NCBI GenBank assembly: GCA_951406725.2
Contig: OX597821.1
Span: forward strand, 72,602,001-72,666,000
Direction of reading: 5' to 3'
Length of the DNA: 64,000 nucleotides
From: Octopus vulgaris
Taxonomy: Eukaryota
Of this stretch, positions 1-64,000 are shown in pieces; positions within the stretch are counted from its first letter, which is position 1; every line of letters starts with the position of its first letter. The notes beneath the pieces are model-generated. The model saw only the letters and a list, made by a program, of their open reading frames with translations, ran no database searches and was not told the DNA's origin. The position numbers were made by a program, and so were the translations under genes.

Positions 1-255
1 GGCTGTCACCCCCCTCCCTCCTACAATTCACCACTCTGTGTTGCATGATCTTTAGGTGGTATGGTGTATCTGTTACCACGGATCTTTGGATCCTGTTTTC
101 TTGTTCAACTGTAACATTTCATTTTACTTCAGACAAAATGGAGAAGGGCAAGTAATTAACTGAACGTGGGATTATTCAACACCTAATCTTCACTGTCACT
201 GTGGCTCCTATTATTCTCTGAATATAAACACAAATACTTCATCCACACTAGTCAT

Positions 256-470
256 TATCATCATCATCGTTTAACGTCCGCTTTCCATGCTAGCATGGGC
301 TGGTAAACCAGACGGCCGCACTAGGCTCCAATCTTGATCTGGCAGAGTTTCTACAGTTGGATGCCCTTCCTAACACCAACCACTCCGAGAGTGTAGTGGG
401 TGCTTTTACGTGCCACCAGCACGGAGCCAGTCAGGCGGTACTGGCAATGTCACCGGCACAGGTGCCAGTA
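256..470 (-). mobile_element. RTE 3'-tail copy
   Basis: Matches the shared tail gttaggaagggcatccagctgtagaaac...ccatgctagcatggaaagcggacgttaaacgatgatgat. Confidence 0.85.
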
Positions 471-654
471 AGGTGACGTTAATTCTAATTCTAATTTCAT
501 GGGAAGAATTTAGGTTGAAATATTTCTTTGTTTTTAAAGATGATTAAGACTTCACTTTTTACTCACTGCAACAACAGGGTATACACCTGTGTCAGTACCC
601 AGAAATTTGACAGCTCTTACCCACATTACATTTTGAAACACATTGAAAATGGCT

Positions 655-1528
655 GACAATGAAGGGTCTGTCTTTCTCAGAGTAAAAGGCAGATTGTATG
701 ATGCCAGTGTGCGAACAGCTGTGCTGTATAGCAGTGAAACATGGGCTGTGACAGCCAAGGACATGCGTAGGCTTGAAAGAAAAGAAGCCAGTGTGCTTTG
801 CTGGATGTGCAATGTCAGTGTGCATGTTCAACAGAGTGTAAGCATCTTGAGAGAAAAGTTTGGCATGAGGCATCAGATGTGGTGTGCAAGAAAGAAGACT
901 GCTCTGGTATGATGATGTGATTGATGTGCATGGTCAAGGACAGCTATGTAAAGAAGTGCTGATCTCTAACTGTGGAGGGAACCTGTGGTAGAAGTAGACC
1001 CAGGAAGACATGGGATGAAGTAGTGAAGCATGATCTTCGCACTTTGAGCCTCACAGAGGCAACGACTAGTGACTGAGACCTTTGGTGATATGCTGTGCTT
1101 GAGAAGACCCAGCAAGCCAATTAAAATTGTAGTCCTGGCTGATGTTGGTGTCATAACTGGCACCCATGCTGGTGGCATGTACAGAGCACTGTGGGAGCAT
1201 TGGGCCTCACAGAGGCAAAGTGGCTGAGTTCCTTTTGAGTGTTGGGCCTCATGGAGGCAATGACCGAGACCTTTGGCATTATGTCATGCTTGAGAAGAAG
1301 ACTCATCAAACTGAGCAAAATTGCAGTTGTGGCAGATACTGGTGTCATGCAAATGGCACATAAAAGCACCCATTACACTCTGAGTGGTTGGCATTAGGAA
1401 GGGCATCCAGCCATGGAAAACCATGCCAAATCAGACTGGAGTCTCGTGCAGCCTTTGAGTTTGCCAGCCCTGATCAAACCGTCCAACCCATGCCAGCATG
1501 GACAATGGATGTTAAATGATGATGATGA
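655..1528 (+). mobile_element. RTE LINE 3' fragment (same family as 6860-8655)
   Basis: RVKGRLYDASVRTAVLYSSETWAVT homologous to 7775-7999; same 3' UTR and (GAT)n tail. Confidence 0.9.
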
Positions 1529-2505
1529 AGTGGCTGTATTTCAGTGTTGCAGATATTTTGCACGATTCTCTTATTGTTGCAATGAAAGGTTCTACCATCT
1601 GTTTGTGGTTTGAAGGAGTCTGATTTCTGTTTGGGGTGACCAGCTTCACTCTCACTCTTGACCAGTAGCAAGCAAAAAGTTGTAATGACTGGAAATACCT
1701 CAGCGATGCACTGGCACGACCAGGGTGGCTGAGATACCTCACTGTGCCCTGAGGTAAGTGCTCCATAGTGGCATTGCTGGAAATCGTCTTTCTGCTGGTT
1801 GAAATCTAATCCCTGATTGTCACAGATTGTCTATCACAATTCTAGTCTTCACATACTTATGGTGACAAGGCTCGAAAACTCTACAGCTTCTCTCAAACTG
1901 GTTTAGCAGATTGCCATTGCAGTTGTCCAGGTGTGCAGGCATTTTGTTGTCCAATGAGGGCCAGCAGCCCTGGAAAGGGATTACAAATTCCTCCTTGTCA
2001 AAGGTATTGGATCTCTCTGACTCACCATACTTTGCTTTTTTAACAGTGTTAAGAATGTCAAATGTCCCAGAGTGGTTGTTGGGAATGGTTAACTCTTTTA
2101 GATTGTAGTAAGAGGGAATCTTTTGAGAGTTGAGTTCCCATTGAGATGTCAGCATCAATGGCTGCAACAGATGCCTTGGCTGACTGAAGATAATTGGTGG
2201 AATCATTATCAGTAATGAAGAGAACGTTAGGTGGGGGAAGGGTGCAGGAGGAGAGAGAGAGGGATTAGTAGAGAGTTGTTGATTACGAGGAAGAAGAATG
2301 AGAGAGGTTTTATGTTTGGTGTGGGAAATGGAGAGGCTTTTGAGAATTAGTCTATCCACTGTTGAGGTGTTACTTTTAACAGCAGTGTAGAGTTGATGAA
2401 ATGGGAGAGTTTACATACGAAGAGGTCAGATAGAGACAAATGGCATCTATAGTCTGGCCGTTTGGCTCAGAGGTTCCTGTGCCACAAATTATGGAAGGCT
2501 TTGCT

Positions 2506-2775
2506 CATCATCATCATGATCATCGTTTAACGTCTGTTTTCTATGCTGGTATGGGTTGGATGGTTCAACTGGGGTCTGGGAAGCCAAGAGGCTGCACCAT
2601 GCTCCAATCTGATCTGGCAGTGTTTCTACAGCTGGATGCCCTTCCTAACACCAACCACTCCTAGAGTGTAGTGGGTGCTTTTTACGGGCCAGTGGAGGGC
2701 TGACATCGACCGTGATCGGATGGTGCTTTTCATGTGCCACCAGCATGGAAGCCAGTCAAGGCGGTGCTGGCGTCA
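2506..2775 (-). mobile_element. RTE 3'-tail copy
   Basis: Same tail in reverse, (CAT)n start on + strand. Confidence 0.85.
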
Positions 2776-3289
2776 AACAAAAGCCATTGCTTAAGTCCTT
2801 GATGTGTAGCGGAAGGGGAAAATTTGTACTGAGGGTCAATAAGAAGGGAAAGAATTGTTTATTGCTGTTTCTGCCATCTTTGAGGGAAGTGAGGGCAGTC
2901 AGTTAGCTGTTGGCTGGGTTAGAAAGATTGATCAGTTTGGGAGTTGGGATGCATTTGTGAGTTTTTATAGGTTGAAACAGAGATGGAAAGATTAAAAAGT
3001 TTATGCTTTTTAAGGGTAGAGAAGGGAACCCTGTCGGGATCAGTATCCTTCTTGGGTGGGGTTGAATAGAGATGTTTACACATTCGCTGAACATGTGGCA
3101 GGGAGTTGTGGGTGGGTGGATACATCTATGATGGGTTACTTAACCCTTTAGCATTTACTGGCCATATCCGGCCAAAAGATTTAACTTGTTTTATGTTCAT
3201 ACTGGCTAGATCCAGCCTCTCACCCCTAACCTACAATGTCATTCTAAAAACAATCATATCATGGAAATGTTAAAGCCACACAATAATGC

Positions 3290-3830
3290 ATTATCATCAT
3301 CATCGTTTAATGTCTGCTTTCCATGGGAGCTGTCCAGACTCCAATTGGTTTCTACAGCCGGGTGCCCTTCCTAACACCAACTACTCAACAGTGTGTGCTG
3401 GGTGCATTTATGCAACACCAGCACAGGTGTGTCAGTACAGCACCGACACAGGTGCATCTTTAAGTGGCACTGGTACCTGAAAGGAAGACGGCGATTTAGC
3501 CTGACGTGTCTTATCAAGTACAAGAAATTGCTGCATCTTTTGCTGGTCCCTTTGTCATTTCCTCAGTGAGGCCCAGCAGCCGAAGATCCTTTCTCACCAC
3601 TTCATCCCATGAATTCCTGGGTTTGCCCTTTGCACAGGTATCCTTTACAATTAGGGCTTGGCACTTCTTTATGCAGCTGTCCTCATCCATACTCATCACA
3701 TGTCCAAAACCAGCGCAGTCTTCTCTCTGATGCCTTTTATACCCAGTTTTGCTCTTAAACCATTTACACTCTGTCATGTGTGCACACTGACATTACCCAT
3801 CCAGCAGAGCATGCTAGCTTCATTCCTTTC
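3290..3830 (-). mobile_element. RTE LINE 3' fragment
   Basis: GHVMSMDEDSCIKKC...GKPRNSWDEVVRKDLRLLGLTEEMT followed by degenerate tail. Confidence 0.85.
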
Positions 3831-4245
3831 ATCATCATCGTTTAATGTCCGCTTTCCATGCTAGCATGGGTTGGACGATTTGACTGAGGAGGACTGGCAA
3901 ACCAGATGGCTGCACCAGGCTCCAATCTGATCTGGCAGAGTTTCTACAGCTAGATGCCCTTCCTAACACCAACTACTCCGAGAGTGTAGTGGGTGCTATT
4001 ATGTGCCTCCAGCACAGGAGCCAGTCCAGCGGCACTGGCAACAACCTCACTCAAATGTTTTTTCGCATGCCACCAGCACAAGTGCCAGTATTGTGACGCA
4101 GGTAACGATCACGCTCGAATGGTGCTTTTTACGTGCCATCAGCACGGAGGCCAGCTTGTTGCTCTGGCAACAATCATGCTCGTATGGTACTCTTAGCACT
4201 CCACTAGCACAGATGCCAGTCAATGAATTTGATTTTGACTTCGAT
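3830..4245 (-). mobile_element. RTE 3'-tail copy with internal tandem units
   Basis: Same tail plus repeated ggtgctttttacgtgcca units. Confidence 0.85.
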
Positions 4246-4369
4246 AACCTTAATTAATTCAAAACAATGTGAATAAATAAACATTACATTTGATGTCAAG
4301 CCAAGTAAAATTCTGGCTGTCCATGCATACAGCCATGTCCTTTGCATCCTTCTCTCAGCTGAAAGATTC

Positions 4370-4580
4370 TTGTCTTGTGGGCTCGCGGGTATCGGTGCCA
4401 TCTAAAAAGCACCCACTACACTCTGTAAAGTGGTTGGCATTAGGAAGGGCATCCAGCTGTAGAAACCATGTCAAATCAGACAGCTGGAGCCTGGGCAGCT
4501 CTCCAGCCTTGCCAACTCCTGTTGAACTGTTCAACTCATACCAGCAAGGAAAACAGATGCTAAATGATGATGATGATGAA
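4370..4580 (+). mobile_element. RTE 3'-tail copy
   Basis: aaaagcacccactacactc...taggaagggcatccagctgtagaaa...gatgatgatga. Confidence 0.8.
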
Positions 4581-5194
4581 AGTGTTGCATGGATTTTTAA
4601 ACCTAAATGTGGATGGCTGTGATGAGCATCGCTAATTTTTAGAGTTAGTGAACAGGGGAGGGATTCAAAGAAACACAATTCTAAAGACAAAAAATTAAGC
4701 AAAAATGATGAATTTGTCATTGACAAGGTTAGGGCTTCAAAGTAGTTTCCAGTTGGAGTGGTTTGTTGTTGCTTGGTACTTGACCAGTTCTAGACTAAGA
4801 TCTCTCACAAAAGACCGTTTCTCTATTATTCAGGCATATCAATCTTGGACTTCATACTCCAACGTCCCACTTTTTAAGATGGTGTGATTTAAGGGAGATT
4901 TGGTTGTTATTTCTAGTTGAGTGACAATGTAGAGGCTGGTTATTTGGCTTGGTTTTTCTCAGAAGCCATGCTGTAGAAGAGGGTCCACACTGTGATAATC
5001 AGTTGATAGGGATTTGATTTCTCTTTATTAGTTAGTTTGTGGGGAGGGGCTGTATTTGTGACCCTCTCAGACCAGTACATCATCATCATTTAATGTTCGT
5101 TTCCATGCTGGCATGAGTTGGACGGTTTCACAGGAGCTGGCAAGGCTGGGATCCACACCAGGTTCCATTGCCTGTTGTGGCATGGCCAATCTCT

Positions 5195-5385
5195 GTGGTT
5201 GTTAACAGCTGCAGGAAGAGAATTCCAGTTTGGTTTATGGCTCAATGGAGACAAGTTCTGTGTGTGAGTATCAGTGAAGAAGTCCTCAACCATTGCAACT
5301 GAAGAGAGTAGTCAGGAGGCAAGTAGGATTGTAAGCCTGGAATATGGTTGAGTCTGTTGTGATGTGTATGTTTAGAAAGTTAGTT
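5195..5385 (-). mobile_element. CR1/L2-like LINE C-terminal remnant
   Basis: WNSLPAAV motif in the minus-strand translation. Confidence 0.35.
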
Positions 5386-5774
5386 GTCATCATCATCATT
5401 GTAAAGAAAAAAATGAACAGGACTGAAGTATTTTTTATAGCTTTAAGAGGAAACCCAATTTTGAAAATTCAACATTTAACTGCAATGTGGACTATGAAGG
5501 TGGCCATTTGCCAGTTTTTGTTTTGGCTCTCTGCAGTTTCAGTTCAAATCCCAGCATGGTTGACTTTAGCATTTCGTCCTCCCTGGGTTAATGAATGAAA
5601 AATACCAGCCAGGTACTGGGTTCTTCACTGTGACCCTTCAAATCAGCTGTGCTAGGGTTCTCTTTCTCTAGTCAAAAGGAAGCTGTTGAGGAAAGGGCTG
5701 GCAAACCTCTTCTCATAGAAACCAAAAAACTGATCTGCCATTGTAAACAGGCCAAAAGACAGGCCAATGATTCC

Positions 5775-5915
5775 ATCATCGTTATCATTGAACGTCTGTT
5801 TTCCATGCTAGCATGGGTTGGATGGTTCGACCGGGGTCTGGTAAGCCATGGAGGCTGCACCAGGCTCTAGTCTGATTTGGCAGTGTTTCTACAGCTGGAT
5901 GCCCTTCCTAACGTC
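5775..5915 (-). mobile_element. RTE 3'-tail copy
   Basis: ttccatgctagcatgggttgga...ctacagctggatgcccttcctaacg. Confidence 0.8.
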
Positions 5916-5917
5916 CT

Positions 5918-6356
5918 TGCTGTAATTTAGCCCCAGGAAACATCGTCTCCAGCTAGCTATACGACACAATCTATGTTCTTATATTTTCGAACAAGGGAAT
6001 CTAGCACCTCCACTCAGCTCAAAACAATATCCGTGTATTGCGATTTCCGGGTTATTTCCCTTCATCAGCACAGAATAATCGTTCAGCTAGAGGTGGCACT
6101 GCCAAATTCCTGTTCAAAATATATAGTTTTCAAAGTGACAACTGGTCACTGATCTATAAATTAGAAAATTACTACTTTTTAATCTCACAAGGGAGAGAGT
6201 TAGCATAAATGAAGGGAAATAACCCAGAAATTGTGATACACATATTGTTTTGAGGTGAGTGGGGGTGCTAGATTCCCTTGCTCGAAAATATAAGGACACA
6301 GATAGTGTCGCTTAGCCAGCTGGAGATGATGTATCATGGGGCTAAATTACAGCAGC
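5918..6356. mobile_element. Penelope-like fold-back element (family B)
   Basis: Arms 5918-6066 and 6209-6356 are imperfect reverse complements; partial third copy at 34574-34680. Confidence 0.7.
6030..6074 (-). ncRNA. Hammerhead-like motif (family B)
   Basis: UCUGUG CUGAUGA aGGG aaauaa CCCg GAA AUCGCAAU A CACGGA; stem I pairs, stem III is near-palindromic; the A.G pair at the base of stem II is non-canonical. Confidence 0.55.
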
Positions 6357-6859
6357 ATTCATCCTAAACCAGGACTGCCTTGTTATGTTGGCAAACAATC
6401 TTTACTCCCAAAAATTGAAGTAGTTTGTCATAATGTGGAGGATTATAGTTTAACACTGCAAGTTTATGAAACCTATCAGTTCTAGGATGTAGAGGATTAA
6501 AAGATTATTTCAAGGATATCAGAAATATTTTGTAAGGTTTGTTATTAATGTGTAGGAGGAATCCTTGAGAGACTGCTTGAATGGGTGACAAATCATAGGA
6601 AAAGGTCATTGACAGAGAAACAGATGTCATGAAGCGAGGAAGCTTCCGATTACAATGGATCCTTCAATGTGCAGCTTTTGAAAAGGAATAAGGGTCCACT
6701 GGGGAGATTGATCCCATCGATTGTGGAACTGTGCAGATGCGTTGGAGTTGTGGATAATACCATTCAAATGATGACACCATCCATTCTTCTCCTCCAGTGA
6801 TGAAGACCCAAAGAAAGCAGATGGTCTCTGAGGCAATGAGACATGTCTCTAGCATCTCT

Positions 6860-8655
6860 CTGGGGAGCCCAACTAATTAGGGAGAGATTTAACCTAGATG
6901 AGATGCAGTTTGGTTTTGTGCCAGGCAGAAGCACCACTGATGCTATATTTCTGGTAAGGCAACTGCAGGAGAAATATCTAGCCAAAGATAAACCTCTGTA
7001 CTTGGCTTTTGTTGACTTGGAGAAAGCCTTTGACAGGGTCCCCCGATCCCTTATCTAGTTGTCAATGTGGAAACTGGGGATAGACGAGTGGTTGGGGAGA
7101 GCTGTACAAACTCTATACAGGGGTGCTGTCAGTAAGGTGAGGGTTGGCAATGAGTATAGTGAAGAATTCCGAGTAGAAGTAGGGGCTCACCAAGGATCAG
7201 TCCTCAGCCCCCTCCTATTTATCATAGTCCTCCAGGCAATGACAGAGGAATTCAAGACAGGCTGCTCTTGGGAGCACCTCTATGCTGATGACCTTGCCCT
7301 ACTAGCCGAATCACTGGCAGAAACTAGAGATGAAGTTTAGGGTGTGGAAGCAAGGTCTAGAATCGAAGGGCCTTAGGGTCAACCTAGCAAAAACCAAAGT
7401 CCTATGAAGTAGGAAGGTTGTTAAACCATAATCCCTTCCAGGCAGATGACGCTGCTCGATCTGTAGAAAAGACTTGGGTAGAAACTCCATACAATGGATA
7501 CATAAAAGGTGCAGCAATATCAAAGGAAGGTTAACTGGGAAATAGTTTTTGTGTGCGCCAGATTCACAAGGGCAATAAACACTGAAGATGTACAGAAAAC
7601 AGATTCCATCACATGCCAGGGTGAAAAAATAGAAGTAGTTAATAGCTTCTGTTACCTAGTTGACCAAGTCTGTAATGGGGCTGGATGTTCTGAGAGCGTA
7701 GCGGCTAGAATAATAGATGGGCAAAGTTCAGGGAGCTCCTACCTCTGCTTGCAACTAAGGGCCTCTCATTCAGGGTGAAAGGTAGGCTGTGTGATGCATG
7801 TGTGTCAACTGCCATGCTACACGGCAGTGAAACATGGGCCATGACTGCTGAAGACATTCGTAGGCTTGAAAGAAATGAAGCTAGTATGACCCGCTGGATG
7901 TGTAATGTCAGTGTGCATACACGACAGAGTAAGCACCCTGAGAGAAAAGTTGGGCATAAGAAGTATCAAATGTGGTGTACAAAAGAGAGACAACGCTGAT
8001 ATGGTTATGTGTTACGTATGGATGAGAACAGTTGTGTGAAGTGCCACTCCCTAACTGTGGAAGGAACCTTGTAGAAGAGGTAGACCCAGGAAGAAATGGG
8101 ATGAGGTGGTAAAGCATGACCTTCAAACATTGAGCCTCACAGAGGCAATGACAGAAGACCGATATCTTTGGAGATATGCTATGACTGAGAAGACCTGACA
8201 ACTAAAGTGAGGTCACAGCTACACGTCTGGCCCAGTTAAGAGTACCCCTGATGTGCCATGCGATATGATATGCTTGAGAAGACCTGTTGAATCAAGTAAA
8301 ACCAATATCGTAGCTGTGGCCAGTGCCCTCTGACTAGCTCCTGTGCCAGTGGCACATAAAAAGCACCATCTGAACGTAGCCGATGCCAGTACCCCCCGAC
8401 TGGCTCTTGTGCCAGTGGCACATAAAAAGCACCAAATGAATGTGGCCAATGCCAGTACACCTTGACTGGCTCCTATACTGGTGGCACGTAAACACCCCCA
8501 CTACATTCTGAGTGGTTGGTGTTAGGAAGGGCATCCATCTGTAGAAACATTGCGAGATCAGATTGGAGCCTGGTGCAGCCGCTGGCTGTCCAGACCCCAG
8601 TCAACCCGTCCAACCGATGCCAGTATGGAAAATGGATGTTAAACGATGATGATGT
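6860..8655 (+). mobile_element. 5'-truncated RTE-clade LINE (decayed reverse transcriptase plus 3' UTR and (GAT)n tail)
   Basis: QFGFVPGRSTTDAIF, FVDLEKAFDRVP, QGSVLSPLLF and YADD RT motifs with stops and frameshifts; C-terminal HGSETWAMT; 3' UTR ends aaacgatgatgatg. Confidence 0.95.
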
Positions 8656-9444
8656 GGATCATTTGGGAAAGCCTTGGAAACAATGAATGTAAACTATTTC
8701 CCCATTCTATGAACAATAAAAGGGGGGAGGAAAAGACTACAGGAGGTAACCAGGTCTAAAGAAAGAAGAAGAAGCAAAAAGCTACTAAATGGAATGGGTA
8801 CAATATAGCCACGAAGGACAGCGTCCCGCTTGCAAGGGAGATTGTGGTGAGGTGAAAGGTAGAATGGAATCCAGCCAGAACCAGTTCTTTCATTCTCTTC
8901 GTCTATGATATGCTCCCTAGTCCTACAAACTTAAGCGTTGGCAAATAAAGGTGAGTGGATTGTGCAAAGGTGGGAACAATGAGACACAGACCCATCAATT
9001 ACCCCCTGGGTCTGAATGCAGAGACACTTAGTAACGAAGAATATTAGCTGATGCAGTGGCGGAGAGGGTGGAGCATGCAAAGAGAAAGTTCTGCAGGGAA
9101 AGTGAAGACTGCAAACCAGCTTCTGCAAAGAAGAATGGTCGAAAATGAGAACTGGAAAGGTCTTTGTTGATGGTAAATATCACTTCCTACCTTTTTGCCA
9201 CCAAACACTCGACTTTTGAGGGGAGGGGGTTTTAGTCTGTTACTTCAACGCCAGTATACCACTGGTCCTTTATTGACTGTGAAAGGATGAAAGGCAAAGT
9301 TGATCTTGATAGGATTTCAACCACAAAGCAAAAAGAATCTCCATAAATGCTTAGACATTTCTGCCAATAACCGTTTCTAGCAGAGTTAATTCCTGCCATT
9401 TATTTTGGTCTTTGTCTTCAATTAAATGACAATTTGGATGATTA

Positions 9445-9752
9445 TTCTTGTTTCAGTCATTTGATTGTGGCCATGCTGGAGCGCCGCCTTTAGTCGAACA
9501 AATTGACCCCAGGACTTATTCTTTGTAAGCCTAGTACTTACTCTATTGGTCTCTTTTACTGAACTGCTAGTTTTTGGGGACGTAAACACACCAGCATCAG
9601 TTGTCAAGCGATGGTGTGGGGACAAACACACATGCATATATATATATATATATATGGCTTTGGTCGGCCCGAGGCTATAATAGAAGATACCTGCCCAACG
9701 TGCCATGCAGTGGGACTGAACCTGGAACCATGTGGTTAGTAAGCAAGCTACT
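9445..9752 (-). mobile_element. SINE family 1 copy
   Basis: Reverse-complement match to 9993-10385. Confidence 0.8.
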
Positions 9753-9992
9753 ATTGTAAAAATTTAGATTGAGTTAAGAATAATCCAAGAGTCAAAATCA
9801 TTTAAAACCAGGTTTTAATTAATTCACTGAAAGTTCTACTGCCAGGACTGTTAAGATTAGCTACTTACAAAGGAATTTTCACAGCAGTTGCAAAATCTGG
9901 GAGAAATCCAACCATTTTCATTAGAAGAATGTGAATGATTAATTAGGTGAATCATGAGATTAATGTACGAATATATATTTCTTTTAAATATA

Positions 9993-10385
9993 GAGGTGCA
10001 GGTGTGGCTGTGTGGTAAGTAGCTTGCTTATCAACCACATGGTTCCAGGTTCAGTCCCACTACGTGGCACTTTGGACAAATGTCTTCTATAGCCTCAGGC
10101 CAACCAAAGACTTCAGAGTGGATTTGGTAGACGGAAACTGAAAGAAGCCCTTCGTGTATATATATGTGTGTGTGTATGCATTTGTCTGTCTGTGTTTGTC
10201 CCTCCAACATTGCTTGACAACCGTTGCTGGTGTGTTTACGTCCCTGTAACTTAGCAGTTTGGCAAAAGGGACAAATAGAATAAGTACTAGGATTATAAAG
10301 AATATGTCCTGGGGTCAATTTGCTCAACTAAAGGCAGTGCTTCAGCATGGCCGCGGTCAAATGACTTACACAAATAAAAGAATAA
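9993..10385 (+). mobile_element. tRNA-derived SINE family 1
   Basis: A box tggctgtgtgg, B box ggttcagtcc, internal (TA/TG)n, A-rich tail. Confidence 0.85.
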
Positions 10386-11439
10386 GTCATTTTGCCTTTG
10401 AATGGGTCGTTAATGAATAAAATGGCAGAGCACAATGTCTGCAGAACATTTGATTGGGTTTAACTGTGTAACTAATTAGAATTCAGGAGACCAAAACAAT
10501 TTCTAACAATTTTGATTCATTCAGCTGGAACAGTCTCCCTGCTGGCCCTGATAACATTCAGATGGCCATGGGATTGTCAATTTCACAATATTTCTTGATT
10601 GACAATAATTATAAAGTTATCATAAAGCATAAACGTCTCCAATATTCGTTTGGTCGTCATTAATTTAGCTGAAATCATTGATATTACAACCTTCCTCTTT
10701 TAGGTTCCACATCTCTCAACTGCCCAGTGTCCACAGACCGTTTTAGAGAAGTTCCATCAAGTGCAAACTTGTCCTTTCAAGCATGTAAAAGACCTTCGAA
10801 AGGTGTGGGGTTTTTTTTAACACTTGAACGAAGTGGTTTTGTTGATTATGTCACGGAAACATTTTGCAGAAATGTCTTTGATGAGCACAGCCACACACGA
10901 GGCCAGAATTGTTTGTTTTTAAAAATTCTTATCTTACCACTTTGGTAGATTCTGTTGCAGGATTTTCTCCATGAACAGCATTCAGAGGATTCATAATTAT
11001 TTTGTGACAATCTATCATGAACCTCTTCATTTACAGCTAAAATCAAGGCTTGTAGTTTGCTTACCTGTAATCATATACAGGTAGAAGATATCCTAAGTCA
11101 TGAGTTACAAATATTTTTTGTCTCTAATTCAACCAGGGATGCTTTTGAAGAATAAAATTTCAACTGATTCTGTGGTCAGTTCTTTGTGACAAATTTATGT
11201 AACATGACTTCCTTTGGCAACTAAATGTGTTGTCAGTCTCTGCAAAGACCAACAGCCAATGTCTAAAGGTGTGTGAAGCTTTAGGGATCTGTTAGCTACC
11301 TCAGGCTGTCATTCTTCCCCATCCAATTATTGATAAATTGAAGGATGCTGATACATGCTGTCTTTGTTTCAATTAATTTTTAAAATAACGAAGAATTTAG
11401 TAAAATACTTTCGTCAATTCCAGTGCCAATGGTTTCTTT

Positions 11440-11530
11440 GTTACTCATCTAAGTTCTAACAAGGCTCAATATTGCTCATCTTTGGTGACTAAATGAAAGC
11501 CAGTGTTTTCAGCAGGATATGGCAGTATGT
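11440..11530 (-). pseudogene. Decayed, 3'-truncated 5S rRNA copy (or 5S-derived SINE head)
   Basis: tactgccatatcctgctgaaaacactggc...tcaccaaagatgagcaa...gttagaacttagatgagtaac aligns without gaps to the metazoan 5S sequence as I recall it (about 70%, mostly transitions). Confidence 0.7.
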
Positions 11531-12066
11531 TGTACTATTAGAAATAGTAGCCAAATCTTCCTCTAATCATATGCTTCTTTATTAAAAAGAGGAAGGACAC
11601 ATTGAATAACGTGGTTGTGGGTGCACTATCACCTAAGTTGTCGCTATAATGCTGTTGATCCACTTAATGCCAACTGATCAAGACAAGCCTGACAGCCATA
11701 AAATGGCGACGGATACATTCAGCTTTAGAATCAACCATATTCTCTAGGTCATTATACACACACAAAGGTGAACAATGGTAGGCATAGAGTTGATTACTGT
11801 GAGTGGACTGTTCCTTTCATTTCTCTTTTTTAAGTGATTCAGAAGTGAAAGGATCTGTGGGAGATGCTCACTTCATTGGAAACCGTCTCTTTTGATTTCT
11901 GCTTGAGCCACAAGCAACTGTAGATCTACTGTCGCCCACCTCTGTCTGTGTGTCTCATCATTATCGAGAACAGATGATCTGTAGTATAAGATTTGGTAAC
12001 CGATACACAAAAGAATCTTTGTGTAACCCAGATGGGAAGATTATAAAGAAAAAAAATTATATATTT

Positions 12067-12282
12067 TTAGTTCGTTTTTGGATTGCAAGATTCTTTGTAT
12101 GAGTTCGTGTGTTGAAGCATATTCTGTTGTGTCTGGGGAGAGTCATTCTCTTTTTGTGCCTTATTATGTTACACACTCACCGGTAAAATTTCCACTTTTT
12201 TTCTTATTTTTATTTTACCGGTGAGTGTGTTACATTATAAGGCACAAAAAGAAAATGACTCTCCCCAGACACAACAGAATAT
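12067..12282. repeat. Fold-back element (family C), arms of about 70 bp
   Basis: 12119-12190 vs 12212-12282 near-perfect inverted repeat; atatattttt on both flanks. Confidence 0.75.
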
Positions 12283-15200
12283 ATTTTTATATTTAAGATT
12301 TAATTACCATCAAGGAATAATGTATGCAGGTAAAGTAGTCTGGTGAGGATGTCTTGGAGATGTTTGTGTTGAAAGGTCAGAATGAAATTTTTACATTTAT
12401 TTCCAGTCGTTAGAACATTTTGTTGAAGATGTTTTACTGCTTAAAGAAAGGAAATATTGAATTAAAATGGAAAGAAATACAACAAAAGGCATTTAGTTGT
12501 CAATGTTATAGAGAAATAGTTTTTATTCAGAAAATAATAATGATATTTAACATAGGCAGAGGCGGGTGTTGTTGATTTAATTGATTTTTATTTATTGGAA
12601 CTTAAATCAACAGCCACCAGGACGAACAGTAAAGTCGCCTTTTGTAGGAATTGAAGATAAAATATAGAGAGATAAAACTAAACACCTCAAAGGTATTTAA
12701 GCTGACTTTTCTCCAATTTCTACCATCTTTCTGCTCTAATAATGGCAATAAAAGCACGATGAAGATTTTTTAAGAAGCTATCAATAGTAAAATGGCTACA
12801 AATACAAAAACAGCTTTGAGCTGGCTAATGGTACCATGGATACATTTGATAGAACAAAATGTTTAATGAAGCCATAAAATGCAATTAACAGGGCAAAGAA
12901 AAAAAAACTACATAATATCAGATTAACATAAAAAACATTTTAAAATATTTTTTTATAACAAATTGTTTTAAAAAAAGCAATATAATCAAACGGATTTGTA
13001 GTCATCTATATACAAATGTTAAATATACAAAAGAAAGTCAAATATATACAAGTGTGTGTGTGTGTGTATATATATATGGTGTGTAGAAGGGGGGATATTA
13101 TTTCTCTGTTGTAAAAATGTAGTATCTATGACATTGTTTGAATGCCATTATTTACCCTTTTTAATTAAATCATCAGAATTGAAACAAAAACATACGCATC
13201 CAAATAAATAATTGTCTACAGAGAATGGTTGTGGCTAGCTAAGTGTTAGTGCAGTAAATTCCTCAATTTTAAATCTTGTTGACTTAGCATTCCATTGGGA
13301 TTGATAAAATAAGCAGCAGTAATATGAAAGAGAGGAGTAAGAAATAAAAACAAAACAAAAACAAAGTTATATACACGTTAAATTTGCTAAAAATGCACAT
13401 ATCTGCTTAATTTTCACACACTTTCTTCAAGAATCAAAACAGATTAAACTAAAAACCATTTCCATTTCTAACAAGTTACCTTTTTTTTTTTTTTCAAATA
13501 CTTTCATGAAATAATTATCATCAATATTTCTTCTTATTTAAAGATCCTCAAAGAAAGTAAGAATCCACTGATTGTATCTGTAAATGGTGCTTATTTAAAT
13601 AATGGTAGTAAGCCTAGATGATTCCTCAATTATTTTATAGACTTTATTTATAGCCAAGTGACTTCCCCAAAAAGATGCACTAGGTGAGTTTTTGCTGATT
13701 GCTTTTTGGCCAATTTGAGTGAGTTCACAGTGAATATTCCATTTTTGATGCCTTCAATTAAATGGATTCCAAGAGAGAAACAGTCCTGGTATTTGACTGA
13801 GTGTTATAAGGATGTAAGATAAAGACAACCCTTGGTGGGATTTGAACTCAGTATCATTGGATATAGTTAAACATGCAAGATAAGGAAACCCTCACCAATT
13901 CTTCAGTGTTTGTATTTCTTATTTAAAGCTAAATGAGGTGAATCCGTAAGAAATGTTTTGGGCCACAGCGATGAGCTATGAGAACCAAACTCTCGAAGCA
14001 GTCGGCTCATGCCATTTTTACTGCCCAGGTTTATCTGTTAATCATTTGTGAGAATTACATCTATAAAAACTTGCTTTATATTTTGCTGCACAAAATTAGA
14101 GATTTATAAAAACATCTTCTCCTTTAGCGAACTATATTCACAAGAGATGACACAAACATCAATGTTTATGATATAAAAATGATTGAAATTTATGTACAGC
14201 GTCTGGTTGGTATTTCTGCCCGCCTACTTTCTCTCCAATATGATAAATTAGGTTGTCAAAAGCCATAGAGTCTTTAATGCCCATCCACCTTAACACAACT
14301 ATTGTGGGCCCCCTTGGTAACTAAGCACCCACCCTCTACGTTGTTGGAAACAAACATTAATCTCAGCATTCTTAGACTGACACTGTGAACTCTCCCTTGC
14401 TAGCAAAACTCCTTCCTTCCTTTACATTACAGAGAAACATATGTTATCAGATGTAGTGAAGTGACACATCTACAAAGTTGTGCTCTCTGAACAAACCCAA
14501 CGGTTAGCGAGAAGGATGCAATTCTAATTGCTTGCAGATGTGAAGGGAGCTTGAAGTAGTAACTCTGAATAAATACTCACACATGATAGAGGAGGGGGGA
14601 GAGACTCTAGTCCTGGGTAGAACGAAACTCACTAGTCTAATACTGCTGTTGAGTCAATAAAATAATACACCCAGCCTACACTGCGAAGTGATTGGTGATA
14701 AAAAAAGATCACCCAGCCTGTTTAATCCATGCCTGCATGGAAAAACTTGATACATGAAATGATGATGATGATGATGATATAGCACCAGATAAATGAATGA
14801 AAACAGTTTGAAGCTTCAGCTCTGATTCTTGGAGTTACCAAAAAAATGCAACGTTCAGGTCAGTTGGATTAAAAATTAAATATGAGATTATTTCACTGTT
14901 TCTGTTGGCTAATTTAAATACCACATCAAATCAAACAAGACCTGCTTTGTATTAAAGAAGATTAAAGCTTGTTATCACACACATGCAGTTTCCTCTTCTA
15001 CATTTTTTATAGAAAATTAATCAGACCCATCCAAAATATTTTACAAACTGTACAAGAAATTATTGTTATTAAAGTCTGAAACTTTCGCTCAAGTCATGAC
15101 ATGCACTGTTGCCATTCATCATTTGTTGGTTTATTCCTGGGTCCACCCAAGTGACCCATCAACCAGAGTCCCATCTCCAGTTCCCTCACCTGCCATGAGC

Positions 15201-16639
15201 ATGTGGTTGACCAACACAAACCAGATCCCCAGTGATGAGCAACATGGCCAAATAGTGTATCTGGACAAGTAACAGAACGCATCCCAGTTTTTCAGTTGTC
15301 ATTGGTTGCATATGAAATCCAACCAATGGTGACCCATAATCTTTGTGTAATTCTCAAATAAAGCCACTTGTATTAAAATGAAAAATCCACACATTTCCTC
15401 CTCTCCATCCAATAACTTTTGTATTATGTTCAGAATTTAACCATGGCCCCCAAAAATTCTATAATTACTGTTTGTGTTTCAAGTTAATGACAAAGATTAG
15501 TTACTTTATATTAAAACTAAATTCTCTTCATTTTTGTCTCTATATCGTCCCCTTCATGTAATTCCTACCCAGACCTGCCACAATTCTAAACTCCATTCTT
15601 TTAAAACAGCTGAGTAAAGCAAATCAATTTAGCTTAGCCAACCCCTAAATCTATAACTGTTCCCAAAACATGTTGTCAATGGGGTTTGGGAAAGTTTTTG
15701 TCCGTAGAATAGCATCCAATCATCTGTAAAGACAGACCACTGGACTCGTGCTAACATCATATACATCACACACACACACAATGGCTGGGGACAGAATGTA
15801 CTCAATACCTTTACTTCCGCCTTGAGCAATCAACCCCTCCCCCCATATAATGCTGCTTATGTTTACCAACACTGAAATGATGGGAGTGCTATTTGAACCC
15901 CTAACAACTCTATCCCAGCAATGAAAATTTTCTTACTTTCGTCTGCCACTAAAAGAAACTTCCTCCCAAGTGGATTTTACAGTTTCGTTCTAATGCCATT
16001 GCTATTTTTAATCTACAGTTATCTGAAATACCTGATTAATTTTCACTTTAAAAGAGAGAATTATTATTAAAGTTTTTTTTTTTTAAATGGTTAATAAAAA
16101 AGAAAAAAAAACAAATGTTAAACTTTCGAAAATTTCACCTTTCAGAAAGCTAAATGCAACGGCAATTAGTTTGGTTTCTAATTCGACTTAGAAAACAAAA
16201 GTGATTCAAAACCAGCCTGGTCACCTCACTTGGGGAAATCCACTGCAAAGCGTAGGTTGACTTTGAATCACCTGAGTTTGGGAATCTTAATTATGAATGG
16301 ATACAGAGAATTACAGTGGAGGGGGGGGGGGGTCCGGTTTATTTGGTTAAGTAAGGGAGCTGTAGAGGGACATTCGGCTTGTGTGTTGTAGGAATGGATA
16401 CAGGGAACTAATTTAAGGAGGAGAGACAACACTGACTTCATTAACCTCAAGAAACAGGGATTAACTGTTTTGTTAATCAGAAGAACATTAATTATGCCAA
16501 TAAAAAAAATGTTCATCTTGTTCTTTTAGAAGTCAAATTATTTCAGTGAAAACTTATTTTCTTAATCAGAATATGACAAAAATGACAGATTAATGATAAT
16601 AAAGAATGCAAAACTGATTCTAGGAGACATCTATGGTTA

Positions 16640-16930
16640 AAGAGAAGCAAATCACATTCAGTCAACTTTTCAAGGTTGAGAAGGTGACAACTTCTGGTAC
16701 AGTGGGCATGTGTGGTTAGAATGTCTGAGGAAAGAATCACATGGTGGATTCTTGAAGCCAAGCCAACTGGGAGGAGGAGACTTAGGGGTCGACCAAGAAT
16801 GAGATGGCTGGATAATATCCATAATCTCGGTTATGCTTGGGAATCAACCGGAAAGTTTAACGACGGGAGGAGGCACCTGAGGACTCTACCACCATCGCTC
16901 TCCCAGGAAAAAGTGGGCAGAGAAAATGGA
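16640..16930 (+). mobile_element. RTE-type LINE C-terminal fragment
   Basis: VVRMSEERITWWILEAKPTGRRRLRGRPRMRWLDNI matches the RTE RxRGRPxxRWxD motif. Confidence 0.75.
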
Positions 16931-18834
16931 CAGATGACCAGAAGTATCCATCTAGGAGTGATCAGTTTCACTGATTTCTAGACCAATGGGACCCAAACTA
17001 TCAGAGTTGAACTTAGCTAAAAAGCTATTGAAACACTTGTCAATTATACAGTGCTCCTACCTATTTACATCTCTCTACAACAGATTGGTCCAGATACAAT
17101 GCAATATCAGAGACAACACGAATTGCTGGCCTCTTGGTTAGTTATATGGCTAAAAAGCCAAGTTGTGTTGTTATTAGTTTAAAAAGAAATAATGAGGGCA
17201 AAATAATATAAATTGATACAAACTCATTCTTGGTTAATAAAAAGCAGCAATAAATAGTCATTGGTTCCATTGCAAGCAGCAAAGAGAAACGGAATTTGGA
17301 CCTTTTCATGTCATGGTAATATTTTAAAATATTAAAAAAAAAAAAAAGAAAGAGAGAAAAAGGCACAATGATAGAAGATATTAAATGAGAATTGGTCCCT
17401 TTGTTAGTGATTTCCTCTCATCAATCAGTCTTCGTTCTGAACTTGAAGTCAGGCAAAGATAAAAGCTATTTTCCTGTTTAAAAAAATTCTCTGGTTTAAA
17501 GAAATTGCATGACAAAGTCAAATTTTAATGTTTGTCAACAGCTATCGACTGTGTGTGTAAAATGAAGGCCAACAAATTTCTATCAACATATATAGGCACT
17601 GTGTGAACAATGGCAAATTCTAAGGCAGTACTTGGCTGACAAAGGAAAACAGTGAGAGAGAAGGACTTGGTTCTAAAGTAATTTCTAAATCTACATAAAA
17701 GAAAATTATGTTAATTTTTCCAAGTCATTAGTGAATAAATTAATATAACAGAAGAAACAATAAATAAAGATTTAAAAATTAAATTTCAGAGCAAACAATA
17801 TTTTTTTTTTCTTTTGCAGAAAAATAGTCAGAGCGATTCTCCTGTTTTTGATGAGGAGTTTAAAAAAAACCCAGTTTACTCAGGAAATATAGTTAATGAG
17901 TTTTAGTGATTTAGGTTAGTCTCAAGTAATAAAAAGTTATAAAAATGTATCAATACTTTCTGAATTGGCCCCACATTTCAATAAACTGCAAAGTTTGGAT
18001 ATGGTAAACCATGTCGGCTGTTGAAATATCAGGTAAAATATAAAACTAAGGTGAGATATCAGCAATGTTAAAACTTATGGCAAGAGTTAACGAGCAACAA
18101 ATTAGATCTTAAGAAACATGAATTATAATGGAGAAGATACAAGAAGTGCGATTTTTAGTTCTCTCACCAGAACTGTGTGAAATTTGGTATTTTCTGAAGT
18201 AATTAGTAATATGGAAGGTAAAGTTAGGCATTCATTAATAATTGTTAATTAGGGAGCTGAATAAAAGTGAGAAAAACAATGATTAACAGGTTTAAACATG
18301 GCAGCAACAAATTTTAAACACGACATAAAAAGCAGTTATTTGTGGTGGAAATAAGTGGGAGCATCATAGACTTACTGGGTGTTTAAGTCAATGAGATATT
18401 TGGATGTGAAATGTTTTAACCTTCACAGATTAGAATTGAAAATGTGGTTACGGTGTCATTGGTGGTTCAAGTTTAATGGCTTCTGTTCGAAAGATAATTG
18501 ACGGAAATGAAGTTTGTCCATTCTAAATTGTTTTGAGTGGCACTGTGATGATGATGATGCCAACACAGGGTGTGCAAGCTGAAGATCTTCCTGATGGCTA
18601 ATGTTTTTAATTAGTGCAGAATCCAGTGGACTGTGGCAATTGCCTGGACACCACACAATAATATCAAACGAATGTTATGATACTCTCACTTATTTCACAA
18701 ATAAATTGAATAAAATAAAAATACTCACAGTTAAGAGCAAACCAGTTCAACAAAGTAATGTTTTACAAAAAATCACAAAAGGGGCCAAAAAAAAAAAAAC
18801 AACAGCAAAACATTTGACATTCACAACCATTTTT

Positions 18835-19030
18835 AACAGGAGTCCCCACCTGGGTTGCTTGGCCTGCTAGAAATAGCAGCCAGGCTTCCCTCAAATCACT
18901 ACTTACTGTCATTAAAAATTAGATAATAATGAAGTCCTGGATATACTATTTGCATAAAAGGCAGGATGGTCATAGCTGAAACACCATTGATCATAGGTTT
19001 ATTTAACCATTGCTGACCAAGGGCTAAATA
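18835..19030 (+). repeat. Old dispersed repeat (tagaaatagcagcca...ccctcaaatcac family)
   Basis: Degenerate copies near 4870-4940, 11540-11630, 20325-20490, 27480-27640 and 54650-54810. Confidence 0.5.
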
Positions 19031-19187
19031 ACATGAATTTCAAACACCCCTGGACTATTTATTGTAATCACCAAGGATTGAAACTAAACCCTGCTTACTT
19101 TGGAGTTTGTAAATCAGTGGTAACAACTGGGACGCATTTAACCATTTATTAGAATATTTGTGAATAGATTAACCTTAGACACATTTG

Positions 19188-20289
19188 TAGAGAGTCTGGC
19201 ATGGAAAGATGAAGGTTTTTAAGAGGACGGGGTGGTCACATAGTTGATGATGCTGAGCAACACAAAGGCAGGATGATATTTCAGTAGCTGTGATGCAGTG
19301 GAATGTGCACCATTGTGATTTTGTGATGACGGGTTTTTTTTTTTTTTATTATGTGGTAACTTGGTTACTTAAACACAGCGAAAATTCTGTTTGTATTTTT
19401 GATGTAGGATCTCATGGAAAAATGGTCAGTTGAAATTTGATGTCATTATGAGGAGAAAAGTTTAGGTTGACCAATTGAGCATTGCCTGACCCTAAGGAAT
19501 AGCAAGGCCATTAAATGGGCCGTAATGAATAAGTCGTTATAGTTCTGCATCAAAGCATGGCATTGTTAAGTCTTTCAGAATGTTGTGTGAAATTTATTGC
19601 ACATTCATTAAAATGTTTGTCCTGATAAGAATATGTCTGTTGCAAGAAATAAAATAGTAAGATTGGGAAAACCAGAAAAAGCAGACAATAGATGGCAAGC
19701 GTTGACAAAGTGCATTTCTGTGTCTAGTTATAGAAATTGGCAAAACTTGTGCCAAGTCAGACAACAATTCACAGTTTTGTGAGAATTCCTTAATTGTTAA
19801 TATGAAGTGTGTGGTGTTGCATAGTAAACTTCCATGTGGTAATTCCATGTTAGGTGTCTTCCTTCTAGAACTGAACAGACTTGGCATTAATACACAACAT
19901 ACTGAGAGAGGAGTGGGCAGGTAAGTCAGTGACCACCCACACAAAGCTTCCATGTACATTATTACAGGAATGTTGTCAGTGCAATGAGGTGCCATGGCTG
20001 GCTCAACTGCCTAATCTTTTGGTTTGGGATTATTTGCAGCTATTCCTACAAGACGATGTCCATCAACAAACTGTTCACACTTGATGGAACTGAAAGCTGC
20101 CATTTCCAAAGAACATGGCTTGATGCAAAATGCAAAAGTTCCAGGTCAGGCTAGAAGCATGTGTGCGAAACAAAGGAAAGCATTTGAATGACATTTTCAA
20201 AACGAAATAAAAGCTCTGTCTTAAACGGTTTATAAACAAGCTCTGTACATTTATTTAAAAACCATCAAGTTTCTTTGTTAGACTCTGTA
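19188..20289 (+). mobile_element. Degenerate Tc1/mariner-superfamily transposon
   Basis: Imperfect TIRs (tagagagtctggcatggaaagatgaaggtttt / aaaaccatcaagtttctttgttagactctgta); WLAQLPNLLVWDYL resembles WPxxSPDLxxxDY. Confidence 0.55.
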
Positions 20290-22448
20290 GAATGAAATGA
20301 AGTCAAACTAACAGCCATTTCAACCTACTAAAAATAATAGCCAACTTTCTCGCAAAATATATGCTAAAATCTTGAAAAAGAAAGTGACAGAGATAATGTA
20401 AATGTGCAAAACCTGAGAGAAGGATGAGATGGATGTAAGTGGAATGGCTTTCATGAGAGTCCAATCAGAGTTGACTGGAGTCAAAACAACAAAGGAAATT
20501 AAAATAAGGAAATCTTCCTTTGTTCACTTTTGAAGTGAATCTGAAAATAACTTTTTGTCTTTCAGCCACAAATAAGAAGAAATGGTTGTAGCCTGCTTTA
20601 TTGGGCCTCACACGTAAACAAATAGACTGGAATGGTATTTGAATACAGAGGCATTTTCATTGATGACTTTTCAAATATAAATTTGGAAGTTAAAACCTAA
20701 CCAGACTACTTGACGAAAACAAACCCGGTGGATTCTGGAAATAGAAAAGAAAAGGAAAAAGGGCCAACAAAAGGGTTTGATTTGACAGTACAAACATCCC
20801 ATCAGAAAATATAGATATTGATTATAGATCTTGTGGTCAAGTCTTATTGGTTGATTGGATGCCAGGGAAGATGTCATCATCCTGTATTCAAGGGGGCCAT
20901 TAGTTTTACAGAACTCAGACCTTTCTAAGTTATAAACAAGAGGAGATAAGAACTAACAATTGAAAGCAAATGAAACACTCATGAAATATACAGTGCTCCC
21001 ACATTTTGTTTTTAGTAGTAACTGAAGTTCCTTGTAATTGTTTACAGATGGTGTAGGCCACCTGTACTGGTCACGAATTATTAAACTTCTAACTACTATC
21101 TCTACTGAGACATTAATTTAACCAGCCTTGACATTAGTCTACAAAAATGGAAAGTCCTGTAACCTATTTAGTTATGAAGACAGCCCCCTTGTTTGGCTGG
21201 ACTCACAGCAGGATTTACCTCAACGCTGTTGAAGCTAAAAAGGAGCACCTGTTCATTTGACAGGGCTCTTTAGAACTTGTTATTAATTGTGATACCTATT
21301 CATGGCCAGGTGGACTTTGCTGTCTGAGAGTTAAATCTCTCTCTCTTAATCCTGAAAGAATATAAACTGTCAACCTCCCAATTATTTGGTAATCCATTGA
21401 CTTGGACCATCTCTAATCTACCAATATCTAATCTGCTGATGAACATATAAATGATTGACCTGTTAATCCAAACATATGCGAAAAGATTCCTTTCAGAAAA
21501 TCTTGTACAAAATGGTTCTTAAAATGTGTCTGAAAGATGCAAAAACATAAAACAATATTGTAATGAAATGCTTACAATTGAAAGAATGAAACTGTTGAGA
21601 TTTTGGTGTGAATTTACAAAATGTTCATGTGTCTAAGATGTGTCAAAAAGAGAGATTTCTTCAATGCTCATTCTTGCTTACTGAAATCTGACAATGGAGA
21701 CAAATCTCTTTCATAGAGATGCCAAAGGAAGGGCTTTAACTAGTCATGTGACCACATCAACAACAAATAATCTAAACTGATTGGTTGATTGTCTAACCAG
21801 ATAAAAAACAACAAAAAACCATTTTATGAATAGAATTCACTGAGCAAATCAAGGTTAGATTGGAAAAGAGAGATTTTGTGTTGAAATGAAACTTTTAGGC
21901 TACAATTTATGTTTTTAAAAATATGTGAACAGCTGTTATCCACTGATTTACCTGAATTAAGGGGACCTACTATGTAAGATTAAGGGTTTCAGGGCTGTTT
22001 GTTAAATAATCTTTTTCTTTTGGGTGTACAATTGGTGTTTAATAAAAACTTGAATGTACAATAATTATAAGATGCACTTATCAACTGGCACAAGGCTAGT
22101 AATTTTTGAGGGGAGGGGCAAGTCAAGTACACCAAGCCCAGTACTTAACTGGTACTTTTTTTGTACCTTTTTCATAGAATCTGAAAGGATGACAAGCAAA
22201 GTTGGCCTCAGTGGGATTTAAAATGCCACAAAGAATTTTGTCTGATGTGCAAACGATTTTGCCAGCTTGCCACCCTCTTTACAATAATGAGAACATAGCA
22301 GACAACACAGAATAATTGGAACTGATTCAATCATAAAGAAATCCATTTAGAAAACAAAGTATTAAAAGAAATTCCAACAGCTTCGATGATTTCCTCTCCT
22401 CCATTCTCCGACTGCTTTATCCTGCATCTCACGAGGGAAGTTTTCTTT

Positions 22449-22567
22449 TTATATTGCTGCCTGGGGTGGTGCAACACGGTTGATTAAATTGGTCATGGCT
22501 GTGTTTACTCCATCAACTGTTTGAAACAGGTCTTCATTTGTTCTTGTAAATTCTGACATTGAACAAG
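22449..22567 (-). CDS. Terminal coding exon (ACSMSEFTRTNEDLFQTVDGVNTAMTNLINRVAPPQAAI*)
   Basis: Strong polypyrimidine tract and cag acceptor, phase 1 matches the previous donor; DLFxxxDxVxxAMxxL resembles the dystrobrevin/invertebrate dystrophin C-terminal helix. Confidence 0.8.
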
Positions 22568-23471
22568 CTGCAATATGGAAGAAGAAAAAAAATCTCAATG
22601 ATACATAACTCACGTGTTTGTCAGAGACACAAACACAAGCCAATAAATAAAGTTGAAAAATTGAGTGATCTATCATATACAATCAAAATTAATTTTATTT
22701 TCCTAAAAAGTTACAATAAAAACCATGTTGCAAACCACATGACCTGATGGTTACTTGTAATAAATTATCCATCCATTCCTAGCACAGAAAGTAGATATAA
22801 AACGGAGACGGCCAGACTGTTACCCTATCCAGAAGGAGATTTAATGGTACCAAAGATTTTATTAATGTTTAACTATCATAAGATTGGCAGCTTATAGAAA
22901 AGGAAAATTCTTGTTCACTGAAACCAAAACTCGATAAATGGTCCGTAAAAGTCATTACTAATTATCAAATGGAAGCTTAATATTATCAATAAAATGGTTT
23001 TAAATTTTGTTCTCACACCATCTGACAGCTGACTTTGCTGCTACTGGTCGTGGCACTCCATTGGTTCCGATCAACGGAACAGCCTCCTGCTCATTTATTA
23101 ACGTGCAAGTGGCTGAGCACTCCACAGACATGTGTACCCTTAGTGTAGTTCTTGGGGAGATTCAGTGTGACACAGAGTGCGACAAGGCTAGCCTCTTTGA
23201 AATACGGGTACAACAGAAACAGGAAGAAAGAGTGAGAGAAAGTTGTGGTGAAAGAGTACAGCAGGGCTCGCCACCACTCCCTGCTGGAGCCTTGAAGAGC
23301 TTTAGGTGTTTTCGCTCAATAAACACCCACAACGCCCGGTCTGGGAATTGAAACCACAATTCTACGACTGCGTGTCCACTGCCCTAACCACTGGGCCATT
23401 GTGCCTCCACTTTGCAGCTACTAAAATGCAGATGTAGCTGTATGGCTACCACAGAACAGAGAAGTGAAATG

Positions 23472-23505
<34 letters not shown>

Positions 23506-26500
23506 TCTGGTTCGCCAAACCTCAGCCAAATCATACAACCCATGCTAGCATGGAAAGCGGACGTTAAACGATGATGATGATAATCAACAGAGTATGTTCC
23601 AAGAATAAAAATACTACAGTTGTTAGTTTAATCACAATACTATAGATATTAAAATATAGTTAATTTAATGCATTTAAATTAACCCAAAATAATTATTCAG
23701 TGAAGTAAGAACATTATTGTTAGTTAACATGGAAGGATCATTAAAAAGCTAACACTTAGCTTATTGCTTCACATAAAGATGCTATTTTTCTGAATATAAT
23801 TGATGAAAACAATGGTGATGATGGTGAGGAAGGAGTTTATTAAGTTTACAGATCATTTCCTCAATACATAATACGTTTTCAGGGTAAGACACTTAATCCA
23901 TTATTTTAACAAAAGGAATATTTATTTACATTGTTTAACACAGGATATCGATATGATCTGCTTCTATTTGCCAAAAGGGTTTTATTAACTTTCTCAAATC
24001 AGAAATCTGAAATATTTTGTGTGGTGGTATACAGGTACATCATACATGTAATTACACTACAACGACGTGATACGAGTTATCTCATAGCAATGAAAAAATG
24101 CTCAGATTGGTTTGCTAGGAAGGCTTTGAGTGGATGTTATTCATTATTTGACTTTGTCTCTTCATTGTATAATGTTTTCTTTATATTTTTTCAGATTTAT
24201 AAAGAACTTTTATACATTTTGACTTGTAATATATAAGATACCCAAAACCTTTTCCAATGAAGACATTGCTGGAATGCTTCATGTACTCATGGAAAATGAA
24301 CTACCGGAAGATGATATCTTGGAGTCAGAGAGTGAATCCTCAGATGCTTTGGATAAGAAATTATGTAGCAAATGCCAGTGGAAGTAAATACCAGTGACAC
24401 CAGTTCTACTGACAAAGATGAACAATTGATTGCTCGAGGTTGTAAGAGACAACGCAGTTCCCTGGCACCAACTGCATCGACATCCAATACTTATACCTGC
24501 TATATATAGAGGTTTTACCAAATATATTTCCTGGCTTGTGCCATGATACGATTTAACTCGTATCATTGAGCAAATAAAAGGTGTCTTTAGTGTTTCCACA
24601 ACACACTCACAATGTTAGTTCCAGACGTCAGTTCATTTTAAGCATGCTACAATAAAATAGACTTCTACGAGTATGCTCGTACCTGGTAAAAATGTATAGA
24701 TTGCCAACTACGAGATAACTCGTTGTTGGCAGTCAACATGTTAAACGAACAGAGAGATTATAATTGATAATTATAATTTTAGTAGTAATTTAGCTGAGAT
24801 AGATTAATTCTTGTTTTCTATTTTTTACATCGACTTCTTATGTTTTAACACAGTTGATATGGTTCTGAAATTTGAATAATTAGACTACATGCAACAAATT
24901 TATCAACAACTGAGTTTATTTATATTATTTACATTTGATGGATATTTGTCCTCATCTTGTTTGTTGTTAACACAACGTTTCAGCTGATATACCCTCCAGC
25001 CTTCATCAGGTGTCCACAGGCATATGGCCTAGTGGTTAAGAGTGTGGGCTACTAACCCCAAGACTCCGAGTTCGATTTCAGACAGTGACCTGAATAATAA
25101 TAATAACAACAACATCAAAAAATACCTTAGGAATGAGAACCCAGGTTCGAAATTTCCCCAAGACACCTGATGAAGGCTGGAGGGTATATCAGCCAAAACG
25201 TTATGTTAACAACAAACAAGATGAGGACAAATATCCTTTGAATGTAAATAATGTGCGTAATTCCTCATCTCTTAAATATAGAACAGTGAGTTTATTTATG
25301 TTATGAAGAGTGGCCAACAGTAATACAAATTTTTAACAATTCTTACAAATATCTAAATTTACAAAACTTGGAGCAGAATGAGAAAAATAAAACGCATAAA
25401 ATTTTTAGAAAATATAACAAATCATAACGATAAGGAAATCACCTGACAAAATATAGGATGCGAAACTACATCAGCTGGGATAAACACTCATATCAGTAAC
25501 TAATGAGGAATCAATAACACAAGAATGGTTCAAAGGATTTATTACTGACAGAAAGGTAGTTGAGTGCTGCAATGGAAGAGTAGCAAGGAAATGTTTTATG
25601 GTGTTTAGTTTGATTTCTTTGTGTTCTCTTGACTCAAAGACTGCTTCCGTTGCTTTTATCTCTAAGCTTCACAAAGTGAGTCTCAGCTGGACACAGGAAT
25701 TCATTCAACTGATAACCCCCAGCTGACTACAAAAATCTGCGACAACGTTGATATTAATAGAAAGTTGTGGCCAATGACAGGGCCCCCTGACTGGCTCCCT
25801 GTGTTGGTGGTACGTAAAAAGCACTATTCGAGCATAGGTCAATGCTAGTGACACCAGACTGGCCCCCGTACCAGCGACACGTAAAAAACACACACTACAC
25901 TCTTGGAGTAGTTGGCGTTAGGAAGGGCATCCAGCTGCAGAAATATTGCCAGATCAGATTGGGGCCTGGTGCAGCCTCCTGGCTTGCCAGTCCCCGGTCA
26001 AACCGTCCAACCTAGGTCAGCATGGAAAATAGACATTAAATGATGATGATTAATGTTAAAGTAAGTAACCAGAAGCGATTAGTTACATAGCTCCATGTTT
26101 TGAGTTCAAATAGCACTAAGGTTGTTTTGCCTTTCATATGTCTGAGGTTGCAATATTAAACAGCCATGTTGTGTACTGGGATCAAGGCAAATTTGTGGTC
26201 AAGTGCCAATGTATATCGTTATTTCATAAACGTAAAAGTCAAACATTATTAGTTCATGGTTTCAAAATTACGATTCTTATAGACTAGATGAATTCTTAGT
26301 TGTTCAAAATCAAGTTACGAACTTTATTCGTATTCTATAATTATGCCTATATTTAATTCAACGATCAATGACTTAACTCATGATAAAATCCGAATGTGAA
26401 AGTTTCATGCTTGTAAAATCCTGGGTTTATCTTGTGTCACGGGAACTGAGTGACAGACAAGAGCCAGGATTTGTTCTTCTCTCCTGATTATCTTGAGACA

Positions 26501-29500
26501 GGATAACCAGGGATCAGTCTATTTCCTTCCCCTGAGACTTTGTCCCTATCGCTGGAAAGGATGGTGAATTCCTGAAGAGGGTGACTTAGAGGTAGGTCAT
26601 TGATTTTTCACCAAGTGGAAACAGTAATTGAGCCAGTAAGCACCTAGCGAAAGCAGGTAAATGCTAAAGAAACCAATGAAACAAAATGTCAGTGAATGCA
26701 ACTGTGTGTGTGTGTGAATGAGAGAGAGAGAGAGAGAGAAGAGGTGGGACTAATCAACGGAATCACTAAATGGAATTTGAAAAAAAATATGGAAAGTTCC
26801 GATGCAAAGGACGAGGTTTTCTTACGAGAAAGTGACATGTACAGCAATTGAACAAGGTTTAAGGAAGAACTAAAAGACAGACAGCAACAAAAGGATTTCT
26901 AGGTTCTGCACTTATTTTGGTTCCTCTTGGCTGCCAATTAGTTCAGAGAAAAATCACTTTGATTACACAACAATGAATCAGACTTTATAATATTCATGTT
27001 CAATCTTTAACATATTTTAATAAAAATTTAATTAAATTATATTATTAAACATCGTTTCTAGTAAAATATTATTTGTCTTTTTGCTTTTAAATAAATTTAA
27101 AAACTAAAGTTAAAATCAATAATTGACTTTATCAGGAGAAAAGGATGAACCCATAATCTTTTTTTCAAAATCACCGAAACTGGTCAAAGGAAACCTAAAT
27201 ATTAAACTGACCGATGGATGAAGTCTACAACAGAAATGAACCTTCCGATACCAAATTTGGTTCACAAGGTTTTGCTGTTGAATTGAGGCTGTGGTTAAAG
27301 ATAACACACAATGGAACTGAATCCAAAACGATGTAATTATAAACCAAATATCTTAATTGTAAAACCATGGTTAAGATGTCTGCTTTGCAATTTCAAGATT
27401 TGGGCTTGAAAGGGGACAAAACAAAATTTTGAGGAACAGAAATCTTCACCTTTTGAAGGTTTTATTTCAAACTTGTTTGTTGTCTTTGTTTAGTTTCTGG
27501 TCAATTCTGGTCACATAAAAATATGACCACAAGGTGTCCTAGCTGAGACCCTAGGACTACTTTAACCAAAATGTCTTTTCTTCTTTAAGATGGTGAAGTG
27601 GGATCTGAAGGATGGAGTGATCAGATATAAGCTTTCTCATCCGATTGTTCACTGGTGGGTTTTATCAGTTGCATAAAAAATACAAGCAAATATTATTGCC
27701 ACGAATGTGTTACAAGCAAATCCAAAGAATTAGTTCCCATTAATTAAGTGTTAATGGTAATTCATGTTCTTTAAGCCTGATTGAGCAAATCTATGGCTAA
27801 AAGCTCTAATCTTTATCTCCATTGTCAAGTGTGTCCCTCACTTTCAATGGTAGCATTGTGTGTGGTGACACAAGAGTCCCCCGCCCCTCCATTGGGCTAA
27901 TTCATTGTTGGCAGAGTGATCTTCCCCTTGAAATAATTCCAGTTGGTATCTGGTGGCACAAGGCAAAGGCAGTTTTATAGGATAAGTTGCGCTCTACAAA
28001 GCCTGATACATTTCGTGGACGACCAAAACAACAACCTGCATCACCAACCTTTCCAATGTGGCGCTAGTTACAAGTCTATTCGAAAGACAGATTTAAGATA
28101 AGGACTCATTTCATCTGAAAGAATTAACCAGAAGGAAGAAGATAAACGTCACACGTATTTAGTTATGAGTATAAATGTGTTATCTGAATGTTTACACACA
28201 CACACACACACACACACTAATAAGCTCTATTGTTTATGTCATTGAGTACTTGGTTTCAAAATCAAAATCAAAAAAATCTCAAGTCTTTTATACAGACTCC
28301 TTTCATCATAAAGCTAAGTTCATTCTTCCTCATGAACACAACTTGTGTTTTAGGTGAGGCTTGAGGCGTCCACCAAGTTTCTTTCCTTTCTCATTCACTC
28401 TCTTCTTTCAAACTCTGACTGGATCATCTTTTGCCTTTCATCCTTTGCACATCAATAAATCCAGTCAAACACTGGGGTTGATTCTTTGCTCTTTTTTGCG
28501 TACTCGTACATTAAAGGCCACACATGCTGTCCTAATTCACTCTAAGAATTGCTTTCAGGGTACAAGGTATTACTCAACTACTTAAGCATAAATTTCATAA
28601 AAACAAATCCAAATTCTTGGACAACCGAATGCTCAGTGCGGAGACTGACGGAGAGTGAATGCACCCTCAACACCAGGACTCTGGTGCTGCCTAAACAGCC
28701 CTTATTTTATTTGTTAACTTGTTATCTGGAGTTGGATGTGTCTACTATGTCTCACACCCAATCAGTAAATTGGAAACAAGGAATTCGGTTTGGTATCTAG
28801 AAACTCTTTCTTTCTGAACTCTCCAAAGAGTACAGAAGCCTGCCAGGAGCAGTTTCCAATCTCCTCATCCAGTGTAGAGATGTTGAAGATAATGCTGCCG
28901 CTAAACTGAGAGGATGCGGTTTGTTGTTGCACTCGTACTGAGAATGTGGAGAGGAGAGACTGTGCCGTTAGCAGAACACCTCAGTTTTCTGGATGGTTCT
29001 GTCAGGCTTCTTCGCTTATAAACTTTAACAGCTGCTGTGGCGATGACTTGTAGAAGTGTCTGCAGTATGAGCTACAAGAGCACACTCCCCAACAAACTGT
29101 TCTTAAATGATCTCTCCATTAACAACTCAAGCATTACAAACATGGGTGGCCATCCAGACTTTGAGAACACCCCCACAGGAATCAATACATCCACAAAGAT
29201 AATTTAGAGGTCTTGATGTTGCTCTCTGCGTTTCTCTGGAATTTAGTGCTGAGTAATGAAGAACATGTCAGCTATACTTCAATCTTTGTAAAAACAATCT
29301 CTTGACTCAGCTGTGATGTCTTCTGATATGGATTAAAAGAGTTTTGTAATTAAGACTTTATAGTCAAGACCTTTCCTGAAAGAAAGCAGAAGTCTGCTAG
29401 AGCAAACAGATGTGCTTCCCATGCTTTTGAAGACGGTGAAGACATCTACATCCTTCCAGTAGGGAGGTAGATATTTCAGAGTCTATGTTATGCAACAATA

Positions 29501-32500
29501 AGTTCTTGTGCATATGTAATCACCTTCCTTCAGAATTTTTGTTGGAATATTGTTGGCAGCACTCATCTTAGCAAAGGCGAGTGGTTTGTGAAAACAGTGG
29601 TGCATGATAAGTATTTCACAAAGAATCCTTCCAAGACTGCTGGATCCATTGGCTTAGGAATTGGTTGATGTATTCTCTCTAGTGCTATTCCTATGGGTAA
29701 CTGGTCTTTCAGAAAATATATGAACCCTGATGATTTGAGTAGTGACACGGAATAATTCTTGGAGACAGAATGATAGTATGTCTTTACTGCACCAGAAATA
29801 TTAATCATGTCTCATGCTTGTCAGCATAATTCAGAAATTCTAAAGATTTCATAATCCACTATTTATTTTCAGATAGTTATGAGATATACACATGATAATA
29901 ATGATGACAATGATGATGATGATGATGGTGGCTGTGGACCTTATGTGTCATTCGTTACACACATGTATGGTAATGTTTTTAAAACAAATAATTAAAATTA
30001 ATCAACCTTTTGAGTTTTGAGCTCATCCGTAAGTCATCACCATTTATAAAAAGATGAGATTATGTGACATTCATGTATTTCCAACAATATTATAGCAGCA
30101 AAAGTGAAGTGGAAAAGTCATCCACACACAGAGATTAATATGTTTCTACAGTGAATTACAAAAGAAGCAGTGCTGAGTGGTGGAAGCTACTGAAATAACA
30201 AGACTACAACATAGAGGTAATTACTCGCTAAAGCAATTCGTTTGAGTGTGTGCACACATGAAATACTTTCCAATACAACAAGAAAATATTTTTTTTATAT
30301 AAAGTCTACCACTACAGTGCTCCATAAAATTAATATCAATTTACTATAAAAATGAACTGACCAAGTACATGCATACATAGTGCTGCCTGACTGGTTCTCC
30401 ATGCTGGTGGCACATAAAAAGTACCATTCAAGCATAGTCAATGCCAGTACCGCCTGATTGGCGCTCGTGCTGGTGGCACATAAAAAGCACCCACTACACT
30501 CATGGAGTGTTTGACATTAGGAAGGGCATCCAGCTGTAGAAATTCTGCTAGATCAGATTGGACCCTGGTACAGCCTTCTGGTTTGCCAGTCCTCAGTCAA
30601 AGCGTCCAACTCATGCCAGCATGGAAAGTGGACGTTAAACAATGATGATTGCTTGTACTGGACACAGAACTATGATTCCATCAGTTGTATATGTGTATAA
30701 ACTTATACATCCAAGTAATGAACAGACAAACAAGAAGAATAATCTATGGGAAAAGTAAAGTTTATAGAGTAAAGATTCGCATAAAAACTGTTGTCATAAC
30801 TTTTAAAGAGCAAATTTTTGCTTGCAGAACCTTAAATTCAAAATTATTTCATTTGAATAAATAGATAGAAAAAAAAAAAAAAAAAAAAAATAGAGAAGCT
30901 ATTTATAATATTTATACAAATAAATATTTTTGTGTAAAGTATCAATTGTGCTCTCTAATGTGCATGTGTGCGCATGAGTGTGAGCGTGTGTAAATGAGTG
31001 CATGTGCACGTGCGGGTGATGTTGTCTTACTTGAATATGAAAAGTCTTTTTCAGCCGAAAAATATGAACAAGAACTAGAAGATATGGAGTCACCATCTTT
31101 GTCTAGAAAGTAACACAATTTGGATACAGAGATAAAAGAGATTCAAAGCTAGTGCTCCAGCTGTACACAGCTTCAAAGTAAGAAAATACGTACACACTTT
31201 GCCATTTGATGAAGAAAAATGATGAAGGAAAAAATGACGTACCAACTGATTGGATTGCAAAGAAATAGAAGAAGGAGGAGGAAAAAGAAGAGGAATAATA
31301 ATAATAATAATCATAGCAGCAGCAGCCATGATGCAGTACCAGGCAGCAGCTCTCATCTTAACTGATTGGAAGTGTTATCATGTACATTGTTTTGTCTTGG
31401 TATAAAAGATGGTCTACTCAAATATTCTGCTCAATACCACAGATTTGCTTGTCAGTTGTTTGACCTTAACCAGTTGAGCATGTCCCTTAGTGGCTGACGA
31501 TATGTACATCTCTGATCACGAGCAGAAGTAGTGGGGGAGCATCATAGCTGTTTGTTGAAAGGAATTCTTAGAGGTTTGGATAATTCACCTTTGGAAACAT
31601 GGGTGTTTCATTCAACAACCTTAAACAATCCTTATTCAGGGACCTTTTGAGCGAGATGGGCTACTCGACCTGAAGAAAATTCTAATTGGACCCCCACCTG
31701 CAAGGTCATGTGCTGTTTATCTTGGTATGAGGTCACCATGTCGCGCACATATGGTTGTGATGCATGTGCCTGGTGTACCCTTATCAGACAGGTAGTCATG
31801 ATGGGTATACTGGGCTTCGTATATTTTACCCCAGTGTCACTCTGGCATTCACTACTCTCACACCCAATAATGTGGTGGTAAGTCATGAAATAAAAACACC
31901 AACAGTATTTTTAGAAATAGTAAAATAAAATAAGAAAACACAGTGTTGTGATGAGAGCAAAAGAGACATAAGAGGGGCAAACACCCGACACACCCACTTC
32001 CTCGCTTCTGCAGGTTTAAGGCAACAATAAAATAGACTTTTCTTCCTAAACATTACGAACATGGACATAAGTTGATCTTATTTGACATTTGGACCTTATG
32101 CCAATACAAGAAATCAAAATATATCGTTGCTGATTTTTAATACACACACACACACATTTGTGAACAGTGTTAGTTACATATTTCCAATGATCCAATTACT
32201 GCAGGTATTTTAGGTAACTTATAATTATACTCAATATATAACACGTACGCCTATACATATGGAAGGGTGTTAGAAACTTAACTACCCCACACTAAATCTG
32301 ATGAAACGAACATAAAAACCAATAATGACGATGAGTGAGTCCTACATTAAAGTAAAATCATGGCTTACTTCCCTTTAACTGAGAAACAGTTACCTCCCTT
32401 ACAAGATTTTTTTCAATAATAGGTTTTTTTTAAATTTATCATTTCTGTAGTGAAACAGTTTAAGGTGGTCATTCAGCGACTCCTTCAACTTGTTGGTAAT

Positions 32501-35500
32501 CATCTTATATAACTTGAATATAGATTATTTAAAAGGGAGATATTCGACAAGTCTCGGAAATGTGAAGTTTTTTTGGCAACAAAGGTTTCTCTTTCTGTAA
32601 AAGCTGCCTTTTGCCTGAAGAAGTAAACCTTCCTTAGTCAACAGAAGCAAGACCTTAAATCCACCCTTCTTTTTTACTAGTGATTTCACTCCATCCACTT
32701 TCTCTGCACTGATTAATTCGATCAGGTAACATACAACATTTGGCATCGTAGATCAAAAGGAATGAAGATATAAATATACTATGACATTAGTGAGTTCGTG
32801 GCTGGCTTGCAGGACGGCCTGCTGTGCTTGAGGAGACCTATTGTATCAAGTTCATCAACATCAAATAAAAATCGTATGGGTATTGCATTTGTGATACCCG
32901 TACCAGTGGCACGTAGGGCCTCACAGAGGAAATGACGAAGACCAAGACCTCTGAGATATGCTGTGATTGTGAAGACCCGACAAATGGAGTGAGTTCATGG
33001 CTGACCCGCTGTTCTTGAGGAGACCTATTGAGTCAGTACATCAACACCAACATCAAAATTAAAATCAAATGGAAATTGTAGTTAAGATACCCATGCCGGT
33101 GACACGTAAAAAGCACCGTCCGAACGTGGCCTGACCGGCGTCTGTGTCGGTGACACGTAAAAAGCACCAACCGATTGTGACTGTTTGCCAGCTTGCTCTG
33201 GCCCCTGTGCTGGTGGCACGTAAAAAGTACCCACTACACTCACAGAGTGGTCGGCGTTAGGAAGGGCATCCAGCTGTAGAAACATTGCCAGATCAGATTG
33301 GAGCCTGGTGCTGCCTCCTGGCTTCCCAGACCCCGGTCAAACCATCCAACCCATGCTAGCATGGAAAACGGATGTTAAACGATTATGATGATGATGATGA
33401 TGGCATTATCTCTACAACACATGGAATTCTGGATGGGTATTTGATCAGGGGTTTTCAATTACATCTGTTTATACACACACACACACTTACCTGAGTAAGA
33501 ATGATTCTGTGGAAATGCTCTCAATTTTTTCACCAATTTGTCCATTTCCTCTTCTGCCTCACTTGGAGAAATAATTGAAGAACATGGTGAAGAAACATCA
33601 AACTTATGAGTCGAGTCAAGAGTGGATTGGTCAAAATTAATGTCTATTTCAGGTACGCTGGTCATATTAGAATAAGGTGGTGGTTCTTTAAGAAGTGCAG
33701 GAAGCTCTGACCCATTCTGTAAACTGAAGCCACCTTGTGAAGAATGGTCATTATGGAACTGGTAATTATTGGAGGTTTGGAAACCATTCTGAATTGGAAA
33801 TCCATTTTGAGGATTAGTTTGGTGAAGGAAACCATTTGGTAGTTTATAACCATTTTGGGTTTGCAGGCCATTATATGACTTGTAACCATTTGTAAATGGA
33901 GGAATTGTCTGTGGTTTAAAACCATTCTGTGGAATATGGAATCCATTAGGAAAATTATAACCATTCTTTAAGTGGTAACCATTTTTCAAAGGTGAATTAT
34001 TGTGGTTAGTTCCATTTGTTACCACTGGATTTTGGTATTTTTCAGTTGCTGCATTATTCTACAAGGAAACAGAGAAAAAGATTCATTTTAAATTTACAAA
34101 CACGCTTTATTGAAAATGTACAAAAATGCACAGAAAGCAACTTTTGCCTCCGAAAGAAATTCTCTATTAGTGATGGAGCATAAATTAACACAAAATGTAG
34201 AAATGAAAAATTTCTCAACATTAAAAATCAGTATCATGTTAATTTTATCTATTGCCTTACTGGCATGTGAAAAACATTCGAGCGAGGTCGTTGCCAGTGC
34301 CGCTGGACTGGCACCTGTGCAGGTGGCACGTAAAAAACACCACTTGAGCATGGCCGTTGCCAGTACTGCCTGACTGGCCCTCGTGCCAATGGCACGTAAA
34401 AGCATCCACTACACTCTTGGAGTGGTTGGCGTTAGGAAGGGCATCCAGCTGTAGAAACTGCCAGATCAAGATTGGAGCCTGGTGCAGCCTCCTGGCTTGC
34501 CAGCCCTCAGCCAAATCGTCCAACCCATGCTAGCATGGAAAGTGGACATCAAACGATGATGATGGTGATGATGACTAGTTGTCACTTTGAAAACTATATA
34601 TTTCGAACGGCAATTTGCCAGCGCTACCTCTAGCCAAACAATTATTCTGTGCTAATGAAAGGAAATAACCCGGAAATTGTCCAACCCATGCTAGCATGGA
34701 AAGCGGTTGTTAAATGATGATGATGATTGCTATTAACTCCAGTTTGTCATATTTTATAGTAATTTGGAATTCTGTAATTTTAAAAATGCCAAACGTTTTA
34801 ATTATTCTTCATATTTTTCAGAAGACAAAAATGTCAGCCAGGAAAGAGACTAGTATTTCCACAGCAAAGGCATTTCATTCAATTGTACAATTAATGGAGC
34901 AAATAATGACAGAAATCAAGAGCATAATTAACAATTCTAATTAATGAACTCCAAGCACACTAATCTTCAACTATTCAAACTAAGCAGGATTTACATTAAT
35001 CCCAACCAAATAATCCGTGTCTTACAGCTGAAGGAAACTGAAAAAAAGTTATAGATTTTGCTCTTATTAATGAAAATATCACTGCATCCTTCAAAACTTC
35101 CTGCGATTCGCCAACACTACCCCTGATTTTCTCACCTCCATACACACAAGCAAGCATGTATCTAACTCATACACTGTTCTCTTCCCAGACATTTCTACAT
35201 TACTGCATATGCTTTATATGCACTTTTGACAAGTTGTGGTGCACCTGCGCACTGTATACAATAATTTCATTATTATTATTCTAAGAGTGTTGTAGTTTGC
35301 TTGAAGCATTGTAATATTGAAGAAAGGGACTAATGGAACCCGTGTAACTGGACATTTCCCAGAATGTTTCTGAAATGAAAGGGTTTTGGGAAACTTGTGC
35401 ACTGCCAGAAGCTTTCTATTTTATTTTTTTTCCTCCTTCGTTGATGAAAATATATTCCAATTTCAATTCTGCCTGACAGGTTTTCAAATATAAGAACTAT

Positions 35501-38500
35501 GCAAATGTTACCTTAATTAACGAACAACCATTTCAAATTATATTTGATTCTACAGAGGTTGGACAAAATAATGGAAACACCAAGCATCATAATTTTGAAA
35601 TATCTATAAAACCGTCAAAAGCTTGGTTGATTTTATGTTTTTTGATTTATTATTAGAGTTGCTTAATATGTTTTGCTAAAATTGCTGTTTCTTTTCAGAT
35701 ATCATCTATCTTATCTGGCCACCACAGTCTCCAGATCTCAATATTATTGAACATTTATGGTGCATTTTAGAAAAACAAGTAAGGAGCCAATATCCTCCAC
35801 CATCATCACTACAAGAACTGGAGACTGTTTTAGCTGAAGAATGGACAAAAATTCCTTTGGAAACAATTCAAACTTTGTACAAGTCCATACCTTATAGAAT
35901 TCAAGCTGTAATTACTACCAAAGGCGTTCCTATCCGATATTAAAATAAATTTGTTTGAAAATTTAAGGTGTTTCCATTATTTTATCCAACCCCTGTAATT
36001 TTTTTTCCTTTTTTTACCTTCAGCATGACGTGAACTCGATTCAGCTGCTTATTCAGCCTCAGATTATGGTCGTCCACAACTTCCTTTTTCGCTTCGACCA
36101 ATTCTTTCTCCATTTCAATGTCATCTCCATATGACAAGCTACTGCAGCTGTCTGTTCCATTGTCTCGAATTTCAGCCAACTGCCGATAGAGATTTCTGAA
36201 AGAAAAATAAATTAAGCAGGTTTCAATATACACATGGGAGAAAACAAATAACCACAAACTACTCCAAGATATTTAATCAGTTGTGACAAGAAACGGTGAC
36301 TTGTTTGGCAAGCCAAGTGAGACAATAACCATGGCCTGTGCCAGTGCTGTATAACCAGCTCCATTCAAGAGTACCCTTCAATCACTGGACAATAAACTAT
36401 GCTTGCAAAAACCTATTGAGGCAAGTGAAATTGCTGTCGTGGCCGATGACAGTACTGCCTGATTGGCACCTGTGCCAGTGGAATGTTAAAAGCACAACTG
36501 GAGTGTGATCGTTGCCAGGGTCGATGACTGGCTCCTGTGCCGGTGGCACATAAAAAAAGCACCATTTGAGAGTGGCTGATGTCAGTGCCACTGGACTGGC
36601 CCCTGTGCTGGTGGTACATAAAAGCACCCATTACACTCTCGGTGTAGTTGGCATTAGGAAGGGCATCTAGCTGTAGAAACTTTGCCAGATCAGATTGGAG
36701 GCTGGTGCAGCCTTGTGCCTCGCCAGCCCTCAGTCAAACTGTCCAACCCGTGCCAGCATGGAAAGCGGACGTTAAACGATGATGATGAATGTGAATGGCG
36801 GAAATAGATACTGAATGAAATGTCTTCTGACATTTAGTTTCGTTTCTATGTTCAGAGTTTAATTCCTTTTGAGATCAACTAACTTCCAATGCCCCAAGCA
36901 AAAAAAAAAACAGTATCAGTTATACACTGGGGTCAGCAGCTCAGTGAACTGTGCCCCTCTCTTCATTCCAAAGCAAGAAACCAATATTATACAATGTTGC
37001 AATGTTGGTGGGAAAGGTTGAGACTGTAGACAGGCAGAGAATCAAGAAGCATCTATACATTTCCCCCTCCTATGAAATATGTAGAGCAGAAGTAAACCAG
37101 GAGAGTGTTTGGACATTAAAGACAACAGCTGATGGATGTAGGTGGTGGCTTGTACAGGTGTAGTTCATTTAATTATGCAGTTTGAATGAACAACACACCT
37201 GTTTAGTGAAGAGGTATTGTGTTTTGGTAGTGGAAGTTTATTTTGGGTGAGGAGGAGGAGGAGGAGAAGGATGAGGATGATGATGATGATAGGAGGAGAG
37301 GAAGGATGATGATGATGAGGAGGAGAAGGATGATGATGAGGAGGAGGAGGAGAAGAAGAAAGATGAGGATGATGATGATGAGGAGGAGAGGAAGGATGAT
37401 GAGGAGGAGGAGGAAGAGGAGAAGGAGAAGAAGAAGAAGAAAAAGAAAGTGAGGTCAAGATCTGAGACAAAATTGGTAAAGAGTTTCATAGAGATAAAGA
37501 AACAGAATTGTGTCCATAAACCAATCAGTTAATTCCATTCAACTAATTAGCTTCCGAAAAGGATAAGGGGAAAGATAGAAAGGATAAGGAGTCAGAGAAA
37601 TCTATAAAAATTTCAGAACCTATAAACCCGGCCAACATAAAAGTGTAAGAAAGCAAATTCTAGTGTAATGATTGAGTGACTATTTTTCAGACTGCAGTTT
37701 AATTAAAGAAGTTCATTTAGATTACTTAAAGAGGTTTTATATTGTTGAACCTTGAGTCAAAATATGCTAATTCAGGCACAAAGAAACTTTCAGATAAATT
37801 ACTTTTTTATCAATTCAAATTCCACACATTTGAAATTACCACGAGAACTTTTAAGTATCCAACTGGAATGATTTTTAATATATCTGCAGCTCAACAGAAA
37901 TGGTAAAAATAGTATAGTATTTTACATGTCAATATTTACAAGTCTTTGTCTAAAACTATCATTTATTTAGAATTTGTTGAGTGTTGTTCAATATTTTTGA
38001 ATTGAACTAATATTCTTTTCTACTCCAGGCACAAGGCCTAAAATTTTTGGGAGAGGGGACCAGTCGATTATATTGACCCCAGTATGCAACTGGTACTTAA
38101 TTTATCAACCCTGAAAGGATGAAGGGCAAAGTGAACCTCGGTGGAATTTGAACTCAGAATGCAAAGACAGACGAAATACCACTAAGCATTTTGCCCAGCG
38201 TGCTAATGTTTCCGCCAGCTCACCGCCTTTGAATTGAACTAATAATGCAAGATGAAGTGGTACTGATGGAGCCAAGAAAATTCTTGTAATGATTGGGTGT
38301 TGCAAGAATGTGCATGAAATACATGCAACAGACCCATTGATGGCTACATCAATGCCCTCCTTGTTACAATTCTACTCAAGTCTAATGAAGTGCACTTAAC
38401 TAAAGAGATGAATATAATAATTATTTGGTTGTAGAATCAAACCAATTAACACAAATTGCACAAAAATGGGCATCATTTACCGATTTTCAGACTCCAAATC

Positions 38501-39724
38501 TCGAATAATCTTCTGGAGTTCCTGTACTTGTTGCAAAGCTACCGTTTCTGTCGGAGATGGTGTACGATTTTCCTATAAAAAGTAAAGATTTAGAATTATT
38601 CTGCATAATAAAAAGTGTGATGGGCATTTTATGAAAATGTAATCAATGAATACATTGAACCAATAGGAATTTTAACGAACAAGAACACAATTTCATAATC
38701 TATCTATCTATCCGCTCAGATGAAGTCGACTCTCGGTTACTCGATGGATCAGTGTCCTCCGGCCAGTTCTATCCTGGGTCGCTTCTTTCAGATTGGCTGT
38801 GTCCATTCCCATATCACTCTTGATGGTGTCAAGCCAGTGGGTTCTTGGTCAGCCTCTTCCTCTCTTGCCACTGACCATTCCAAGCATGATGTCCTTCTCC
38901 AGGGATTTTCTCCACATAATATGACCAAAATATGTCAATCTATGCTTGGTGATCCTAGCTTCTAGCGACAGTTTCGGCTTGATCTGGTTAAGAACTTCTC
39001 CATTGGTGAGCCTTGCTGTCCATGGAATCTGTAAAAGTCTTTTCTAACACCAAAGCTCAAATGGTACCATTTCCTAATAATCTATAATTAATCTAAGTCA
39101 ATGACAACAATCTCTGCTTCATATAATAATAATAATTATATCAATTATCAAACTTTCCTGATTGAACAATAAATTACCATTTATTTACTGTTTTGAATGT
39201 ATTTCAAGAGAGAGACACGGAAGCATTGCTTCTTACCTTGTTGTGGACACTGACTGATACCATCAGATTATCAGTTTGTAAAGATTTTGAACACGTTTGC
39301 TTTGCCCTGGTTGGATGTTCCATTTCACAAAGCCTAGCTGGAGCACTGGAAGCACTATCAGATGCATGACTTGTGGTAAGCCGAGAAACCTGTTCTTCGT
39401 ACATTGTAGACCTCCGAGTTGATGCAGTCGACCTGTAATGGGAAATCTCGAGCATTTAAGAACAAGGAAGTCGTGAAGAGAGGCAACGAGTCTGGACCAG
39501 ATGAAACAGATCTGAGAGATGACTAAAGTGACAGAGAATCTTTGTCAGTTAAAAGGACGAGATAAACTCAATGGAGCAGTTTATTCTGTTCCAACATAAA
39601 ACCATTGTTATTTTTAGTTTGGTCTGGAGGAAGAGGTTGTGTCCATGTTCTCCAAGACTGGTCAGCATGATAGTGGTTAGTGCACTAACTTGGAGGACAC
39701 AAAGGTGGTTCCCAATTGCCACCT

Positions 39725-39772
<48 letters not shown>

Positions 39773-40475
39773 GAGGGAAGGTTATAACACACAATTTCAT
39801 TTTTAACGTAAATGAACACAAAATGCCAGAAATGTATCATCTTTATGGCTAACCTACACAACATGCAGTTTCAAAGAAAACCACGGCACTTACATTGTGT
39901 CGCTGCCACCTCCAATACTGCTGTTGCAATTATCTACAGGTAGGTACTTTACTCGACGTTTGTACCTGTGTTTTTTACTCAAGTTGTTTCTCACAGTAAT
40001 TAGGAATGCTTTCATATCTTGTTTGGTGCTGGCCTGCAAAATAAACATTTGGCATTAATGAAACAAATTAGCGCTAAACACAAAACACTTCTTCATATTC
40101 TTTCTGCAATAATTATGACATCACTGCCAACCATTCCTGTTTGTCTTGCTACATCTCAGACACCAACCCGGCCGAAACCAGTTCTGGCTCTGTAGTACAA
40201 ATGTCTTGTTTTCATAAGTTTTGAATTAGAATCTTCCACCAAACCTTAGTCACAGTTTATGTTCCTAACACTAGTTTAATGATAACTAAGTTATTTTATT
40301 AAATTCTTTGTTATATTTAAAGTAATTGAAAAAAACATAGAGCATCTCAAAATAAATACAGTAACGAAAGGGTTAATACAATTCCTGTCACAGATATATC
40401 ACTTAAAACTTCAGTATCAAATGGGATCAAATCCCAAATAATCTTTATGTAGGTTTGTGTGTGTGTCTGTGTGTA

Positions 40476-40526
<51 letters not shown>

Positions 40527-43500
40527 TGATCGAATATTCCATATGTTAACAAGTACCTCCTTGTGACAATGTAAACTTTCATTTAATCAAGATATTTTTG
40601 GCCTGAAAAGTGTCTTTCTGCATAATAAAGTGCCAATGCCTTGAGTTAGAAATGATGGATTTGTGGATTAAATGATTTGTGGATTAATGACCATCACTTC
40701 ATTGCTTAGCTGGAACTGAAACAAATATCACAAATTTAGTGATAAACTTTTCTACCAATTCCAAGGATTCTCAGAGGCAGTAAATGAATCGCAACGGAAA
40801 CAGTAATTTAAAAAATACAGTAACAACAACAACAATTTATTCAGTCAATAATAATAATAATAATACTTACAACAGCACAAAATTCCTTCAGAGGATGCTT
40901 GAGTTTGTGTTTGCCTTTAGTTTTACCGTTGAAGAAACATTGTTGGCATATATCGAATTTGAAACACTTAAGGCACCGATAGCTGCAATAATGAAATGGT
41001 AAAAAGTATAAAGAGATGAATTAAGAGAGGATAAGAAGACATTTATAGTGAGTTGGCAGAATCAACAGGAGAGACAAGACATGTGACTTTTAACAGCTCA
41101 GTCCACCTAGCCGTAAGGTGATATGAAAATAAGCAATGGCTGTTTATTTACTGAGCAGCTACTGAGCCATCAGTTGGCTTGCATTTAAATGAATTTAAAT
41201 TGTTTTAAAAAAAAAGGATAAGATGACCAAAATAGATTGATATCTTCTCTTTAAAGGAGACTAATCTGTCTTCTGTTTTAAGGAGGAGGAGGAGAAGGTG
41301 GTGGTGGTGGTGGTGGTGGTGGTGGTGATGATGATGAGGAGGAGGAAGATATTTTAAAATGAAGAATATAAGAGATTACTTACCGGAATCCAATGATTGG
41401 GAAATCTTTGCAGATGCTACATTTGACTTCATGTTTAACTGAAATAATACAGAAAGATGTCTCAACTCACTGTTTTTGTAAAACTGACATGGCACATATA
41501 GATAAAGAAGCAAAAAAAAAAAAAAAAAATTCTAAACACCAAGATTGGAGAAAACTTTATCCACAAGTTGACAGGGTAATAATATAATATACAAAAAAGT
41601 TAACACAGCAATATATATATATATATAGAACTTATTACTTATTATATATTGTTTATTCATTTTTGTACTTTTTGTGATCTAGTTATATGTTTTAAAAAAT
41701 TTATTCTATTTTTCTTTATGATTTGGTTTATGTCTATCATTGTTTGAATTACACAATAGTGGTTTTTCTCTAATTCATATTTTATATATTTATATTGTGA
41801 AATTTGATTTAATACTAAATTGAATTTTTCCCTATAAGTTTAGAGTTATACTCCCTAATACTAATATTATATATATATATATGTATGTATAACTTTGATG
41901 GGTTTCAGCCAGTATAGGCCCAGGCCATGTCTAACTTAATAGCACCGCCTGGTGAAGTCTTTTAGTCCTATATAGGACACCATGGCCCACTCTAGCAAAG
42001 AGTTATTATTGCTGGAGACATATCCAAGTGTAGGAGGTTGGTCTGGGATTTGTAGACAATAAAATTATATAAATTTGAAGATTATCTCAATCCATTAATA
42101 CCCTATTTGGGTATCAGGATTGGTTTCAAATTTTGGAAGAGGGGAGAGAGTAAGTTGATTGCAGTTGACCCCAGGGCTTAATTGGTTCTTGTTTTATTGA
42201 CCCCCAAAAAGAGTAGAGGCAAAGTCATCTCTGGCAGCATTTGAACTCATAATGTAAAGATGGGACCAAATGCCACAAAGCACTTTGTCCCGTGTGCTAA
42301 CGAGTCTGCCAGCTTGCTGCTATATGTCTGGTAAACATTAAAGAGCGGCAAGTGAAGAAATTCTTCAACTGATTTTTTTCTTTCTTACTTAAAGATTAAA
42401 AAAAAAGCTAAGATAAATGGTGACAAATAGAAATCTTACCAGATTCTGTAGTGACAATTCTGTGAAGGGTTGGTAACCAGACCAATGTTTGGGGTTCTTT
42501 GTAAAGCCAGGCATAGAACATGTCTTCAGAAATACCATATTTACAATCACTCTGAATAATAATAACAATATTGGATTCGGATTTAGGCAGGCAAAGACTG
42601 TAATTGAGAGGGGAGGGGATTAGCCAATACTATTGACCCTGGTAGGTGAGTGGTACCTTATCCCTCCACCCCCAATGGATAAAAAAAGCAAAGTTAACAG
42701 CAGCAGAATTTGAACTAAGAATACAAACAACCAGAACAAATACCACATAGCCATCTGCCAATCCATTGTCTAATAATAATAACGACATATGGTGGTGGTG
42801 GTGGTGGTTTCTTTTACTGGCCAGAAAGGCCCAAGATGCTGGGAGAGGGCAAAGGCTAAATACAAACAAGAAACAGTGGAAGATTTACACTGAGTAAAAA
42901 AGGTGAGAGATCAATGATAACAATAAAGACAAATTAATAAATACATAATAAGAATAAGATGAGGAAGCAAGTACAATCAGTCAATTCAAGGCACCCAAAT
43001 TTCCTTTCCACACCAAAGCTAAGTGGCCTCTCACAGTTTTCGCTGCTAAATTACAATGCAAAGTTTTTGTTGGCCCATTTAGTCATAGTTTTGCTATTCC
43101 TGCTTACTTTTCATAAAATTTACTGGGAGGCAACATGTCTCTCTTTCTATCTCTCTGACTTTGCCTTCTACACAAAGAAGTTGGTAAGGCCTTAACCGGA
43201 GAAGGAAAGCTGTTCTCAAAGCTTTCAAACATGCCTACCACATAACTTCTTTCCTAAATACACACAAAACAGAAGAAGAAAAGCTATTTGCCATTGATGA
43301 CCAGGTCTGCACCACATGTGATGATGATAGCTGTTTGACATAAAACCTACATGTCAACAATCTAAGAACACTGAACAAGTGTGAGACAACTTCCTCACCT
43401 TGCAAATATTTCAGACAGGTTCAGTTATTAGTAGCTCCAAATGACCATACAGATAGAATTTATTCCAAACAGGCAAATCCCTTCTCTTGTGGCACTGCCA

Positions 43501-46500
43501 ACTGTTCATAATTCTGATCTGAAAGCTTTCCAGAAAAGATGACTCAGGTTGACTTTGTCAATGCTCAGAATCATTCTCAGGCCATCATCTTTCATTCTCT
43601 CCACTTCCTACAGAATGTTAGGGGTGACATTGCACCAACAGCATTGTCCAGTTGGCAGAGTGCAGTGAGTGCCTGGTAGCATTCCAAATGCCCTGGTTTG
43701 CACTTGAAGCAGGACTGCAGCTCAGTCAAAGAGGCAGGACAAGCTAAGGGGACGCTGCATCACATGACTAGCAACTGTGTCTGTTCGTTGTTATCCCTTT
43801 CCAACAATCTTTGTGAATGTGCCAACAACAACACATGCCTACACTTCACCAAGGACAGCATCCCAAGGCCCTTCCTGGAATGGATAGGACAGTAGAGGGA
43901 TCACCTGACAATGGAATCTGTCCCTTCTACAAAAATCTGGTCAGACAAGGCATGATAGACATTAGCTGACCAGTGAAGTGACGTACACAGACATCTCTTG
44001 ATAAACGACTTTTTAACATTGCCAGTTTAAAGTAATTAGAGTTTGTGGGAAGGATGTCATCCCAATTAATTGACTGGTAATTATTATCATAAAAGGGTAA
44101 AGACCCCACTTTCGGTCATGAATGACCATCGGATTGCACCTACAAAGTTCTCCTCCGAGGCACAGGTCTGGGCTAAGTTGTTCATAGAATATCAGCAGTC
44201 GCCCATGCATACCAGTCTCCCCTCTCCATACCACTGATGTTATCCAAGATTAAAGCAAAGGGGTCGAGCTTGGCACCAGTGATGTCACAACTCATTTCTA
44301 CAGATGAGTGAACTGGAGTAATGTGAAATAAAGTTTCCTTGCTCAAGAACACAACACATTCCAGTTGGAGAATCAAACTCACTACCTCATGACTGTGAGC
44401 ATGACACTTTAACCACTGAGCTATGTGCCTTCACATGCTTCAGGGGATATTTTTTTAAAATTATTATATTGGTATGAAAAAAGGGTGAAGATGGGAGCTG
44501 ACTGTCATTTCCCTCCTGCTGCTGTTGATTAGGTCATGCTTATCGCAACTGAATTAGAAGACTTAATGACAGCAAAATAGTGAAGATGGGAGCCACCAAA
44601 TTAGGGTCTTGAAAAGGTTTGTATTTATTTTAAACTGGATGGAGAGAAATGTATAAAATAGGAATGAGAGGATGATTCAGTGACAACAGCCGTGGGCTGG
44701 AGCCCAAAGGGAAGAAATGCAAGGGATAGGTTAAAATGGTTTGAAAGGAAGAGAAACGAAAAAGAGGTGCAGCAAAGGAAATGGTAGAGAGAAGAGAAGA
44801 GTGTTATTAGGGAGGAGGAGGAAAGAAAATATCACAAGAAGGAAAAAGGCAAAGTGTGTAAAAAGAAACATACAAATTCCCAGTCGATGTATTGATGTAG
44901 GTGTATAAACGGGCATCAAAGATTTCAAAACAGAGAAGGAAATAAATAGAATTTGAAGCCATCCTTTACTGCTGCACATCATTTCCTTTCTTGCAAACCA
45001 TCCTCTTCCTTACCAGAATTGTAATTATATACCTTGGTACATGTGTACACATAGACATTCATGGATGTATTCACACATGTGGAAGCGGACTCATGGCCGT
45101 AGGATTGTAGTTTCGATTCCCAGACCAAGCGTTTATTGAGCAAAAACACCTAAAGCTCCATGAGGCTCCGGCAGTGGGCTGGTGGCAAACCCTGCTGTAC
45201 CCTTTCACAACTTTCTCTCACTCTTTCTTCCTGTTCCTCTTGTACCTGTATTTCAAAGGGGCCAGCCTTGTCACACTCTGTGTGACACTGAATCTCCCCG
45301 AGAACTACGTTATGGGTACATGTGTCTGTGGAGTGCTCAGCCATTTGCATGTTAATTCCGTTGATCGGATCAACTGGAACCCTCGTCGTCGTAACCGACG
45401 GAGTGCCGTAGTAATTCACATATGCTTGATGTATGTGTTTGTAAATAACAGAATATCAGAACATAAAAGAGTAATAAAACTGAATTCAAAGAGAAATTAT
45501 AAAAACATGAAAGCATCTTTACCATTTGAAGACAACTTTCTAAAGCAGGAGTTGAGTTTAAACCGCCATATGCCATTCCTTCATGAATTAAATCAGGAAT
45601 CTATAAGACAAATTTTAATAAAGAAACGGATTGGAATTAATTTACCATCATTAATGACGAAAAAATAGGATTTGACATTTTTTTAAAGATTTACAAACAA
45701 TTATAGAAATTTACAAGGAATCTTAGAAGATTCCAAGCTTATTTTTGAATAGAAATACTGCTAAATAATATGAAATATTGAGAGATCAGATGATGATGAT
45801 GACAATGGTGATGGTGATGATGATGATGCAGTGTAATAGAAAAGAGACATTATAAATCACTAAGGCTGACAGCTATCACAAAAAACCTCAATTCTTGCTC
45901 CTCAACTCACCCGCATGAGAGCCACAAGAAAACTGGACAGCACACTGCAGTCAATAAAGGTGCTCGGATCACTGATTTCTTCATAAAAATCTGAAAGATC
46001 AAAGAAACACAGCAATTTATTTTTTCAATTAAATTACAATTCTAATATTATTTTTTTTCTTGTTAGATTTTTTCTTTTTGATATTCCCTGCACTGAATAT
46101 ATTAAAACCAAATTTTGGTTTCTCCTTCAGATGGCATCAAAGAGTTACTTCTTCTACTCAGAACTTATCTATTGTTCTACATCAACAAGTGTACAGACTT
46201 GAATAGTGATTCTCTCATTGCTATTTTGGTAAGAATGGCGTAATGCTTGCTTCACTGAAGAGATAAGACCAACATTTCTTTATAGTTGCCTCACATACTG
46301 AGATAATCCAAAATAATATCGCTTGATGACTAACTTGGCCTTCTTCAGCTTCTGTTTTGCTGCATTAAAAAATACATTAACCCTAACTTTACAGTTACAG
46401 TGATTACGTATCATGCAAAATGTTTACAACAAATTCATTGTAGTTTATGTTAAATACAAGACACAACTAACAAACTAACAAGAGAGGCTTGTTGCCAAAA

Positions 46501-47860
46501 ATTAATTAAAAACAAAAACTTATATATTAAAGCTTCATAGGTGTGGGAGTGGCTGTGTGGTAAGTAGCTTGCTTACCAATCACATGGTTCTGGGTTCTAT
46601 CCCACTGTGTGGCACCTTGGGCAAGTGTCTTCTGCTATAGCCTCAGGCCAACCAAAGCCTTGTGAGTGGATTTAGTAGACGGAAACTGAAAGAAGCCCGT
46701 CGTATATGTGTGTGTGTGTGTATGTGTTTGTCCCCACAACATCGCTTGACAACCGATGTTGGTGTGTTTATGTTCCCGTAACTTAGTACTTCGGCAAAAG
46801 AGACCGATAGAATAAGTACTAGGCTTACGAAGAATAAGTACTGGGGGCGATTTGTTCGGGTAAAGGCGGTGCTCCAGCATGGCCACAGTCAAATGATTGA
46901 AACAAGTAAAAGAATAAAAGAAATGCTGTTGCGATGTGATTGTTCTTATTTAATAGAGAGAAATCATTCTTGAAAATATTCATGGAATTTCAATGTGGAA
47001 ACTACATTCTCTTGTAGCACATCTCCCATTACTTTCTTAGTTGTTCGTAAAGGGCTTTCCGTGTAACTCTACTGAAAAAGAAAGCTATGTGTGTGTGTGT
47101 ATGTGTGTGTGTGTGTACATACATTTGTACTTCTCGCCAAGCTGTCCACCACACATCGCTGCAAGAGCAGTTTTCACAGACAGAGCATGGACTACACCTC
47201 TTCTTTGTCTAAAAAGATAAAAAGCAAGCAAGAAGCATTATATAGCAATAAATAATTAAAAACATATCAAATACATTCTATATTTTCTTTTCGTAGACAT
47301 TTTGAATTCTTTTTTTTTTTTTTGAATGACATACATACAGCGTAGTGTAGTGTAGGGGGTGCTCTATACGAAGGTCAATGTTTCCATAGACCTTGCAAAA
47401 TATACACCTGATACGAGTGATGAGATGGTATATTCGAAATAAAGGTTAGGAGTTCAAACAGAACACAGGGATGAGCTACCTGAGAACTGTATACAATAAG
47501 ATCATTGGGGAGGGGGGGGAGATAGAGAGAGATAAGTGAGAGAGAGGGAGACAGAGAGTCAGTATGTGTTTGCACATATAAGTACAGGTGCATGTGGCTG
47601 CAGGCAAAGATGCACAGTTAAGTAGTTTGCTTTCCAGCCACATGGTCCTAAGTTCAGTCCCACAGTGTGGCACCTTGGGCAAGCTGCTTCTGCTTTAGCC
47701 CTGCTTGTGTGTGTGTGTTTGTTCTCCTTGTTCAGGCATCATATAATGGTTGTAAAAACAGGCCCAGGCTGGTAAGAGGAAGGGCATTTGACTGTAGAAA
47801 ATCTGGCTCAATGAATTCAGTCCAACTCATCCAAGCATGGAAAAAGCAGACATTAAAATG

Positions 47861-47899
<39 letters not shown>

Positions 47900-49261
47900 A
47901 AGAGATAATGGTGTCATTGAGACCCAAAGGTGTCAGGTAATGCTGAATAAGTGCTATAGACAGACCATAGTTAAGTTCCAGATTCGGAAATATTGCGAAT
48001 AAAGGGTTCAACGTTGGTTCTATGTCAGTGTGTGTATATAAGAATTTTTTGCATAATGAGATAAAAAACCAAGGCTGTATAGATATTAGAGCATTTATAG
48101 ATAGGGGAGAGAGGGGAGAGAGAGAGAGAGAGAACCTGGAAATAATCAAAGACTGAATTGATTAAAATGATTTGTAAAAGAGTGAAACGCAATAGATGAG
48201 GTCAACAGTCCAGAAATTCTGAACATCTGGCACCTCTTTTGGTATTAATTGGTAACAGTTCAAACAGACAAAGTATTAAACATTTTAAATTCTTCTAATC
48301 GTTTCTTCTGTCTCAGAGAAATACTCATACAATGGAAAGTCATCATTTGACTATAAAAAAAACAAACAAAAAGCCCTCAAAATTATTTGTAACCAAATAA
48401 ATGAAATCAAAGTGACAATCATTATTCCATTACTTACCTGTCGTATAAATTTAATATGAAATTCTGAATGAGATCGGATGAGCGTATATTTGTGGTTTTG
48501 TCTAATCTTGGATGTTGGCAGTCGGCAAAAAGGTCTCGTAGAATTTCATTGAGGTCATGGCAGTTCAGTAAGGGGTCTTCACCTTGTGGACATCCATGCT
48601 GTTTGAAGACACTACGAACTTTGTCGATAGGCACCAAGTCCACTTAGAGAAAATAATCAAAGAAAAATGGTATATTAAGAAGCAGGATAAGTTTTATATT
48701 ATACACATGGTATACGTAGGTGTATATATGTAGATTTATTGAAAGCGTAGATTGCCAAGTCAATAGTGTGTCTTGACAAACCGTCAAGAGAATGGAGTTT
48801 TGTTATCTGTCACTGGTGCCATGCTATGAATCATAGAATCTGTAAATAGTTGAGTATTATAGAATTAATAAATGTCTTTTGTTAGTTTGCAAGACTGGAT
48901 TTATTTTTTCTCATCAAAAAATTATTTGCAATAATTAAGTTGTTTTAATCCACATATTTTTCAAATTTGAACAATTGTCAAGAAGCCTGAAAAGGGGCAG
49001 GCTCTACGAGGTTGGTTTTGTCCCCAGGACACAAACTCACAGAAAAATACTTCAGTGGGGATCAGCAAATTGATTCGATCTTAGAGCATATTTAGATAAT
49101 TGATACATCTATTTTCTTAAACCCCTTAAAGGACATAAAGCAAAACCATGCCCCAGTGAGATTTGAACTTAAAGACAAGATGTTTGCAAACTTGATATCA
49201 TTACTTATTTCTAACTTATTTCACTATTGTTTATGATAGATATCCATCTTACTTACAAACC

Positions 49262-49358
<97 letters not shown>

Positions 49359-52342
49359 GAGAGAGAGAAAGACAGACAGAATGTGTGTGTGTGTGTGTAT
49401 TAGTCGTACAAGTTTTGGTGTTATTCTTTATAATTATGAAATGTTTATTTAGTTCCACAAGTTGCAAATACCTGAAGCAATAACCTGATACCAAGGTGAG
49501 AAAGAAATTTTGCCAATTTTACAAAACAACATTAAAAAAAACCCCAAGAGCTCCACATGATATTTTTTTGTGATGTAAATAACAAAACACAACAGGTACG
49601 GATTTTTTTATACACTTTCCTACCATGCAAAAGTTTCAAAGGAATAATATATACACACATGTACACACGCATGCATGAGTATATTTATATATCGTCATCG
49701 TAAATTTTTTCCAGAACTAAAATAGAGCAGAGTGGAATGGTGGCACTGTATGTGTTCTTTGCTTTCTAACAGCAACAACTACAACAACACTGGTGACAAT
49801 CTGTACTGGCTCCTCTTCTTCAACAGCTTTAGTGTCCCCAGAGTGGGTAGACTTCCATGTAAGAGAGACTTTAGTTTTCCACAAACCTTGCCCAGGCCCC
49901 TACAGGTAAGGGAAGTCTATGCTCAAGCCTGACCAATGAAGGCCATAATATTCCTAAATTTATTCTATCCCGGTGGCACGTAAAAAGCACCCACTATACT
50001 CGCGGAATGGTTGGCGTTAGGAAGGGCATCCAACTGTAGAAACTCTGCCAGATCAAGATTGGAGCCCGGTGCAGCCATCTGGTTCGCCAGCCCTCAGTCA
50101 AAACCGTCCAACCCATGCTAGCATGGAAAGCGGACGTTAAACGATGATGATGATTTCCCTCAAGCATGCAGAGGGTGGAGGGCTTCGGTGTTTCCAGTAT
50201 ATTAATGACTACAACACATTATCTAATTATGGAACTGGTTGCTGTGCAACACTTTGTACACCTGTATGTGTGAATGTGAATGTGTGGAGGCATGTGGCTT
50301 AGTGGTTAGGGTGCTGGACTCATGATTGTAAGACTGTGGTTTCAATCCCTGGACTGAGCAATGCATTGTGTTCTTGAGCAAAACACTTCATTTCTTGTTG
50401 ATGCTGCCCACTCAGCTGGTGAAGGTGAGTGATCCTGCAAAGGACTGGCATCCTATCCAGGGGGGTGGATGTATACACTACAGAATCCCAGAAAACTGGC
50501 CTTACGAGCCTATGACTTGGAAAGAACCTTTGACACAGGATGGCTATGTGGTAAGAAGCTTGCTTACCAACCACATGGTTCCGGATTCAGTCCTACTATG
50601 TGCACCTTGGGTAAGTGTCTTCTACTACAGCCTTGGGCCAACCAGAACCTTGTGAGTATATTTGGTAGATGGAAACTTAAAGAAGCCTGTCATATGTATG
50701 TGTGTGTATGTATGTATGTATGTGTTTGTCCCTCTGCTATCACTTGACAACTGATATTGGTGTGATTACATCCCCAGAACTTAGTGGCTTGGCAAAAAAG
50801 ACCAATAGAGTAAGTACTAGGCTTACAAAAAATAAGTCCTGGTGTTTATTTGCTTGACTAAAAGCTGTGCTCCAGCATGGCCATAACCAAATGACTGAAA
50901 CAAGTAAAACAATAAAAGAATCTACAACTATCTATATATACACACACATACATACATATATATATATATGTGTGTGAGGCTATAGTAGAAGATATTTGTC
51001 CACTGTGTGGCACCTTATGCAAGTGTCTTTGACCAATCACAGATCGACCAAAGCCTTGTGACTGGATTTGAAAACTGGTGATGGGGAAACATCTCCATGC
51101 TTGCAAACAAACAAGGGTTCATAGCAAGAAAAGTATCTGGACGTCACCCCCAACCCCCGCAAGCAAGTATGGATGTAAAAATGATGATGATGATGATTTG
51201 CTTTTGAGAGAAATATCTATAAAGGCATTTGACCCAAGGTTAGAGAGTTGGGGTCACAACAAAAAGGTAATGAGTTTGAGTCTTAGACCAGATTACACAT
51301 TACATCCTTGAGCAAGGCACTTCATTTCGTGTTGCTTTAGTTTATTCATCTGAAGATGTGTACCAGTCATTTGCTGGGGCAGCTCTTTCTGCTTTCATCA
51401 TTCAAATCCTCAATGTCATATTGGGTGGCAAGGCTGAGAGTCTGTCGGTGTTTGCTCATAATTCTTTTGACACTTAAAACAATTGACAAAAGTGTACCAC
51501 AAGCTACCACCAGCTCATACTCGTTTGTGAATGAGGGGTTTAGCATAATATAACTGTTTGTTTATGTATATACAGATGGATATCATCATCATTACCATCA
51601 TCATCGTTTAACGTCCGCTTTCCATGCTCGCATGGGTTGGCCGGTTCGACCGGGGTCTAGGAAGCCAGGAGGCTGCACCAAGCCCCAATCTGATCTGGCA
51701 GTGTTTCTACAGCTGGATGCCCTTCCTAACGCCAACCACTCCGTGAGTGTAGTGGGTGCTTCTTATGTGTTACCGGCACAGTGTATACATACACACACAC
51801 ATGCATACACACACACATACATACACACACACACATATATGTTCAGTACATATGGATAAGCATACATACAAGAAGACAAGAGAGAGAAAAAAATACAAGT
51901 GGATCCTCCAAAAGAAACAGTACAAGGCAAAAAACGGTGACTTTCAAGCCCCAGGAGAGTCCTAAGGGGGCCCATTAGAAATTCCTAGGCCCCTCTTTGT
52001 CTGTTTGGGGCTGATGTACTGATGGAATCTCCACTCTTCTTGGCCCTGATAACAAGCTTAAAATGCGATACACCCATTTAACCCTCTCCACCAGAAAAAA
52101 ACAAAAAACAAAAACAAATCCGTTTTGATAATGTAGTTGAAGCATTTGCTAAATAAATCTAATTAATTCAAGATGAGTGATGAAAGGCACCGTTGACTAA
52201 GATTGTAAAAGCCTGCATTAATTTCATTTCTATTTTGCTGATGAAGATAAAGCTGAGAGTGTTGTTAATGACAGAAACGTAATGTGAAATAATAAGGAAG
52301 AAATTGTCTTGGAACAGGAGAGTGGAAGTGGATGAAAAATAT

Positions 52343-52404
<62 letters not shown>

Positions 52405-53158
52405 AGAGCATGGGATGTAAAAAGGAGAGAGAGAAAGGAGAATAAACAAAGAGAGGAGAGAAACACATAGTAATGAAAAAGGGAGGAGGATATGAGGAAG
52501 TAGAAACACAAAGCAGAATTTATAAAAGGAAATAAAAAAAAGGAAAAGAAAAGAAAAGGAGGAAAGAGTGAAGAAGAGAGAATATACATAACTAGAGCTG
52601 TGTGTAAATCTCTATATCATATAAAGCTGAAGTTGTCTGTGTATGGCAGGTTTGGTAGCCTTTAACTAACACTATCTCCTCCGAGACCCTGAGTCACAAG
52701 TTGACCAAAATTGAGAGTATGATAGAAGAAGGCTTGCTCTTCATTCCGTAGAAGATAAAATTCAAATCAGACCATGTTAACACCAAAAATTATTTACATA
52801 AAAAAGGTGCTTTTTTTTTTATATGAAAATCCCTATTTTTTACGATTTTTTGACTGCTGTGTCGCCATTTTTCGGTGTATTTCAACCTGAAAAATGTTCA
52901 CTTAAAGAGAATAACAAGCTACATAATGAAAAATTTTTACTTTTTAAAAATTCCAATTCTAAAGGGTCGAAACAAACCCGAGCAACGCCAGGCGATACTG
53001 CTAGTATGAATATAATACACCGTTTTACTGGATAATTCTCTGTGAGTGTGTGTGTGTGTATACATATATGATGTGTTACTTACAATTCAGTTTCTGCTGC
53101 AGGTATCGTAACTTCATTGCAGTTCGGTAGGCAGCAAATCGAATATTATTAAACTCAC
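22449..53158 (-). CDS. Dystrophin-family protein (dystrophin C-terminal region / dystrotelin-like): EF-hand region, ZZ zinc finger, coiled coils; 14 coding exons, 5' end unresolved
   Basis: Exons 53084-53158, 48438-48642, 47123-47208, 45911-45990, 45523-45600, 42440-42551, 41384-41438, 40871-40982, 39894-40033, 39237-39432, 38481-38572, 36018-36195, 33491-34058 and 22449-22567 have canonical AG acceptors and GT donors with compatible phases (2096 nt, one open frame). Family motifs: NNIRFAAYRTAMKLRYLQ, EPQTLVWLPTLHR, ZZ finger CSIC...YRCLKCFKFDICQQCF. Confidence 0.93.
23045..23410 (-). mobile_element. SINE family 3 copy
   Basis: Reverse-complement match to 56458-56826. Confidence 0.82.
24050..24744 (+). 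mobile_element. Possible piggyBac-derived non-autonomous element
   Basis: Ends ggcagtcaacatg-TTAA; subterminal cgagttatctc / gagataactcg inverted motif; acidic MENELPEDDILESESESSD remnant. Confidence 0.4.
24924..25286. mobile_element. Penelope-like fold-back element (family A) with tRNA-like module and hammerhead motifs
   Basis: Arms 24924-25014 and 25162-25253 are reverse complements; tRNA-like segment 25019-25090; direct repeat tgagtttatttat at 24911-24923 and 25287-25299. Confidence 0.8.
24969..25014 (-). ncRNA. Minimal type I hammerhead ribozyme motif
   Basis: GACAC CUGAUGA A GGCUG gaggguauau CAGCU GAA ACGU U GUGUU: stem I, conserved core, stem II, palindromic ACGU stem III; variants at 25162-25207, 58021-58066, 59666-59711, 62338-62383, 62862-62907. 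Confidence 0.7.
25760..26050 (+). mobile_element. RTE 3'-tail copy
   Basis: Same tail, two internal units, (GAT)n end. Confidence 0.85.
28600..29600 (-). mobile_element. Old degenerate RTE-type LINE reverse-transcriptase fragment
   Basis: Minus-strand translation NIPTKILKEG...LPPYWKDVDVFTVFK...ISEDITAESRDCF...SIADMFFITQ...EKRREQHQDL*IIFVD follows the RTE RT motif order, with many stops. Confidence 0.7.
30375..30650 (+). mobile_element. RTE 3'-tail copy
   Basis: Same tail, two internal units. Confidence 0.85.
32790..33402 (+). mobile_element. RTE 3'-UTR copy with internal duplication
   Basis: cttgaggagacctattg block occurs twice, three cacgtaaaaag units, (GAT)n tail. Confidence 0.85.
33491..34058 (-). 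CDS. Large low-complexity exon with NG[F/Y] repeats, ending EAEEEMDKLVKKLRAFPQNHSYS
   Basis: 568 nt open frame, ttgtag/gtaagt, phase 0-1. Confidence 0.87.
34255..34573 (+). mobile_element. RTE 3'-tail copy
   Basis: Same tail with internal units. Confidence 0.85.
34574..34680 (+). mobile_element. Family B Penelope-like fragment
   Basis: Reverse-complement match to 6040-6148. Confidence 0.65.
35070..35280 (+). mobile_element. LINE 3' end (CR1/L2-like) with (ATT)n tail
   Basis: ASFK-like coding end, UTR, then caataatttcattattattatt tail. Confidence 0.4.
35553..35995 (+). mobile_element. Tc1-family internally deleted DNA transposon
   Basis: TIRs cagaggttggacaaaataatggaaacacc / ggtgtttccattattttatccaacccctg, TA on both sides; WPPQSPDLNIIEHLW...GVPIRY* transposase end. 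Confidence 0.92.
36018..36195 (-). CDS. Coiled-coil exon (NLYRQLAEIRDNG...DHNLRLNKQLNRVHVMLK)
   Basis: 178 nt, tttcag/gtaaaa, phase 2-0; DHNxxLxxQLxR resembles dystrophin helix 2. Confidence 0.9.
36310..36788 (+). mobile_element. RTE 3'-UTR copy
   Basis: Same tail, three internal units. Confidence 0.85.
37248..37448. repeat. Compound (GAG/GAT/GAA)n trinucleotide tract
   Basis: Directly visible. Confidence 0.95.
38010..38230 (-). mobile_element. SINE family 2 copy (variant tail)
   Basis: Matches 59735-59920. Confidence 0.8.
38481..38572 (-). CDS. Coiled-coil exon (ENRTPSPTETVALQQVQELQKIIRDLESENR)
   Basis: 92 nt, tttatag/gtaaat, phase 0-2; ELxxIIxDLExENR resembles dystrophin coiled-coil helix 1. 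Confidence 0.9.
38698..39062 (-). mobile_element. BovB-like RTE LINE 3' end
   Basis: FELWC*KRLLQIPWTARLTNGEVL...YFGHIMWRKSLEKDIMLGMVSGKRGRG*PRTHWLDTI; (GATA)n tail. Confidence 0.85.
39237..39432 (-). CDS. Ser/Thr-rich linker exon (STASTRRSTMYEEQ...VSVHNK)
   Basis: 196 nt, ttacag/gtaaga, phase 2-0, open frame linking the flanking exons. Confidence 0.82.
39894..40033 (-). CDS. Dystrophin-family exon (ASTKQDMKAFLITVRNNLSKKHRYKRRVKYLPVD...)
   Basis: 140 nt, ttgcag/gtaagt, phase 0-2; post-ZZ DxxxFxxxxxN...YLPV motif. Confidence 0.92.
40164..40376. mobile_element. piggyBac-like MITE end
   Basis: Terminates in aaaggg-TTAA; related fragment near 11355-11415; similar TTAA-cccttt end at 3140. Confidence 0.45.
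40871..40982 (-). CDS. ZZ zinc finger exon, part 2 (YRCLKCFKFDICQQCFFNGKTKGKHKLKHPLKEFCAV)
   Basis: 112 nt, ttgcag/gtaagt, phase 2-0. Confidence 0.95.
41384..41438 (-). CDS. ZZ zinc finger exon, part 1 (VKHEVKCSICKDFPIIGFR)
   Basis: 55 nt, tttcag/gtaagt, phase 1-2. Confidence 0.95.
42440..42551 (-). CDS. Dystrophin-family exon (SDCKYGISEDMFYAWLYKEPQTLVWLPTLHRIVTTES)
   Basis: 112 nt, ttcag/gtaaga, phase 0-1; EPQxxVWLPxLHR signature. Confidence 0.95.
43580..43800 (+). mobile_element. Possible degenerate non-LTR element zinc-knuckle region
   Basis: GTLHHMTSNC resembles the CCHC motif tail TLxHILxxC of RLE-type retrotransposons; highly decayed. Confidence 0.25.
44090..44435 (-). mobile_element. 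tRNA-derived SINE family 4
   Basis: Head gaaggcacatagctcagtggtt and body tgtgttcttgagcaag; related head at 50286-50530. Confidence 0.65.
45079..45408 (+). mobile_element. SINE family 3 copy
   Basis: Match to 56458-56826. Confidence 0.82.
45523..45600 (-). CDS. Dystrophin-family exon (IPDLIHEGMAYGGLNSTPALESCLQM)
   Basis: 78 nt, ttatag/gtaaag, phase 0-0; corresponds to dystrophin IPxxxxExxxFGG...SC. Confidence 0.9.
45911..45990 (-). CDS. Dystrophin-family exon (YFYEEISDPSTFIDCSVLSSFLVALMR)
   Basis: 80 nt, tttcag/gtgagt, phase 1-0. Confidence 0.9.
46538..46922 (+). mobile_element. SINE family 1 copy
   Basis: Full-length match. Confidence 0.88.
47123..47208 (-). CDS. Dystrophin-family exon (QRRGVVHALSVKTALAAMCGGQLGEKYK)
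   Basis: 86 nt, ttttag/gtatgt, phase 2-1; GxxxxLSxKxALxxxC...EKY motif. Confidence 0.93.
48438..48642 (-). CDS. Dystrophin-family exon, EF-hand region (LDLVPIDKVRSVF...SDLIQNFILNLYDR)
   Basis: 205 nt, ag/gtaagt, phase 1-2; NxxLNxYD motif. Confidence 0.93.
49266..49400. repeat. (GA)n/(GT)n microsatellite
   Basis: Directly visible; other arrays at 39726-39770, 40481-40523, 41281-41348, 52345-52400, 55578-55610, 55791-55870. Confidence 0.95.
49970..50154 (+). mobile_element. RTE 3'-tail copy (close to consensus)
   Basis: Retains CpGs; ends ggacgttaaacgatgatgatga. Confidence 0.88.
50540..50920 (+). mobile_element. SINE family 1 copy
   Basis: Full-length match. Confidence 0.82.
51582..51780 (-). 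mobile_element. RTE 3'-tail copy
   Basis: Same tail in reverse. Confidence 0.85.
52609..53004 (+). mobile_element. Non-autonomous Helitron
   Basis: A|TC 5' end, GC-rich subterminal hairpin (cccgagcaacgccagg), CTAG|T 3' end; second copy at 61392-61784. Confidence 0.8.
53084..53158 (-). CDS. Dystrophin-family exon (xEFNNIRFAAYRTAMKLRYLQQKLN)
   Basis: 75 nt, ttttcag acceptor, gtaagt donor, phase 1-1; matches dystrophin/dystrobrevin motif NxxRFxAYRTAxKLR. Confidence 0.95.
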
Positions 53159-54940
53159 CTGAAAATAAGTAAAAAGAAGTTGAAAATGAAATGAAAAATG
53201 GAAGAAGAGTTCTTGTGAAACCAGTTGATTCACTGGCAGACTGCTCATTAGACTCTCTTTCAATCAATATCATAAAACAATATTTTAAAAGGTATAACAC
53301 ACACACACACTTAAAAAGCTGAAATTTCTGGAAGGAACTACAAATAATAAAACCTGAATTTCAAAGAAATAGGGAAGAAATATTAAAATTGAGAATCTTG
53401 CAATAAAAGAAATGGATTAACTGAGAGTAGAGAGGGAAAGAGTAAGGAATGCATGGTGCTGACTAGAAAGGAAGAAAGGATAAAGGTGGCATCGTCTTTC
53501 TTGCGGCCGAAAGCTTCTCTTTTGTGTCAGCTATGACCAAGAAGCAACACTTTCCCTTCACTCTTCATTTGGCATATGAATAGAACAGTAGAGATGACCC
53601 AGAAATCATTCCCCTTCGATTACTATCACAAACAGTAGTAACTTTCTTCAACTGAACACATATTGTTGATTGGTTAAAATTACCCAAATATGACAACTTT
53701 AACATGAAATAACTTCTAAAACATGAACCGAAAGTAAATCGTGTTGAGTATGAGAAATTACACCAGTGTACGAAGTTTCAAATTGTTTAGTTAAAAAAAA
53801 AAATTTTTTTTAATCTGTGAGCGAAACTGAATAGATCCAAGCTGTCCAGGACTCAATCAACTGAAACTACCTTCAGATCTTAAAGGTGTGCTTAGATTCC
53901 AAGTAGAAAGCCACAGACACCAAACAGTGTAAAAGAACTCGATTCTGTACCGTTTCCTCAATCCATAGCAAAATACATTTGTTCTTACTTTAAAGTTATG
54001 TGGCTTGTTGGCATCAAGCATGTTTTTTTTTTTAACTCTAAAAAATAAAAAGTCTTTGTTCAAAGAATCCTGGTAAATATCCAAATTGGCAAAAGCCTGC
54101 ACCTTCTGTGAGAATGTAAATATGAATTAAAGACACAATGATATAAAGATAAGAGCCAAACCAGAATCTGAGACCAGACAATCAAGTAATCTAAAGACAA
54201 AAGAACAATAAATTTATCAAAAAATGGAGAAAAGCCTAAAAGCAAAACCTGGTCAAAGATAAGCTGTAGTCTTGGAGATGAATGTTTGGTTATAAATGTA
54301 GCAGAAAGAATAGGAATATGGACGAGAGGCCAAATTGGCAGGGGACCAGGCAATACTGTAGCCATTGTTCATTTAGTTGTGAATAGGCACCATGGGGTAA
54401 AAAAAAACAACTTTGCACAATAACAACAACAGCATTTTATAATGAATTAATTTTTTTCTTTTCAATGTTCATTTCAGTTTCTTTTGCATATGAATCTTAA
54501 AAGTTATGGACCTACCACAGCGTATGCGTTTTATAGATATTAACTGGTGCACATAATCAGGAGCTGATCTATTAGCTTAATCCTGTAATGTGACCGGATG
54601 ATAAGTGCTGGGTGGAAAAGTGCTGTGACACAGGGTCAAAAGAAACAGTTGCCATTTAGTTTCAGGTCAACCTTGATTGAGAATTTTAACAATTAAATAC
54701 CCAGGTTAGATACAGAACACTATTATCCAATGTGTCCTTCAACTTTTAAGTGGGGTGAGGTGTAATTCAAAGGAGATTTGTCTGCCATTTCTACCAAAAG
54801 GAGTGAGGTTCCATTGATACATCATGTCCATTCCACATCAGCAAATATTAAAATGATGACGATGACGATGCTCAATAAAGGATGCCTTAGTAGGACTGAA
54901 TAAAGTTAAAATACTCATGAAAAACAATTAGCCTAACCCT

Positions 54941-55172
54941 ACCTATTTCTTTACTACCCACAAGGGGCTAAACACAGAGAGGACAAACAAGAACAGACAA
55001 ACGGATTAAGTCGATTATATCAACCCTAGTGCGTAACTGGTACTTAATTTATTGACCCCAAAAGGATGAAAGGCAAAGTCGACCTCGGCGGAATTTGAAC
55101 TCAGAACGTAACGGCAGATGAAATACCGTTAAGCATTTCGCCCGGCATTCTAACGATTCTGCTAGCTCACCC
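54941..55172 (-). mobile_element. tRNA-derived SINE family 2 (Nin/Deu-like central domain)
   Basis: ggtgagctagcagaatcg...gagttcaaattccgccgaggtcgactttgcctttcatccttt...taaattaagtaccag; other copies near 9200-9370, 22085-22275, 42130-42320. Confidence 0.8.
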
Positions 55173-55573
55173 TACCGTGTGTACAATACCATTCCCTTAG
55201 CAGAAAGACCTTCACACCAATTAATGCCTGCCTTGGCAGGGTTTCCTACAGCTGTGTGCCCTTCCAAGGGCCAAAGGTAATTGTTATTGTTGTAGAGAAA
55301 CGGAAAGGGATGTGTGTGCGTTAATGTTTGTATGACTGAGACACAGAGCAGAAGAGTAAAGGGCTTTGTGATAATAAGAAGCATATTTAGTCATTACAGA
55401 TACAAGTATCCAGTAGTCAATAAAGCAAATCAGTAATTATGTTGATTAAAATATGTCTAATTAGATTATAGGATTTCTTACTAGATTAAGATAAGAGGAA
55501 AGGAAAAGATAAAAAAAAAAAGCAGGCCAGAGACAACTGAGAGGGTGAAAGGAGAGTGGAGGCAGAAAGTGAG

Positions 55574-55612
<39 letters not shown>

Positions 55613-55646
55613 ATGTACACACAGGAGGAGGAGGAGGGAAACTTGC

Positions 55647-55692
55647 CAGTTTGCTTTGATGTGGTAGAGTTCTTTTCAAATAATTTGTCCAT
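55647..55692 (-). CDS. Candidate first coding exon (MDKLFEKNSTTSKQT G) with GC donor
   Basis: ATG-started, ends CTG|GCAAGT in phase 1, compatible with the 53158 acceptor; no homology support. Confidence 0.3.
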
Positions 55693-55790
55693 TTATTGTC
55701 CATTCTTTGAAACAGCAAAAAGATTATCTGGAATGTTCATATTTATTTATTTATCTACCTAGCTTGACATTCTTTCTGTTCAATTCAGTG

Positions 55791-55835
<45 letters not shown>

Positions 55836-55837
55836 TA

Positions 55838-55869
<32 letters not shown>

Positions 55870-56457
55870 AACGACTGCCCAGTCCCAGTCCAGTCCGTTT
55901 GTTCTCGTTCCTCCCCTTATAGAAATAAATATCTCAAATGTAACATCAGAAGGAGGTTAGTTTAAAGGGATCTGTTCAAGAAAGGTTTACACTTTCCTCT
56001 GGCATTGCTAAGATAACAAAGCAACCGATGAACATCAATAAGAAATGACAGCAGCAACCACAACAACAACAGTAACAAAGACAAACTAAGGAGGGGGAGG
56101 AGGGGTGACTAATTGCTGGAAGGGAACTTGTACAGAGAGGGGGGGGCTGGGCTGCTGAAGGGGGTTTTCCATTAACATTCTCTGAGACACAAAAAGATAA
56201 CAGCAAATTATTATAAGGACTTTTTTAAAAAATCTTTTAAAACAATAAATTGTGAGAGTTTTCCATGGAAGAGTGGTGGTGGTCGTGGTGGGAAGTGACG
56301 GAGACTAAATAAATATATTTGATCTCGACAGTCAAAGTCTGAGAGCAACTTTTAAGATTATTATCACAGATCCGATTTACAGGGTGTACAACTGAATAAG
56401 GATTTAGTAAGGGGACTACGTTAACAAAGATACATCTGAATTATCGGCCAAACGCAG

Positions 56458-56826
56458 GGAGGCGCAATGGCCCAGTGGTTAGGGTAGCGGACTCATGGTT
56501 GTAGGATCGCAGTTTCAATTCCCTTACTGGGCATTGTGAGTGTTTATTGAGCAAAAATACCCAAAGCTCTACGAGGTTCTGGGAGGAGATGGTGGTCAAC
56601 CCTGCTGTACTCTTTCACCACAACTTTCTTTCTCTCTCTCTCTCTTCCTTCCTGTTTCTGTTGTACCTGTATTTCAAAGGGCCAGCCTTGTCACACTCCC
56701 CGAGAACTACATTAAGGGCACATATGTCTGTGGAGTGCTCAACCACTTGCACATTAATGTCACAAGCAGGCTTTTCCGTCGATGGGATCAACTGGAACCC
56801 ACGCCGTCGTAACCGACTGAGTGCCA
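56458..56826 (+). mobile_element. tRNA-derived SINE family 3
   Basis: ggaggcgcaatggcccagtggttagg A box, gtttcaattcc B box; copies at 45079-45408 and 23045-23410. Confidence 0.85.
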
Positions 56827-57597
56827 CGCATCACCTGACCACACCCAAATATCTTTCCTTTTATTTCTAATTCTTTGACGGTTATACAGGGACACCTGTT
56901 TGAGAAGGTGCAGAATCAAGAGCAGTAGTGACATGCTTTACTGGAGACTCTCTACACAATACCTATGCTAGCAATGGGAAATGGAGGTGATGACGATGAC
57001 GGTAATGATGATGACGAGGAGCTTACTGTACACAGTATTCAGGTGTAATACAACTCATTGAAAAAGAGAGTAAATTGCAAAGACAGAAAGTAGCAAATGA
57101 TTCAGGAAAGACAGCAATGATAGCCCAAAGTACATGTATTATTATTATTATTATTATTATGATTATAATGATGATGATGAAGAAGAAGAAGAATAGGTAC
57201 TGCTCTTATGAAGACTGAGAGCCTTTAAGGACAAAGGCTCCCAGTGTCACCACTAACGACACCCTAATTCATCTACAAGCTATTGAACTGTGACCAGAAA
57301 TCAGGTACAATGAAAAGATTAAAGTGAAAATGACTCAACCAGGAATCCAAACGATTTTGCAGACTTCGTTTGCTGAACAATCACCATTATAGAACTGACA
57401 ATTTGCAATTTGAAATATTCTTTTTAGTTTGTTTACTTCGTTGACAAGTTCTTACAGTACAGAAATCCGAGGAACAATTCTTCCAGTTAATGATTCTCAG
57501 GGAAAACCCCAAAGTTTAGAAAAACACCAAACTGGAATATGAAATTGAAACTTAAAGTGACCACCACTTTAAACATTCTCACAATATATTAGAATTA

Positions 57598-58146
57598 TAC
57601 ATTATTTACATTTGACAGATATTTGTCCTCATCTTGTTTGTTGTTAATACATTTTGGTTGATATACCCTCCAGCCTTTATCAGGTGTCTTCGGAAAATTT
57701 CGAACTTGGGTTCTCATTCCTAAGGTATTTTTGGATGTTATTATTATTATTATAATTCTGGTCATTGTCTGGAATCGAAGTCGGAATCTTGGGGTTAGTA
57801 GCCCATGCTCCTAACCACTATGCCATATACCTGTGGGCAATTATGGAGTGAATTTTAGGGCTTATAAATCTAATATTTTTCTATCTTTCCTTAAAATTAT
57901 ATTTATAAGCCCTAAAATTCACTCCATAATTGCCCACGGGCATATGGCATAGTGGTTAAGAGTGCAGGCTACTAACCCCAAGATTCCGAGTTCGATTCCA
58001 GGCAATGAAAATTTCCCTAAGACACCTGATGAAGGCTGGAGGGTACATCAACCGAAATGTTGTGTTAACAACAAACAAGATGAGGACAAATATCCATCAA
58101 ATGTAAATAATGTACATAATTCCTCATCTCTTAAATATCGAACTGT
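57598..58146. mobile_element. Penelope-like fold-back element (family A) with two back-to-back tRNA-like modules
   Basis: 57598-57869 is largely the reverse complement of 57901-58112 around a loop of about 31 nt; the right arm has a deletion. Confidence 0.8.
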
Positions 58147-58317
58147 ATTATATCATAATTGGTCCAAGACAATGGAATTGGTTAAAGTGACATAGTGTCA
58201 GACTGAATAGATGGATGCTTGGCAGAATCTAATCCCAGCATCTTGTGTTAGACAGACAATTCGTATTGTATGGAATGTATATTGAGTGTTCACAGGAAAT
58301 GAACATTTAAACATTAT

Positions 58318-59052
58318 CTTTTATCTTGTACTTGATTCAGTCACAGGACTGTGGCCATGCTGGAGCACTACCTTGAAGAGTTTTAGTTAAATGAATCGAC
58401 CCCAGTACCAATCTCTTTTAAAGCCTGGCATTTATTGATCTCTTTTGATGAACCTCTAAGTTACAGGGACATAAACACACCAATGCTGGTTGCCAAGTAG
58501 TGGTGATGGACATACACACACACGACAGGCTTCTTTCAGTTTCCAGTTTCCAAATCCGCTCAAGGCTTTGGTCAGCCTGAGGCTATAGTAGAAGACACTT
58601 TCCCAAGATGCCAAGCATTGGGTCTGAACCCAGAACCATGTGGTTGGGAAGCAAACTTGTTACCACACAGCCACACCTGCACCTATACTCTTTTACTTGT
58701 TCCAGTCATCTGACTAGCCATTTGAGCAAATTGACCCCAAGACTTATTCTTTGTAAGCCTAGTACTTATTCTATCAGTCTCTTTTGCTGAACCACTAAGT
58801 TACGGGGACGTAAACACACCAGCATCAGTTGTCAAGCGATATTGGGGGGACAAACACAGACATCCAAACATACACACACACATATACGATGGGCTTCTTT
58901 CAGTTTCCGTCTACCAAATCCACTCACAAGGCTTTGGTCAGCCCGAGGCTATAGTAGAAGACACTTACCCAAGGTCCCACACAGTGAGACTGAACCCAGA
59001 ACCATGTGGTTGGTAAGCAAGCTACTTACCACACAGCCACTCCTGTGCCTAT
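58318..59052 (-). mobile_element. Two tandem SINE family 1 copies
   Basis: 58318-58686 and 58687-59052 head-to-tail. Confidence 0.82.
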
Positions 59053-59617
59053 ATACACTAATATAATGGATTCCAAGGTATCCATAGGTAATGCTTCATT
59101 TAAACATTGATACAACATCAGATTCTGCTTTACTTATGATACATTTGACTTATAATTGTTGAAGCTTTATATGTGAAAATCTATTGTAATTTTCATAAAT
59201 TTCATGTAATTTATTAATAAAAATTATTTTACCAAGAAATAAAATTAAATTAGATTACAAAAATAAATCTAATGGTTTCCTTTGAGACCTATAAACTTTG
59301 TGAAACAACATGGAGCTGCCTTAAATGAGCAATCCTCAAAACTAATTATAATTCTCAAAACCAATTAGATAAACTTGATTATTAATGTTATTTCACGAGT
59401 CCAAAGGACAGCAATAGGTTGATTGAATTATTCCAGCATATCATGGTATATATTATTTTATTAATCACCAAGTCAAACACTAACAATAAATTTAAATCTG
59501 ATGAAATATGAACTCTGAATAGAATTACCAAAATTAAGTAGCAAAGGTATTTTAATCCACGATTTTTGTACATTTTAAATCTGGTAATATTCACAAATAT
59601 TTAACTTTATAAGTTTC

Positions 59618-59730
59618 TACATTATTTACATCTGATGGATATTTGTCCTCATCTTGTTTGTTGTTAACACAATGTTTCGGCTGATATACCCTCCAGCCTT
59701 CATCAGGTGTCTTGGGGAAATTTCAAACCT
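59618..59730 (-). mobile_element. Single arm of family A Penelope-like element
   Basis: Same sequence as the 24924-25014 arm; abuts a SINE. Confidence 0.75.
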
Positions 59731-59734
59731 CGCT

Positions 59735-59920
59735 AGGTGATATGCTTAGCAGTATTTCGTCTGTCTTTAAGTTCTGAGTTCAAATTCTGCTGAGGTCGAC
59801 TTTGCCTTTCATCCTTTCTGGGTCAATAAATTAAGTACCAGTTGCATACTGGGGTCGATCTAATTGACTGGCCCCTTCCCCCAAAATTTCGGGCCTTGTG
59901 CCTAGAGTAGAAAAGAATAT
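59735..59920 (+). mobile_element. SINE family 2 copy (variant tail)
   Basis: Matches 38010-38230. Confidence 0.8.
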
Positions 59921-60822
59921 TATTTAACTGCTAAAGCAATAGGTCAAACAACTTATGTACAAACGAGTACCTTCATCTTGCTAGTGTACCAATATAACCA
60001 TTATCTTCATTTGCTCATTACTCCCTCTTTCCTTAATGCTGTAGATAAACCTGTTCTTTCCATCCTCTTCCTCCTCCCCTAGCAGTTAGATCTACAGCTT
60101 CAATGAGGTCTCAAAAGTATTTTTATCCAGTACACCTATCCAACCCATGTGACAGTAGGAAAAAAAACAAAACAATGTATATAAATGATGATGATGATGA
60201 TGATGATGATGATGTACATGAATAAGGTGATTTTTTTGTTTGTTTGTTTTAAGTAATCATTTCAAGTGTTATCTTGAAATTAGAAAGGCCAACAAAATCT
60301 TTCTTTTCAGGAATGGCAGTCTTCATGACAATATAATTGTCAACAATTTACCTAACCTAGATGCTTGCCAAGAGATCAGTGGCACAAAGGCTACTTGCAA
60401 AGGCCAGGCAAATTTTCTAAATTCTAAGAGAACAACCAACACAAAACAACACTGCTGCACAACAAAGATTTTCTTCTAAGTCTATACAAGAACAAAAAAA
60501 AAAAGAGTTGATAAACACTGATATGAAAGTTATAAATAAGAACCACATGCTGAATGGGGTAAGTGATATGAATTGACATAAATAAACCTGTCTGAAATAT
60601 GATGTGCTGATAAGAAATAAAATGTGTTAGGAGTATCTGCCTTTCAGCACAAACATCAACAAACACACACACACACTTGTAAAGAATGTTCAGCCAGTTC
60701 CATAGCTTTTATCATCAATGGTGACATTGTGTTGAGTCCCTGGGCAAGATAAGGAGGGTCTTGTGCTTCAGCCACAGGATAGCTCAAGGGCAAGATATAA
60801 TAAAGACACCTGAGTGATTACT

Positions 60823-61045
60823 TGGTGAGCTGGCAGAACGCCGGGCGAAATGCTTAGTAGTATTTCGTCTGCCGCTACGTTCTGAGTTCAAATTCTGCCA
60901 AGGTCGACTTTGTCTTTCATCCTTTCGGGGCCGATAAATTAAGTACCAGTTATGCACTGGGGTCGATGTAATCGACTTAATCCGTTTGTCTGTCCTTGTT
61001 TATCCTCTCTGTGTTTAGCCCCTTGTGGGTAGTAAAGAAACAGGT
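60823..61045 (+). mobile_element. SINE family 2 copy
   Basis: Near-identical to the reverse complement of 54941-55172. Confidence 0.85.
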
Positions 61046-61391
61046 ATTATTCAGTTTTTTTGGCTCTCCGTTTGTGTACTCCCGGTCATCTGTATTGGAT
61101 GGAGAATGTGTGACTCATGGACATTTAGGATGCTTACCAAAGAGTGAGCTAGTGTTTAGTGCCACACAAAAGGAACTCTGTTATAGGAACTGAATGCTGT
61201 TGGTACCAAGCCAAATGTGTGGGAAGCTGCAGTCGCAGAAAGAAGCTGCAGTCGCAGAAAGTTAAAAATCAAGTACAGGGAAGCCAGACACCAACTTCCT
61301 TGTTGGACACAACTAGAACAAGCTATCATAACCTTTCTGAGTTCAAATCCAGCAGAGGTTAACCCTGCATTTTGTCCATCTGAGTCATAAA

Positions 61392-61784
61392 TCTCTATAT
61401 CTCTCTATATATAAAGCTGAAGTTGTCTGTGTATGGCAGCCTTCAACTAACACTATCTCCTCCGAGACCCTGTGGCGCAAGTTGACCAAAATTGAGAGTA
61501 TGATAGAAGAAGGCTTGCTCTTCATTCCGTAGAAGATAAAATTCAAATCGGACCATGTTAACACCAAAAATTATTTACATCAAAAAGGTGTTTTTTTTCT
61601 ATGAAAATCCCTATTTTTCACAATATTTTGACTGCTGTGTCACCATTTTTCGGTGTATTTCAACCAGATATTCACTTAAAGAGAATAACAAGCTACATAA
61701 TGCAAAATTTTTACTTTTCAAAAATTCCAATTCTAAAGGGTCGAAAAGAAAACAAGCCCAAGCAACACTGGGCGATACTGCTAG
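61392..61784 (+). mobile_element. Non-autonomous Helitron (second copy)
   Basis: Highly similar to 52609-53004, with the same TC...CTAG termini between A and T. Confidence 0.8.
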
Positions 61785-62257
61785 TAAATTATAAAACAAG
61801 AATACTTTAATAGAATAATTTGATAGATTTAATTCTTTGGTTTTATGGAATCAAATTTGTGTAAAAATGGTTGCAGATCAGCTCTGTTGACATTTTCCTA
61901 GAAATCTTGGGATCCATCCCTGACTGTTAGGTGAAATGAGTAATGTAATGTGACCAGGCCTAGGAAAACAACTAAATGCAGGTAAAATAAACGAATAGAT
62001 AAGTCAGAAACAGGTAGTCTGATCATTTATTCACTCCTCTGTTTTTTCTCTACAAATTCAGAAATATGATGAGGTCAGTTCACTTGATGTTGTTCTCTCT
62101 CTGTTAGTCTATCTGTCTCTCACTTAACCATATAATTATTTTGGTAAATTTCATTCCGGTAAATGTAACGCCATAGAAACTGAAATTCCTTATTCTTTTT
62201 ATTTATATTTCTGCAAAAATCCTCTTCAAAAAATAAACACATCATCTTGAGTAACAT

Positions 62258-62963
62258 ACAGTTCTATATTTAAGAGATGAGGAATTATGTACACTATTTA
62301 CATTTGACGGATATTTGTCCTCATCTTCTTTGCTGTTAACACAACGTTTCAGCTGATATACCCTCCAGTCTTCATCAGGTATCTTGGAGAAATTTTGAAC
62401 CTGGGTTCTCATTCCCAAGGTATTTTTTGATATTATTATTATTATTATTATTATTATTGTCATTGCCTTTGCACAGCTTATAATACTGAAGATTCACTAC
62501 CAGTGAACTAAGGTAACACCTCTTATTTTTTGAGCACCATCCGGAGTATTCGGGTGGTTCCAAGCAGTGCTGTTTTCTGCAAGTGCTCCACCCTTATTGC
62601 AGCCCCTATCTGTTCCACGTACTTCTTGAGATTTTTACTCACCATTCCCAGGCTTCCGACTACTGCTACCTTTTTCATCGACCACAACTGCTTAACTTCC
62701 CAAGCTATCCCGTCATATTTCTTATTATTATTACTATTACTATTATTATTATTCCGAGTTCGATTTGAGGCACTGACCTGAATGATAATAATAATAATAA
62801 TAATAATAATAATATCGAAAAATACCTTAGGAATGAGAACCCAGGTTTGAAATTTCCCCAAGACACCTGATGAAGGCTGGAGGGTATATCAGCCAAAACG
62901 TTGTGTTAACAACAAACAAGATGAGGACAAATATCCGTCAAATGTAAATAGTGTAAATAATGT
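62258..62963. mobile_element. Penelope-like fold-back element (family A) enclosing an R4 fragment
   Basis: Inverted arms 62258-62458 and 62752-62963; direct repeat atcttgagtaac at 62244-62255 and 62964-62975. Confidence 0.8.
62459..62722 (-). mobile_element. R4/Dong-like non-LTR retrotransposon 3' fragment
   Basis: KYDGIAWEVKQLWSMKKVAVVGSLGMVSKNL...LQKTALLGTTRILRMVL* is the typical C-terminus of restriction-like-endonuclease R4-clade elements; flanked by (TAA)n. Confidence 0.8.
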
Positions 62964-63948
62964 ATCTTGAGTAACCATAGTAACTTTTGTTCCGCTCTAA
63001 AATTACAGAGTCTTAGGTATAAATTACTTTTATAACATTTATTAAATTAAAGTTAATATAATTTAACTCTGCAAGAAGTTTTTGTTATAGAAATTCTGAG
63101 AGAAGATCTTCCCACAGTCTATTAAATTCGAATGATGGTTTTCTTGATATCAAAATTCTACATAATAAAAACCTCAGGGAGTTGAATACCATCTGTTGGT
63201 AACGTGATCCATCATGAACCTCTTGGAAACGAGGAAGTGGAAGAAGTTGGTATTCAGAAGAAAAAGAGACAAACATATTAAGGAAATTAAAGTAAAAATA
63301 AATAATCTATATATTCTATATATATATATATATACAATATAAACAAATTAATTATATATATATAACTATATATAACAATATAAAGACACTAACATAATGT
63401 ACATACATATACAGAATGGTGTGGAATGGTTGCTGGGAAGAGATCTTCATTTTAGAAAAGCTGTTAAGAGTTTAACGCCATCAGTTAACAAAAAAGGAAG
63501 CCCTGCACCAAAAACATCTGTTATTTCATTTAACTCAGTCAAAGTAAATGGAAACGTTTTGTGTCGATAAAGATAAGACTATTTACACAAGGGGCTGTAC
63601 AATAGTTCAATGGTTTATAAAAAAGGGAAAAAAATCTTTTCCAAAATGCATTTTTTTAAAAACTAAATTTCAGTAATGGTGATGTTCTAGGTTTTCATAT
63701 TTTTTGTATATAATCAAATCTAAATATTTTAAGATATATATTTTTTTTAACAATCATAAAAACCTGCTAGTCTGAAACAATTGACATTCTCATTTGCAAA
63801 ATATCTTTATTTTTGCAAATGTTTTTTGAAATCTGAACTCCAATTAAAAGAAAGGTACAAAAGTAACATATTATTGCTAGAAACATGGCCAAAGTAGATT
63901 TAAAGACCAAAATTCCAGTGACAAAATAATGGTAATAATCCTCTAAAT

Positions 63949-64000
63949 CAGTGGTTCTCAGCCTGGGGTCTGTGGACCCCTGGTGAGCCACAAAGGTAGT
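63949..64000 (+). mobile_element. hAT-type element terminus (runs off window)
   Basis: cagtggttctcagcctgggg terminus preceded by ctctaaat, resembling the hAT/Charlie target consensus. Confidence 0.45.

What the first reader, a model, noticed from the sequence alone, without database searches (positions are those of the whole stretch)
24911..25299. Non-coding retroelement joining a tRNA-like Pol III promoter to a hammerhead ribozyme, inserted as a fold-back unit
Seen: a tRNA-like segment (A box tggcctagtgg, B box gagttcgat; 25019-25090) is followed by an (AAT)n spacer and a CUGAUGA-stem II-GAAACGUU hammerhead motif. An inverted partial copy lies upstream, and a 13-bp direct repeat brackets the whole unit. 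Known: Penelope-like elements carry minimal hammerheads with palindromic stem III and often have inverted terminal repeats; Schistosoma Sm-alpha repeats combine Pol III boxes with a hammerhead. Inference: this is a non-autonomous, Pol III-transcribed, self-cleaving element mobilised by a Penelope reverse transcriptase. I am not aware of such a family being described in cephalopods, but I cannot search.
Basis: partly seen in the sequence, partly recalled or inferred. Interest (0 to 1): 0.85.

Follow-up and report, generated by a model that had tools for sequence, protein, structure and literature searches.

The report
Penelope retrotransposon with tRNA-derived promoter
This repeat is the front end of a very common Penelope-type jumping gene, inserted as a fold-back pair, and it carries a tRNA-derived head that likely serves as its promoter, which would make it a rare protein-coding transposon read by RNA polymerase III.

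Summary
The features are real, but the unit is not a separate non-coding element. It is the pseudo-LTR (pLTR) of an autonomous Penelope/Poseidon-type element (RT plus GIY-YIG-type nuclease). The same unit follows the ORF's stop codon, and its last 155 nt are the ORF's first 51 codons, so the hammerhead lies in coding sequence. Inverted arm, optional ~30-nt tail and target duplication are textbook Penelope traits. The + strand hammerhead here is mutated; the arm keeps the core. The unusual part is the 73-nt head: tRNA-derived (z 6-9), with A/B boxes, sitting where related pLTRs have Pol II motifs (0 of 39 relatives show such a head before a hammerhead). Copy number drops 4.6- to 7-fold just upstream of the head, and the 2.7-kb element has no sense-strand TTTT (about 5 expected, P 0.006-0.04; control elements are not depleted). 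Best reading: a captured tRNA-type Pol III promoter drives the element (0.55 for Pol III use; 0.3 for the full coding RNA). Rival: Pol II via a TATA-like motif 30 nt upstream, with a terminal palindrome fixing the 5' edge. No RNA evidence either way; Repbase/Dfam not searchable.

The parts
24911..24923 (+). Left copy of 13-nt target-site duplication
   Evidence: TSD of 8 nt or more in 25 of 56 fold-back insertions vs 1.8% in mismatched flank pairs
24924..25014 (-). Inverted, 5'-truncated, tail-less second pLTR copy (fold-back arm)
   Evidence: 93% complementary to 25162-25252; arm outer ends cluster 25-35 nt short of the tail end in most of 56 insertions
24969..25014 (-). Hammerhead in the arm: core CUGAUGA and GAAACGUU intact, stem II closes with a G-U pair
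25011..25287 (+). Main copy: complete pLTR of the Penelope-like element, 5' end at -8 relative to the head; 25011-25014 is shared with the arm (junction microhomology)
25018..25090 (+). 73-nt tRNA-derived head (stems decayed, boxes kept)
   Evidence: z 6.4 for this copy, best match host tRNA-Arg(TCG) among 30 host tRNA genes
25025..25035 (+). A box (predicted Pol III type-2 promoter element)
   Evidence: sequence
25068..25078 (+). B box, one mismatch in this copy
   Evidence: sequence
25093..25116 (+). (AAT/AAC)n spacer in the 5' UTR, length variable between copies
25133..25287 (+). First 51 codons of the RT-endonuclease ORF (ATG at 25133, inferred start)
   Evidence: open frame; continues in frame into the ORF in near-full copies; N-terminal match to homolog P0003, pairwise E 3e-4
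25162..25207 (+). Minimal type I hammerhead inside the coding sequence; predicted dead in this copy (G12 to A at 25195, stem I mismatch at 25203); family cut site would follow 25202
25253..25287 (+). Optional Penelope 'tail' between the two inferred RT start sites
   Evidence: 3' ends bimodal: 43 tail+, 54 tail-, 7 other of 104 segments
25287..25299 (+). Right copy of target-site duplication (first base shared with the element end)

Best explanation
[quoted passage not shown] Shown: the unit is both the end and the coding start of an RT + GIY-YIG-type ORF arranged as head - (AAT)n - ATG - hammerhead - tail - rest of ORF - stop - ~40 nt - head. Inferred: transcription starts about 7-8 nt before the head; the element's protein nicks AT-rich DNA and primes reverse transcription inside the RNA at either end of the tail (as shown in vitro for the anole element PAc); priming at the first tail runs off the RNA's 5' end after ~275 nt and gives the abundant solo pLTRs, priming at a downstream tail gives ORF-bearing copies; a second tail-less cDNA on the other strand gives the arm and the TSD. 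Because the 2.7-kb unit has no sense-strand TTTT, Pol III could read through the whole ORF and stop at the first T-run in flanking DNA; solo copies with intact boxes would also be SINE-like templates. The hammerhead is predicted to need dimerisation or protein help, and cutting would remove the start codon.
For: Identity as a pLTR (near certain): 28 of 30 copies chosen on the nuclease end run straight into the head, the other 2 have head pieces further on; L171 holds a 569-codon open frame with RVT_1 (E 2.7e-6, below Pfam's cut-off) directly before the unit; 2,923 homologs at E<=1e-20; tail runs into the ORF in 6 near-full copies of 30, 148 exact junction words genome-wide, 28 of 50 fetched continue 100 nt or more. 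Promoter reading: head is tRNA-derived with canonical boxes; exact 17-mer counts 986, 1,253 | 5,817, 10,375, 13,683 from ORF to 3' end, a 4.6-fold (7.2 corrected) step over 65 nt against 1.2-1.8-fold elsewhere; 59 of the 72 segments that reach +10 stop between -8 and +10; the A box lies 13-14 nt from that edge; the only TATA-like word lies outside the pLTR. T-runs: 0 TTTT in 2,757 majority columns of 23 copies vs 5.0 expected, P 0.0055, A-runs normal; ORF alone 0 vs 2.7-4.1, P 0.016-0.040; natural copies pooled 25 vs 105 (not independent); 4 other RT families of this genome not depleted; 35 other PLE frames of matched T content 131 vs 97 expected; 0 of 20 other PLE frames of 600 codons or more are TTTT-free; 23 of 30 host tRNA genes have T>=4 within 30 nt, 5 with exactly 4.
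Against: A palindrome sits at the 5' edge (-15..+8) and is among the most stable local folds in 550 nt; 5'-terminal palindromes and a fixed pLTR boundary occur in rotifer PLEs that have TATA/Inr and no tRNA head (PMC3846280, passages), so the edge need not be a Pol III start. A 7-of-8 TATA-like word lies 30 nt upstream of the edge. 5' ends are spread over ~19 nt rather than sharp. Of 28 junction copies only 2 reach the head and one of them extends to -63; another (L514) shows templates that run across units. The T-run signal is modest (P 0.04 under the strictest null; 4 of 63 shorter control frames also have none). RNA-seq reads lie equally on both strands, 66-71% run into unlike sequence and show no start pile-up. 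Pol III RNA is uncapped, and how it would be translated is unexplained. The box search in relatives is insensitive (found both boxes in 1 of 2 positive controls).
Confidence: 0.55

Rival explanations
1. Ordinary Pol II-driven Penelope element into whose pLTR a tRNA-SINE head with an (AAT)n tail once inserted just behind the start site. The head is a passenger; the TATA-like word overlapping the stop codon drives transcription, and the 5' edge is set by the Pol II start or by self-priming at the terminal palindrome.
For: TATA-like word at -38..-31, 30 nt before the edge (alignment); other PLEs show TATA-like words shortly before the hammerhead (by eye in L345, L347, L350, L366, L405, L422; PMC3846280 passages); D. 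virilis Penelope has a LINE-like internal promoter with DPE (PMC2377424 passages); hairpin at the edge and many snap-back junctions; the genome is full of tRNA-SINE heads weakly like this one.
Against: Copies bounded by pLTRs starting at -8 lack the TATA word, so it cannot be inherited by them; both boxes are intact while the tRNA stems have decayed; TTTT absence over 2.7 kb is left as chance (P 0.006-0.04); non-inverted copies pile up at the same edge; no close free-standing donor SINE in 1.07 Mb searched.
Confidence: 0.35
2. One reading: an independent non-autonomous, non-coding Pol III element (Sm-alpha/retrozyme-like) that borrows the Penelope enzyme.
For: Short copies outnumber ORF-bearing ones about 7- to 15-fold; no ORF piece beyond 63 nt in 864 kb sampled; solo copies carry promoter boxes, hammerhead and tail and could be templates.
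Against: Unit is identical to the autonomous pLTR and codes for the ORF start; three linked subfamily variants occur in both 30 ORF-linked and 69 short copies, no fixed difference, smallest p 0.003 among 276 columns; no tandem monomer arrays as in retrozymes.
Confidence: 0.07
3. The tRNA-like segment is a processing signal (RNase P-type cut at tRNA position 1) that trims a longer Pol II transcript, creating the 5' edge.
For: A secondary cluster of 5' ends at -1/0 (12 of 84); relaxed ARAGORN folds some copies as tRNA (1 of 6 at ps90).
Against: Cloverleaf stems are poorly paired and the window's head does not fold as one; many ends lie upstream of position 1; several -1 junctions are fold-back microhomologies.
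Confidence: 0.03

Closest known systems
Penelope/Poseidon clade EN+ PLEs, e.g. PAc of Anolis (PMC11167929) and Pen2a_Av of Adineta (PMC3846280)
   Same: Single RT + C-terminal GIY-YIG-type ORF; pLTR that includes the ORF start; hammerhead overlapping the start; optional ~30-nt tail; inverted 5' pLTR; 9-15 nt TSD; palindrome at the pLTR 5' end
   Different: pLTR here starts with a tRNA-derived A/B-box head and lacks an internal TATA; described promoters are TATA/Inr or LINE-like DPE; whole unit lacks TTTT
PLE minimal type I hammerheads (PMC4209133; reviewed in PMC6765202)
   Same: [quoted passage not shown]
   Different: Cleavage triplet GUU rather than GUC seen in the 5 relatives extracted; activity untested
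Schistosoma Sm-alpha/Sj-alpha hammerhead SINE-like repeats (as reviewed in PMC6765202)
   Same: Pol III-type promoter next to a hammerhead
   Different: Those are non-coding tandem repeats; this is the terminal repeat of a coding element, dispersed as fold-back pairs
TRIMp3: Cassandra, Helenus, Ajax (PMC10886601)
   Same: Small-RNA-gene-derived Pol III promoter captured inside a terminal repeat, boxes kept and fold lost
   Different: Those are non-autonomous LTR elements; here the host element is an autonomous PLE
Non-LTR retrozymes as PLE derivatives (bioRxiv 10.64898/2026.07.22.740005)
   Same: Short hammerhead-bearing sequences derived from PLE pLTRs
   Different: Defined by tandem monomers; no tRNA, Pol III or promoter mention in that text

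Membership tests
Penelope/Poseidon EN+ PLE | Single ORF with RT followed by C-terminal GIY-YIG-type nuclease with CCHH residues | tested here: met
   569-codon open frame with RT (YVDD-type motif region, RVT_1 E 2.7e-6) and CxC..H..H C-terminus aligned with full-length homologs; Pfam gave no GIY-YIG hit on the nuclease piece, some homologs carry PF01541
Penelope/Poseidon EN+ PLE | pLTR that flanks the ORF and includes its first codons | tested here: met
Penelope/Poseidon EN+ PLE | Inverted 5'-truncated copy and optional 30-40 nt tail | tested here: met
   56 of 98 tail-bearing insertions have an inverted arm; bimodal 3' ends
Penelope/Poseidon EN+ PLE | Placement in the Penelope/Poseidon clade by RT phylogeny | not tested
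   No named reference set available; assigned from domain order and absence of a Cys-rich linker, criteria from PMC8557442
PLE minimal hammerhead | Core CUGANGA / GAAA, stems I and II, palindromic stem III | tested here: met
   Column majority; 26 of 99 copies keep both core words; only master-level core change is at free position 7; same layout with different stems in 5 other families
PLE minimal hammerhead | Self-cleavage (dimer or protein assisted) | not testable with these tools
   Active-like dimer -22.1 kcal/mol vs cofold MFE -30.6 for an intact copy: not the ground state
tRNA-derived SINE | tRNA-derived head with A and B boxes at the 5' end | tested here: met
tRNA-derived SINE | Non-coding, separate lineage from its autonomous partner | tested here: not met
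tRNA-derived SINE | Transcription by Pol III | tested here: inconclusive
   Indirect support; RNA-seq uninformative
Non-LTR retrozyme | Tandem head-to-tail monomers each with a hammerhead | tested here: not met
   Copies are single or inverted pairs
Functional tRNA gene | Cloverleaf recognised by covariance/heuristic tools | tested here: not met

The most novel reading that the evidence does not exclude
An autonomous, protein-coding retrotransposon transcribed end to end by RNA polymerase III: a captured tRNA promoter replaced the Pol II promoter of the pLTR, the 2.5-kb ORF was purged of TTTT terminators, and every solo pLTR is a built-in SINE of the same element.
Probability: 0.3. Interest if true: 0.85.

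Novelty: new variant of a known kind. Interest (0 to 1): 0.58.

Why it matters
If Pol III drives this element, it breaks the usual split (autonomous retroelements use Pol II or Pol I read-through; SINEs use Pol III), offers a natural case of a long ORF made by Pol III and translated without a cap, and shows a direct route from an autonomous element to a SINE-like swarm. Even under the Pol II rival it is a clean, high-copy system (order 40,000 segments) in which the internal-priming model of Penelope transposition (two RT start sites, solo pLTRs, TSDs tied to inversion) can be read from genomic copies. If the head is only a passenger, it is an ordinary Penelope family with a captured SINE head.

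Tried and rejected
Rfam: no tRNA or hammerhead hit in 3.2 kb around the unit or in 6 low-divergence loci. ARAGORN default: nothing. Single-strand folds of head and hammerhead are no better than shuffles (z -0.2 to -1.2). Pfam on the nuclease piece: no family. First metagenome scan and the viral scan found no relatives. Sequencing-run search: no RNA holder on record; reads of three RNA-seq runs of a species label 'B' and contigs of one run were laid on a natural copy: both strands equal, no start or end pile-up, so no evidence for or against a dedicated transcript. Test whether full-length copies ever pass the 5' edge: only 2 of 28 reach the head, inconclusive; 50 of the 100 listed (148 total) junction places were examined. 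Free-standing donor SINE: none close in 1.07 Mb; 9 of 30 head-selected loci first looked head-only, 3 of these resume after an insertion or long AAT run and 2 carry fold-back arms. Per-region mutation rates among copies are flat (3.5-4.9%), as expected for neutral copies, so they cannot show selection on boxes or ribozyme; within-family stem covariation was not seen. Ribozyme-aided cap-independent translation (PMC13725137, abstract) rejected as the translation route: the cut lies downstream of the ATG. My first reading, that the unit is only a 3' UTR, was dropped. Earlier-findings look-ups returned nothing.

Full report
OBSERVATION. The A box (25025-25035), B-box-like word (25068-25078), (AAT/AAC)n (25093-25116), 91-nt inverted arm (24924-25014, 93%) and 13-nt direct repeat are present. 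The + strand hammerhead has A for G12 (25195) and a stem I mismatch (25203); the intact GAAACGTT is in the arm. Rfam and ARAGORN call neither head nor ribozyme. The host is a 2.8-Gb genome; that it is an octopus is my inference, shown by no call.

A HIGH-COPY FAMILY. The unit recurs at three more places in the window and genome-wide: exact 17-mers give 5,817 (head), 10,375 (before the ATG) and 13,683 (3' part) matches, reversed controls 0, roughly 20,000-44,000 segments after correcting for decay. Copies differ from the column majority by a median 6.5% (99 copies). DNA or unclassified runs of six species labels hold it.

IT IS THE pLTR OF AN AUTONOMOUS PENELOPE-LIKE ELEMENT. Several loci have the end of a nuclease-coding frame just upstream of the head. 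Of 30 copies chosen on that protein, 28 run directly into the head and 2 have head pieces further on. L171 has a 569-codon open frame with an RT match (E 2.7e-6, under Pfam's cut-off) ending about 40 nt before the head; 2,923 database proteins match at E<=1e-20 and align over RT, a short linker and a CxC..H..H nuclease. The unit is also the start of the ORF: from ATG 25133 the window reads 51 open codons that resemble the N-terminus of the 847-aa homolog P0003, and in 6 of 30 long copies the tail continues into the ORF, in frame where translated. The junction word occurs 148 times; 28 of 50 fetched continue 100 nt or more. This matches Pen2a_Av (pLTR includes the first codons, tail, inverted pLTR, 9-bp TSD, 5' palindrome; PMC3846280, passages) and PAc (hammerhead over the start codon, RT primed internally at two sites bounding the tail; PMC11167929, parts 1-2 of 4). 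Here too 3' ends are bimodal (43 tail+, 54 tail-, 7 other of 104), 56 of 98 tail-bearing insertions have an inverted arm, and TSDs of 8 nt or more occur in 25 of those 56 (null 1.8%) but only 2 of 42 direct ones. Short and ORF-linked copies share two linked haplotypes and no fixed difference (69 vs 30 copies), so there is no separate non-autonomous lineage.

THE HAMMERHEAD. Family layout: 5-bp stem I, CUGA(U/A)GA, extra A, 5-bp stem II, GAAA, palindromic AACGUU, cut after GUU. These are the traits listed for PLE hammerheads (PMC4209133, passages); five other families show the same layout with different stems. 26 of 99 copies keep both core words. The active-like dimer is not the predicted ground state, in line with slow, dimer- or protein-assisted cleavage reported for PLEs (PMC6765202 passages; PMC11167929). 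Activity is untested.

THE HEAD. Six of six copies align to host tRNA genes far above shuffles (z 6.2-8.8, 0 of 200), best to tRNA-Arg, 47 identities and no gap over the first 66 positions for L013 (only 30 host tRNAs of a few isotypes were compared, so the donor is not fixed). Boxes are canonical in the majority, stems decayed. Of 49 related PLE loci from metagenome and genome-collection contigs reaching the ORF end, 39 had 150 nt or more downstream; one (L398) has an A/B pair about 500 nt out with no hammerhead match, none has it before a hammerhead, and several show TATA-like words there instead (the pattern found both boxes in only 1 of 2 positive controls).

THE 5' EDGE. Counts fall from 5,817 to 1,253 over 65 nt across the head's 5' side, but only 1.2- to 1.8-fold per step elsewhere. 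Of 84 mapped segments, 59 start between -8 and +10, 13 further upstream (3 deep in the ORF), 12 downstream. That is where Pol III would start relative to the A box (general knowledge). But a palindrome spans -15..+8 and is among the strongest local folds, rotifer pLTRs also begin with palindromes, and a TATA-like word lies 30 nt upstream. That word is outside the pLTR, which leaves the A/B boxes as the only recognisable promoter inside it.

NO POL III TERMINATOR IN THE ELEMENT. This was predicted before testing (note). Column majorities of 23 long copies have 0 TTTT in 2,757 columns (5.0 expected, P 0.0055) with normal A-runs; the 794-codon open stretch has 0 vs 2.7 (synonymous shuffle, P 0.040), 3.0 (0.028) and 4.1 (0.016). 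Controls: four other RT families of this genome have 3-4, 11-13, 7 and 2, near or above expectation; 63 of 93 related loci had frames of 300 codons or more, 4 of them TTTT-free, none of the 20 with 600 or more (a few longest frames may not be the PLE's); 35 with matched T content total 131 vs 97 expected, whereas this family's natural copies total 25 vs 105 (not independent). Host tRNA genes end in T>=4 within 30 nt in 23 of 30 cases. The signal is consistent but modest.

RNA. Raw RNA-seq reads map abundantly but equally on both strands, mostly running into other sequence, with no start pile-up: passive presence in host transcripts, uninformative for a short or uncapped RNA.

MECHANISM. Shown: architecture, coding overlap, two 3' ends, 5' edge, TSD-inversion link, tRNA origin, TTTT absence. 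Inferred from PAc: internal priming at the tail, run-off giving solo pLTRs. Inferred here: Pol III initiation near -8 (0.55), read-through of the ORF (0.3). Unexplained: translation of an uncapped RNA; the A-rich (AAT/AAC)n leader before the ATG might help (speculation).

LITERATURE. Nine searches and term searches in PMC8557442, PMC4209133, PMC3846280 and bioRxiv 10.64898/2026.07.22.740005 found no PLE with a tRNA-derived pLTR or Pol III promoter. Nearest concepts: Sm-alpha (via review PMC6765202, passages) and TRIMp3 (PMC10886601, passages). An octopus repeat annotation lists 190 Penelope-like families without such detail (PMC13282606, passages and one supplement); its sequence library, bioRxiv supplements, Repbase and Dfam were not seen, so the family itself is probably already catalogued. 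PMC2377424 was read in passages, PMC13725137 as abstract.

VERDICT. A real, ordinary-looking Penelope insertion with one unusual, testable feature: a tRNA-type promoter inside the pLTR of a terminator-free coding element. New variant of a known kind; interest 0.58.

Noticed in passing
window 57598-58146, 59618-59730, 62258-62961: Three more insertions of the same family; the first is a fold-back pair reaching 46-63 nt upstream of the head with an internal deletion. Four clusters in 64 kb is denser than the 8 of 40 random 20-kb stretches that held any.
   Followed up: partly
window 62500-62714, - strand: About 60 open codons between two inverted family copies; they read like the C-terminal end of a restriction-endonuclease-type LINE (label recalled, not tested).
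   Followed up: no
family-wide: TSDs accompany fold-back insertions (25 of 56) but hardly ever direct ones (2 of 42), suggesting that the duplication arises only when both nicked strands prime a cDNA.
   Followed up: partly
P0003, P0124, P0149 N-termini: Related families carry a similar N-terminal peptide (TPDDGRRSNW-x-KR), implying the hammerhead is translated in the same frame there, with a changed stem II (inferred from codons; DNA not available).
   Followed up: no
L514 (G000:C6:18543436-18545452): Copy running ORF end - head - tail - 78 nt into the next ORF start: evidence for tandem or multimeric templates and priming beyond the tail.
   Followed up: no
L026:960-1790 read lay: Many A>G and T>C differences in RNA reads; fold-back pairs would be editing substrates, but the reference copy's own CpG decay explains much of it.
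   Followed up: no
window, many places (e.g. 1354-1528, 9447-9752, 25840-26053, 46539-46917, 50289): Several other abundant interspersed repeats, some with tRNA-like heads weakly similar to this one.
   Followed up: partly
L420-L433: Penelope-like sequences sit in contigs filed as bacterial or archaeal assembled genomes, likely host contamination.
   Followed up: no
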